IMG/VR virus record: IMGVR_UViG_3300020165_000005
Coordinates: 1-22,780 of that record
Reading direction: 5' to 3' (one strand)
Length of the DNA stretch: 22,780 nucleotides
Source of the DNA: a virus
Shown here: one piece after another, positions 1 through 22,780 of the stretch
How the letters are laid out: each line of letters begins with the position of its first letter
Numbering within the stretch: the stretch's first letter is position 1
Notes under the pieces: generated by a model
What the model was told of the DNA's origin: nothing
Database searches by the model: none
What the model saw: the letters and a program-made list of their open reading frames with translations, nothing else
Program-made: the position numbers and the translations under genes

Positions 1-127
1 TCGCCAATGTGTCGAGCGCTGCGCAGTGCGTTTTTTATGCGCTTGTATTCAAGCTTTTGCGTCTTTGTCAGTACGTCCATGCTCAAAGGTAGCGCCAAAA
101 CCCAAAGAAAAAAATGAAATATTTCGC
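1..127. repeat. Terminal direct repeat, copy A (identical to 22654..22780)
   Basis: Base-by-base comparison: tcgccaatgtgtcgagcgctgcgcagtgcg...aaaaaaatgaaatatttcgc occurs at both ends. On the minus strand, 1..98 duplicates the first 33 codons of terS. Confidence 0.95.
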
Positions 128-178
128 CATGGATACTACGGCGATGCAGGCGCTTTTTGCTGAGGTTTTTGCAGGGGG

Positions 179-460
179 CTACCCCCCGTGGGCCTCGCGC
201 CCTGATTTGCTTGCGTGGCAGGGTGTGCAGAGACTCTGCCAGTTGCTTACATCAAAGAACTCGGCCCCTTGACGTACTGGAATAACGTGATCCACCACGT
301 TAGCAGGCCCGCCGCATCCTGTACACTCAGGGTTGTTCTTAAGAAAGGCCAGCCGGCTCTTACGCCAAAGATTTGTCCAGTACCTGTGATCCTGTGGCCT
401 GTCGCGCTTCCTTCCTTTGCGCCTCGGATCGGGCGTCTGCTTGCGTGGTATCGTAGGCAT
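179..460 (-). CDS. HNH homing-type endonuclease (terminase-associated)
   Basis: 93-aa ORF with the motif series CTGCGG ... VDHVIPV ... NWQSLCTPCHASK, typical of phage HNH nucleases. It lies directly upstream of terS in the circular map. Its ATG overlaps the upstream stop (TAATG). Confidence 0.85.
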   Translation of the reverse strand: MPTIPRKQTPDPRRKGRKRDRPQDHRYWTNLWRKSRLAFLKNNPECTGCGGPANVVDHVIPVRQGAEFFDVSNWQSLCTPCHASKSGREAHGG

Positions 461-639
461 TAGGCAATGTGTTCAATGAGTCCAAGCACGTCATCCGCAA
501 CCACGTTAATCCACCTGCTGCCGTATAGGTCACGCCTCTCATCTGCGTACGCTCTGAGCTGTGCGGCTATCTCCATCCTCTCGCTTTTGCTGTATCCACC
601 AATCATCGGGCGTGGTTGTTTGTAGTAATTGGAGTTCAT
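460..639 (-). CDS. Small hypothetical protein (about 59 aa if it starts at the ATG at 639; start uncertain)
   Basis: C-terminal part of the 460..936 ORF (MNSNYYKQPRPMIGGYSKSERMEIAAQLRAYADERRDLYGSRWINVVADDVLGLIEHIA). Its stop overlaps the HNH start by 1 nt (TAATG), as at other gene junctions here. The upstream part of this ORF is antisense-frame noise inside the NinG-like gene. Confidence 0.4.
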   Translation of the reverse strand: MNSNYYKQPRPMIGGYSKSERMEIAAQLRAYADERRDLYGSRWINVVADDVLGLIEHIA

Positions 640-1027
640 GGAGCGTGCCTTTAAGCTCAGCCGTTGTTGCTGTTGCTCCCTGTATAGCTTTAAAAATAGA
701 TCGCGGTAAGCCTCTTTTCTCTCCCTCCAGCCTGTCGCCGAACACCCATTGCAGTCCATGTTGCCCAATATTGCAGCCGAAACACTGAACGCGGGTGTTC
801 TGTTCGTGGTAACGTAATGGGCGGCCTTCAAACATTTGCAGGTGTCTTCGACTCGCAAAGTGTCCGGCACATAATCGGCTGAGGTGATTGCGCTTTCTGC
901 ACGTGTAGCATTCGGCATATCCTTGTTCATCTGCATATTTTGCGCGAATGTATCTGCTCCATAGCTTATCGCATTGTGCTATAATTTTGGTACGTTCAGA
1001 TTTCTTACGTTTCGGTTTCTTTGCCAT
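539..1027 (-). CDS. NinG/Rap-like recombination endonuclease
   Basis: 162 aa with a basic N-terminus. Motifs: LWSRYIR, CYTC, AGHFASRRH, NTRVQCFGCN...HG. This is the pattern I associate with the lambda NinG family. Confidence 0.65.
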   Translation of the reverse strand: MAKKPKRKKSERTKIIAQCDKLWSRYIRAKYADEQGYAECYTCRKRNHLSRLCAGHFASRRHLQMFEGRPLRYHEQNTRVQCFGCNIGQHGLQWVFGDRLEGEKRGLPRSIFKAIQGATATTAELKGTLHELQLLQTTTPDDWWIQQKREDGDSRTAQSVRR

Positions 1028-1367
1028 TGCCGTTGATTGCGTCGCTAATGTAATCCTTTAGCAGTTCACGCTCTCGCTTGCGGTTTTTGTATTCGGTTGA
1101 CTGTTGCACCATGTGCCAGTTGGCCCTTAGCTTCGTGCGGTACGCCTCGCGCTGGGTTGTATAATGCGTTTCGCACATCACCCAAAAGGCTTTTGTGTGT
1201 TCTGTTACACTGGGATGCGCTGAGAAGGTGCCGCGGTTGTTTATGAAGTATTCGCGTTCCATGGGATGCGGCTTGTAACGGCTCGCGCATTCCGCGCCGT
1301 ATACTTCTGTGATGGCGTACCTGCGTGCGTCCATCAGGTCGAGCCAAAATCTTTCTATATCGGTCAT
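1005..1367 (-). CDS. Hypothetical protein (120 aa)
   Basis: ORF trimmed to the ATG at 1367, which forms an ATGA overlap with the stop of the upstream gene (1364-1366). No family recognised. Confidence 0.6.
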   Translation of the reverse strand: MTDIERFWLDLMDARRYAITEVYGAECASRYKPHPMEREYFINNRGTFSAHPSVTEHTKAFWVMCETHYTTQREAYRTKLRANWHMVQQSTEYKNRKRERELLKDYISDAINGNGKETET

Positions 1368-2071
1368 TTCTGCGCTTGTTTTTGTCGTTCGTCCATCTCC
1401 TGCCGCTCTGTGTACGTTAGGCGGTTCTCTCCTGCCATCCAATCGGCTGGGTGTACCCTAGACGCTATTGGATTGACCTCTGTGGCGTATTCGGGCCGTA
1501 AATGCCTCATTGCTTCCTGCTGCATCCGCTCCGCGTCTTTGCGTTCGTTCTCGCGGATCGTCTGAATGATTGGCTGCTTCAATTGGTCGTATTTGGTAAA
1601 GCAATCCACGAATTGCGCCAATTTAAGGCGCTCGTAGTACGGTCCAAAGCTTTCTTTTGCCATCATGTACAGGCACAGCCGCCAATCTTCCAAAGTGAAG
1701 GCTGGAAATTGCTGTACAAGCTCGTTCACGGTCATTGCAATATGCGCCGGCTCGTTCAGTGTCTTGTTTGCGTCTATGAATTCCACGCAGCGGCTGATCA
1801 TACCGACCAGCGCCGCCCGTGTAGCGCTTTCGTTGACTATTAGGGCGGTTTTTACGTTTGTGCCCTCAAAGCACGCCGCCACTGTCAGGCGCGATACGTC
1901 CAGTTCTTGCAAATTCTGCAAGCTGTTCGCGGTTGACGTCTGTTTTAAGGTTTGACGCTCTGCTGGCGTTAGTTCTGCCGCCTGCGCGCTGTTTAAATAC
2001 AAGGCCTTTGTATCCGTTTGCGATACTTCTGTGGATCGCTTCAATTGCTTCGCTTTCGTTGGTGTACTCAT
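1364..2071 (-). CDS. Hypothetical replication-module protein (start uncertain: ATG 2071, GTG 1882 or ATG 1801)
   Basis: 235-aa ORF. The first 69 codons overlap the 3' end of the initiator gene out of frame. The well-formed part runs from about ...MISRCVEFIDANKTL... to the basic/acidic C-terminus. No family recognised. Confidence 0.55.
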   Translation of the reverse strand: MSTPTKAKQLKRSTEVSQTDTKALYLNSAQAAELTPAERQTLKQTSTANSLQNLQELDVSRLTVAACFEGTNVKTALIVNESATRAALVGMISRCVEFIDANKTLNEPAHIAMTVNELVQQFPAFTLEDWRLCLYMMAKESFGPYYERLKLAQFVDCFTKYDQLKQPIIQTIRENERKDAERMQQEAMRHLRPEYATEVNPIASRVHPADWMAGENRLTYTERQEMDERQKQAQK

Positions 2072-2597
2072 TTTGGAGTTGGATTAGTGCCCTTTGCTCA
2101 CTTTTGGGCGATTTGTAGGTAAATCGGTGATCTGTTTTCTTGTACTCCAGCCACTCAGACCATGCGGCTGTAAAGGCTTCTGTCTGCCATGGAAGTACTA
2201 TCGAAAAATTTTCCCCCTTGTTTAGTAGTGTTTTAGTAATTTGTTTAGTAAGTTGATTAGTACGTGTCCGTTTGCGCCCACCCCCCTGGCTGTTTGCACC
2301 CACCCCCCTGGCCGTTTGCGCCCACCCTAAAGTCCGTTTGTACCCACCCTGTCCGTTAGCAACCACCCCCCTATTAAGGTGGCCGCTTTGGATCAGTCTG
2401 TAAATTATCTTCCGTGTGCGGTCTTCGCTAATGCCGAGCGCCTCGGCTAGTTTGGCGTTGGTCATGAAGCACTTTTTGCCATTCTCGGCGAAGCTGGCGA
2501 CCTCAGCCAACAGAATACGATCCATAGGCGCAAGGTCTAGCGTCCAAATCTCTATCGGTATCCAAATTCCGGTTCGACTACCGTTTGCGCTTTTCAT
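1866..2597 (-). CDS. Replication initiator / replisome-organiser-like HTH protein
   Basis: From the ATG at 2597 the N-terminal segment is GIWIPIEIW..LAPMDRILLAEVASFAENGKKCFMTNAKLAEALGISEDRTRKIIYRLIQSGHL. This is the winged-helix pattern common in phage and plasmid initiators (DnaD/HTH_36-like). A Gly/basic linker is encoded by the internal DNA repeats. Confidence 0.6.
   Translation of the reverse strand: MKSANGSRTGIWIPIEIWTLDLAPMDRILLAEVASFAENGKKCFMTNAKLAEALGISEDRTRKIIYRLIQSGHLNRGVVANGQGGYKRTLGWAQTARGVGANSQGGGRKRTRTNQLTKQITKTLLNKGENFSIVLPWQTEAFTAAWSEWLEYKKTDHRFTYKSPKSEQRALIQLQNEYTNESEAIEAIHRSIANGYKGLVFKQRAGGRTNASRASNLKTDVNREQLAEFARTGRIAPDSGGVL
2222..2262. repeat. AT-rich phased TTAGT(A) repeats (candidate DNA-unwinding element)
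   Basis: TTAGT starts at 2222, 2233, 2245 and 2257, giving 11-12 bp spacing. By hand count, the roughly 42-nt stretch has 9 G and 0 C on the plus strand (about 21% GC) in a genome of roughly 50% GC. Confidence 0.5.
2270..2372. repeat. Five tandem iteron-like repeats inside the initiator gene (candidate origin)
   Basis: The five units are gtttgcgcccacccccctggc (2270), gtttgcacccacccccctggc (2292), gtttgcgcccaccctaaagtcc (2314), gtttgtacccaccctgtcc (2336) and gttagcaaccacccccct (2355). Periods are 22, 22, 22 and 19 bp. Confidence 0.6.
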
Positions 2598-2955
2598 TGA
2601 TCTGCTCAATTGTTTCGGCCACTGCGTCAAATAATTCCAACGGCTCAACCTTTTGCATGGCGACGATCTGCGTGCTGTGCTTCAATATGCCGGTTGGATT
2701 CAGTGCCATCCAGTTTTTAATGGTTCGCAGGCTCACGCCCAGGTCGTCGGCTGCGTGCTGATCACTTTCCCACTGTTGCCGTATAAACTCTCTTAGGTTC
2801 ATTGTGCTAGGTTTTAATTGGTAGCGAATCCCCTTGCTTTCGAGGTCGTCGAGGTATTTGATTGCGCTGCCATAGTTTTCGAATTTTACGCTGCTGTTAT
2901 ATGCCGGTACTTTGACGCAGTAATAAAGCCTCTCAAAATGGGAAGTTTTGGCCAT
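2578..2955 (-). CDS. Small HTH DNA-binding protein (Cro/excisionase-style helix-turn-helix in the C-terminal half)
   Basis: 125 aa from the ATG at 2955. The segment AADDLGVSLRTIKNWMALNPTG looks like a helix-turn-helix. A shorter start at the ATG at 2802 is an alternative. Overlaps the upstream gene by 23 nt. Confidence 0.5.
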   Translation of the reverse strand: MAKTSHFERLYYCVKVPAYNSSVKFENYGSAIKYLDDLESKGIRYQLKPSTMNLREFIRQQWESDQHAADDLGVSLRTIKNWMALNPTGILKHSTQIVAMQKVEPLELFDAVAETIEQINEKRKR

Positions 2956-3577
2956 CGGGTGCAGGTTGTTGGGTTTCCTTTTTTGTGTCGTCTTCAATGC
3001 TGTAATTGCGCACTACGAAGCTGCAAAATATTTTCAGCGGTCCGGGTTCAGGCAATGGGTTGCCATCTTCGTCGGTCGTCTTTTGCCATTCCCGTGTTTG
3101 GATTTTGTATTCCACCTGCATTTTTTGACCGGGATGCAATGAGATTGCTTCGTCAACCATGTCTTTAAGAAACTCCAGCGGCACAATTTGGGTATACTGG
3201 CCGTCTTTGACTTCCAAATGAATTTCGCATTTTCTAAAACCACTTGCGAACTCCATCGGTTTGTTAACTCGTTTAATAACGCCCTCGGTTGTGTGGATCA
3301 TTTTTCTAAAATTAAAGGTGATTTGATAAGATTCTGTAAATTGTGTTTGTGACCAGTTCGGCAAGTCGATTGCCCGCAACTGGTTTAATTTTAACCGCTC
3401 GAATATCTCACGCCAGCGGTTCGGCGTTGGGTTGGTGTCTATTATTTCGTCCTCTAGGCCGTCGTCGTCGTCCTTCATTGTGGACGTGCTGAGCAGCAGT
3501 AAAGCATAGTCTTTGACGTCTTCCACGTGAGCGGCTTGGTCAGCCTCCACATCGTCAAAGAAATCGTCAAGCTTCAT
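2933..3577 (-). CDS. Acidic N-terminus plus DUF3127-like OB-fold; putative ssDNA-binding protein
   Basis: 214 aa. The C-terminal half (FRKCEIHLEVKDGQYTQIVPLEFLKDMVDEAISLHPGQKMQVEYKIQTREWQ) resembles the DUF3127 pattern (..YPkk..f.lwgdkid...l..G..v.V.fdi.sREy..). The C-terminal ...NFPF is reminiscent of SSB tails. ATGA overlap with the upstream gene. Confidence 0.4.
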   Translation of the reverse strand: MKLDDFFDDVEADQAAHVEDVKDYALLLLSTSTMKDDDDGLEDEIIDTNPTPNRWREIFERLKLNQLRAIDLPNWSQTQFTESYQITFNFRKMIHTTEGVIKRVNKPMEFASGFRKCEIHLEVKDGQYTQIVPLEFLKDMVDEAISLHPGQKMQVEYKIQTREWQKTTDEDGNPLPEPGPLKIFCSFVVRNYSIEDDTKKETQQPAPDGQNFPF

Positions 3578-4185
3578 AAGCTTGCGATGATTTCACTACA
3601 AAGGTCTGCCGGTATTTTGCTGCGCTCATAGTTGTTTTTTAACCCCTGTGTTCCTGTGCGCGATCCGCGTGGTGCGGCTTCATGGCATGGTGCGCCATTT
3701 TTGCACATTGGTCGAGGTTGCCAAGTTTTGGAGTTCGTCCATATATCTGTCGGCTTCATGCGCGTATCACCATATTGGCAGTAGGTCACCGTATGCCGCT
3801 GCATTCCTTGCAACTCCGGCATTTTACGCATAAGACCTCTTGGATTCTCAATAAACCAAACGGCTGGATTAATTTCCTGTATGATTCGCAGCGTTTCACG
3901 TAGCAATTGTATGCCAAGCTTTGCCGTTTCCGTCTTTGGAATATACGCGCCAGCGCCACCAGTCCAATGGTGCCCAATAGCCGCAACACTGAATCCGGTA
4001 CACGGTGGAGATGCCCAAACTACATTGGGCTTAAACGGCACAAAACTGAGGTCAAACATCAATACATCACAAACGTAGTCGATGCCATCAAAATCATTCA
4101 GGTCTGTGCTAAAAACCTCATGACCTTGGCGCTCTGCCGCTTTGCCAATTGATCTGCTACCTGCAAATAATTCAAGTATGTTCAT
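3574..4185 (-). CDS. DNA (cytosine-5)-methyltransferase, unusually short (203 aa), orphan
   Basis: Motif I ELFAGSRS, motif IV SPPCTGFS (catalytic Pro-Cys), motif VI ENPRG, and QRH further on. No adjacent restriction endonuclease gene. Confidence 0.8.
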   Translation of the reverse strand: MNILELFAGSRSIGKAAERQGHEVFSTDLNDFDGIDYVCDVLMFDLSFVPFKPNVVWASPPCTGFSVAAIGHHWTGGAGAYIPKTETAKLGIQLLRETLRIIQEINPAVWFIENPRGLMRKMPELQGMQRHTVTYCQYGDTRMKPTDIWTNSKTWQPRPMCKNGAPCHEAAPRGSRTGTQGLKNNYERSKIPADLCSEIIASL

Positions 4186-4556
4186 TCGTCTATTTCGTCT
4201 TCGCCGTAAACGCCAGCAGTGTAAAAACCTGCGAGCTTCAAAATAGCACGCGATAAGGCGCGTTTTTCCGCCATGGCAATCGGGTACGCATTTCGGTTAT
4301 TTGCTTTGCTCGCCTCGCCATACGTTTCTACCTTGCCTATTTCGCATTTTGCGTACGCTTTAATGCAGTATTTTCCCTCTTTGGAGTCTGAGTATTCCGG
4401 CACGGTAGAAAATCGAACCTCGGCCTTTATTTTGGCTTGTAAGTGTTCGACGCCTCGGCGCGTCATAATGACAAAGCCGCGCGGATCTTTGTGGAAGTGA
4501 TCCGGATGCATATCGTATTTTGCCGATAGCGCCCTTAATTCGTCGGTGTTATTCAT
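4182..4556 (-). CDS. Hypothetical protein (124 aa), replication/recombination module
   Basis: ORF with ATGA overlaps at both ends. The segment YGEAS..N...YPIAMAEKRALSRAILKLAGFY..GVYGEDE faintly recalls the helix of Rad52-type annealing proteins. I cannot support that assignment. Confidence 0.6.
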   Translation of the reverse strand: MNNTDELRALSAKYDMHPDHFHKDPRGFVIMTRRGVEHLQAKIKAEVRFSTVPEYSDSKEGKYCIKAYAKCEIGKVETYGEASKANNRNAYPIAMAEKRALSRAILKLAGFYTAGVYGEDEIDE

Positions 4557-5077
4557 TGCTCAAAGGTTAAAGGTGTAACGTCGTAATTGATGAATGGCGC
4601 ATATCCGGATGCGAATCGCAAGCTGCTAAGGTTGTTTGACACGGGCACATCTACCACCACGTTAAATTGTTCCTCAATTAGATCCATGACGCGGCTGGCT
4701 TTCTCTCGGTGATTGGTTTCGTTTATGCCGTCAACTGCGACCAGCATATAAACGCCTTCGCCCATGCAGCTAATGCCACCAGCCACCACGTACGGCGCGG
4801 CTTCCATATCGCGCACCACGTTCTCCGGATTAAATCCAGCGCTTTGGTGCTTGCCGTCTATGTCAATCTGCACTAGCCCGCTATGCGTTAGGATCGAATC
4901 CTGCCTTCGGTTGTAAAATACACCGTGCGGCATAATCGCAGGCAGTTGTTTCTTATTAAAGTCGTTAAGCATCACATCCGGTCGCACGTGTTCGAGCCAT
5001 TCGATGAGGTAAACCATTCGCGTATCGCGAGAGAATGCGCCACGGCAGGAGCTGACTTGTATTGTTTCGATATTCAT
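4553..5077 (-). CDS. BT4734/VirE-N-terminal-like domain protein (putative primase-type domain), stand-alone
   Basis: 174 aa. The pattern KKQLPAIMPHGVF..RR.DSILTHSGLVQIDID ... SCMGEGVYML ... LSSLRFASGYAPFINYD matches the BT4734-like N-terminal domain as I recall it (LP.i.p.G.F..R ... SGl..lDiD ... S.sG.G ... R..S.D). Confidence 0.55.
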   Translation of the reverse strand: MNIETIQVSSCRGAFSRDTRMVYLIEWLEHVRPDVMLNDFNKKQLPAIMPHGVFYNRRQDSILTHSGLVQIDIDGKHQSAGFNPENVVRDMEAAPYVVAGGISCMGEGVYMLVAVDGINETNHREKASRVMDLIEEQFNVVVDVPVSNNLSSLRFASGYAPFINYDVTPLTFEQ

Positions 5078-5223
5078 CGTTCTCGGTTTTGCTTAAGGTG
5101 CATCTTCATTTTGTCAATCAGGCGAATAAACTCGCGTTCCTCGGCTAGGTCTTGCTGCCACTGGTTGAATGACTGCGGGGCTGTTACTTGTACGCTGCTG
5201 CGCACGCAAATAGGTCTTTTCAT
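5074..5223 (-). CDS. Small hypothetical protein (49 aa)
   Basis: MKRPICVRSSVQVTAPQSFNQWQQDLAEEREFIRLIDKMKMHLKQNRER. ATGA overlaps at both ends (5220-5223 and 5074-5077). Confidence 0.5.
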   Translation of the reverse strand: MKRPICVRSSVQVTAPQSFNQWQQDLAEEREFIRLIDKMKMHLKQNRER

Positions 5224-5333
5224 TGGTCTAGGGTTTGATCTTGTTGTTTGTCGTGTTGTTCGTCGGCCTCTTCGTAGTAGTCGCGGCCTTCGTCTTCGTC
5301 GTCTGCTGGGTAGTCGTATCCTTCGCGCCACAT
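5220..5333 (-). CDS. Small, very acidic hypothetical protein (37 aa)
   Basis: The ATG at 5333 opens MWREGYDYPADDEDEGRDYYEEADEQHDKQQDQTLDQ. It uses GAC/GAA codons and ends in an ATGA overlap with the next ORF. It competes with the Arg-rich GTG-started frame in the ORF track. Confidence 0.4.
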   Translation of the reverse strand: MWREGYDYPADDEDEGRDYYEEADEQHDKQQDQTLDQ

Positions 5334-5336
5334 GGT

Positions 5337-5367
5337 AAAAAAATAAAGCCCCGCCCGAAGGCAGGGC
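5337..5367 (-). terminator. Rho-independent terminator/attenuator after the 74-aa gene
   Basis: Minus-strand RNA GCCCUGCC-UUCG-GGCGGGGC (8 bp including one G.U pair, UUCG loop), followed by UUUAUUUUUUU. Confidence 0.7.
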
Positions 5368-5374
5368 ATTGGGT

Positions 5375-5599
5375 TTACTTCTGCCTATTCAATAACGTTT
5401 GGCACGCAGCTTGACAGCTCTCAAGGCTGTTGAATCCTTTATTCTCGTAAACCTCATCAAGCTCGCTGTTTACATTCCTTGAAACTCTCCACACGTTGCA
5501 AGCGTTGTGAAAAAATGGGATAAAGCTTATATTCTCTCCGTAGATGTTTGTAAAATCCTGTGCGTTTGTCATGGCGTTGGTGTTTTGTTCGTTGTTCAT
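5375..5599 (-). CDS. Hypothetical 74-aa protein in a terminator-bracketed, low-GC cassette (moron-like or first early gene)
   Basis: MNNEQNTNAMTNAQDF...FHNACNVWRV...ESCQAACQTLLNRQK. About 41% GC by hand count. The start is trimmed to the ATG at 5599 because the upstream extension runs through the promoter/operator repeats. Confidence 0.55.
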   Translation of the reverse strand: MNNEQNTNAMTNAQDFTNIYGENISFIPFFHNACNVWRVSRNVNSELDEVYENKGFNSLESCQAACQTLLNRQK

Positions 5600-5605
5600 A
5601 AGGCG

Positions 5606-5646
5606 AATATAATGCAACTTTCTGCATCTGTGCAACTTTCTGCATC
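5606..5646 (-). promoter_or_regulatory. Promoter-like region overlaid by two perfect 16-bp direct repeats (operator candidates)
   Basis: TGCAACTTTCTGCATC occurs at 5613-5628 and 5631-5646. On the coding strand there is TTGCAC (5635-5630), an 18-nt spacer, then TATATT (5611-5606). TATATTCG is also a one-mismatch match to the Bacteroidota -7 box TAnnTTTG. Confidence 0.45.
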
Positions 5647-5661
5647 TTTTTTATTGGGCAC

Positions 5662-5688
5662 AAAAAAAGGCCCCCACGTTTGGAGGCC
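5662..5688 (-). terminator. Rho-independent terminator ending the structural/lysis operon
   Basis: Minus-strand RNA GGCCUCCA-AACG-UGGGGGCC (8 bp including one G.U pair), followed by UUUUUUU. The same position is a C.A mismatch on the plus strand, so the hairpin is better on the minus strand. Confidence 0.75.
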
Positions 5689-5739
5689 CCTTCATTTTTT
5701 TAACAGGGATAAATCCCACAATTCTAAACCGTGACAAAT

Positions 5740-5913
5740 CTACGACTTATTCCGCCGCTTTGTACGTCCTAGAACAATCGCGTTAATGATCCGCTTTAAT
5801 ACGTCTACGATTTTATCGTCCTTTTCCGTTTCGGTAAGTGCGGTAACTGTGCCCGCTGCTGTCAAGATCGCCAGTGCAATCTCAGACCAATACATTTTTG
5901 CAAGTTCTAACAT
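5740..5913 (-). CDS. Small membrane protein (57 aa), holin-like; below the ORF-track size cutoff
   Basis: MLELAKMYWSEIALAILTAAGTVTALTETEKDDKIVDVLKRIINAIVLGRTKRRNKS. One hydrophobic helix, then an amphipathic segment and a basic tail. ATG at 5913, TAG at 5740-5742, 22 nt after the upstream stop. Confidence 0.5.
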   Translation of the reverse strand: MLELAKMYWSEIALAILTAAGTVTALTETEKDDKIVDVLKRIINAIVLGRTKRRNKS

Positions 5914-5935
5914 GGTTCAAATGTACGCAAAAGGG

Positions 5936-6649
5936 TCAAAGCGGCATTAGGCAATTGATCGCAGTATGCCCACCAATTACCACGCCGCAACCTATTGCCT
6001 GCTTTTTATAGTGCTTGGCATATGCCGCCGCGTACGTTTCGCGGTCGAGGCCGCAACCTACTTGCATACCAAATAACTTAGTTCGATTGCCAACCATCCA
6101 TTCCACATAAGCCTGTGTGTGTATATGCCCCTGCACCGTGCTTTGTAGGTCGTTCTTTGCCTTTGTGCGGGCTGTTCCGCCTTCGCCATGCACGTACTGC
6201 ACGCCATCGTACTCTATGCGCTCTGTCCAGTTCCAAGACGTACCCAACACTTCGTTGAATGACTTAATCCAAACGCTGGGAATGGATGAACTGAACGCCC
6301 TGCGCATTACTACGCGGTCATGATTTCCGATAATGCAATCGGCCACGGGAAATGCTATCCGCCATTTTTGCAGGTCTTCAATTGCACGCTCCAGTTCCGT
6401 CTTTGCGCTTTCTCCGTCCGGATCAGTTTCGTGCCTGCTGGTGGCGTGCGAGTCGACGAGGTCACCGATGAAGGTTACTTGATTGCACGCGTACTTATCG
6501 TAGGTTTCAAGGCAAAACTCAAAATATCCTTCTTTCTCAAAGGGGCAATGCAGATCACCAATGACCAGAATACGCCGCTCTTTGTTGCGTAGGAAATCCA
6601 GCGCTTTCTTTTGCTGGGCTGTGACTCGCGGGCGTATCGTGTTAATCAT
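5936..6649 (-). CDS. Calcineurin-like metallophosphoesterase
   Basis: Motif series GDLHCPF, GDLVD, GNHD, VHGEGG, QGHIH. The start overlaps the endolysin stop by 8 nt. Confidence 0.8.
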   Translation of the reverse strand: MINTIRPRVTAQQKKALDFLRNKERRILVIGDLHCPFEKEGYFEFCLETYDKYACNQVTFIGDLVDSHATSRHETDPDGESAKTELERAIEDLQKWRIAFPVADCIIGNHDRVVMRRAFSSSIPSVWIKSFNEVLGTSWNWTERIEYDGVQYVHGEGGTARTKAKNDLQSTVQGHIHTQAYVEWMVGNRTKLFGMQVGCGLDRETYAAAYAKHYKKQAIGCGVVIGGHTAINCLMPL

Positions 6650-7025
6650 ATAACCAAACTACGTCCTCCGTTTTTCCGTCATCGTCGTCCACATGGATAA
6701 AGGTGCGGCCTATGCCTATGCGGTTGAATCCCGCGTCATAAAGTGCGCCCAGGATATAACCCCGTGTGCGTTCATCTGGGCAGCTAATATCAGCCGCCAA
6801 GCCTTTTAAATGTGAACTGCTTTTTTTCCCTCCAACAGCTCGGTTGTGAGAGCTGCACCGAACGCCCGACGTTATAACAAAGCTCACGCCCGCTTTGTGG
6901 CGTGCGTCGTCTAGCATCAACAAAAAATCCAAATCCATCACGTCAATACCAAGGCCGTCAGAATGAGCGCGGCATTTCTTGCACTTGCAATCGAATTCTT
7001 CGTATCTAAAATACCTCAGTTCCAT
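6642..7025 (-). CDS. Endolysin, peptidase M15 (zinc D-Ala-D-Ala carboxypeptidase-like / L-Ala-D-Glu peptidase type)
   Basis: 127 aa. The segment SGVRCSSHNRAVGGKKSSSHLKGLAADI ... FIHVDDD gives the H..D..H zinc-ligand pattern of M15 phage lysins. Confidence 0.85.
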   Translation of the reverse strand: MELRYFRYEEFDCKCKKCRAHSDGLGIDVMDLDFLLMLDDARHKAGVSFVITSGVRCSSHNRAVGGKKSSSHLKGLAADISCPDERTRGYILGALYDAGFNRIGIGRTFIHVDDDDGKTEDVVWLYD

Positions 7026-7138
7026 ATCATCGAACAGGCTGCAACAAAGATTATAATATCAGCAACGTCCGCACGGCCATACTCGCGCGCCTTATACGTT
7101 GCGTTTACCAATACCGTCGCTAATATAATCCAAATCAT
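7016..7138 (-). CDS. Tiny hydrophobic protein (40 aa) in the lysis cassette; not in the ORF track
   Basis: MIWIILATVLVNATYKAREYGRADVADIIIFVAACSMIWN. Its ATG forms an ATGA overlap with the upstream stop (7135-7138). Its TGA (7016-7018) overlaps the endolysin start by 8 nt. Confidence 0.4.
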   Translation of the reverse strand: MIWIILATVLVNATYKAREYGRADVADIIIFVAACSMIWN

Positions 7139-7338
7139 TTTTGCAGTTTTGCAAGCATTAACTCGATTTTGTGGACGGATGCCAGCAGTTCTTTCATGTC
7201 GCTCTTTATCTCGTTGCTGTCAATCTCCAGCTGGATCACGCGGCTTTTGAGGCGTGCCACCGTGCTGTTGAGGTTCACCCATACACCTACCAAACCAGCC
7301 ACCACCGGCGCAACCATTGCAACAAATTCCCATTCCAT
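7135..7338 (-). CDS. Membrane protein with an N-terminal TM helix and a coiled-coil tail (holin or spanin-like)
   Basis: From the ATG at 7338 (TGATG overlap with the upstream gene): MEWEFVAMVAPVVAGLVGVWV, then LKSRVIQLEIDSNEIKSDMKELLASVHKIELMLAKLQK. Confidence 0.5.
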   Translation of the reverse strand: MEWEFVAMVAPVVAGLVGVWVNLNSTVARLKSRVIQLEIDSNEIKSDMKELLASVHKIELMLAKLQK

Positions 7339-9656
7339 CACTTTTCCTTTTTCTGTATGATATACCAATTCGAATTATGGCACAAGATAGTAATGCCATC
7401 ATAAGCACGATTGAAATCGTAGGACGTTGCGCCGTCGATAGTTACGCCTGAATCCCCTGTATTCGGTCGCAGGCTTACGTATTGATTTGCCGCTATTGTG
7501 CCATCGCTATGGAACTGAATGCTGCGCCCTTCGTTATCTGCAACCAGCGGCAAATAAATAATGCTTGCACCGTTACCGCCTGTCCATGTGTTCATGATCA
7601 TGTAATCAATCGGCCGCACGTTGTACGTTGTGCCTGTTCGATTCGTCACGGTAGCGGTTCTATACTGCACGCGCGAGCCGTAACTGTCTTCACCAATCAG
7701 CAGCGTCCTATTTAGCGCCTCCGTTGCACCTGTCACGCCTAGGCTAGGATTGTGGGTTATCGGGTCAACCACGTCGATAGCGTCGCCTATGGCCGTCGTA
7801 ACGGTCGAAGCATCCCGCGCAACTAGAAACGCCTCTAGCTCAGTTTCAACGGATCGCGCTGTGAATGTAAATTGAAATAATGCAAAGTCGCCAGCTGTGT
7901 CGTCCAGCACTTGCCACATCTTTAAATCACTTCCATATACTGAGCCGCGTTGTATCGGTGTGCTGATCCGCTGGCCTGCTAATATCTCTTGCACTCCTAA
8001 ACGGTTAATGCCTACGCCTGTGCCTGTGTAGTTTAAACTTTGCCATTGGGTTACCGGTACGGCATTGAAGCCCACGTTCACGCGAATAACCCCATCAGCG
8101 TTCTGTGTTTCACCGTCACCAAACAAGCACACGCCTTGATCAATTTCGGCGCGGGCCGTGTCGCTGTTGGTAGCTGTAAAAACAACCTCATCGCCTAGCG
8201 CATTATTGCCCAGGAGGTCAGCACGCAATACCGAAATTTTAAAATCTGCTGCCGAAGTGCTTACTAGGTTACTATCGAATGCGCCATCGTCATCGATGCC
8301 GACAATGGTAACAGTTAAATCCATGCCGGTTTGGTCACTTGGTAGCGCTGGCGTATTGATCACAATGGGCATGGTAATTTCACCGCCTTCGTTCCTGTTG
8401 AATACGTAGCTAACGACTTCATAATATTCGGGCGTTGCCGTCCATTGTGGAGTACTGTAAACGTGCGAAGTGTATTCGAGTACGCCGTCATCCAACGCAC
8501 CGAGCTGAAAATCTAAAGTCGTTTCCGTAAACTGTGCATCCCGTTGCAGGTACTGCGTGCCAACCTTAACAAGGAAGCGAAGCATCACACGCGCCACAAG
8601 GTCGTCGCCGGTAGCTACGCCGTCGCCAGCATACTCATAATTGAATGTGCCAGTGATTAAAAACTCTGTGTCCTGCAAGTAGTCTATATCTGTATCCTCT
8701 AACGTGTTGCCAAATTCGGTTTCGGTATAAAGGTTATCGTATATGAGCGGATAGTTGCCATTGTATTTGCGCGTGCGTCGAACCTCTTTTAATGGTGCAA
8801 GGCCGCTATACTGGTATCCGCGTAGCCGCTCCAGTGTCGAATCAAATGCACGCGCTGCGTTAAAGCTGTCCTGTGTTATATCCGTGCCGTCTTTTTGTTT
8901 GCCTTCAACGGTTAGGGTAGTACTCGCCTGCTGCGCGCCCAAAGGCAAAAACCACCAAACGCCGTCACTCTGAAATAACCGCGCGTTAAATACCATGGTC
9001 AGGCTTTCGAGTATCTCAAAGGTTGAATAGTATTGATTGACTCCGTTGCTGTCTGGGTTGCCTAGCGACAAATTTGAAATGCCCGTGTCAATCAGCTGGT
9101 TGCTTCCCGTGTAATCTACCGCCTTAAAGTCATTGAGGTAATAAAGAAAGTTGTCCGTACTCCACAAGTGGGTCGCCCGTGTGCGGTTCAAACATATCAG
9201 CAGCAGCGTCGGCACATCTCCGCCGCCTGTCGAATCGTGCTTAATATATTGCAAATTACCAAGGTCGTCGGCTGCTGTTAGGGTGTTCTGGATCGGCTGG
9301 TAATCGTATGGCCGTGTGACCTGCTCCGGATACAATACCCCAAACCAATACGGACTATTTACCCCGTCCGGATCTTTGTACACGCTCACCGAAAAGCGTT
9401 GTTCGGGTGTCGTGGTGAGCAGGTCCATGAAGGTTGTATGTATGCTGGTTTCTTCTGTCAGCGTAAATGTCAACTCACTACCTATAACGCCCTGCATCCG
9501 GTCTTCATTGTTGCCGGTGTATGTCAATACGAAGCCATCGGCACCGAGCTTAAACGTGCCCGCCGTGCCGGTGAAATCTTCATCATGGATATTCACCCGG
9601 TAGTCCGTGCCCAGGTCATCGGTAAATTCTGCGTATAGTCGAATTGGATCAGCCAT
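7338..9656 (-). CDS. Large tail-tip / distal tail protein (772 aa); the only gene between the tape measure and lysis genes
   Basis: Assigned by position: immediately after the tape measure, with a TGATG overlap. No family recognised by eye. Confidence 0.5.
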   Translation of the reverse strand: MADPIRLYAEFTDDLGTDYRVNIHDEDFTGTAGTFKLGADGFVLTYTGNNEDRMQGVIGSELTFTLTEETSIHTTFMDLLTTTPEQRFSVSVYKDPDGVNSPYWFGVLYPEQVTRPYDYQPIQNTLTAADDLGNLQYIKHDSTGGGDVPTLLLICLNRTRATHLWSTDNFLYYLNDFKAVDYTGSNQLIDTGISNLSLGNPDSNGVNQYYSTFEILESLTMVFNARLFQSDGVWWFLPLGAQQASTTLTVEGKQKDGTDITQDSFNAARAFDSTLERLRGYQYSGLAPLKEVRRTRKYNGNYPLIYDNLYTETEFGNTLEDTDIDYLQDTEFLITGTFNYEYAGDGVATGDDLVARVMLRFLVKVGTQYLQRDAQFTETTLDFQLGALDDGVLEYTSHVYSTPQWTATPEYYEVVSYVFNRNEGGEITMPIVINTPALPSDQTGMDLTVTIVGIDDDGAFDSNLVSTSAADFKISVLRADLLGNNALGDEVVFTATNSDTARAEIDQGVCLFGDGETQNADGVIRVNVGFNAVPVTQWQSLNYTGTGVGINRLGVQEILAGQRISTPIQRGSVYGSDLKMWQVLDDTAGDFALFQFTFTARSVETELEAFLVARDASTVTTAIGDAIDVVDPITHNPSLGVTGATEALNRTLLIGEDSYGSRVQYRTATVTNRTGTTYNVRPIDYMIMNTWTGGNGASIIYLPLVADNEGRSIQFHSDGTIAANQYVSLRPNTGDSGVTIDGATSYDFNRAYDGITILCHNSNWYIIQKKEK

Positions 9657-11626
9657 CAGAATCCCCTTACTCGGTTTCGGTCGATTGCATTGCGCTCACT
9701 TGTTAGCAGTATATCACGGCCTGAAATCTTGCCGGTCACCTGTACGCTTTGCCCGCCTATCATGCTTTGCAATTTATCCAGCGGCGCAATTACTTCAGGG
9801 TTATGCTGTGCGCCTGAATACTCACCCACCTGCGCAATGACCGGCCCGCTGACAATGCCACCGCTGGCCATCTGTGGAATACCAAAGCCGCCGCCTATAA
9901 ACTTACCGAGTCCGCCCTTTACTAAACTACTGCCGGGCATAAGCACGGATAGAATGGCGAATTGAGCAATGAGCGAAGCCAGTTGGATCAACATCTGCTT
10001 AATTATATCGCGCATGACTTCCTCAAATGTTGCCGTTCCTGCTATGATGCTTTTAAATGTGCTATCAATGAAGTTGGCCATGCTTCCGGCAATGCTGTTA
10101 ATTTGGTTCTTTACCAGGTTCGTCCGTTCAATGACCTTATCAATATCCTCTTCGTCAAGATCTGCATCGTCTATAAATTCAATGTCTTCGAATTCTAGAT
10201 CAGCCCGAACGGTCACGGTTTCCGTTTGTGTTGGTGTTACCGTAGCACCTGCACCGCCGCCGCCGCCGCTAATGGCTGACGGTATTAAATTAGTCAAGCC
10301 GCCCAATGTACTTAACGCGTTGGCTACGCTTTCCTTTGTAACCAACTCCAGCGGCTCACGCTCAAGCTCTGTGTTGACTGCCGTTGTAAAGTCCTCGGCT
10401 GCCTTTGCGCCAAACGTAGCCATACGATCCGCCGCGTTGGTGAATGCGTTGCTGATGGCGTCGCCTATGTTTGATAGGTCACCGCTAAGAACCGCGCTAA
10501 TGATTGCGCCAAGGTCTTGAAATGCGCCAATGACCGCATCCACAGCGAACAGGAAGAAATCAAACACCACTTGCACCGTGCCCTTGATCCCGCCAATGAT
10601 GCCACGCAAAAGGCTGGACTCATTGTAAAGCGTTATAAAGTAGTTAATGACGTCGGTAATGTATGGCGCTATCTCATCGGCAAAGGTTACGATCGCAATA
10701 CCCAAACCGACGACGGCAGCAATGACCAAACCAATAGGCGAAAGCAATGCCATAAAGCCCTGTATTAGTGACGGCAGTATGATAAGCAACGGGCCAAGTG
10801 CGGCCGCAATACCTGCACCGATTACCATGAATCTCTTAACCTCTGGGCTGAGGTTTTGGAATGTCGCCAGCATATTCTTAAGGCCGTCAATGACCGGCGG
10901 CAGAAACTCCATTATAATCTTACCAAATTCCTCTTGCAAATCACCAAATGAATTTGCCAGTTGCTTTAGTCCACCCGTGCCCGCCTTCGCTGCTGCCTCT
11001 GCGGATCCTCCGTATTGCTTTTCTAGCTCGTCAAGTATAACGGTTTGAGCCTCGGCAAGCCTACCGGATTCGGTCAAGCTTTTAATTACTTGCTTTTGGT
11101 CTTCGCTGAACTGAATACCCGACCGGCTCAACGCGCTCAGGTTTGCGATTGGATCATTCAACGCTTTACCCAATTGAATGGATGCGCTTTTTAGATCGCC
11201 ATCTAAACGCGTGGCAAGATCCAAAGCAACGGACTGCGTGCGGGCAAACTGATCGCCGGCAATGTTGGTAAACGTCAGCAGCTGCGAGGTTGCATCCTTT
11301 AGTATTTCTTCATCCCCGAATATCGTTTTCGTTTGCAGGTCGCTGGCCATCTGCTGCAACTGCTTAGAAGTATATCCAACGGTTGAACCGGTGGACTTCA
11401 AACCCGCCTCGACCTGTGCAATAGCTTTGGCTTGCTGGTCGAATGCTTTCACCGCTGTAAAGCCAAGCGCCGCAATCGGTGCGGTCAGCCCCATGGTCAT
11501 AGACTTGCCGAGCTTCTTGGTGTTCATACCAAAGCGCTGCATCTTTTTCATAGATGAGCCAAGCGCCTTATCAAATTGCTTTGTTTGCGCTCCTATCGTT
11601 ACGATTAAATCGTTCAGCTTTGCCAT
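9656..11626 (-). CDS. Tail tape measure protein
   Basis: 656 aa. Position after the G/GT chaperone genes. N-terminal TP901-type core style (MTMGLTAPIAALGF...QLLTFTNIAGDQF). Central hydrophobic Gly/Ala/Ile-rich block and a GGGGGAG tract. Confidence 0.85.
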   Translation of the reverse strand: MAKLNDLIVTIGAQTKQFDKALGSSMKKMQRFGMNTKKLGKSMTMGLTAPIAALGFTAVKAFDQQAKAIAQVEAGLKSTGSTVGYTSKQLQQMASDLQTKTIFGDEEILKDATSQLLTFTNIAGDQFARTQSVALDLATRLDGDLKSASIQLGKALNDPIANLSALSRSGIQFSEDQKQVIKSLTESGRLAEAQTVILDELEKQYGGSAEAAAKAGTGGLKQLANSFGDLQEEFGKIIMEFLPPVIDGLKNMLATFQNLSPEVKRFMVIGAGIAAALGPLLIILPSLIQGFMALLSPIGLVIAAVVGLGIAIVTFADEIAPYITDVINYFITLYNESSLLRGIIGGIKGTVQVVFDFFLFAVDAVIGAFQDLGAIISAVLSGDLSNIGDAISNAFTNAADRMATFGAKAAEDFTTAVNTELEREPLELVTKESVANALSTLGGLTNLIPSAISGGGGGAGATVTPTQTETVTVRADLEFEDIEFIDDADLDEEDIDKVIERTNLVKNQINSIAGSMANFIDSTFKSIIAGTATFEEVMRDIIKQMLIQLASLIAQFAILSVLMPGSSLVKGGLGKFIGGGFGIPQMASGGIVSGPVIAQVGEYSGAQHNPEVIAPLDKLQSMIGGQSVQVTGKISGRDILLTSERNAIDRNRVRGF

Positions 11627-12236
11627 TGGTCTCTTTCTAGTATTCGCTGCCTAAGTTCTTCCTTGTTAAGCTTACCGGCCTTGGCCTTTGGTTTCTCCCA
11701 TGGAAATTGCATTAGGTCCTTTGGCTGCAATTTACGCCCTTTTTTTAGGTGAGGCTGCATGATCATAGAACCGAGCCACCGCGTGCGCTCCCACTCCATC
11801 CGCTCACGTATCTCTTCGCTCTCACGGTTGGCGTCAAGTGCTAGGCTGACCTCGCCGAATGTCATTGACCAAAACGCAGAAGGGGATAGGCGCAATATGC
11901 CCATCCCCATCCGTATTATATCCGGCCAGCCTATCGGCTTGTCTGTGCCGTCTATGCTTTTTTTTCGCTGCTATATTCGCCGAGTGCGTCAAAGCATTGG
12001 GTGACGTGTTCCAGCGTGATGTGATCTTCGAACGTCATCAAATCCATATCGAATTCCTGACCTTCAAAGCTGCATCCACATTCAACGCCGACGAAGCAAA
12101 GAAAGGCGCAAGCGTCTGCGCTCAGCTTTGACGGATCGGATAGGCTGAACACATTCACTTTTGTTTTACGCTCAAACTTCTTCAGCGCCTTCATGCTGTA
12201 CCGCACTGGGTACTCCGTGCCGTTTACTTCAATCAT
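11614..12236 (-). CDS. Tail assembly chaperone GT fusion product via -1 programmed frameshift (about 207 aa)
   Basis: The -1 frame is open from the A8 run to the 11614..11910 ORF. That ORF carries GILRLSPSAFWSMTFGE, the T-segment-like LSP.EFW..T..E motif seen in GTA and siphovirus chaperones. The hand-translated junction is ...SSEKK|SIDGTDKPIGWPDIIRMGMGILRL... Confidence 0.7.
11952..12236 (-). CDS. Tail assembly chaperone (G-like, zero-frame product, 94 aa)
   Basis: Small acidic ORF directly after the major tail protein (ATGA overlap). It ends ...GAA AAA AAA GCA TAG. Confidence 0.7.
   Translation of the reverse strand: MIEVNGTEYPVRYSMKALKKFERKTKVNVFSLSDPSKLSADACAFLCFVGVECGCSFEGQEFDMDLMTFEDHITLEHVTQCFDALGEYSSEKKA
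11958..11965 (-). promoter_or_regulatory. Slippery run A AAA AAA (T8 on the plus strand) for the -1 frameshift
   Basis: Zero-frame codons are GAA AAA AAA GCA TAG. This gives the X XXY YYZ heptamer A AAA AAA, 2 codons before the G stop. Confidence 0.7.
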
Positions 12237-12646
12237 TCAGCTGTCTGTGTAATTGCGCCAGTCAATTCGAAAGTAGCTGAATAGGTTGCTGTATCTTCTG
12301 TGCCACCTGACTGCTCAAGGCTAGTGATAAAACCGTTGGCGCTATAATTGAAATCTTCTCCAACGACTGGAGTAGCTTTTGCAAACTTTAAAGCCAAAGC
12401 CGTGCGATTGTTCAAGGCTGTAAACAGATCGGAAACGTCTTTGTTTGCACTGTCGTTGTAATCAATCAAACCGCTGACGCTGATTGATCCAGACTTTACA
12501 CCACCGAGCAGCTCACGGAATCCCGCGCTGTCCTTTGTAGTGATGTCAATCGTTTCCATGTTTAAGGAAATCGAGCAATCTGTGGCCGCTGCGATCAGCG
12601 TGCTATCAATGTAAACTCCTAGTTCTGTACCGTTAAAAATGGCCAT
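12233..12646 (-). CDS. Major tail protein (TP901-1/phi13-like)
   Basis: 137 aa. The pattern ...CSISLNMETIDITTKDSAGFRELLGGVKSGSISVSGL...YSANGFITSLEQSGGTEDTATYSATFELTGA fits that family's s.s...e..d.T.kds.gw.e...g.ks.s.s..g and C-terminal tf.g.G motifs. It lies just upstream of the chaperone genes. Confidence 0.8.
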   Translation of the reverse strand: MAIFNGTELGVYIDSTLIAAATDCSISLNMETIDITTKDSAGFRELLGGVKSGSISVSGLIDYNDSANKDVSDLFTALNNRTALALKFAKATPVVGEDFNYSANGFITSLEQSGGTEDTATYSATFELTGAITQTAE

Positions 12647-12647
12647 T

Positions 12648-12815
12648 TTATTCTTCTGTTAATTCGTTATTATCTGAGTCCGTTTTTTTCTTTGGGGCGT
12701 CGAGGTATCCCTTTGCTTTAAGTTCTGCGGCAAAGTCAGAAGTGACTGACGGCGTTGCGCCTTTCTTCCAGTTGTTACCGCGTAGCTTGCACGCCTTTTG
12801 AATTGTGACCTTCAT
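12648..12815 (-). CDS. Small hypothetical protein (55 aa); below the ORF-track cutoff
   Basis: Hand translation: MKVTIQKACKLRGNNWKKGATPSVTSDFAAELKAKGYLDAPKKKTDSDNNELTEE. It fills what would otherwise be a 178-nt gap. Its TAA ends 1 nt before the major tail ATG. Confidence 0.45.
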   Translation of the reverse strand: MKVTIQKACKLRGNNWKKGATPSVTSDFAAELKAKGYLDAPKKKTDSDNNELTEE

Positions 12816-12824
12816 GGGTGCAAG

Positions 12825-13229
12825 TTAATCAATTTCAGGTTGATCTGGAAACCATCCGTTTTCATCCATGTATTCCTGTGTTCGGATCGTTGTATCGCTC
12901 GGTACGATATGCCCAAACGGGAACTTTTGATTCACTTGAACGTAACTGCTGAGGGAATAACGCTCATCATTCGAAAGCTCAGGGAAGCACGCAACAAGGC
13001 GTTCTAGCGTTGCCGCTGGGTGTACGTTTATAAGATACTCGGTGTCCACTTGCAAAGCGTTCTGTACTCCGTCAGGGTGTACCACGATACCAAACACGGC
13101 AGAATCTACTTCCCACTCTGCTTGTATGAGAACGGGGCGGCTGATGTTGTACAGCTCGCGGGTTATTTGCTTTGCCCGTGCTTCGCTTGTCTGCGTGTCC
13201 GTTGGTAGTACTATGATATATCCGTTCAT
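12825..13229 (-). CDS. Hypothetical protein (134 aa) downstream of the fibre gene
   Basis: ORF with a TGATG overlap to the upstream 952-aa gene. No family recognised. A fibre-assembly or neck accessory role is pure inference from position. Confidence 0.6.
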   Translation of the reverse strand: MNGYIIVLPTDTQTSEARAKQITRELYNISRPVLIQAEWEVDSAVFGIVVHPDGVQNALQVDTEYLINVHPAATLERLVACFPELSNDERYSLSSYVQVNQKFPFGHIVPSDTTIRTQEYMDENGWFPDQPEID

Positions 13230-16087
13230 CAGTAGATTGAATAGAAGGTGTTAATGTTGTCTTCGATGTTTGTTCGGTTGCTAGATTGGTCGGAGGGATA
13301 CGCTATCAGCTCTCCAAAAAAGCCGTTAAAGTTAGAGTTATTCAAGCCGCCAATACGAAACGAGGTTATTCCATTAGTTCCTGGATTTCCCGTCAAACGG
13401 GAAACGCTATTCAGGTATATTTCTGAGTTTGCACCATCGAAAAGTGAAAAATCTAATCTTCTTGTATTTGCTCCCCCACCACCTGACACAAAAGATGAGC
13501 CAGCGTACATTCTTGTTTGTGACCCATTATCTTGTATGGCTGCATATTGTGACTGCCCAAGGCTGTAAAACCATCCCGCTTGAGCAGGGGAATTTGTTGT
13601 ATCCACAAAACTTATTGCCGTTACTGGCTGGCTGGCTGCAGTCATTGTTCCCGTTAATAATTGCTGACCACCTGAAAAACTCAGAACTGGTTTATTTTGA
13701 GTGTCCGTCACCACGCCCGTAGTGCCGTCGTAAATCTTAGGCATATTCGCGGTAGTCGTTTGCGCCGCGTCATTCGAGCCTGCTTGGTCGTACCACTTCG
13801 ATACAAACCCGTCATTGCTTCCGCAGTGCGCAGCCAGTGCAACCGTATCCAACTCACCGAATACATTGAAGCCGATATCCGCGTAGCTGCTCCCGTTGTA
13901 AACCTCTACCGCGTCACCTGTGTAAGCCGTGCGCATCAGTCGCAAAGAATAGCAAGCAGCTGCTCCCGTGTACGTGTCGAGCAGTGGCGTGTTTTGGGTG
14001 AAGTAGTCGCCGATGTTTTCTTCAATGGATGTTTGGTCTGTGCCTGATTTGTCGGAGTCGTAAATAATTAACTCTTGCACAGTACCATTCAACTCGTTGT
14101 CTATCGCGTCAGGTCTTGCGCCAATAACGTATCTATCAATCGTTTCGGACAATGTATTGTTAACAGACGCGCCCGAACTACCGTTTAGGTAATTGGTTAA
14201 AGTTGAGCCGCTGTGTATGGAATTGAATAAAAATGGAGTCCCATAAGTAAAAGTGAGCGGGCTTACAAAGCTTCCCACATAGCTAGAAATTACATTATTT
14301 AAATTATCTCTTACCATCGGAATATAAGAAGGTACGTCCGTATTTGCCCCTAACATTTGCGTGAATAATCTGTCATAACGCGAACCTATAACTATGCTCG
14401 CAACGGAAAAGCTACTTTGGGTGGTTAGGGTTTTTGAGCTAAATAAAGCGTCTAAACGGTCATTAAAAAACTCCAACGCCAACTTCCCATTCTCCTTCAC
14501 CAACGCGCCCCCCGTGTAAATCGTCGGCTCTGCTCCCGTGCTCGGTGCTGTCGCTGTGTTCCCGTTTCCTGATTGGTCAAGCCATTGATAGACCGTGCAG
14601 GTCGTACCCGTGCAGAAGGTATTTATAGCGCTCTCGTCGATGTTGCCTGAACCGTCAAAGCCGATTGTTGTGGTCGTGCTATCCGATGCCCTGCGAATCA
14701 CCATGCAGTCCGTTACGTTGCCGTTGAGCCTTCGCGTTGAATATGCTGCCTCCGCTCCGCTGCCATACGTCTCGTTTAGCAAGCCCGTGAACGCGGGTGC
14801 GGCTGTTACCTCCTCCCACGTTTGGAGTAACGTAAACGGCGGCACGCCATACGTTGCGCCATCTTCGAAGCCGTCAAACGTGGCAACCGTATCCGCGTAC
14901 GCTGTATTGTCCGCAAAGGTGTGGATCAAAGTATAGTCACCAATAACGTCCGCGTCTGTAATGAATCCCGTCTTGTGGTAAATCTTCCGCACGATTACTT
15001 TGCCCGCCGCTGGCGTGTCGCTTTCGGCGTCGATGAAAATGCCGTCGCCCTCCGACTTTACCGAGTAAGCACGTTCGGCAAATATCGTAGGCATATCTTT
15101 TCCCGTTTCAACCTCATCTTCAAAACGGTTGGTATAACTCACCTGCGATTTGAATGCGTTCGCTGTGGCGTCGTATATAAGCGCCTGATTTGCTGACGGC
15201 GTGCCGACTATTGTAACGTCGCTCAGGTCGTTTAAATCCGTAGGTACGGCGCTTGTATCTGCCTTCGCATTAAGCGCTGTCTGCGTGGCTGTACTTACTG
15301 GCTTATCCGCGTCGCTGGTATTGTCGACGTTGCTAAAGTCTGCGCTGTTTGCCTTGGCGCTTAGTGCCGTTTGCGTGGCCGTGCTTACAGGTTTGTCCGC
15401 GTCACTGGTGTTGTCCACATTGCCCAACCCCACTTCGCTTTTTACTAGGCTGTCATTCGTCCATTCGCTGCCGTCGTACTTTAGAAGCTCGCCCGTTTCC
15501 GGCCCGCCCTGTCCAAATTGCACGTCGGTCAATTGCCCCAACTGAGTCACGCCGCCCGCGTCGTCTGCCGGTTGCCATTCCTGTACAGCTGCATCATAAG
15601 CTAATACCTGCCCGTCCGTTACGCCGGTTACATCTACGTCATACAAATCGCCAATCTTTGCACCCGTTACCGGTGTGCCCTGCGCTATCTCAAAATCGTC
15701 GCGCTTGATCCGAAAGGTAAACGTTAGCACTTGAGCAAAGCGGCGCGGCGCGTCAATGGTGTCTATGTCCACGTCATTGAATTGTACGCTCTCCACGTTC
15801 ACGCCGTTGTAGGTACCGCTTACACGATCCAATGCACCGCGCACTTTGTCGCCGAGATCAGCAGCCAGTGCATACGTATCGGCATAGCAAAGGAATTCGA
15901 ACCGTACTTCGTCCAGCTTACTCGGCCCGTCGTGCGTGTCCTCAGGTGCAACGCTCTGCAACTGGTAAACAATAAACGGCGTGGCGGTTTCCTGCTCGGC
16001 TACCTCTGGAAATACCTTGACGCCAACAATGTCGGTGACGTCTGTGTTTTGCGTCAGTATTACGTACGCGGCTATTCCTGCATTCAT
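13229..16087 (-). CDS. Fusion protein: tail-terminator/completion-like N-domain (DUF3168/gp17 style) plus long fibre with tail-fibre repeats and two AbfB-like plus LamG-like carbohydrate-binding modules
   Basis: Uninterrupted 952 codons.
- aa 1-128: ...TPFIVYQL...EVRFEFLCYA...LTFTFRIKR, in the gene position of a tail terminator.
- aa 222-276: two copies of NVDNTSDADKPVSTATQTAL(S/N)AKA.
- aa ~436-700 and ~701-952: each contains (A/C)YS(T/L)R.L ... IGF ... W(L/Y)DQ(S/A)G(N/S)(G/N), followed by a jelly-roll-like segment ending ELI.Y.SD......IE(E/D)NI. Confidence 0.65.
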   Translation of the reverse strand: MNAGIAAYVILTQNTDVTDIVGVKVFPEVAEQETATPFIVYQLQSVAPEDTHDGPSKLDEVRFEFLCYADTYALAADLGDKVRGALDRVSGTYNGVNVESVQFNDVDIDTIDAPRRFAQVLTFTFRIKRDDFEIAQGTPVTGAKIGDLYDVDVTGVTDGQVLAYDAAVQEWQPADDAGGVTQLGQLTDVQFGQGGPETGELLKYDGSEWTNDSLVKSEVGLGNVDNTSDADKPVSTATQTALSAKANSADFSNVDNTSDADKPVSTATQTALNAKADTSAVPTDLNDLSDVTIVGTPSANQALIYDATANAFKSQVSYTNRFEDEVETGKDMPTIFAERAYSVKSEGDGIFIDAESDTPAAGKVIVRKIYHKTGFITDADVIGDYTLIHTFADNTAYADTVATFDGFEDGATYGVPPFTLLQTWEEVTAAPAFTGLLNETYGSGAEAAYSTRRLNGNVTDCMVIRRASDSTTTTIGFDGSGNIDESAINTFCTGTTCTVYQWLDQSGNGNTATAPSTGAEPTIYTGGALVKENGKLALEFFNDRLDALFSSKTLTTQSSFSVASIVIGSRYDRLFTQMLGANTDVPSYIPMVRDNLNNVISSYVGSFVSPLTFTYGTPFLFNSIHSGSTLTNYLNGSSGASVNNTLSETIDRYVIGARPDAIDNELNGTVQELIIYDSDKSGTDQTSIEENIGDYFTQNTPLLDTYTGAAACYSLRLMRTAYTGDAVEVYNGSSYADIGFNVFGELDTVALAAHCGSNDGFVSKWYDQAGSNDAAQTTTANMPKIYDGTTGVVTDTQNKPVLSFSGGQQLLTGTMTAASQPVTAISFVDTTNSPAQAGWFYSLGQSQYAAIQDNGSQTRMYAGSSFVSGGGGANTRRLDFSLFDGANSEIYLNSVSRLTGNPGTNGITSFRIGGLNNSNFNGFFGELIAYPSDQSSNRTNIEDNINTFYSIY
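15260..15424 (-). repeat. Tandem 90-bp (30-codon) duplication encoding the phage tail-fibre repeat
   Basis: By hand alignment, 15260-15331 and 15350-15421 are about 78% identical in DNA. The encoded 24-mers differ at only 1 residue. Confidence 0.85.
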
Positions 16088-16608
16088 TTCTTTTTTCCTT
16101 TTGCTTTCGCTGCTTTGCGAATTTGAAACTCGTATTTCTTACGCATCTTCGTCAATGCCTCGCCCCGCTTGTTTGCAATCGATCGAGCAAATACGCCTTT
16201 GTTTCTGTTGTTGCCTTTTATGAACTGGTCATCACCTTCGACGATGTTAGCAAACCATGCATCAGCGTCTTTCGGTGCTTTCCTTCCTACGCGCGGCCCC
16301 ACCCAAAAGGTACTGTGCTGTTTGTCAATTTGCCAAACCTTAATGGATCGGCGCAGCGTACCCGCCTTAATATCAAAGCCACCTTTACCACCTCGACGGA
16401 TTCGAATAGTTTCACGCGCGTCGACAATGTTGTTCAGCATCTCATCTTTGTAAATCTTGCCGACTGCGCGATGGATACGTTTCTGCACATTCTGATCGCT
16501 GACCTGTTTACGTAGTTGCTCAAATTGTTTCATCAGCGGCTTAATGTCTGCGCCGATTCCTTCAAAGCCAACCTTACCTCCTTTCTGCTCAAGTGCTCCC
16601 TGTGCCAT
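16084..16608 (-). CDS. HK97 gp10-like neck / tail-completion protein
   Basis: 174 aa. The segment ...AGTLRRSIKVWQ...FWVGPRV...AWFANIVEGDDQF fits the gp10-family pattern (tG.Lr.Si ... vG ... ya..vE.G). ATGA overlap with the downstream gene. Confidence 0.55.
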   Translation of the reverse strand: MAQGALEQKGGKVGFEGIGADIKPLMKQFEQLRKQVSDQNVQKRIHRAVGKIYKDEMLNNIVDARETIRIRRGGKGGFDIKAGTLRRSIKVWQIDKQHSTFWVGPRVGRKAPKDADAWFANIVEGDDQFIKGNNRNKGVFARSIANKRGEALTKMRKKYEFQIRKAAKAKGKKK

Positions 16609-16939
16609 GTGTTCCCGTTATTTCGCAAAGTAGAATAAGCTGGTCATTGCGCCCAACTTCCTCAATGCCTTGTATGGTGTACGTGTTGCTGTTGTAGATA
16701 ACGCGGTCCGCTGGATTTATTGCCCGCGTGTCCGTGCTGCTGCGGATCTTAAACCGTAGCCGCTGCACCGGCATATCCTGATCGCCGGTAAGCTTTTCGG
16801 CCATACCTTCGCCGGCCTTCATCAGTTCAGCCCATACGGTTACCAACGTAGACCATGACGGCACGCGCTCACCGTAGGCGTTGGTGCTGGTAGTGTAGTT
16901 CTGCACCTCGATTCGTCTGTCGCTCTGTCCTATCCTCAT
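16589..16939 (-). CDS. Head-tail adaptor / head-closure protein (SPP1 gp16-type)
   Basis: From the ATG at 16939 (ATGA overlap with the upstream gene): MRIGQSDRRIEVQNYTTSTNAYGERVPSWSTLVTVWAEL...RLRFKIRSS...DRVIYNSNTYTIQGIEEVGRNDQLILLCE. This is the classic head-tail joining protein pattern. Confidence 0.75.
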   Translation of the reverse strand: MRIGQSDRRIEVQNYTTSTNAYGERVPSWSTLVTVWAELMKAGEGMAEKLTGDQDMPVQRLRFKIRSSTDTRAINPADRVIYNSNTYTIQGIEEVGRNDQLILLCEITGTHGTGST

Positions 16940-17502
16940 ACTGAAGTAATAACGCGGTAAGGGTTTAAGATAGCGTAAAGGCCAAGCGGTAAGGTAGTGG
17001 CAATTGTACCGGCTACAACTGGCTGCCGCTGCTCGTACAGGTGCGCCACCATCCAACGGATCGCGGTAATGAAAGGCTTTGGTATATCGGCCTCTGCGTA
17101 TCCTACATTCATGTTTACCTGCACCGCGTTAAATGTGTCGTCATAAAGATCCGGCACGCTGTCGAATGTGATCCGCGCGGCTTTAGTCTTTATATCGGCC
17201 CACCACTTAGCTGTCGCCAGCGTCTGCGTGGCGTTCGCCGTGTCCTTGTACTGCACTGAAGCAATGGAGTTGACCGGACCGATAGGCAGGCGGACGTTGT
17301 AAAAAAAATCAATGTATCCCACGGCGGTCACGTCACCGAGCCGCGTATTGCAATAATCCTCAACCCACGCAATGGCTGCATCTCGGTAAGCTTCTATAAG
17401 TGTATCCTCGTCTGTGTGATCCACTCTCAAATGTTCTTTAAGCTGTGCCACGGTTATAATGCTGTCGAGGTCGGGCGTGCCTGTTATTTCTACGGTCATC
17501 AT
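16936..17502 (-). CDS. gp6-like head-tail connector protein
   Basis: From the ATG at 17502: MMTVEITG...ITVAQLKEHLRVDHTDEDTLIEAYRDAAIAWVEDYCNTRL, the QLK.HLRVD..D.LI..YI.AA signature. The longer ORF-track start would include the upstream terminator hairpin. Confidence 0.75.
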   Translation of the reverse strand: MMTVEITGTPDLDSIITVAQLKEHLRVDHTDEDTLIEAYRDAAIAWVEDYCNTRLGDVTAVGYIDFFYNVRLPIGPVNSIASVQYKDTANATQTLATAKWWADIKTKAARITFDSVPDLYDDTFNAVQVNMNVGYAEADIPKPFITAIRWMVAHLYEQRQPVVAGTIATTLPLGLYAILNPYRVITSV

Positions 17503-17519
17503 GTCGCTAAAATACGGAC

Positions 17520-17546
17520 AAAAAAAAGAGGGGCCGAAGCCCCTCC
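17520..17546 (-). terminator. Rho-independent terminator just after the capsid gene
   Basis: Minus-strand RNA GAGGGGC-UUCG-GCCCCUC (perfect 7-bp stem, UUCG loop), followed by a run of nine U. It begins 26 nt after the capsid gene stop codon. Confidence 0.8.
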
Positions 17547-17571
17547 TTTCCAAACAAATAACCCAACCAAA

Positions 17572-19479
17572 TTAGGCGCTCAACTTCGTAGCTGTTGCCA
17601 ACGCTTGCGGCTGTCGCAAATCGAAATCGAAGAATCGGTTCACGTGCAAAGCAATCTGTGCAGTACCTGCATCGCTGTAAGGGTCAACTAGCAAATCAAT
17701 GCCACCGAAGTAAGCCAAGATTCCGCCCTGTGCGAAGTTTCCGAAAATCATATTTCCGCCAACTGTTGAACCGCCTACGGCTGCATCTAGTACAGAGTTC
17801 ACCAAGTATGGAGTAGCTACCCCACGGTACATATTGAACTGGCCGTTTTCCCATAGTGCGTTGACGCTTGCAACCTGTGCCAAAGCCTTGGAAAGCGCGT
17901 ACGCTTTCGGACTCATAACGTATGCAGCGCCTGCAAGATTTCCACCGTCTTCAAGCACAGCGGTTTCCATGTCGTTAACAATTGCAGCATCTAAAGCGGC
18001 GTCAGCTGTTATAACCTGATTCACAGCAGTCGATGCCATGATAGCGGCAAAGGCTGTTGTATCTACGTAAGCGTTCATAGCCGCGGCCAACTCGTTAGCA
18101 ATCAAAGCATCTACCTCTGCACCGCCCTGCAATACAAGTTGCTTGCTGTACTTAGTGTTAGCTGCAACACGCTGCGGCGACAAAGTCAGGCTATCCATTT
18201 CCATGCCTGAAGCTGAATCTCCCTCTACTTCTGTCGCTCCTGTACCTGCGGCCTTCGCGCTTACACGTGGAAACTGCAAGTTACCTGTGGCATTTCGAAT
18301 TACTGTTGTTCCGAGTCCTTCCAATACGGTTGGCGCTCGCAGTGCTTCAATCGCAGCAGGTACAACAGTTGGAACAAATCCTGAACCGTCGCCGCTTCCT
18401 GCTTGGAAGTCGTCAGGACCTCCAGCACGCAAAGCAATTGAAGGAATTGCAATCTGTCCAGCCATCTGAAGTCCTTGGCTTCGTGCTTCCTTGCTTGCCT
18501 CACTTGCCCACTCTGCTTCTGCACCTTCCAAGTTGCGACCGTTTGCAACGGCAGCGACTGCACGGCTTAGGGAAAAAGAACCGTTCACGCGCTCAACTTC
18601 GCGCTGCTCGGATGCGCCAGCTGTACCGCTCTGCGCCATTCGTGCAACCATATCCTGCTCACGTGTTTTGTGCTTAATCTTAACGTCCAAGTCCTGCATC
18701 ATGCCGTCAAGCTTGTCGCATCGTTCTTGTTCTGCTTCTGTCATAACGCGGCCTTCGCTGTCCGCCTTTTGGCCAATGGCTACGAATTCTTCGTAGTTCG
18801 CATTGCGCTGGCCTTTCAAATCGTTTAAAGTCATCTTAGTAATGTTTTGCGTAAAGTTACGCGGTTCTGTTTTTATCGTTGCAGGTTCTGCGCGTTCTTC
18901 CGTTTCCGGTTCTGCTGCTACCTGTTCTTCCTTTAATTCCTCCACTTCCTGCGCCGCCGCTGCCATGTTACGCGCGTATACTGAAGCCGTCGGGCTGGCT
19001 GGGTATGTTACTGCCGAGGTATCTAATAACCTGCCCACCTTGGTAATGGTTCGCGTGCTGCGGTCTTCGCTCCATTCGTCCGCCTCGATTGTAAAGGCAA
19101 AAGAACTTTGTGATATATCGCCGCGCTTAATCAGCTTGTAAAGATCGCGCCCGTCCTGCGTGTCGGCAAGTGCCGCGCGATACTTCAAACCTTGATCGTC
19201 TACGCTCAGTTCCAGCGTGCCGTTCGTAGTTCGTGCCAACGGTGCGCCGGTATGGTTAAGCAAAAATCTAACGTCGTCTTCCATGACGCCATCGAATGCG
19301 CCACGTGCTACGGTTTCTTTGAAGTAACCAAGATCATACTCTACTTCAAAATTACTTGCATAGCCTTCGACTACCAAAGCATCATCGCCAGCGGCCCGCA
19401 CTTCTGCCGTTCGCAGTTCTACGTTCTCACCGTACTGGCTGCGCAGCTCATCGGTGCGCTTGTCATCTTTATTCTCCAT
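17572..19479 (-). CDS. In-frame fusion of HK97-type prohead protease (S78) with scaffold-like coiled coil and HK97-fold major capsid protein
   Basis: 635 aa.
- aa ~35-165: VVEGYASNFEV...RFLLNHTG...GDISQSSFAF (protease His and Ser motifs).
- aa 170-215: acidic linker.
- From M216 (18834): MTLNDLKGQRNANYEEF...TEAEQERCDKLDGMMQDL, a typical delta-domain start of HK97-family capsid proteins, followed by a ~330-aa capsid body. Confidence 0.8.
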   Translation of the reverse strand: MENKDDKRTDELRSQYGENVELRTAEVRAAGDDALVVEGYASNFEVEYDLGYFKETVARGAFDGVMEDDVRFLLNHTGAPLARTTNGTLELSVDDQGLKYRAALADTQDGRDLYKLIKRGDISQSSFAFTIEADEWSEDRSTRTITKVGRLLDTSAVTYPASPTASVYARNMAAAAQEVEELKEEQVAAEPETEERAEPATIKTEPRNFTQNITKMTLNDLKGQRNANYEEFVAIGQKADSEGRVMTEAEQERCDKLDGMMQDLDVKIKHKTREQDMVARMAQSGTAGASEQREVERVNGSFSLSRAVAAVANGRNLEGAEAEWASEASKEARSQGLQMAGQIAIPSIALRAGGPDDFQAGSGDGSGFVPTVVPAAIEALRAPTVLEGLGTTVIRNATGNLQFPRVSAKAAGTGATEVEGDSASGMEMDSLTLSPQRVAANTKYSKQLVLQGGAEVDALIANELAAAMNAYVDTTAFAAIMASTAVNQVITADAALDAAIVNDMETAVLEDGGNLAGAAYVMSPKAYALSKALAQVASVNALWENGQFNMYRGVATPYLVNSVLDAAVGGSTVGGNMIFGNFAQGGILAYFGGIDLLVDPYSDAGTAQIALHVNRFFDFDLRQPQALATATKLSA

Positions 19480-20671
19480 TGTTCTGTGTTTCTGAAACTT
19501 TATCCGAATAAGCGCCTAGCCTATCCAGTGCAATTTGATTAACTGCAACGGTATGCGTATCGCCTCCGGCCGTTGGGTTTAGCTCTTCCTTGCCCCGTAC
19601 TTCGTTAATACTCAGCACGCCGTTGTTGAGCATCTTCGTGTAGAAGTCTGCACGGCTCTGCATATCGCCACGGTATAAATCGTTCAAATTAAACTTGCTG
19701 TATATCTGTGGGCGCTCGCGTGACTGGATTAGCTTGCGATCAATTTCCTGCTCGATGCGCTTGGCCCATGGTGCAATGGTGTGCCGTGCAAATTGCAAGT
19801 TCTGCTGTTCGACGTTGTTGTATGTTGTTTGGCTTTCGAGCTGTACCAATGTAGGAGGCACGCTAAAAATGCGGCATATCTCCTCCGCTTGAAATTTACG
19901 CGTTTCGATAAATTGCGCCTCGTCCGGGCTAATGCTTATTCGTGAATACTTAAATCCAAACGGCAGCAGTTTCGTGCCGGCCTGTTGTGCGGCCTTGTTC
20001 CAACTGCCTTGAATTATATCCATCTGCTCCTTTTTCAAAGGCTGGTCGCTGGATAATATCCCCGTCATTTGCCCACCGCTTCCAAAGTATTCCGCGCCAA
20101 AGTCCTCGGCTGCTTTCGCTAGTCCTAAATTCTCACGGTGCAAACGGATCGGCGACTTCCTTTGAAGGTTGCAAATCTCCAGCATATTCTCCGCCTGCAC
20201 GATACCCACGTTTCGAACGCTGTAAACCATTTGGCCATTCACGGTCTTGCGGTCTACGTCGTAAATATCTAAGCACACCAAACTTGTAACGTACCCACGG
20301 CCATCGCGCTCAATCAGTGCATAGCCTACGCCGTTAATTACTGCATTGCTTATAATGGTTTCCCAAAAGTCGAAAGCCGTTTGGTATTCGTTGGGCTTGT
20401 ATTTGATAACGTCATAAGCTGGATGCACATTCGCGGGTTCTATCTCGCGGCCTGTGCGCTCGTATACCTCAAGATCTAAACTGGCCAACGTGCTGGCAAT
20501 CTTGTACACGCAAGCATAAACCGTGGAAATGGTTAGCGCTGTATTCTCGTTTATGTTCGCACCGCTGACCGTAGTGCCGTAAATGCCTAGGTCATTCGCC
20601 AAGGTCTGAGAATCGTACTTACCTACGCGATACCTCAAAAGCGCATTTAATCTGTCGCGAAGTGTTGCCAT
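19469..20671 (-). CDS. Portal protein (HK97 family)
   Basis: 400 aa, located between terL and the protease. Conserved-looking blocks: GVGYALIERD, FGAEYFGSGGQMTGILS, DEAQFIETRKFQAEEICRIFSVPPTLV. Confidence 0.85.
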   Translation of the reverse strand: MATLRDRLNALLRYRVGKYDSQTLANDLGIYGTTVSGANINENTALTISTVYACVYKIASTLASLDLEVYERTGREIEPANVHPAYDVIKYKPNEYQTAFDFWETIISNAVINGVGYALIERDGRGYVTSLVCLDIYDVDRKTVNGQMVYSVRNVGIVQAENMLEICNLQRKSPIRLHRENLGLAKAAEDFGAEYFGSGGQMTGILSSDQPLKKEQMDIIQGSWNKAAQQAGTKLLPFGFKYSRISISPDEAQFIETRKFQAEEICRIFSVPPTLVQLESQTTYNNVEQQNLQFARHTIAPWAKRIEQEIDRKLIQSRERPQIYSKFNLNDLYRGDMQSRADFYTKMLNNGVLSINEVRGKEELNPTAGGDTHTVAVNQIALDRLGAYSDKVSETQNNGE

Positions 20672-20686
20672 ATGGCTTGCAATTTA

Positions 20687-22378
20687 CTACAATGATATTA
20701 TATCGAAATTCTGCTCTGTCTCCTGTGGCGTCTTCATGTGTTCGCCTATGCCCATGACCATGGCAACAATTGGATCAATCTTGCCGCCGCTCTTTTGTTT
20801 GTCGGCTTTTATGTTGCCCGCCGGATCCATTTTTAACTCGACGTTTCCAAGCGCCCAACGCAGGACCGGATCGCCATCGTGCCAAACCTTGCCCGTCCTT
20901 ACTAGCACCTCCAGTTGTTTGGTGGGTGACGACATAGACACAAAGCCCTGACCGAATGGAGTCAGCGGCACGCCGTCGTCCACTAGGTCGATTGCAATCT
21001 GCGTGCTGTTGTATCTGTCGAATGCAATCTTTTCTATTTGGTAGTTATGCATCAAACTAGTGGCGTCTACCTCCTGACCGTCGGGGCGGTTCATCACCCC
21101 ACTGACCAGCCGGCGGATTGCCGCGTAGTCCGTTACGTTTCCATCTGTTATGTGGAAGTTTGGAAGATCTAAAAAAGTGCGATAAATATGCGACGGGTCG
21201 CGGTCCAGTATGTTGTCAATGGTATCGCTGGGCATGAAGTAATGCCCGCGCACATGGTAGCCGTCGCCGTCAGGGTACACCATTACCAGCGCCGTCATAT
21301 CGGAAACGCTTGCAAGGTCCAACCCACCCCAACAGATCCGCCCCGTCAAATCCTCCTGCCGTTCGTTTGCGCTCCATATCTCGTCCTGTATCCAAGTCTT
21401 TGAAGCGGTCACCCATTTATTTAGGTGCTTGGTTTTAAATTCTACCTCGCGCGATCCGCCTAGGTTAATGGCTTGCTGTAACTGTGACTCCAATAGCTGC
21501 GGGCGTAGCGCCACGCCCAACGATGGGTTAGCCTTTATCCATGTGCTGGAGTCCGTCCAATCGTCATCTTCGTCCAGCTCATAGATCAACGCAAATTGTG
21601 CATCGTCGTGCTTCACTCCGTCGAGTATTTCCTTGCACGTCTTTTGCATTTCGTAGCATGGAGATTCACGGTTAAAGCCTGCCGTGGTAATGGTAAGGTG
21701 TAACGGGTTACGCCGCGCCTGCATACCTGATCGCAGGACGTTCGCCACACCATCGGTTGGGTGCGCGTGGTATTCATCAATTCCTGCGAAGTGTATGTTC
21801 AGGCCGTCAAGTGTATCGCGCTCGCTGCTTAGGTACGTGCATCGCGCTGAGAGCGTTGGCGCTTTAATGTCGTGCTTTCCCGCTCTTAAGTGTCGCCTGA
21901 GTTGCGGCGAGATCGAAACCATCCTTTGCGCTTCGTCGAATCCGATTTTAGCCTGATCCTTTTTCGTTGCTGCAAAATAAACCTCGGCAGCTTTTTCCTG
22001 ATCAAAGAAAAGAGCAGCGAGCGCACAACCCGCCATAAGTGTCGTCTTGCCATTCTTGCGAGCCACAGTAATATATGCATAATTGAAGCGTCTTGTACCG
22101 TCTTCACGAAACCACCCGTAAAGATTCCACAATATAAACTGTTGCCATGGAAGTGGATCGAACGGTTGACCATCCCATTCACCTACCGTGTGCCGGATCG
22201 CCCTCTGAAAAAATGTAATGTAAGCCTGTGCAGTCTTTGGTTTAAACTCAAGGCCGCGCTCCTCGGCTGTGTCAAGATCGGTAAGGTATCGCTGGCACGC
22301 CTTGGCCACATACTTGGCCGCTGGTATCTTGCCCGTTATAACGTCGAGTGCATACGTGTGCCCAACGCTGTCAAGCAT
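20687..22378 (-). CDS. terL: Terminase large subunit
   Basis: 563 aa. Motifs: PWQQFILWNLYGW, Walker A VARKNGKTT, Walker B-like HFAGIDEYH, and a C-terminal nuclease block WGGLDLASVSD. Confidence 0.9.
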   Translation of the reverse strand: MLDSVGHTYALDVITGKIPAAKYVAKACQRYLTDLDTAEERGLEFKPKTAQAYITFFQRAIRHTVGEWDGQPFDPLPWQQFILWNLYGWFREDGTRRFNYAYITVARKNGKTTLMAGCALAALFFDQEKAAEVYFAATKKDQAKIGFDEAQRMVSISPQLRRHLRAGKHDIKAPTLSARCTYLSSERDTLDGLNIHFAGIDEYHAHPTDGVANVLRSGMQARRNPLHLTITTAGFNRESPCYEMQKTCKEILDGVKHDDAQFALIYELDEDDDWTDSSTWIKANPSLGVALRPQLLESQLQQAINLGGSREVEFKTKHLNKWVTASKTWIQDEIWSANERQEDLTGRICWGGLDLASVSDMTALVMVYPDGDGYHVRGHYFMPSDTIDNILDRDPSHIYRTFLDLPNFHITDGNVTDYAAIRRLVSGVMNRPDGQEVDATSLMHNYQIEKIAFDRYNSTQIAIDLVDDGVPLTPFGQGFVSMSSPTKQLEVLVRTGKVWHDGDPVLRWALGNVELKMDPAGNIKADKQKSGGKIDPIVAMVMGIGEHMKTPQETEQNFDIISL

Positions 22379-22751
22379 CTTTAAAAGTTAGGAGCTGCTC
22401 AAGTTCGTCGTCCATTTCAACCTCGACTTCGATGCGCTTCCTTGCCGCTGGTGTCATACCTAACTCCTTCAGCACTACCAAATATTTGGATCGTGACTCA
22501 ACTAACATTTGATGCTCAGGCCGGTGCTTCGTCATCGTGCCGCCGTCACGGTTTTTGAATTCGTAGGTGTAACCTTTTTCGTCAATCAGGCTTTGCAGTT
22601 CTCGAACCTCAACCGCTAGGCAGGCCGCCATTGTTAAAAGGTCTTCATCTAATTCGCCAATGTGTCGAGCGCTGCGCAGTGCGTTTTTTATGCGCTTGTA
22701 TTCAAGCTTTTGCGTCTTTGTCAGTACGTCCATGCTCAAAGGTAGCGCCAA
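22371..22751 (-). CDS. terS: Terminase small subunit (P27 family); start is either TTG at 22751 or ATG at 22733
   Basis: 126 aa. The segment ...LDEDLLTMAACLAVEVRELQSLIDEKGYTYEF...HRPEHQMLVESRSKYLVVLKELGMTPAARKRI matches the ELGLTPaaR tail of that family. The 5' end lies inside the terminal repeat. Confidence 0.8.
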   Translation of the reverse strand: MALPLSMDVLTKTQKLEYKRIKNALRSARHIGELDEDLLTMAACLAVEVRELQSLIDEKGYTYEFKNRDGGTMTKHRPEHQMLVESRSKYLVVLKELGMTPAARKRIEVEVEMDDELEQLLTFKDA

Positions 22752-22780
22752 AACCCAAAGAAAAAAATGAAATATTTCGC
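22654..22780. repeat. Terminal direct repeat, copy B (identical to 1..127)
   Basis: See copy A. The length of 127 nt equals a commonly used maximum assembler k-mer. Confidence 0.95.

Follow-up and report, generated by a model that had tools for sequence, protein, structure and literature searches.

A probable iteron-type replication origin inside the gene of its putative initiator in an uncultured tailed phage

Results

The putative initiator gene and its surroundings

The window, which is the whole stretch of viral DNA that was analysed, comprises 22,780 nt. Its first 127 nt recur at its end, and thus it represents a closed, complete genome of 22,653 bp. The large ORFs of this genome are all located on the minus strand, and they encode TerS, TerL, a portal protein, a protease-capsid fusion, a tape measure protein, and an endolysin, while no helicase or polymerase was recognised in the 22.65 kb. 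Comparison of the whole window with INPHARED phages by megablast gave no match, and relatives of the phage were not found in the GTDB collection of species-representative genomes. The phage belongs to a widespread group of uncultured, tailed phages of ~22–24 kb, which is represented by dozens of IMG/VR contigs.

The gene on which we focused (1866..2597, minus strand) starts with an ATG at 2597, near which its counterparts in the relatives start too, and encodes a protein of 243 aa, referred to here as the initiator. Pfam HTH_36 (PF13730) matched aa 22–74 of this protein with 36.2 bits, as compared to the gathering threshold of 25 bits. DnaD_N appeared as a weak Pfam match, and PHROG families named 'replication initiation (O-like)' matched at 1e-8 to 1e-4. 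The structure of the initiator was modelled with AF2 at moderate confidence (mean pLDDT 62). Based on this model, as well as on Foldseek and profile matches, its N-terminal part (aa 15–92, encoded by 2322..2555, minus strand) is predicted to be a winged helix-turn-helix domain, with the recognition helix at aa 58–70 and the wing strands at aa 74–80 and 86–92. It is followed by a predicted disordered linker (aa 95–131, encoded by 2205..2315, minus strand; pLDDT < 50) of Gly/basic/Thr-Lys character, and by a helical C-terminal domain (aa 140–232, encoded by 1902..2180, minus strand), delimited with the help of the AF2 model and the relatives. The sole family match of the C-terminal domain was phrog_18589, to which no function is assigned; the domain presumably recruits the replisome or a partner protein. 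The top Foldseek matches of the initiator were the N-domain of DnaD (2v79) and the N-domains of RepA_N proteins (4pql, 4pt7, 5kbj), and the matches to the staphylococcal RepA_N N-domains included one Rep–DNA complex. Additionally, the family profile could be aligned to MarR/SlyA proteins over the recognition helix and the wing.

The downstream gene (1364..2071, minus strand), which encodes 235 aa, shares its first 206 nt with the end of the initiator gene, in the +1 frame. In 63 of the 64 distinct relatives, an ATG is found at precisely this distance (206 nt) from the end of the initiator gene, and the downstream gene occupies the position of lambda P. Neither a PDB sequence match nor an NCBIfam hit was obtained for the downstream protein. 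All of its Pfam matches were below the cut-offs, the Replication protein P family giving no hit, and its sole PHROG match was a family of unassigned function. The AF2 model of this protein (pLDDT 71) had no Foldseek match in the PDB at E < 1. As no similarity to any helicase loader was detectable, the protein was rejected as a candidate loader.

On the circular map, the initiator gene lies ~2.3 kb away from terS, which is a separate gene (22371–22751) and is adjoined across the circular junction by a gene encoding an HNH endonuclease (179–460). The cumulative GC skew of the genome falls monotonically, without an inflection at 2300; with all genes on the same strand, it is not informative in this genome. 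Near the repeats described below, neither DnaA boxes nor sigma-70 promoters were found above chance.

Five direct repeats and an AT-rich block within the initiator gene

An array of five head-to-tail direct repeats is located at 2265..2372, as found by Tandem Repeats Finder (TRF), by a separate repeat search, which returned a register identical to that of TRF, and by a pattern search. The repeat cores occupy positions 2270–2283, 2292–2305, 2314–2327, 2336–2349, and 2355–2368 of the plus strand. Their starts are 22, 22, 22, and 19 bp apart on this strand, or 19, 22, 22, and 22 bp apart along the direction of transcription. The plus strand of the whole array (2265–2372) reads TGTCC-GTTTGCGCCCACCC-CCCTGGCT-GTTTGCACCCACCC-CCCTGGCC-GTTTGCGCCCACCC-TAAAGTCC-GTTTGTACCCACCC-TGTCC-GTTAGCAACCACCC-CCCT, and the consensus of the repeat unit (iteron) on the coding strand is GGGTGGgcgCaAACGGAC. 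TRF described the array as 4.9 copies of period 22 at 2268–2372 (score 105), with a core array of 2.7 copies at 2268–2327 (89% matches). In the pattern search, GTTTGCRCCCACCC, with up to two mismatches allowed, matched the plus strand of the whole window only at 2270, 2292, 2314, 2336, and 2355. The number of matches expected by chance is 0.42, and five were reached in 0 of 100 shuffles. Further iteron copies outside the array were not found in the window, nor were they found systematically in the flanks of 19 loci.

Iteron 1 is abutted by an AT-rich block of 45 nt (2218..2262), which its composition, TRF, and duplex stability identify as a putative DNA-unwinding element. The block has a GC content of 22% and is free of C on the plus strand; no other run without C in the genome is as long (the runner-up has 30 nt). 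It is among the three loci of the genome with 45-nt windows at ≤22% GC, and it ranks second in the genome for the lowest duplex stability, both in 40-bp and in 60-bp windows. The motif TTAGT starts in it at 2222, 2233, 2245, and 2257, i.e., with spacings of 11, 12, and 12, and TRF reports 3.8 copies of period 12 over 2218–2262. On the coding strand, TTAGT(A) reads TACTAA, with a period of ~12. The initial annotation had listed five repeats with these starts and periods, a low-GC stretch without C next to them, and TTAGT motifs roughly one helical turn apart, and all of these were recovered here. At least three phased direct repeats of ~17–22 bp and an adjacent AT-rich unwinding element are among the generic features of an iteron-type theta origin, and such repeats and a putative element of this kind occur at this locus. 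No second candidate combining repeats with an AT-rich block was found elsewhere in the genome.

The array and the block are both contained in the ORF 1866..2597 of the minus strand, where they had been placed initially. The array corresponds to nt 226–333 of the gene and encodes aa 76–111, and the AT-rich block corresponds to nt 336–380 and encodes aa 112–127. Their proposed location at the transition from the winged-helix domain to the linker applies to the last three repeats and the AT-rich block: iterons 3–1 and the block encode the linker (aa 95–131), a peptide that varies across clades. It does not apply to approximately the first two repeats in the direction of transcription. Since the array encodes aa 76–111, these repeats code for the β-hairpin wing (aa 74–92), as delimited in the AF2 model and in the alignment with MarR/SlyA proteins.

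Several other sequence features were considered in this region. The iteron of the window has weak dyad symmetry (GTnnGCGCnnAC, 4/6 pairs), unlike the iterons of lambda or of classes C, E, and F among the relatives (see below). The 10-mer CCGTTTGCGC at 2581–2590, near the start codon, has no systematic counterpart in the relatives and was taken as a chance occurrence. G-runs are present in classes A and B, and short spacer runs in class F, but they are absent from classes C and E, and thus a G-quadruplex cannot be a conserved feature. No Rfam family or tRNA was found in the repeat region, and its folding as RNA gave a z of −0.47. As the fold is not unusual, we rejected an explanation of the repeat region at the RNA level.

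Selection on the DNA of the repeats and the AT-rich block

The 22-nt period of the array is not a multiple of 3, and hence the five units are translated in three frames, giving the peptides GVVAN, GGYKRT, GWAQT, GVGAN, and GGGRKRT. This contradicts the possibility, named in the initial annotation as one that would speak against an origin, that the repeats follow a repetitive peptide conserved at the protein level but not at the DNA level.

A gap-free alignment of 17 distinct relatives belonging to the clade of the window (class A) revealed that the diversity of third codon positions is 0–0.13 over 2226–2360, as compared to 0.2–0.4 in the flanks. The mean synonymous pairwise difference in this class was 0.062 in the iterons, 0.051 in the AT-rich block, and 0.276 over the remainder of the gene. 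The corresponding values for class C/D (n = 40), which is a second, independent clade, were 0.103, 0.029, and 0.329. Codons with any synonymous change made up 10 of 52 in the repeats and AT-rich block and 105 of 153 elsewhere in class A (Fisher 4e-10), and 18 of 52 versus 142 of 161 in class C/D (Fisher 2e-13), these p-values being approximate because the sequences share phylogeny. Overall, synonymous variation over the repeats and the AT-rich block is 4–5-fold lower in two independent clades. Another stretch of low synonymous diversity, at 1881–2000, results from the 206-nt overlap with the downstream gene.

The amino acid diversity of the peptide encoded by the AT-rich block, on the other hand, exceeds the average for the gene (0.31 vs. 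0.18; 0.31–0.41 when the second clade is included). Low synonymous diversity together with high amino acid diversity indicates that the constraint on this block acts on the DNA and not on the peptide. A linker peptide that varies while the DNA of the repeats is conserved (synonymous difference of 0.05–0.06 vs. 0.28) is also the pattern that the initial annotation expected of an origin. Clearly, as judged from the aligned sequences, the repeats and the AT-rich block are under purifying selection at the DNA level.

Iteron classes and recognition-helix classes of the relatives

A protein search identified 95 homologues of the initiator, at 37–94% identity, and scans of IMG/VR provided a comparative set of ~80 loci, many of them on contigs of 22–24 kb. 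A tandem array of 4–5 copies is present at nt ~215–340 of the gene in all of these ~80 relatives, with a period of ~22 nt in classes A–E and 18–23 nt in class F. In every relative the array is followed by an AT-rich block, which contains 11–13-nt repeats in classes A–E. The 19/22/22/22 spacing is constant in all distinct members of classes A (n = 17) and B, and in classes C and E the spacing is 22 throughout. Thus, the sequence comparison demonstrates the layout for the family as a whole.

The iteron sequences themselves fall into five classes, which correspond one-to-one with five classes of the recognition helix. In class A, to which the window belongs, the coding-strand unit is GGGTGGgcgCaAACGGAC, its dyad symmetry is weak, and the recognition helix reads ISEDR(T/A)RKI. 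Class B has the unit GGGTGGTAcAAAcgtAaCA, with the dyad GTGGTA-N6-TACCAC in the units nearest to the AT-rich block, and the helix VSEQTARKY. The unit of class C/D, ACGA(G/A)TGCGtAaAt..CGCAa, contains the dyad TGCG..CGCA and is accompanied by the helix VS(E/T/N)(A/D)TARGY, and that of class E, GCTCAAAAATGAGCaaACGAa, contains the dyad GCTCA/TGAGC and is accompanied by V(S/A)E(A/S)TA(K/R)RY. The class F unit, GGGTAGCGTgGACGCgAC, is a near-palindrome, and the helix in this class is AHRSTVIRA.

Between the classes, the identity of the N-domain is 17–64%, as compared to 69–82% for the C-domain. The types of C-terminal tail are shuffled independently of the iteron class; for example, VFNSPKGG occurs both in class A and in class C. 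As the iteron class co-varies with the N-domain while the C-domain stays constant, the iteron type and the DNA-binding domain travel as a module, which is the pattern expected if the protein binds the repeats inside its own gene. With its five classes and its near-constant C-terminal domain, the family may serve as a natural series for studying the evolution of initiator–origin specificity.

The AT-rich blocks of the relatives are similar in one more respect. In four of the five classes, the motif TACTA occurs in 2.4–4.4 copies per 66-nt block, as compared to ~0.0–0.06 copies over the ~660 nt that make up the remainder of the gene, and the spacing of TACTA(A) in the blocks is mostly 12 nt. TACTA(A) was found in the blocks of classes A, B, C, and E, and is absent in class F. 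At the sequence level, it is therefore kept across four of the five classes, the iterons of which differ.

Discussion

A probable origin and its proposed mode of action

We propose that the region 2218–2372 is, very probably, an iteron-type origin of theta replication located inside the gene of its own initiator. Translation of the repeats in three frames, the DNA-level selection, the arrays of the relatives, and the co-variation of the arrays with the N-domain, all of them demonstrated by comparing sequences, support the same reading in the initial annotation. From this pattern we infer that the initiator binds the iterons, that the AT-rich block melts, that a helicase is recruited, and that replication starts here. 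The winged-helix domain at the N-terminus of the 243-aa protein would bind the five iterons, whose 22-bp spacing corresponds to about two helical turns, so that the binding sites would face approximately the same side of the double helix. The binding would lead to the assembly of an oligomeric nucleoprotein complex, and the strain exerted by this complex would melt the adjoining 45-bp AT-rich block. The conserved C-terminal domain could then bring in host replication proteins, possibly with the participation of the product of the overlapping downstream gene. Transcription of the early operon would pass through the origin, as at the lambda ori. If so, both an origin and its initiator have been pinned down for a widespread group of uncultured phages, which would be of use in their annotation and comparison.

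Certain of our observations are equally well explained if the array mainly serves the winged-helix protein to throttle its own operon, as an autoregulatory operator or a roadblock to transcription, or if it is a site of handcuffing or copy control, and replication starts elsewhere: a protein acting at such a site would also co-vary with it in the DNA-binding domain, and the site would also be constrained at the DNA level. In support of that, winged helix-turn-helix proteins of the MarR type, which are the nearest PDB sequence matches of the initiator, are repressors, and iterons of plasmids act in replication as well as in copy control or autoregulation. However, a site of this kind would leave unexplained why a constrained, phased AT-rich block always lies directly downstream of the array. 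Moreover, the genome contains neither other iteron copies nor another combination of repeats with an AT-rich block, and the family matches of the protein are replication initiators, with its fold being nearest to DnaD and RepA_N. Thus, we consider a purely regulatory role of the array improbable, although such a role could coexist with the origin function.

Still less probable is that the winged-helix protein binds the repeats as a packaging site (pac or cos) or as a centromere for partition. Phased direct repeats are likewise read by small terminase subunits and by proteins that bind centromeres, and on the circular map only ~2.3 kb separate the initiator gene from terS. However, the protein matches initiator families and not TerS, ParB, or ParR. 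The phage has a separate TerS gene, beside which, across the circular junction, lies the HNH gene, and cos sites are usually found where an HNH gene adjoins terS. As to partition, no gene for ParA or ParM was recognised in the ORFs that were scanned. The least credible explanation, and one to which we give hardly any weight, is that the repeats have no function, having arisen as slippage-prone tandem duplications in a disordered linker or as a by-product of a repetitive peptide. The region does encode a low-complexity segment modelled with low confidence, and changes by whole units do occur, e.g., an 18-nt unit distinguishes the relatives L120 and L122, and the AT-block peptide of another relative (P0039) has an insertion of 4 aa. 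But a peptide repeat could not have a 22-nt period, synonymous changes are strongly deficient, the 19/22/22/22 spacing is invariant in all distinct members of classes A and B, and every relative, even at 37% identity, has an array with a sequence specific to its class.

The proposed origin might go beyond the lambda type, in that its iterons encode the wing of the very domain that reads them, and in that TACTA(A), phased at ~12 nt on a strand free of G, constitutes a sequence-specific code of the unwinding element. We regard this extension as doubtful but worth considering. If it were true, TACTA(A) could be a single-strand landing site for the C-domain, the downstream protein, or a host factor, analogous to DnaA-trios or to the 13-mers of RK2, and a change in the iteron sequence would necessarily alter the DNA-contacting surface of the protein, since the iterons encode the wing.

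Comparison with known replication systems

The location of an origin within the gene of its initiator is a textbook architecture, known from phage lambda and from some plasmids, and in this respect our find is well supported but ordinary. It is mildly unusual in that part of the iterons codes for the wing of the domain that presumably reads them and in that TACTA is common to most iteron classes.

In lambda, the origin iterons are located within O and are followed by an A-rich block (PMC7466680). The lambda record contains four iterons at 39034–39118, inside O (38686–39585), with the A-rich tract next to them along the direction of transcription, as the initial annotation had stated, and the O and P genes have 4 nt in common. 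The phage described here resembles lambda in the location of the origin inside the initiator gene and in the same order of elements along transcription: 4–6 phased iterons and then a block of ~40 nt that is A-rich on the coding strand. Other likenesses are the N-terminal domain as the iteron binder, a role that is predicted here, the coding of the inter-domain linker by the origin DNA, the N-domain and the origin forming a type-specific module on a better-conserved C-terminal part, and a next gene that abuts or overlaps the initiator gene. In contrast to lambda, where the iterons are spaced by 20, 24, and 23 bp, the phage described here has a regular 22-bp spacing, and the iterons of the window class lack the clear dyad of the lambda iterons. 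The iterons here begin in the part of the gene that codes for the wing, whereas those of lambda start after the DNA-binding domain. The downstream protein is not P-like, and its gene overlaps the initiator gene by 206 nt instead of 4 nt.

The likeness to lambda is one of architecture only, as no sequence relationship is detectable. Phage_rep_O (PF04492) gave no hit on the initiator at E ≤ 0.01, whereas it matched lambda O itself at 5.7e-36, and comparison of the initiator with lambda O gave a BLASTP E of 0.41 and an hhalign probability of 0.1%. Among O-type families, the loosely named PHROG 678 'O-like' alone matched the initiator (1.3e-8). Thus, of the lambda-type features, the phage has the origin-in-initiator layout and lacks the PF04492 match and a P-type loader.

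RepA_N plasmids are another group of replicons with a similar layout. Four Rep boxes that lie "centrally within the rep gene" of pSK41 are bound by the N-domain, the origin encodes the central linker of Rep, and the C-domain is conserved (PMC5703833). In the Rep of pPR9, the N-domain together with the origin has been swapped for a pfam13730 HTH, and the C-domain has been kept (PMC5703833), which is a mosaic pattern also seen among the relatives of our phage. RepA_N iterons are typically semi-palindromic about a poly-A tract (PMC7145576), and the iterons of class E are much like them. The RepA_N replicons pSK41 and pTZ2162 share with the phage a winged-helix, DnaD-N-like N-domain and an origin that is central in the gene and encodes the linker. 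The C-domain is conserved in both cases, that of RepA_N being also host-specific. Nevertheless, the RepA_N family (PF06970) gave no hit on the initiator, and the Foldseek matches of the latter to 4pql, 4pt7, and 5kbj were modest (E ~1e-3, TM ~0.46–0.48 on the target). Unlike RepA_N plasmids, the replicon described here is a phage of an uncultured host and not a plasmid of Firmicutes, and antisense-RNA control is not evident in it. Judging by its sequence, the initiator is thus outside both the lambda O and the RepA_N families.

A similar layout was also found in cultured phages with HTH_36 (PF13730) initiators. The N-domain of gp49 of Pseudomonas phage Skulduggery is homologous to that of the initiator (tblastn 2e-6). 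Its gene contains an array of 3.8 copies of 22 bp at nt 282–363, after which come an AT-rich repeat block and then a gene for a DnaC-like loader. In the case of Cruim01_00070 of Pseudomonas phage Cruim01, the array consists of 2.8 copies of 23 bp, and the N-domain was matched with an hhalign probability of 98.5%. The N-domain of Orf5 of Leptospira phage LE1 is homologous too, but an internal repeat array is absent, and thus it was rejected as an example of the same layout. No origin feature is annotated in the stretches of Skulduggery and Cruim01 that were examined. These two phages differ from ours in iterons, C-terminal domains, and partner genes, the downstream protein described here being unrelated to the product of the gene that follows the Cruim01 initiator. 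In both of them, however, the array lies inside the initiator gene just past the HTH, as it does here, and thus, being cultured and having the same layout, Skulduggery and Cruim01 could serve as experimentally tractable stand-ins for the phage described here.

Genome Completeness and Gene Organization

The first 127 nt of the window (1-127) are identical to its last 127 nt (22654-22780). The assembly is therefore closed, either circular or circularly permuted, and represents a complete genome of 22,653 bp, in which all large ORFs are carried by the minus strand. A gene of HNH endonuclease (179-460) directly adjoins the small terminase gene terS (22371-22751) across the circular junction. Phages with cos-type packaging that depends on HNH typically have the two genes arranged in this way, so that the packaging site probably lies close to the junction. 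The head maturation protease and major head protein families both match a single 635-aa ORF (17572-19479, minus strand), the former at aa 20-241 and the latter at aa 24-632, which suggests a protease–capsid fusion.

The region 5606-5700 is probably the boundary of late and early operons. It contains a strong intrinsic-terminator-like hairpin on the minus strand (around 5662-5700; GGGGCCTCCAAACGTGGGGGCC followed by T7), and, after the hairpin, a perfect 18-nt direct repeat on the same strand (two copies of GATGCAGAAAGTTGCA, 5613-5647), which overlaps a promoter-like site, TGCACA-17-TATATT, and would represent a duplicated operator.

Overlap at the 3' End of the Initiator Gene

The downstream 235-aa gene (ORF 1364..2071, minus strand) begins in the +1 frame within the initiator gene (ORF 1866..2597), whose last 206 nt (1866-2071) it overlaps. 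An ATG at exactly this 206-nt offset is present in 63 of the 64 relatives that are distinct, including those with as little as 37% identity, and conservation is visible in both overlapping frames, as exemplified by NREQLAEFARTGRI overlapping TANSLQNLQELDVS. Synonymous diversity shows a second dip at 1881-2000, which is caused by the two-frame overlap. Searches of PDB sequences and NCBIfam, and a Foldseek search of PDB, revealed no known homologue or fold of the 235-aa protein.

Iterons and AT-Rich Loci

The AT-richness of the origin block (≤22% GC in 45 nt) is matched at two other loci of the genome, namely 3296-3348, within the coding region of a DUF3127/SSB-like gene, and 14283-14331, within that of a tail fibre gene. 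Neither of them has adjacent repeats.

An exact 10-nt copy of an iteron half is present at 2581-2590 (CCGTTTGCGC on the plus strand), where it overlaps codons 3-6 of the initiator gene, close to the 5' end. A search of the flanks of the relatives revealed no systematic iteron copies outside the array, and thus the copy at 2581-2590 is likely a chance occurrence; less probably, it is an autoregulatory half-site. In the arrays of classes A (that of the window), B, C and E (relatives' loci L049-L127), every 22-bp iteron unit carries CAAACG(A/G/T) on its 3' side, and the iterons of these four classes are otherwise different. This common motif suggests that the iteron is a bipartite site, composed of one constant and one variable half.

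Similar Arrays in Cultured Pseudomonas Phages

The N-domain of the window initiator is shared by gp49 of Pseudomonas phage Skulduggery and Cruim01_00070 of Pseudomonas phage Cruim01, and each of their genes contains an unannotated iteron array of 22-23-bp units (in the regions 2779-2900 of the Skulduggery stretch, L130, and 2278-2339 of the Cruim01 stretch, L131). In Skulduggery gp49, the array is followed by a CAATAATACAAA repeat. The arrays in both cultured phages are likely unrecognised origins.

Follow-up and report, generated by a model that had tools for sequence, protein, structure and literature searches.

A predicted leaderless early promoter with paired operator-like repeats precedes a swappable gene slot in a small marine phage

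The window, by which we mean the whole stretch of 22,780 nucleotides that was analyzed, is a complete circular phage genome of 22.65 kb with a GC content of 49.7%, and every gene lies on one strand. The phage is small, uncultured, and marine. The features at the locus where its late and early modules adjoin, together with a more distant regulatory gene, are listed below in the direction of transcription.

5662..5688, minus strand: terminator-like hairpin (8-bp stem, AACG loop) and U7, ending the late/lysis unit
5631..5646, minus strand: distal predicted operator dyad GATGCAGAAAGTTGCA, at about -47 to -32, containing the -33 TTG (5635-5633); called from the perfect repeat and covariation with the HTH helix
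5613..5628, minus strand: proximal predicted operator dyad GATGCAGAAAGTTGCA, at about -29 to -14, occupying the spacer between the -33 and -7 elements; called from the perfect repeat and covariation
5604..5611, minus strand: -7 box TATATTCG, a 7/8 match to TAnnTTTG
5375..5599, minus strand: 74-aa cargo gene, family C05, in a hypervariable slot; called from the translation
5337..5367, minus strand: slot-boundary hairpin (UUCG loop) and U-tract, the latter ending 3 nt before ATG 5333
5220..5333, minus strand: first conserved early gene, encoding a 37-aa highly acidic peptide (MWREGYDYPADDEDE...); cluster C01, found in 39 loci
2578..2802, minus strand: 74-aa Cro-like HTH protein, a predicted operator-binding autorepressor; called from the AF2 model, fold matches, and covariation

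BT4734-like and DUF3127 domains indicate Bacteroidota, and the host is presumably a marine member of that group. No Shine-Dalgarno sequence precedes any gene of the phage genome. Positions 4500-7000 gave no megablast match among cultured phages, and a tblastn search with TerL yielded no named relative, every match being below 60% identity and the matches listed being at 37-40%. The 124-aa protein had only two weak partial matches in GTDB genomes, both in unrelated taxa, with no prophage and no host assignment, and Rfam detected no family in the whole window. The comparisons below draw on about 130 related contigs.

The upstream hairpin consists of GGCCTCCA (5688-5681), the loop AACG, TGGGGGCC (5676-5669), and T7 (5668-5662), and it folds with -19.1 kcal/mol. 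In relatives, 5 of 11 pairs are changed on both sides yet still paired, and the changes are thus compensatory. The slot-boundary hairpin reads GCCCTGCC-TTCG-GGCGGGGC (5367-5348), followed by TTTATTTTTTT (5347-5337), ACC, and ATG 5333; its U-tract is UUUAUUUUUUU, and a 56-nt stretch including the hairpin folds with -21.5 kcal/mol. Both have the layout of an intrinsic (Rho-independent) terminator, with a stable GC-rich stem and then a U-tract. A previous inspection of the letters alone (the sequence-only reading) had placed a hairpin plus U7 at 5662-5688 and a second hairpin at 5337-5367 whose U-tract ends 3 nt before ATG 5333, and both were borne out.

Between the upstream hairpin and the cargo gene, positions 5604-5646 of the minus strand hold TTG (5635-5633), a 21-nt spacer, and TATATTCG (5611-5604), and this is the only intergenic site in the genome that fits TTG-N18-21-TAnnTTTG with at most one mismatch. 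The sequence-only reading had described the stretch as TTGCAC, 18 nt, and TATATT, which is correct to the base (5635-5630 and 5611-5606), and had also seen a -7 box one mismatch from TAnnTTTG, which we confirm with a TTG 21 nt upstream of it. The TA-box is kept at this position in 59 distinct related promoters (TATCTTTG, TATATTTG, TACATTTG, and similar); in relatives with type-b repeats (see below), the spacer between the -33 TTG and the -7 box is 19 nt. Scanning with the sigma-70 consensus gave fewer sites than in shuffles, and that consensus is uninformative for this organism. By its sequence, 5604-5646 is a predicted early promoter of the Bacteroidota sigma-A type (-33 TTTG/-7 TAnnTTTG, the latter also given as TAHHTTTG, with the -33 TTG some 19-21 nt ahead of the -7 box), referred to here as P_E. 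In F. johnsoniae, transcription starts 4 to 5 nt past the -7 box (PMC6847099). The ATG at 5599 lies exactly 4 nt past the -7 box, and the same distance was found in 24 of the 59 related promoters; none has its ATG at 0-3 or 5-15 nt, and the remaining 35 have an A/C-rich leader of 16 to 31 nt. An ATG 4 nt past the box indicates a leaderless mRNA, so the earlier guess of a leaderless transcript is now well supported, with the A of ATG 5599 as the predicted transcription start.

The two copies of GATGCAGAAAGTTGCA are perfect and have an 18-bp period, as had been reported, and they form one of only three short-range direct-repeat families in the window. The TGCA-N6-TGCA symmetry ascribed to each copy is present but is part of a longer dyad with the consensus ATGCAr-N4-yTGCAy. 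With a centre-to-centre spacing of 17 to 18 bp, the dyads would place two dimers on different helix faces, which is not the classic cooperative arrangement. When up to three mismatches were allowed, the genome gave a single further match, with three mismatches and within a tail gene, and the count was reached in 0 of 100 shuffles; no further operator copies were found elsewhere in the genome. Relatives, in which a search for the 16-mer had been proposed, keep the repeat-bearing promoter with a repeat sequence that varies by lineage: both copies change together, and the -7 box stays. We distinguish operator type a, ATGCAGAAAGTTGCA, from type b, ACGAAA-N4-TTGCGT, which is exemplified by two copies of ACGAAATAAGTTGCGT. 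Type-b-like palindromes (CGAAAGCGGCTTTCG) are also found in the DUF3127 gene of relatives; these fall within a gene and have no counterpart in the window, and we set them aside as coincidence. A role of the repeats in RNA structure was likewise dropped, since folding yields no more than -11.7 kcal/mol and transcription is predicted to start downstream of both copies.

The candidate protein for binding the repeats is encoded about 2.8 kb, or eight genes, downstream of the operators. Its ORF is open upstream to ATG 2955, and relatives encode the HTH as a stand-alone protein of 73 to 81 aa. The AF2 model has a pLDDT of 94.5 and five helices (3-11, 14-21, 25-33, 36-50, and 54-73), and the recognition helix reads S24-L-R-T-I-K-N-W31. 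Top Foldseek matches of this model were Cro, CI, C-protein, HigA, SinR, and Xre antitoxins, C.BclI and C.Esp1396I among them, at a TM of 0.5 to 0.6 and an E of about 1, which is not significant. Pfam returned HTH_23 only (E = 0.021, 15.1 bits against a cutoff of 24.6), with no curated HTH-family membership.

Across the roughly 130 related contigs, the repeat sequence shifts in concert with the recognition helix of this protein. In all loci holding both features, type a is found with the helix SLRTIKNW (5 lineages), type b with S/T-R/H-R-T-V/I-E/V-N-Y (about 39 loci), and the operators of a TGTACA-type clade with SR(G/S)TLHNY. For the TGTACA-type clade, the covariation could be shared ancestry alone. 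The contrast between types a and b alone is free of phylogenetic confounding. Over the early region, L052 and L077 match the window at 90-98% identity, but the figure drops to 20% in the operators and to 57-63% in the HTH domain; L029, with flanks only 62-72% identical to those of the window, has an HTH block at 90%. When an unbiased scan compared 4 type-a loci with 18 type-b loci over the early region in 103 blocks of 45 nt (5950-1300), only 2800-2666 split type a from type b. To test the prediction, three further lineages of 60-70% overall identity were chosen by the HTH helix alone, and all three carry ATGCArrAAGTTGCA twice at the early promoter. The promoters of L055, L058, and L060 were assigned by eye. 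Whole-ORF identities of the 139-aa ORF, the initiator N-terminus, the 57-aa gene, and the slot gene showed no covariation with repeat type; the 139-aa ORF is a mosaic, and only its C-terminal HTH domain follows the operator type. Two HTH proteins had been nominated as binders of the repeats: the one at 2578-2955 covaries with them, whereas such a role is not supported for the one at 1866-2648, whose N-terminal domain shows no association with repeat type. Judged from these patterns, the two copies most probably serve as repressor-binding sites of the early promoter.

The product of 1866-2648 is the replication initiator, and the repeats could in principle be origin iterons bound by this O-like or DnaD-like protein, given that it has an HTH_36 domain and that direct repeats lie beside an A-rich tract (5647-5660). 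There are, however, two copies only, each of them dyad-symmetric, and L052, L055, L057, and L077 are 89-95% identical in the initiator N-terminal domain, yet they carry type-b repeats; the repeat type follows the small Cro-like HTH instead. A 22-bp direct-repeat array within the initiator gene (2265-2349), as in lambda, is the better origin candidate, and we regard iterons at the promoter as extremely improbable.

Repressor sites are also preferred to a scheme in which the HTH is an activator or dual controller, like a C-protein or lambda CI at PRM, with the distal dyad recruiting polymerase and the proximal one repressing at higher concentration. Two adjacent dyads over a promoter are a C-box layout, the distal dyad is centred at about -39.5, near the class II activator position, the -7 box of the window (TATATTCG) is imperfect, and the fold matches include C.BclI and C.Esp1396I. 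Yet those matches lack significance, and the -33 TTG falls inside the distal dyad. The HTH gene lies about 2.8 kb inside the operon that it would have to switch on, so transcription has to begin without the activator in the first round. We consider an activator or dual controller unlikely.

The gene directly behind P_E runs from ATG 5599 to a stop at 5377-5375 and encodes 74 aa, and the conserved core of its family begins past the second Met (ATG 5572). Its protein has three Cys on translation, not four as first stated, and these are not invariant within the family. No match was found in Pfam or PHROGs, in keeping with the initial failure to recognise a family, and a profile search among 1.84 billion proteins gave 9 representatives of this small family, none informative. 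Structure prediction, which had been suggested along with that remote-homology search, gave an AF2 model (4-sequence alignment) with a pLDDT of 50.7, which is unusable and was left out of the fold search. Homologues of the gene with 79-92% identity occupy the same position beside different repeat types, and their substitutions fall mainly at third codon positions. Because the same C05 gene is found behind four different repeat types, the promoter and the gene are not one unit.

The cargo gene and its hairpin are absent in L029, L045, and L052, where the promoter directly adjoins the first conserved early gene (promoter-CCCC/CACC-ATGTGG), and L016, L030, and L037 have unrelated genes instead. 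The slot, bounded by P_E on one side and by the first conserved early gene on the other, hosts at least 30 families of small genes with no relation to one another. Cargo proteins from unrelated families share an in-frame N-terminal peptide, MTNANNTT or MNNAQ/MNNEQ. The repeat-bearing promoter is kept with or without the 74-aa gene, and for the promoter and repeats the evidence thus fits the suggestion, made at the outset, of a master early promoter/operator.

The alternative offered with that suggestion was a classic moron, in which the promoter with its repeats, the 74-aa gene, and the terminator were inserted as an autonomous cassette between the late and early modules. Two terminator-like hairpins do bracket the gene, it is missing from some close relatives, different genes flank it in L001, and its low GC was correctly noticed: at 41.3%, it is the lowest of 33 ORFs. 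Its GC3, however, is 54.7% and typical for the genome, so the deviation appears to reflect amino-acid composition rather than foreign codon usage. Moreover, in L029, L045, and L052 the repeat-bearing promoter without a cargo gene appears to drive the conserved early genes directly, and past the slot-boundary hairpin, which leaves 3 nt to the ATG, there is no recognisable separate promoter. The cargo unit itself lacks a promoter of its own; it has its own terminator-like hairpin, but the same hairpin also stands behind unrelated cargos. The classic moron is accordingly not supported in the form proposed and, in our estimate, very improbable; the part that holds is the replaceable unit of gene and hairpin. 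On these sequence comparisons, we regard the 74-aa gene as a swappable cargo, a dispensable and replaceable unit with its hairpin, and not as an autonomous moron. A role in host takeover or anti-defence is a natural guess from its position.

The slot-boundary hairpin is invariant among close relatives and recurs behind cargo genes with no mutual relation; in other relatives, three unrelated stems are found at this position. No such hairpin is present where the slot is empty or where the stop codon of the cargo overlaps the start of the next gene (TAATG). Efficient termination at this site would silence the replication genes, so attenuation is assumed, and the hairpin is probably a partial terminator (attenuator). 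The U-tract with what follows, TATTTTTT-TACC-ATG, also resembles a -7 box at leaderless spacing. The hairpin could accordingly be a full terminator, with the early operon transcribed from a second, unregulated leaderless promoter in the U-tract and the 74-aa gene forming an insulated single-gene unit. TATTTTTT departs from TAnnTTTG at a single position, a fit at least as good as that of the main box; it sits exactly 4 nt ahead of ATG 5333, and a TA-box-like tract with this spacing is kept in most cargo-bearing relatives. It has, however, no TTG 18 to 21 nt upstream, and a GC-rich hairpin precedes it, whereas described Bacteroidota-type promoters have AT-rich -18/-28 tracts (PMC6847099). Near-identical phages with and without cargo would also differ radically in early-gene regulation, and in relatives the hairpin can be as short as 4 bp, a length unlikely to bring about termination. 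We consider a second promoter decidedly unlikely and retain the attenuator.

We hypothesize that the end of the late/lysis unit meets P_E at 5604-5688. At P_E, host RNA polymerase would recognise the TTG (5635-5633) and TATATTCG (5611-5604) and would transcribe from the A of ATG 5599 into a leaderless mRNA. Both dyads would be bound by dimers of the 74-aa Cro-like HTH (2578-2802) that the phage itself encodes, and because the HTH is made from the same early transcript, the promoter would be shut down as it accumulates, a case of negative autoregulation. The cargo gene would stand outside this regulatory device; since the slot lies right behind P_E, its product would be the first protein made after infection. 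The hairpin would mark the downstream edge of the slot, and partial termination there would provide abundant cargo message together with enough read-through into the replication genes. For this account as a whole, comprising P_E with HTH-bound operators, a swappable cargo, and an attenuating hairpin, we estimate a probability of roughly 0.7. A bolder extension is tentative and in our view rather doubtful: in a widespread family of marine phages of the Bacteroidota, the slot may serve as a 'first-strike' locus from which at least 30 unrelated small proteins, this 74-aa one included, would be made as anti-defence or host-takeover factors from leaderless mRNA within seconds of infection, with the Cro-like HTH as an Aca-like brake and with operator/HTH specificity types that evolved against silencing by co-infecting or resident relatives.

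To our knowledge, transcriptional control in Bacteroidota phages is almost uncharted. The natural operator-HTH variants, with ATGCAA half-sites for SLRTIKNW and ACGCAA for SRRTVENY, are in effect a small recognition code, and the leaderless early promoter could be reused as a Bacteroidota genetic part. The slot gives a defined genomic address from which more than 30 small early-protein families can be harvested and screened for host-takeover or anti-defence activity. Should our interpretation fail, what remains is an ordinary junction of promoter and terminator.

The proposed arrangement resembles lambdoid Cro/operator control (lambda and 434 Cro at OR; the heteroimmune imm regions) in that the early transcript encodes a small all-helical HTH, operators with dyad symmetry lie across the core early promoter, and operator and recognition helix are swapped together between otherwise similar phages, giving rise to specificity types. 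Unlike in the lambdoid phages, no CI partner, integrase, or divergent promoter turned up among the scanned ORFs; there are two operators rather than three, here spaced by 17 to 18 bp, and the operators and HTH gene are 2.8 kb apart instead of adjacent. The promoter, moreover, is of the Bacteroidota -33/-7 type and predicted to be leaderless, and the HTH is without sequence-family membership. With the C proteins and C-boxes of restriction-modification systems, the phage shares a small Xre-type HTH predicted to bind as a dimer to two adjacent dyads over its own promoter, but no adjacent restriction-modification pair is under HTH control here, and an activation step is not indicated.

In Acr-Aca operons (PMC6765145, PMC9410906), a strong early promoter likewise carries two repeats for a phage HTH autorepressor (binding being predicted in our case), and variable small genes without a recognised fold, right behind the promoter, are expressed first, with the conserved HTH downstream in the operon. 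Here, by contrast, the HTH gene lies eight genes (about 2.8 kb) downstream rather than adjacent, the promoter would drive the whole early/replication operon rather than a small acr-aca operon, and position is what links the cargo to anti-defence. The T4-type PeSL cassettes (PMC2839356, PMC4122927) are similar in that a terminator stem-loop and an early promoter border small, non-essential, highly variable ORFs and in that conserved regulatory flanks appear to be gene-swap points. PeSLs are present as many dispersed, recombining copies per genome, whereas the phage described here has one promoter at one locus, a separate hairpin at the other edge of the slot, and a shared 5' flank that continues past the start codon, where it encodes a common N-terminal peptide.

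The first and last 127 bases of the window form an exact terminal overlap (1-127 = 22654-22780, by end comparison), so the window represents a complete genome of 22,653 bp, assembled as a circle; adjacency of its two ends was confirmed in the related contig L029. Every credible gene is on the minus strand, and no Shine-Dalgarno sequence precedes any gene of the window.

Gene modules in transcription order and features of the early region
Structural module (-): small terminase, large terminase, portal, protease/capsid, head closure, tail proteins, tape measure
Lysis end, after the tape measure (-): possible holin (weak match), M15 endolysin, metallophosphoesterase, 57-aa membrane protein
Early module, after the promoter region (-): BT4734-like primase-N protein, methyltransferase, DUF3127 SSB-like protein, small HTH protein, O-like/DnaD-like initiator, NinG, HNH
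5646-5631 and 5628-5613 (-): two 16-bp repeats
5375-5599 (-): 74-aa gene
5337-5367: second hairpin, at the boundary of the variable slot
2578-2802 (-): HTH protein
1866-2648: initiator

No integrase was seen among the ORFs scanned, megablast with 4500-7000 as query gave no cultured phage relative, and the 124-aa protein encoded near the repeats had no copy in the reference bacterial genomes of GTDB. TerL identities were 37-40% among the matches listed. From the BT4734-like and DUF3127 domains, the missing Shine-Dalgarno sequences and the promoter type, we infer a Bacteroidota host. The protease/capsid gene (17572-19479) is one 635-aa ORF, matching a head maturation protease at residues 20-241 and a major head protein at 24-632, and looks like a fusion of the two. 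Directly after it lies a strong hairpin with T8 (17519-17552; GGAGGGGC-TTCG-GCCCCTC...), which may act as an internal attenuator or stabilise the mRNA. The DNA methyltransferase gene (3574-4185) is an indel, missing here in nearly all relatives and matched in L078 alone (90%).

A reading made from the sequence alone had proposed that the repeats mark either an autonomous moron or an early promoter/operator followed by an attenuator. All of its coordinates proved correct on the sequence, and both hairpins fold stably (-19.1 kcal/mol upstream, -21.5 kcal/mol for the second). The tandem 16-mer it described occurs as two perfect copies and nowhere else; the next-best match, in a tail gene, has 3 mismatches, and no shuffle equalled the count. 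Relatives were gathered by IMG/VR scans with the 16-mer and the neighbouring 124-aa protein, yielding ~130 loci, and further contigs were fetched for close homologues of the 74-aa protein in marine metagenomes. The repeats are conserved in position in these genomes, their sequence type varying by lineage. Common to all loci is a layout of terminator hairpin, T-run, GTGCCC, A-run, two tandem repeat units, a TAnnTTTG-type -7 box and ATG, with a TTG in the upstream repeat 19-21 nt 5' of the box. The stem of the upstream hairpin varies through compensatory changes at 5/11 pairs.

The gap between box and ATG is exactly 4 nt in 24 of 59 distinct promoter sequences and 0-3 or 5-15 nt in none; the remainder carry an A/C-rich leader of 16-31 nt. 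Since transcription in Flavobacterium johnsoniae starts 4-5 nt past the -7 box (PMC6847099), a leaderless mRNA is predicted for promoters with the 4-nt gap, that of the window among them, and would begin in the window at the A of ATG 5599.

Each repeat unit is a 16-bp dyad, ATGCAr-N4-yTGCAy in the window and ACGmAA-N4-TTkCGT in the type commonest among relatives, the half-sites differing mainly at position 2. Between lineages the two copies always change in concert while the -7 box and TTG are kept, which suggests that they are recognised, in a sequence-specific way, by some factor besides RNA polymerase. Compared as whole ORFs, neither HTH protein at first seemed linked to repeat type. When the alignment was restricted to the C-terminal 74 residues of ORF 2578-2997, the helix-turn-helix tracked the repeat type without exception.

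HTH helix and accompanying repeat type
SLRTIKNW: window repeat type, 5 lineages
S/T-R/H-R-T-V/I-E/V-N-Y: ACGAAA repeat type, ~39 loci
SR(G/S)TLHNY: TGTACA-type clade
TPNTVRNW: the single L001 repeat type

In relatives the HTH gene stands alone and encodes 73-81 aa. AF2 modelled the protein confidently (pLDDT 94.5) as five helices, of which residues 25-33 form the recognition helix. The closest folds were Cro, TP901-1 CI, restriction-modification C-proteins, HigA antitoxins, CylR2 and SinR, at TM 0.5-0.6 and not statistically significant, and the protein has no Pfam membership; we therefore call it Cro-like for its apparent mode of action, without assigning it to any named family. In the window a 51-aa in-frame segment (MAKTSHFERLYYC..., 2803-2955) precedes the HTH domain; it is 92-97% conserved in L052 and L077 and missing from the stand-alone genes of other relatives, and the window product is either a 125-aa two-domain protein or one that starts at ATG 2802. 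Many relatives (L029, L037, L007, L054, L064 and others) carry within the DUF3127 gene, ~0.7-1.7 kb downstream of the 124-aa gene, a perfect palindrome, CGAAAGCGGCTTTCG, that matches the ACGAAA-type operator pattern. It occurs even in phages of the window's operator type and is missing from the window; it was set aside as a coding-sequence coincidence.

Shared ancestry could also link helix and repeat, and was addressed by three tests of the window type against the ACGAAA type. Across the early region, L052 and L077 share 90-98% identity with the window except at the operators (20%), the HTH domain (57-63%), the methyltransferase indel and a part of the DUF3127 gene that is generally variable, while in L029 the flanks are just 62-72% identical and the HTH block 90%. 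In an unbiased scan of 103 blocks of 45 nt across 5950-1300, only those at 2800-2666, which encode the first 45 residues of the HTH protein, had every same-type locus nearer the window than any other-type locus. In a prospective test, three more distant lineages (overall identity 60-70%) were selected solely on the HTH helix SLRTIK/RNW/YW; all three carried ATGCArrAAGTTGCA twice at the early promoter, an operator type found in only ~8% of the loci gathered through the 124-aa protein.

With +1 at 5599, the distal dyad would lie at about -47 to -32, over the -33 TTG, and the proximal one at about -29 to -14, filling the spacer; HTH protein bound to the dyads should exclude polymerase. Because that protein would come from the same transcript, the early promoter is most simply read as negatively autoregulated, although a dual activator/repressor role, as for C-proteins, may apply. 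Specificity types are exchanged in concert despite the 2.8 kb between operator and HTH gene, and resemble the heteroimmune types of lambdoid phages; we speculate that distinct types avoid cross-repression among co-infecting relatives. That the repeats are origin iterons is contradicted by their lack of covariation with the initiator and by a distinct array of 22-bp direct repeats inside the initiator gene (2265-2349; minus strand GGGTGGGyrCAAACrG...). This array, three overlapping 41-nt copies at 22-bp spacing by tool and about four 22-bp units by eye, is a likely replication origin, as in lambda.

The stretch between the early promoter and the first conserved early gene is a variable slot. 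Its ORFs clustered into more than 30 families, unrelated to one another and 50-90 aa in length, with zero, one or several per genome. Gene and hairpin (5336-5601) are missing in L029, L045 and L052, where the promoter adjoins the ATG of the acidic 37-aa gene; another small gene replaces the 74-aa gene in L016, L030 and L037, and four different repeat types precede members of the 74-aa family. We regard the 74-aa gene as cargo, separate from the promoter. By sequence comparison its ORF evolves as a protein, with substitutions concentrated at third codon positions and a conserved core that begins past the second Met; close homologues were found in marine metagenomes. Pfam, PHROGs and profile searches detected no family and AF2 gave no confident structure. 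It has 3 cysteines, not the 4 claimed. Its low GC was borne out (41.3%, lowest of 33 ORFs), but GC3 is genome-typical at 54.7%, so the low GC comes from a protein rich in Asn, Glu and Phe and not from foreign DNA. The moron proposal is supported only loosely, for a dispensable, swappable gene, and is contradicted for an autonomous unit by GC3 and the empty-slot relatives. A common N-terminal peptide (MTNANNTT, MNNAQTNNT or MNNEQ) opens unrelated cargo proteins, always in frame with the first ATG, and one cargo family entirely lacks the second Met; the first ATG is therefore probably used, and the A/C-rich stretch is probably part of the promoter module. The first conserved early gene (5220-5333) encodes an extremely acidic 37-aa peptide (MWREGYDYPADDEDEGRDYYEEADEQ...), found in 39 related loci, whose charge pattern invites the idea of a DNA mimic.

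The same slot-boundary hairpin (5337-5367) follows unrelated cargo genes. Other lineages have short 4-bp versions or two unrelated stems at this position, and it is missing from empty slots and from those in which the stop codon of the cargo overlaps the following start. For the replication genes no separate promoter can be recognised, with 3 nt between U-tract and ATG. The hairpin must therefore pass some transcription, and is most economically read as a partial terminator. Against this reading, TATTTTTT-TACC-ATG mimics a -7 box at leaderless spacing, although it lacks the TTG and has GC-rich DNA upstream. Overall, the promoter/operator-attenuator proposal is largely supported.

Two other sites resemble promoters. 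At 5913-5925 a perfect -7 box, TACATTTG, with no TTG at the expected distance, is followed after exactly 4 nt by the start codon, ATG, of the gene for the 57-aa membrane protein (5740-5913). This gene has two divergent alleles among relatives and the strong terminator at 5662-5688 behind it; within the region it may fit the moron description better. At 22731-22744 (= 78-91) another perfect box, TACCTTTG, lies 3 nt ahead of an in-frame small terminase ATG at 22733. Relatives keep a TAnCTTTG-like box 3-5 nt before this ATG (TACCTTTA in one). The box probably marks the late promoter, which would also be leaderless, and the probable TerS start is ATG 22733, not TTG 22751. Upstream are a hairpin and a strongly conserved motif, GCATCGCCGTAGTA (124-144), which may serve as a binding site for a regulator or as cos.

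For these uncultured marine phages, the results chiefly provide an operator-repressor code that can be tested and a defined slot filled by unknown early proteins. In its regulatory part the system would resemble Cro acting at the early promoter of lambdoid phages, and anti-CRISPR promoters with Aca repressors show a similar coupling of a regulator with variable first-expressed genes (PMC6765145, PMC9410906). The border of the variable region, a hairpin plus early promoter, is reminiscent of PeSL cassettes in T4-type phages (PMC2839356, PMC4122927). Promoter type, predicted leaderless start, common N-terminal peptide, operator spacing and operator-regulator distance set the present system apart from each of these three.

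Follow-up and report, generated by a model that had tools for sequence, protein, structure and literature searches.

One gene of this marine phage probably encodes the phage's only tail terminator, which would double as the anchor of a fibre at the neck. The window, that is, the whole stretch of 22,780 nucleotides analysed here, represents a circular genome, complete at 22,653 bp, and the gene joins in one 952-aa chain an N-terminal terminator domain, a linker, a fibre shaft, a conserved alpha/beta domain and two lectin-type modules (Table 1).

The initial annotation had described an uninterrupted 952-codon ORF at 13229-16087, following gp6-like, head-closure and gp10-like genes and preceding the tube gene. 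The ORF exists and starts with ATG, but it lies on the minus strand and reads from 16087 to 13229, the plus-strand translation being stop-rich; likewise, the three upstream genes are where they had been placed, but two small ORFs of 134 and 55 aa intervene between the fusion gene and the tube gene. The fusion gene overlaps its neighbours at both ends, at its start the stop of the 174-aa gene upstream and at its stop the start of the 134-aa gene downstream, and the neck-to-tube gene order is kept in relatives and in cultured phages with stand-alone terminators. No family match was obtained for the 174-aa ORF in Pfam, PHROG and the terminator PHROGs, or for the 134-aa ORF in Pfam, PHROG and NCBIfam. 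A single 772-aa ORF separates the tape-measure gene from the lysis genes, bearing out the earlier statement that the tail tip is encoded by one gene. The same genome also encodes a capsid protein to which an S78 prohead protease is fused. Matches in genome collections were confined to MAG contigs.

Table 1. Coordinates in the window of the fusion gene, its predicted domains and the neighbouring genes
Feature	Position	Strand	Basis or remark
Terminator-fibre fusion gene, 952 aa plus stop	13229..16087	(-)	ATG-started ORF, uninterrupted
Tail terminator (TrP) domain, SPP1 gp17 / RcGTA Rcc01690 / lambda gpU type, aa 1-128	15704..16087	(-)	PF11367, PHROGs, fold
Linker and recombination junction, aa 129-145	15653..15703	(-)	pLDDT below 50; identity break between relatives
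Fibre shaft with three beta-hairpin motifs and repeats, aa 146-320	15128..15652	(-)	PHROGs, model
Two 30-aa repeats, aa 223-272	15272..15421	(-)	each bears NVDNTSDADKPVSTATQTAL
Conserved alpha/beta domain between shaft and lectin modules, aa 321-432	14792..15127	(-)	pLDDT 70-85
Lectin module 1, ConA/LamG-type beta-sandwich with terminal helix, aa 433-700	13988..14791	(-)	PF09206, Foldseek
Hypervariable cassette HV1, inside module 1, aa 536-665	14093..14482	(-)	identity among relatives
Lectin module 2, paralogue of module 1, aa 701-952	13232..13987	(-)	identity, Foldseek
Hypervariable cassette HV2, inside module 2, aa 801-922	13322..13687	(-)	identity among relatives
134-aa companion gene, candidate fibre chaperone or accessory subunit	12825..13229	(-)	travels with the fibre
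55-aa ORF	12648-12815
Tail tube protein	12233..12646	(-)	PF06199 at 1e-15, phrog_1407
Upstream neck genes, predicted terminator-ring partners	16084..17553	(-)	PF05135, PF05521, phrog_442, phrog_25
Ad1/gp6-like adaptor	16936-17553	(-)	PF05135
Hc1 head closure	16589-17056	(-)	PF05521
174-aa gene, Ne1/gp10 position	16084-16608	(-)	position
772-aa protein, only tail-tip gene after the tape-measure gene	7338..9656	(-)	second host-interaction candidate

The proposal that the N-terminus is a tail terminator is borne out by family, PHROG and fold evidence, which all agree. PF11367 matches aa 10-127 over profile positions 6-123 of 124 (E 6e-9, 36.5 bits against a cut-off of 24.5), and aa 1-128 match five terminator PHROGs (347, 123, 176, 78 and 1232), with phrog_347 at E 2e-16. 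The AF2 model of these residues (pLDDT 91.6, pTM 0.85) retrieved 40 PDB matches at E<=0.001 with Foldseek, almost all of them tail terminators or tailocin caps, the best being RcGTA 6TBA (6tba_4A, TM 0.74/0.75), followed by the terminators of phiXa, Mu, T5, Bxb1 and lambda; the fold check that might have spoken against the assignment therefore returned the terminator fold. A profile compared with PDB sequences also matched the RcGTA terminator Rcc01690 over its full length (E 0.005). The cultured relatives of this domain are stand-alone genes of 127-129 aa immediately upstream of the tube gene, and the fusion protein aligns with stand-alone terminators from residue 1. Here the domain makes up only the N-terminal 13% of a chain that, at 952 aa, is far larger than the small single-domain terminators of about 120-160 aa. 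No other ORF of the genome matches a terminator family in Pfam, PHROG or NCBIfam searches. Extension of this kind is not confined to the present gene: 77 of the 150 closest cluster representatives of the terminator family have C-terminal extensions of at least 120 aa, and in 6 of those 77 the terminator is directly followed by one lectin module. The C-terminus of this terminator family thus tolerates cargo.

A long fusion ORF in a metagenomic record could arise if an assembly or sequencing indel joined two genes, a ~130-aa stand-alone terminator gene and an ordinary fibre gene, and one relative, L002, indeed has a 149-aa PF11367 gene overlapping a separate 809-aa fibre gene. This split, however, is due to a single inserted base, mapping to the linker, in a contig of 5x coverage, as seen against the intact and 93%-identical L013, and L002 is the sole split relative. 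Everywhere else the fusion is kept. The terminator domain is fused in frame at 70 of the 70 IMG/VR loci that carry it, which answers the earlier call to look for split genes in relatives, and among the 120 best protein homologues about 88 are fused as well (ENA, JGI, NCBI and Logan assemblies). These homologues fall into three terminator clades of 41-100% identity, and even the diverged clades keep the single frame. An identical protein (P0001) was recorded independently in another public assembly, and more than 80 further full-length homologues occur in metagenomes. Hundreds of related ocean viral contigs have the terminator-fibre design. No slippery site is conserved at the fusion, which is a plain ORF. 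The comparison of relatives argues that the fusion is no artefact; the artefact reading is effectively refuted and scarcely credible.

Beyond the linker, the chain has the features of a phage fibre. The shaft matches tail-fibre and minor-tail PHROGs (e.g. 35419 and 13892), and its pLDDT stays below 50 over aa 131-300 in the monomer model, as expected of an oligomeric shaft. Three motifs of the L..DV...G(Q/E).L.YD....W type had been noted in this part; they are present (aa ~148-171, 186-209 and 288-312), each on a predicted beta-hairpin, but are loose, the first alone being matched by a strict regular expression. The two tail-fibre repeats were recovered as described, with exact copies of NVDNTSDADKPVSTATQTAL at aa 223-242 and 253-272; their copy number ranges from 0 to 5 in relatives, and they match tail-fibre proteins of Arthrobacter and Tsukamurella. 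The following alpha/beta domain is conserved (majority-residue fraction about 0.75) and gave no family match in profile searches. No helix longer than ~15 residues is predicted in aa 130-435, where the model is of low confidence.

The C-terminal half of the fibre consists of two tandem modules which, as anticipated, are homologous to one another over their full length (28% identity, E 3e-8); the model of module 2 has pLDDT 75-94. The separate AbfB-like and LamG-like segments that had been distinguished in each module are apparently two halves of one ConA-like sandwich, and the AbfB/CBM42 label itself was mistaken. What matches in aa 444-519 is PF09206, the GH54 catalytic beta-sandwich (34 bits against a cut-off of 25, profile positions 11-89 of 315). 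For the CBM42 beta-trefoil, no PF05270 match was found at E<=5, and none of the strong fold matches correspond to it, all of them being beta-sandwiches. GH54 structures are the best Foldseek matches of the modules (E 1e-11), and laminin LG4-5, neurexin LNS, BoNT Hc, galectin-8 and a trans-sialidase lectin domain are matched with probability 1.0. PF13385 is recorded for several orthologues; P0215 matched it at E 1e-4, below Pfam's cut-off. On the models, the modules are predicted to have a ConA-like lectin fold, a beta-sandwich of the jelly-roll type.

In each module, a conserved frame surrounds a hypervariable cassette of ~125 aa. HV1 retains ~17% identity even between relatives whose terminator domains are 97-100% identical, and it gave no tblastn match across 7 related genomes; it is 99.2% identical to the cassette of two type-B fibres, P0074 and P0078, which belong to a different phage lineage. 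The predicted lectin fold and the hypervariable cassettes support a glycan-binding reading of the modules. The above-threshold GH54 match and the GH54 structures at the top of the fold search would fit a different reading, in which the modules would be GH54-like glycosidases or depolymerases instead of lectins and the neck fibre would degrade capsule or exopolysaccharide. We consider this unlikely, as the profile match is limited to positions 11-89 and does not span a full-length catalytic domain, and the remaining fold matches (laminin G, neurexin, BoNT Hc and galectin) are non-catalytic lectin domains. Moreover, the region judged to hold the GH54 catalytic acids lies in the hypervariable cassettes, with ~17% identity among orthologues, which argues against a conserved catalytic constellation there.

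The terminator domain and the fibre vary separately. In L013 and L002, identity to the window is low for the terminator domain (41%) and equally for Hc1 (38-40%), the tube protein (37-40%) and the 174-aa gene (30%), whereas it is high for the portal (96%), the 134-aa gene (92-97%) and aa 146-432 of the fibre (86-92%). The terminator domain thus co-varies with Hc1, the 174-aa gene and the tube protein, all of which changed together. The 134-aa gene, which stays this similar where neck and tube genes were replaced, also follows the fibre elsewhere: the pair occurs on two other N-terminal anchors (type B and type C), and whichever of the three anchors is present, a 67-83% identical homologue of the 134-aa gene adjoins the fibre gene. 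Because the fibre occurs on other anchors, its body is independent of the terminator domain. The fibre and the 134-aa gene make up a separate cassette that is exchanged between phage lineages.

These observations bear on two further readings. Tube, terminator and connector proteins have related folds, and such domains are thus redeployable; the N-terminus could be a repurposed adaptor that docks the fibre away from the tube end, leaving termination of the tail to the 174-aa or the 134-aa ORF, neither of which has a family assignment. However, the domain occupies the canonical terminator slot, aligns with stand-alone terminators from residue 1 and co-varies with Hc1 and the tube protein, while the 174-aa ORF takes the Ne1 position and the 134-aa ORF accompanies the fibre also where the genome has another anchor, all of which make this reading improbable. 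Alternatively, the product could be a processed polyprotein, with the fibre cleaved off after translation to assemble elsewhere, for example at the tail tip, and the fusion serving only co-expression or stoichiometry. The linker, disordered in the model, the S78 protease of the genome and the finding of the same fibre with other N-terminal anchors would fit such processing. Prohead proteases, however, work inside the capsid and not on tail proteins, profile searches found no conserved cleavage motif or autoproteolytic domain, and a released fibre would lack an attachment domain; type-B and type-C fibres again have an N-terminal domain at this place, consistent with an anchor role. Processing is accordingly improbable in our judgement.

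A fibre-bearing terminator remains our preferred reading, and it would work as follows. Six N-terminal domains would form a ring, as in other siphophages, which would stop tube polymerisation, cap the last tube hexamer and dock onto the head-closure ring; the co-variation of the domain with Hc1 and the tube protein supports this placement indirectly. Six linkers of ~17 aa would leave the ring outward, so that each virion would carry six fibre chains and 12 lectin domains at the head-tail junction, arranged as six single fibres or as two trimers. The terminator hexamer most likely holds these chains and lectin domains out at the neck, where they would act as glycan adhesins. The hypervariable cassettes would bind variable host surface polysaccharides, giving a reversible primary adsorption and contributing to host range, and new specificities could be acquired by recombination at the conserved cassette flanks; irreversible binding and DNA delivery would fall to the 772-aa protein at the tip of the ~100-nm tail. 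The initial annotation had left it between a neck fibre that replaces tip recognition and one that supplements it. Addition is more likely than replacement, because the tip protein varies strongly among close relatives (34-94% identity). Its variability equals that of the fibre, so host range need not be determined mainly by the latter. When the T5 terminator was tagged at its C-terminus, polymerisation became aberrant, and the authors of that study suggested that the tag may have folded back inside the tube (PMC11784142); an exposed C-terminus is therefore not to be assumed for every terminator family.

Compared with the stand-alone terminators SPP1 gp17 (PF11367), RcGTA Rcc01690 (6TBA), lambda gpU (3FZ2) and T5 p142 (8BCP), the protein is alike in family, fold, gene position and ~128-aa domain, but those proteins end after ~120-160 aa whereas this one has a further ~820 aa that form a fibre; of the 50 best structural matches in BFVD, 49 are 109-195 aa long. 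Enlarged terminators are known from contractile systems, namely T4 gp15 and PVC16, which have extra domains for sheath interaction or duplicated terminator folds (PMC11784142). They share with our protein a terminator fold with added C-terminal domains, but the additions are neither fibres nor lectins.

Fibres at the head-tail junction have been described in lactococcal 936 and P335 phages (TP901-1 NPS), where they end in carbohydrate-binding modules and serve as ancillary adhesins (PMC6669499). There the fibre, NPS, is encoded as a protein of its own: its N-terminal beta-sandwich is BppU-like and has been proposed to build an 18-mer collar, a trimeric coiled coil follows, and a BppA-type CBM comes last; the C-terminal binding domains are variable and grouped into classes (PMC6669499). 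The fibre predicted here would likewise sit at the junction of a siphophage, and its C-terminal modules are hypervariable and of a lectin-type fold. The two differ in that our anchor is the terminator itself, with no BppU-like N-terminal collar domain, that no long coiled coil is predicted in the low-confidence shaft model, and that the modules are of ConA/LamG type, with a fold unlike BppA. CBM decorations of tail ring proteins are represented by the 'evolved' Dit and by the tube-protein extension TpeX of 936 phages (PMC6669499), which likewise append to or insert into a hexameric tail ring protein carbohydrate-binding domains for multivalent display; there, however, the carrier is the distal tail protein or the tube instead of the terminator, and TpeX is made by programmed frameshifting whereas our fusion is a plain ORF.

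With GH54 alpha-L-arabinofuranosidase (1WD3, 6SXT) and the laminin-G/ConA-like superfamily, the modules share the beta-sandwich and the PF09206 match to its first strands; they differ from GH54 in matching only the N-terminal quarter of the profile, in having no CBM42 and in a hypervariable sandwich centre. Homologous GH54-like/LamG modules and NVDNTSD-type repeats are found in Synechococcus phage S-CBS4 and in Gordonia and Arthrobacter phages, where the annotation of the proteins is minor tail, tail fibre or virion structural protein, and in no GenBank phage record among those searched are such modules joined to a terminator domain. We found no description of a terminator-fibre fusion in the literature. 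The present design would join the neck adhesin fibres and decorated ring proteins already known.

The design implies that adhesins can be attached to the head-tail junction in a manner that we did not find described. A broader reading is possible, and we advance it tentatively: in an ocean-wide clade of ~23-kb siphophages, host specificity might be largely set at the neck, the terminator ring acting as a general socket for a mobile cassette of fibre and companion gene, attached by in-frame fusion, and this cassette, whose lectin inserts would be interchangeable, might have fused independently to one or more other small stand-alone virion proteins, among them the 152-aa type B protein of an unrelated ~26-kb lineage. 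If this were true, in-frame capture by small virion proteins would be a recurrent route by which adhesins spread between phages.

The two ends of the window (1-127 and 22654-22780) are identical over 127 bases, and the window is therefore a complete, circularly assembled genome of 22,653 bp. This size is small for a siphophage, and relatives are often contigs of 22-24 kb. Every gene lies on the minus strand, including the 952-aa ORF, which opens with an ATG at 16087 and runs for 952 codons to a stop; the initial annotation had its coordinates and codon count exactly right but overlooked its strand. On the coding strand, an HNH endonuclease, the small and large terminases and the portal are followed by a fused S78 protease-capsid protein, the Ad1 adaptor (PF05135), the Hc1 head-closure protein (PF05521), a 174-aa ORF in the Ne1 slot (the neck position between head-closure and terminator genes), the 952-aa ORF, a 134-aa and a 55-aa ORF, the tube protein (PF06199), two chaperone ORFs, the tape measure, one tip protein, an M15 peptidase and, finally, the replication genes. 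The three genes before the fusion had been placed correctly, while the 134-aa and 55-aa ORFs preceding the tube gene had been missed; the rest of that description of ORF and gene order was accurate. No internal promoter or terminator signals above chance were found around the 952-aa gene. The single protease-capsid ORF is kept in relatives (630-634 aa). The mechanical ORFs of Hc1 and Ad1 overlap by 121 bases, and since both exceed the genes called in relatives (109-116 aa for Hc1 and 187-190 aa for Ad1), translation of each probably begins at an internal start. Within the HTH_36/DnaD-like gene, about four overlapping direct-repeat units (consensus TGGCYGTTTGCRCCCACCCCCC) recur every 22 nt and resemble iterons, suggesting a probable replication origin inside the initiator gene.

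Coordinates of features in the window, of domains in the 952-aa ORF and of loci in related contigs
Feature	Position	Strand	Remarks
HTH_36/DnaD-like gene	1866-2648	minus	
Iteron-like repeats	2265-2349		
772-aa ORF (tip protein)	7338-9656	minus	only gene between tape-measure and lysis genes
Tape measure	9656-11626	minus	656 aa
134-aa companion ORF	12825-13229	minus	
952-aa ORF	13229-16087	minus	terminator-fibre fusion
Linker	aa 129-145		disordered in model
Shaft	aa 146-320		low-confidence in model
Conserved alpha/beta domain	aa 321-432		
Hc1 mechanical ORF	16589-17056	minus	155 aa, TTG start
Ad1 mechanical ORF	16936-17553	minus	205 aa, TTG start
Peptidase_S78 prohead protease + HK97-type major capsid protein	17572-19479	minus	one 635-aa ORF
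Type-B locus, contig L003	10001-13771		
Type-B locus, contig L001	180-3977		
Type-B locus, contig L095	8001-8459		
Match in MAG contig L009	7475-9879		Pirellulaceae-labelled, same synteny

PF11367 matches aa 10-127 of the fusion over nearly its whole length with a score exceeding the gathering threshold (E 6e-9), and the domain alone matched five PHROG families annotated as tail terminator; NCBIfam returned no match for the fusion or for the 134-aa, 174-aa and 772-aa proteins. AlphaFold2, supplied with an alignment containing 48 homologues, nearly all of them stand-alone proteins of about 93-151 aa, produced a model of the domain with a pLDDT of 91.6 and a pTM of 0.85. Foldseek comparison of this domain with the PDB gave 40 matches at E<=0.001, almost all of them tail terminators or tailocin caps, including those of RcGTA (6TBA, TM 0.74/0.75), phiXa gp8, Mu, monocin, T5 p142, Bxb1, pyocin R2 and lambda gpU. 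The sequence profile also matched the RcGTA terminator along its full length (E 0.005), a result for which the profile was needed, as a single-sequence PDB search with aa 1-135 gave no relevant match. The nearest cultured relatives, Bacteroides phage Bacuni_F1 and Methanoculleus virus L4768, differ in encoding stand-alone terminators of 129 aa and 127 aa, respectively, directly upstream of the tube gene. Among the remaining ORFs of the complete genome there is no other terminator-family match, and the 134-aa ORF was ruled out as a hidden terminator because genomes with other anchors carry it beside the fibre too. Sequence, fold and position all identify the N-terminal domain as a genuine tail terminator, and the proposal that aa 1-128 are terminator-like withstood the fold search.

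Besides one identical copy, the protein database contains over 80 full-length homologues of the 952-aa protein. The terminator domain stands at the start of about 88 of the 120 best homologues, which form three clades sharing 92-100%, 74-85% and 41-47% identity with the window. In IMG/VR, relatives are encoded in 378 stretches; among the best 80 of these loci the domain is present in 70, and in all 70 it continues in frame into the fibre (55 complete ORFs of 661-1201 aa and 15 that run off the contig). The only split case, L002, is a contig of 5x coverage that carries one extra base in the linker relative to the intact, 93%-identical L013. This conserved in-frame fusion, together with the one-base difference in the sole exception, excludes an assembly artefact joining two genes, and the fused rather than split arrangement claimed initially is therefore upheld. 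The fusion is genuine and ancient, its reality being nearly certain, and it is obligatory; post-translational release of the fibre from the terminator is a less likely reading. Both alternative frames, read from the window sequence, stop just past the domain boundary, but the T-run at the junction is not conserved in L002 and L013 and no X XXY YYZ slippery motif occurs; a programmed frameshift or a truncated terminator product was therefore rejected. In the L009 contig the match spans ~2.4 kb with a longest ORF of 638 aa; this distant relative may have either a frameshift or a shorter fibre.

Comparison of the window with three close relatives (L010, L011 and L012) and two other related genomes (L013 and L002) divides the protein into two evolutionary units that meet at the linker.

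Identity to the window in five related genomes
Protein or region	L010-L012	L013, L002
Terminases	95-100%	mostly not comparable
Portal	98-100%	96% (L013)
Capsid protein	87-93%	about 87%
Hc1	85-95%	38-40%
174-aa ORF	88-94%	30%
Terminator domain, aa 1-128	95-100%	41%
Fibre, aa 146-432	86-91%	86-92%
134-aa ORF	92-99%	92-97%
Tube protein	80-99%	37-40%
Tail chaperones	95-100%	26-47%

L013 and L002 have had the terminator domain replaced along with its expected physical partners, with the breakpoint at the domain junction. Such joint replacement is what a working terminator would be expected to show, and repurposing of a terminator-like domain as an anchor is the less likely explanation. The same comparison shows the fibre and the 134-aa gene to be a separate cassette. 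Genomes that share 87-100% identity in their head genes have unusually divergent tape measures (55-78% identity, lengths of 656-678 aa).

The partition of the extension was taken from the full-length structure model. The shaft, in which three beta-hairpin motifs occur along with two 20-aa repeat cores that are exact copies, matches tail-fibre and minor-tail PHROGs, and its low model confidence is in line with a probably oligomeric state of this chain. The two paralogous C-terminal modules, of about 255 aa each and 28% mutual identity, found their best fold match in the GH54 catalytic beta-sandwich (E 1e-11), followed by the trans-sialidase lectin domain, laminin G, neurexin LNS, botulinum Hc and galectin. 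This fold is that of ConA-like lectins. We consider enzymatic modules less likely than lectin ones. The modules contain no CBM42, and their Pfam match, PF09206, covers profile positions 11-89 only; the 'AbfB/CBM42 + LamG' pairing proposed for each module therefore gives way to what is apparently one sandwich per module. Homologues carry one to four modules. In a 57-sequence alignment, the majority-residue fraction falls to about 0.26 at aa 536-665 (first module) and aa 801-922 (second module), with flanks of at least 0.8, and even L010, whose portal and terminator domain are 100% identical to those of the window, has no detectable similarity in either cassette. The first cassette of the window is 99.2% identical to one in homologues P0074 and P0078, whose fibres carry a 'type B' anchor in another phage lineage of about 26 kb. 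The modules are lectin-fold units with exchangeable hypervariable inserts, in a pattern typical of receptor-binding regions diversified by recombination.

This unrelated 157-aa type-B domain starts about 20 of the 120 homologues, and a short third type starts four. The 134-aa companion adjoins the fibre in all three anchor types, and its homologues beside differently anchored fibres share 67-83% identity; with no match in Pfam or PHROGs either, it is a candidate for a new fibre chaperone or accessory family. In related phages of about 26 kb that lack fibre and companion, type B is a stand-alone 152-aa gene in the same slot, downstream of the genes for the large terminase and a 220-aa protein, and sister genomes have it joined in frame to this fibre cassette. 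Judging from the stand-alone gene in these fibre-less relatives, in-frame fibre capture seems to have occurred at least twice. The type-B anchor has no Pfam or PHROG assignment and no PDB sequence match, hhalign against the terminator profile gave a probability below 1%, and no method based on sequence connects it to the terminator. By eye only, the order of its likely secondary-structure elements (helix, strands, helix, long hairpin) looks terminator-like.

We surveyed the wider family through the 150 representatives closest to aa 1-135 among clusters at 50% identity, an exhaustive search that was informative where a word-indexed one returned mostly fragments. C-terminal extensions of at least 120 aa occur in 77, 48 are stand-alone, and in 19 a longer protein ends with the domain. 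Some of the extended proteins, of about 380-407 aa, join the terminator to one lectin module with no shaft, and many others carry unrelated extensions. Of the top 50 structural matches among viral proteins in BFVD, 49 fall between 109 and 195 aa in length and the remaining one has 385 aa. The fusion architecture is therefore common in metagenomes and nearly absent from curated or cultured phage data. Megablast against GenBank phages found no near relatives, and tblastn only isolated modules or distant stand-alone terminators; a host search of genome-collection contigs returned only two MAG contigs, of Pirellulaceae and Pontimonas, which are probably binned phage DNA. RcGTA head spikes, which bind capsule, are a precedent for a head-proximal adhesin. 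Another is the lactococcal neck passage structure (PMC6669499). What is new is the terminator as carrier, neck adhesin fibres and CBM-decorated ring proteins being already known. No description of a terminator-fibre fusion was found in the literature searched, whose full-text coverage was incomplete; a study of the T5 terminator notes that some terminators carry extra domains, such as the sheath-interacting ones of myophages, and does not mention fibres on them (PMC11784142).

Display of the fibre at the neck is probable. As hexameric rings, terminators cap the tube and bind the head-closure ring; from this role six chains per virion would leave the neck and display 12 lectin domains. At the standard rule of about 1.5 A of tail length per tape-measure residue, the 656-aa tape measure would give a tail of roughly 100 nm, so that a neck fibre probably cannot reach the tail tip. 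Its role would most plausibly be reversible primary adsorption to surface polysaccharide, with the variable 772-aa tip protein completing infection. This protein, encoded by the single tail-tip gene that the initial annotation had recognized, shows 34-94% identity among otherwise near-identical relatives and has no Pfam or PDB-sequence match and a weak PHROG match; it may combine the distal tail and the tip in one chain and is a candidate second host-range factor.

Receptor-binding proteins are sought at the tail tip, and tail terminators are regarded as small caps for assembly that do not vary; in this genome the most variable adhesin-like protein is part of that very cap, in a design that recurs in hundreds of marine viral contigs. 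If neck display is true, a major determinant would escape host-range tools that confine their search to the genes following the tape measure, and the terminator C-terminus would be a natural cargo-tolerant display site useful for phage engineering. The 99%-identical cassette found on different anchors would then be a concrete, testable case of adhesin exchange between unrelated marine phages, which presumably have a common host. Neck display would also pose the mechanical question of how an adhesin roughly 100 nm from the tip aids infection, possibly through capture on capsule or marine polysaccharide particles, or through reorientation of the virion.
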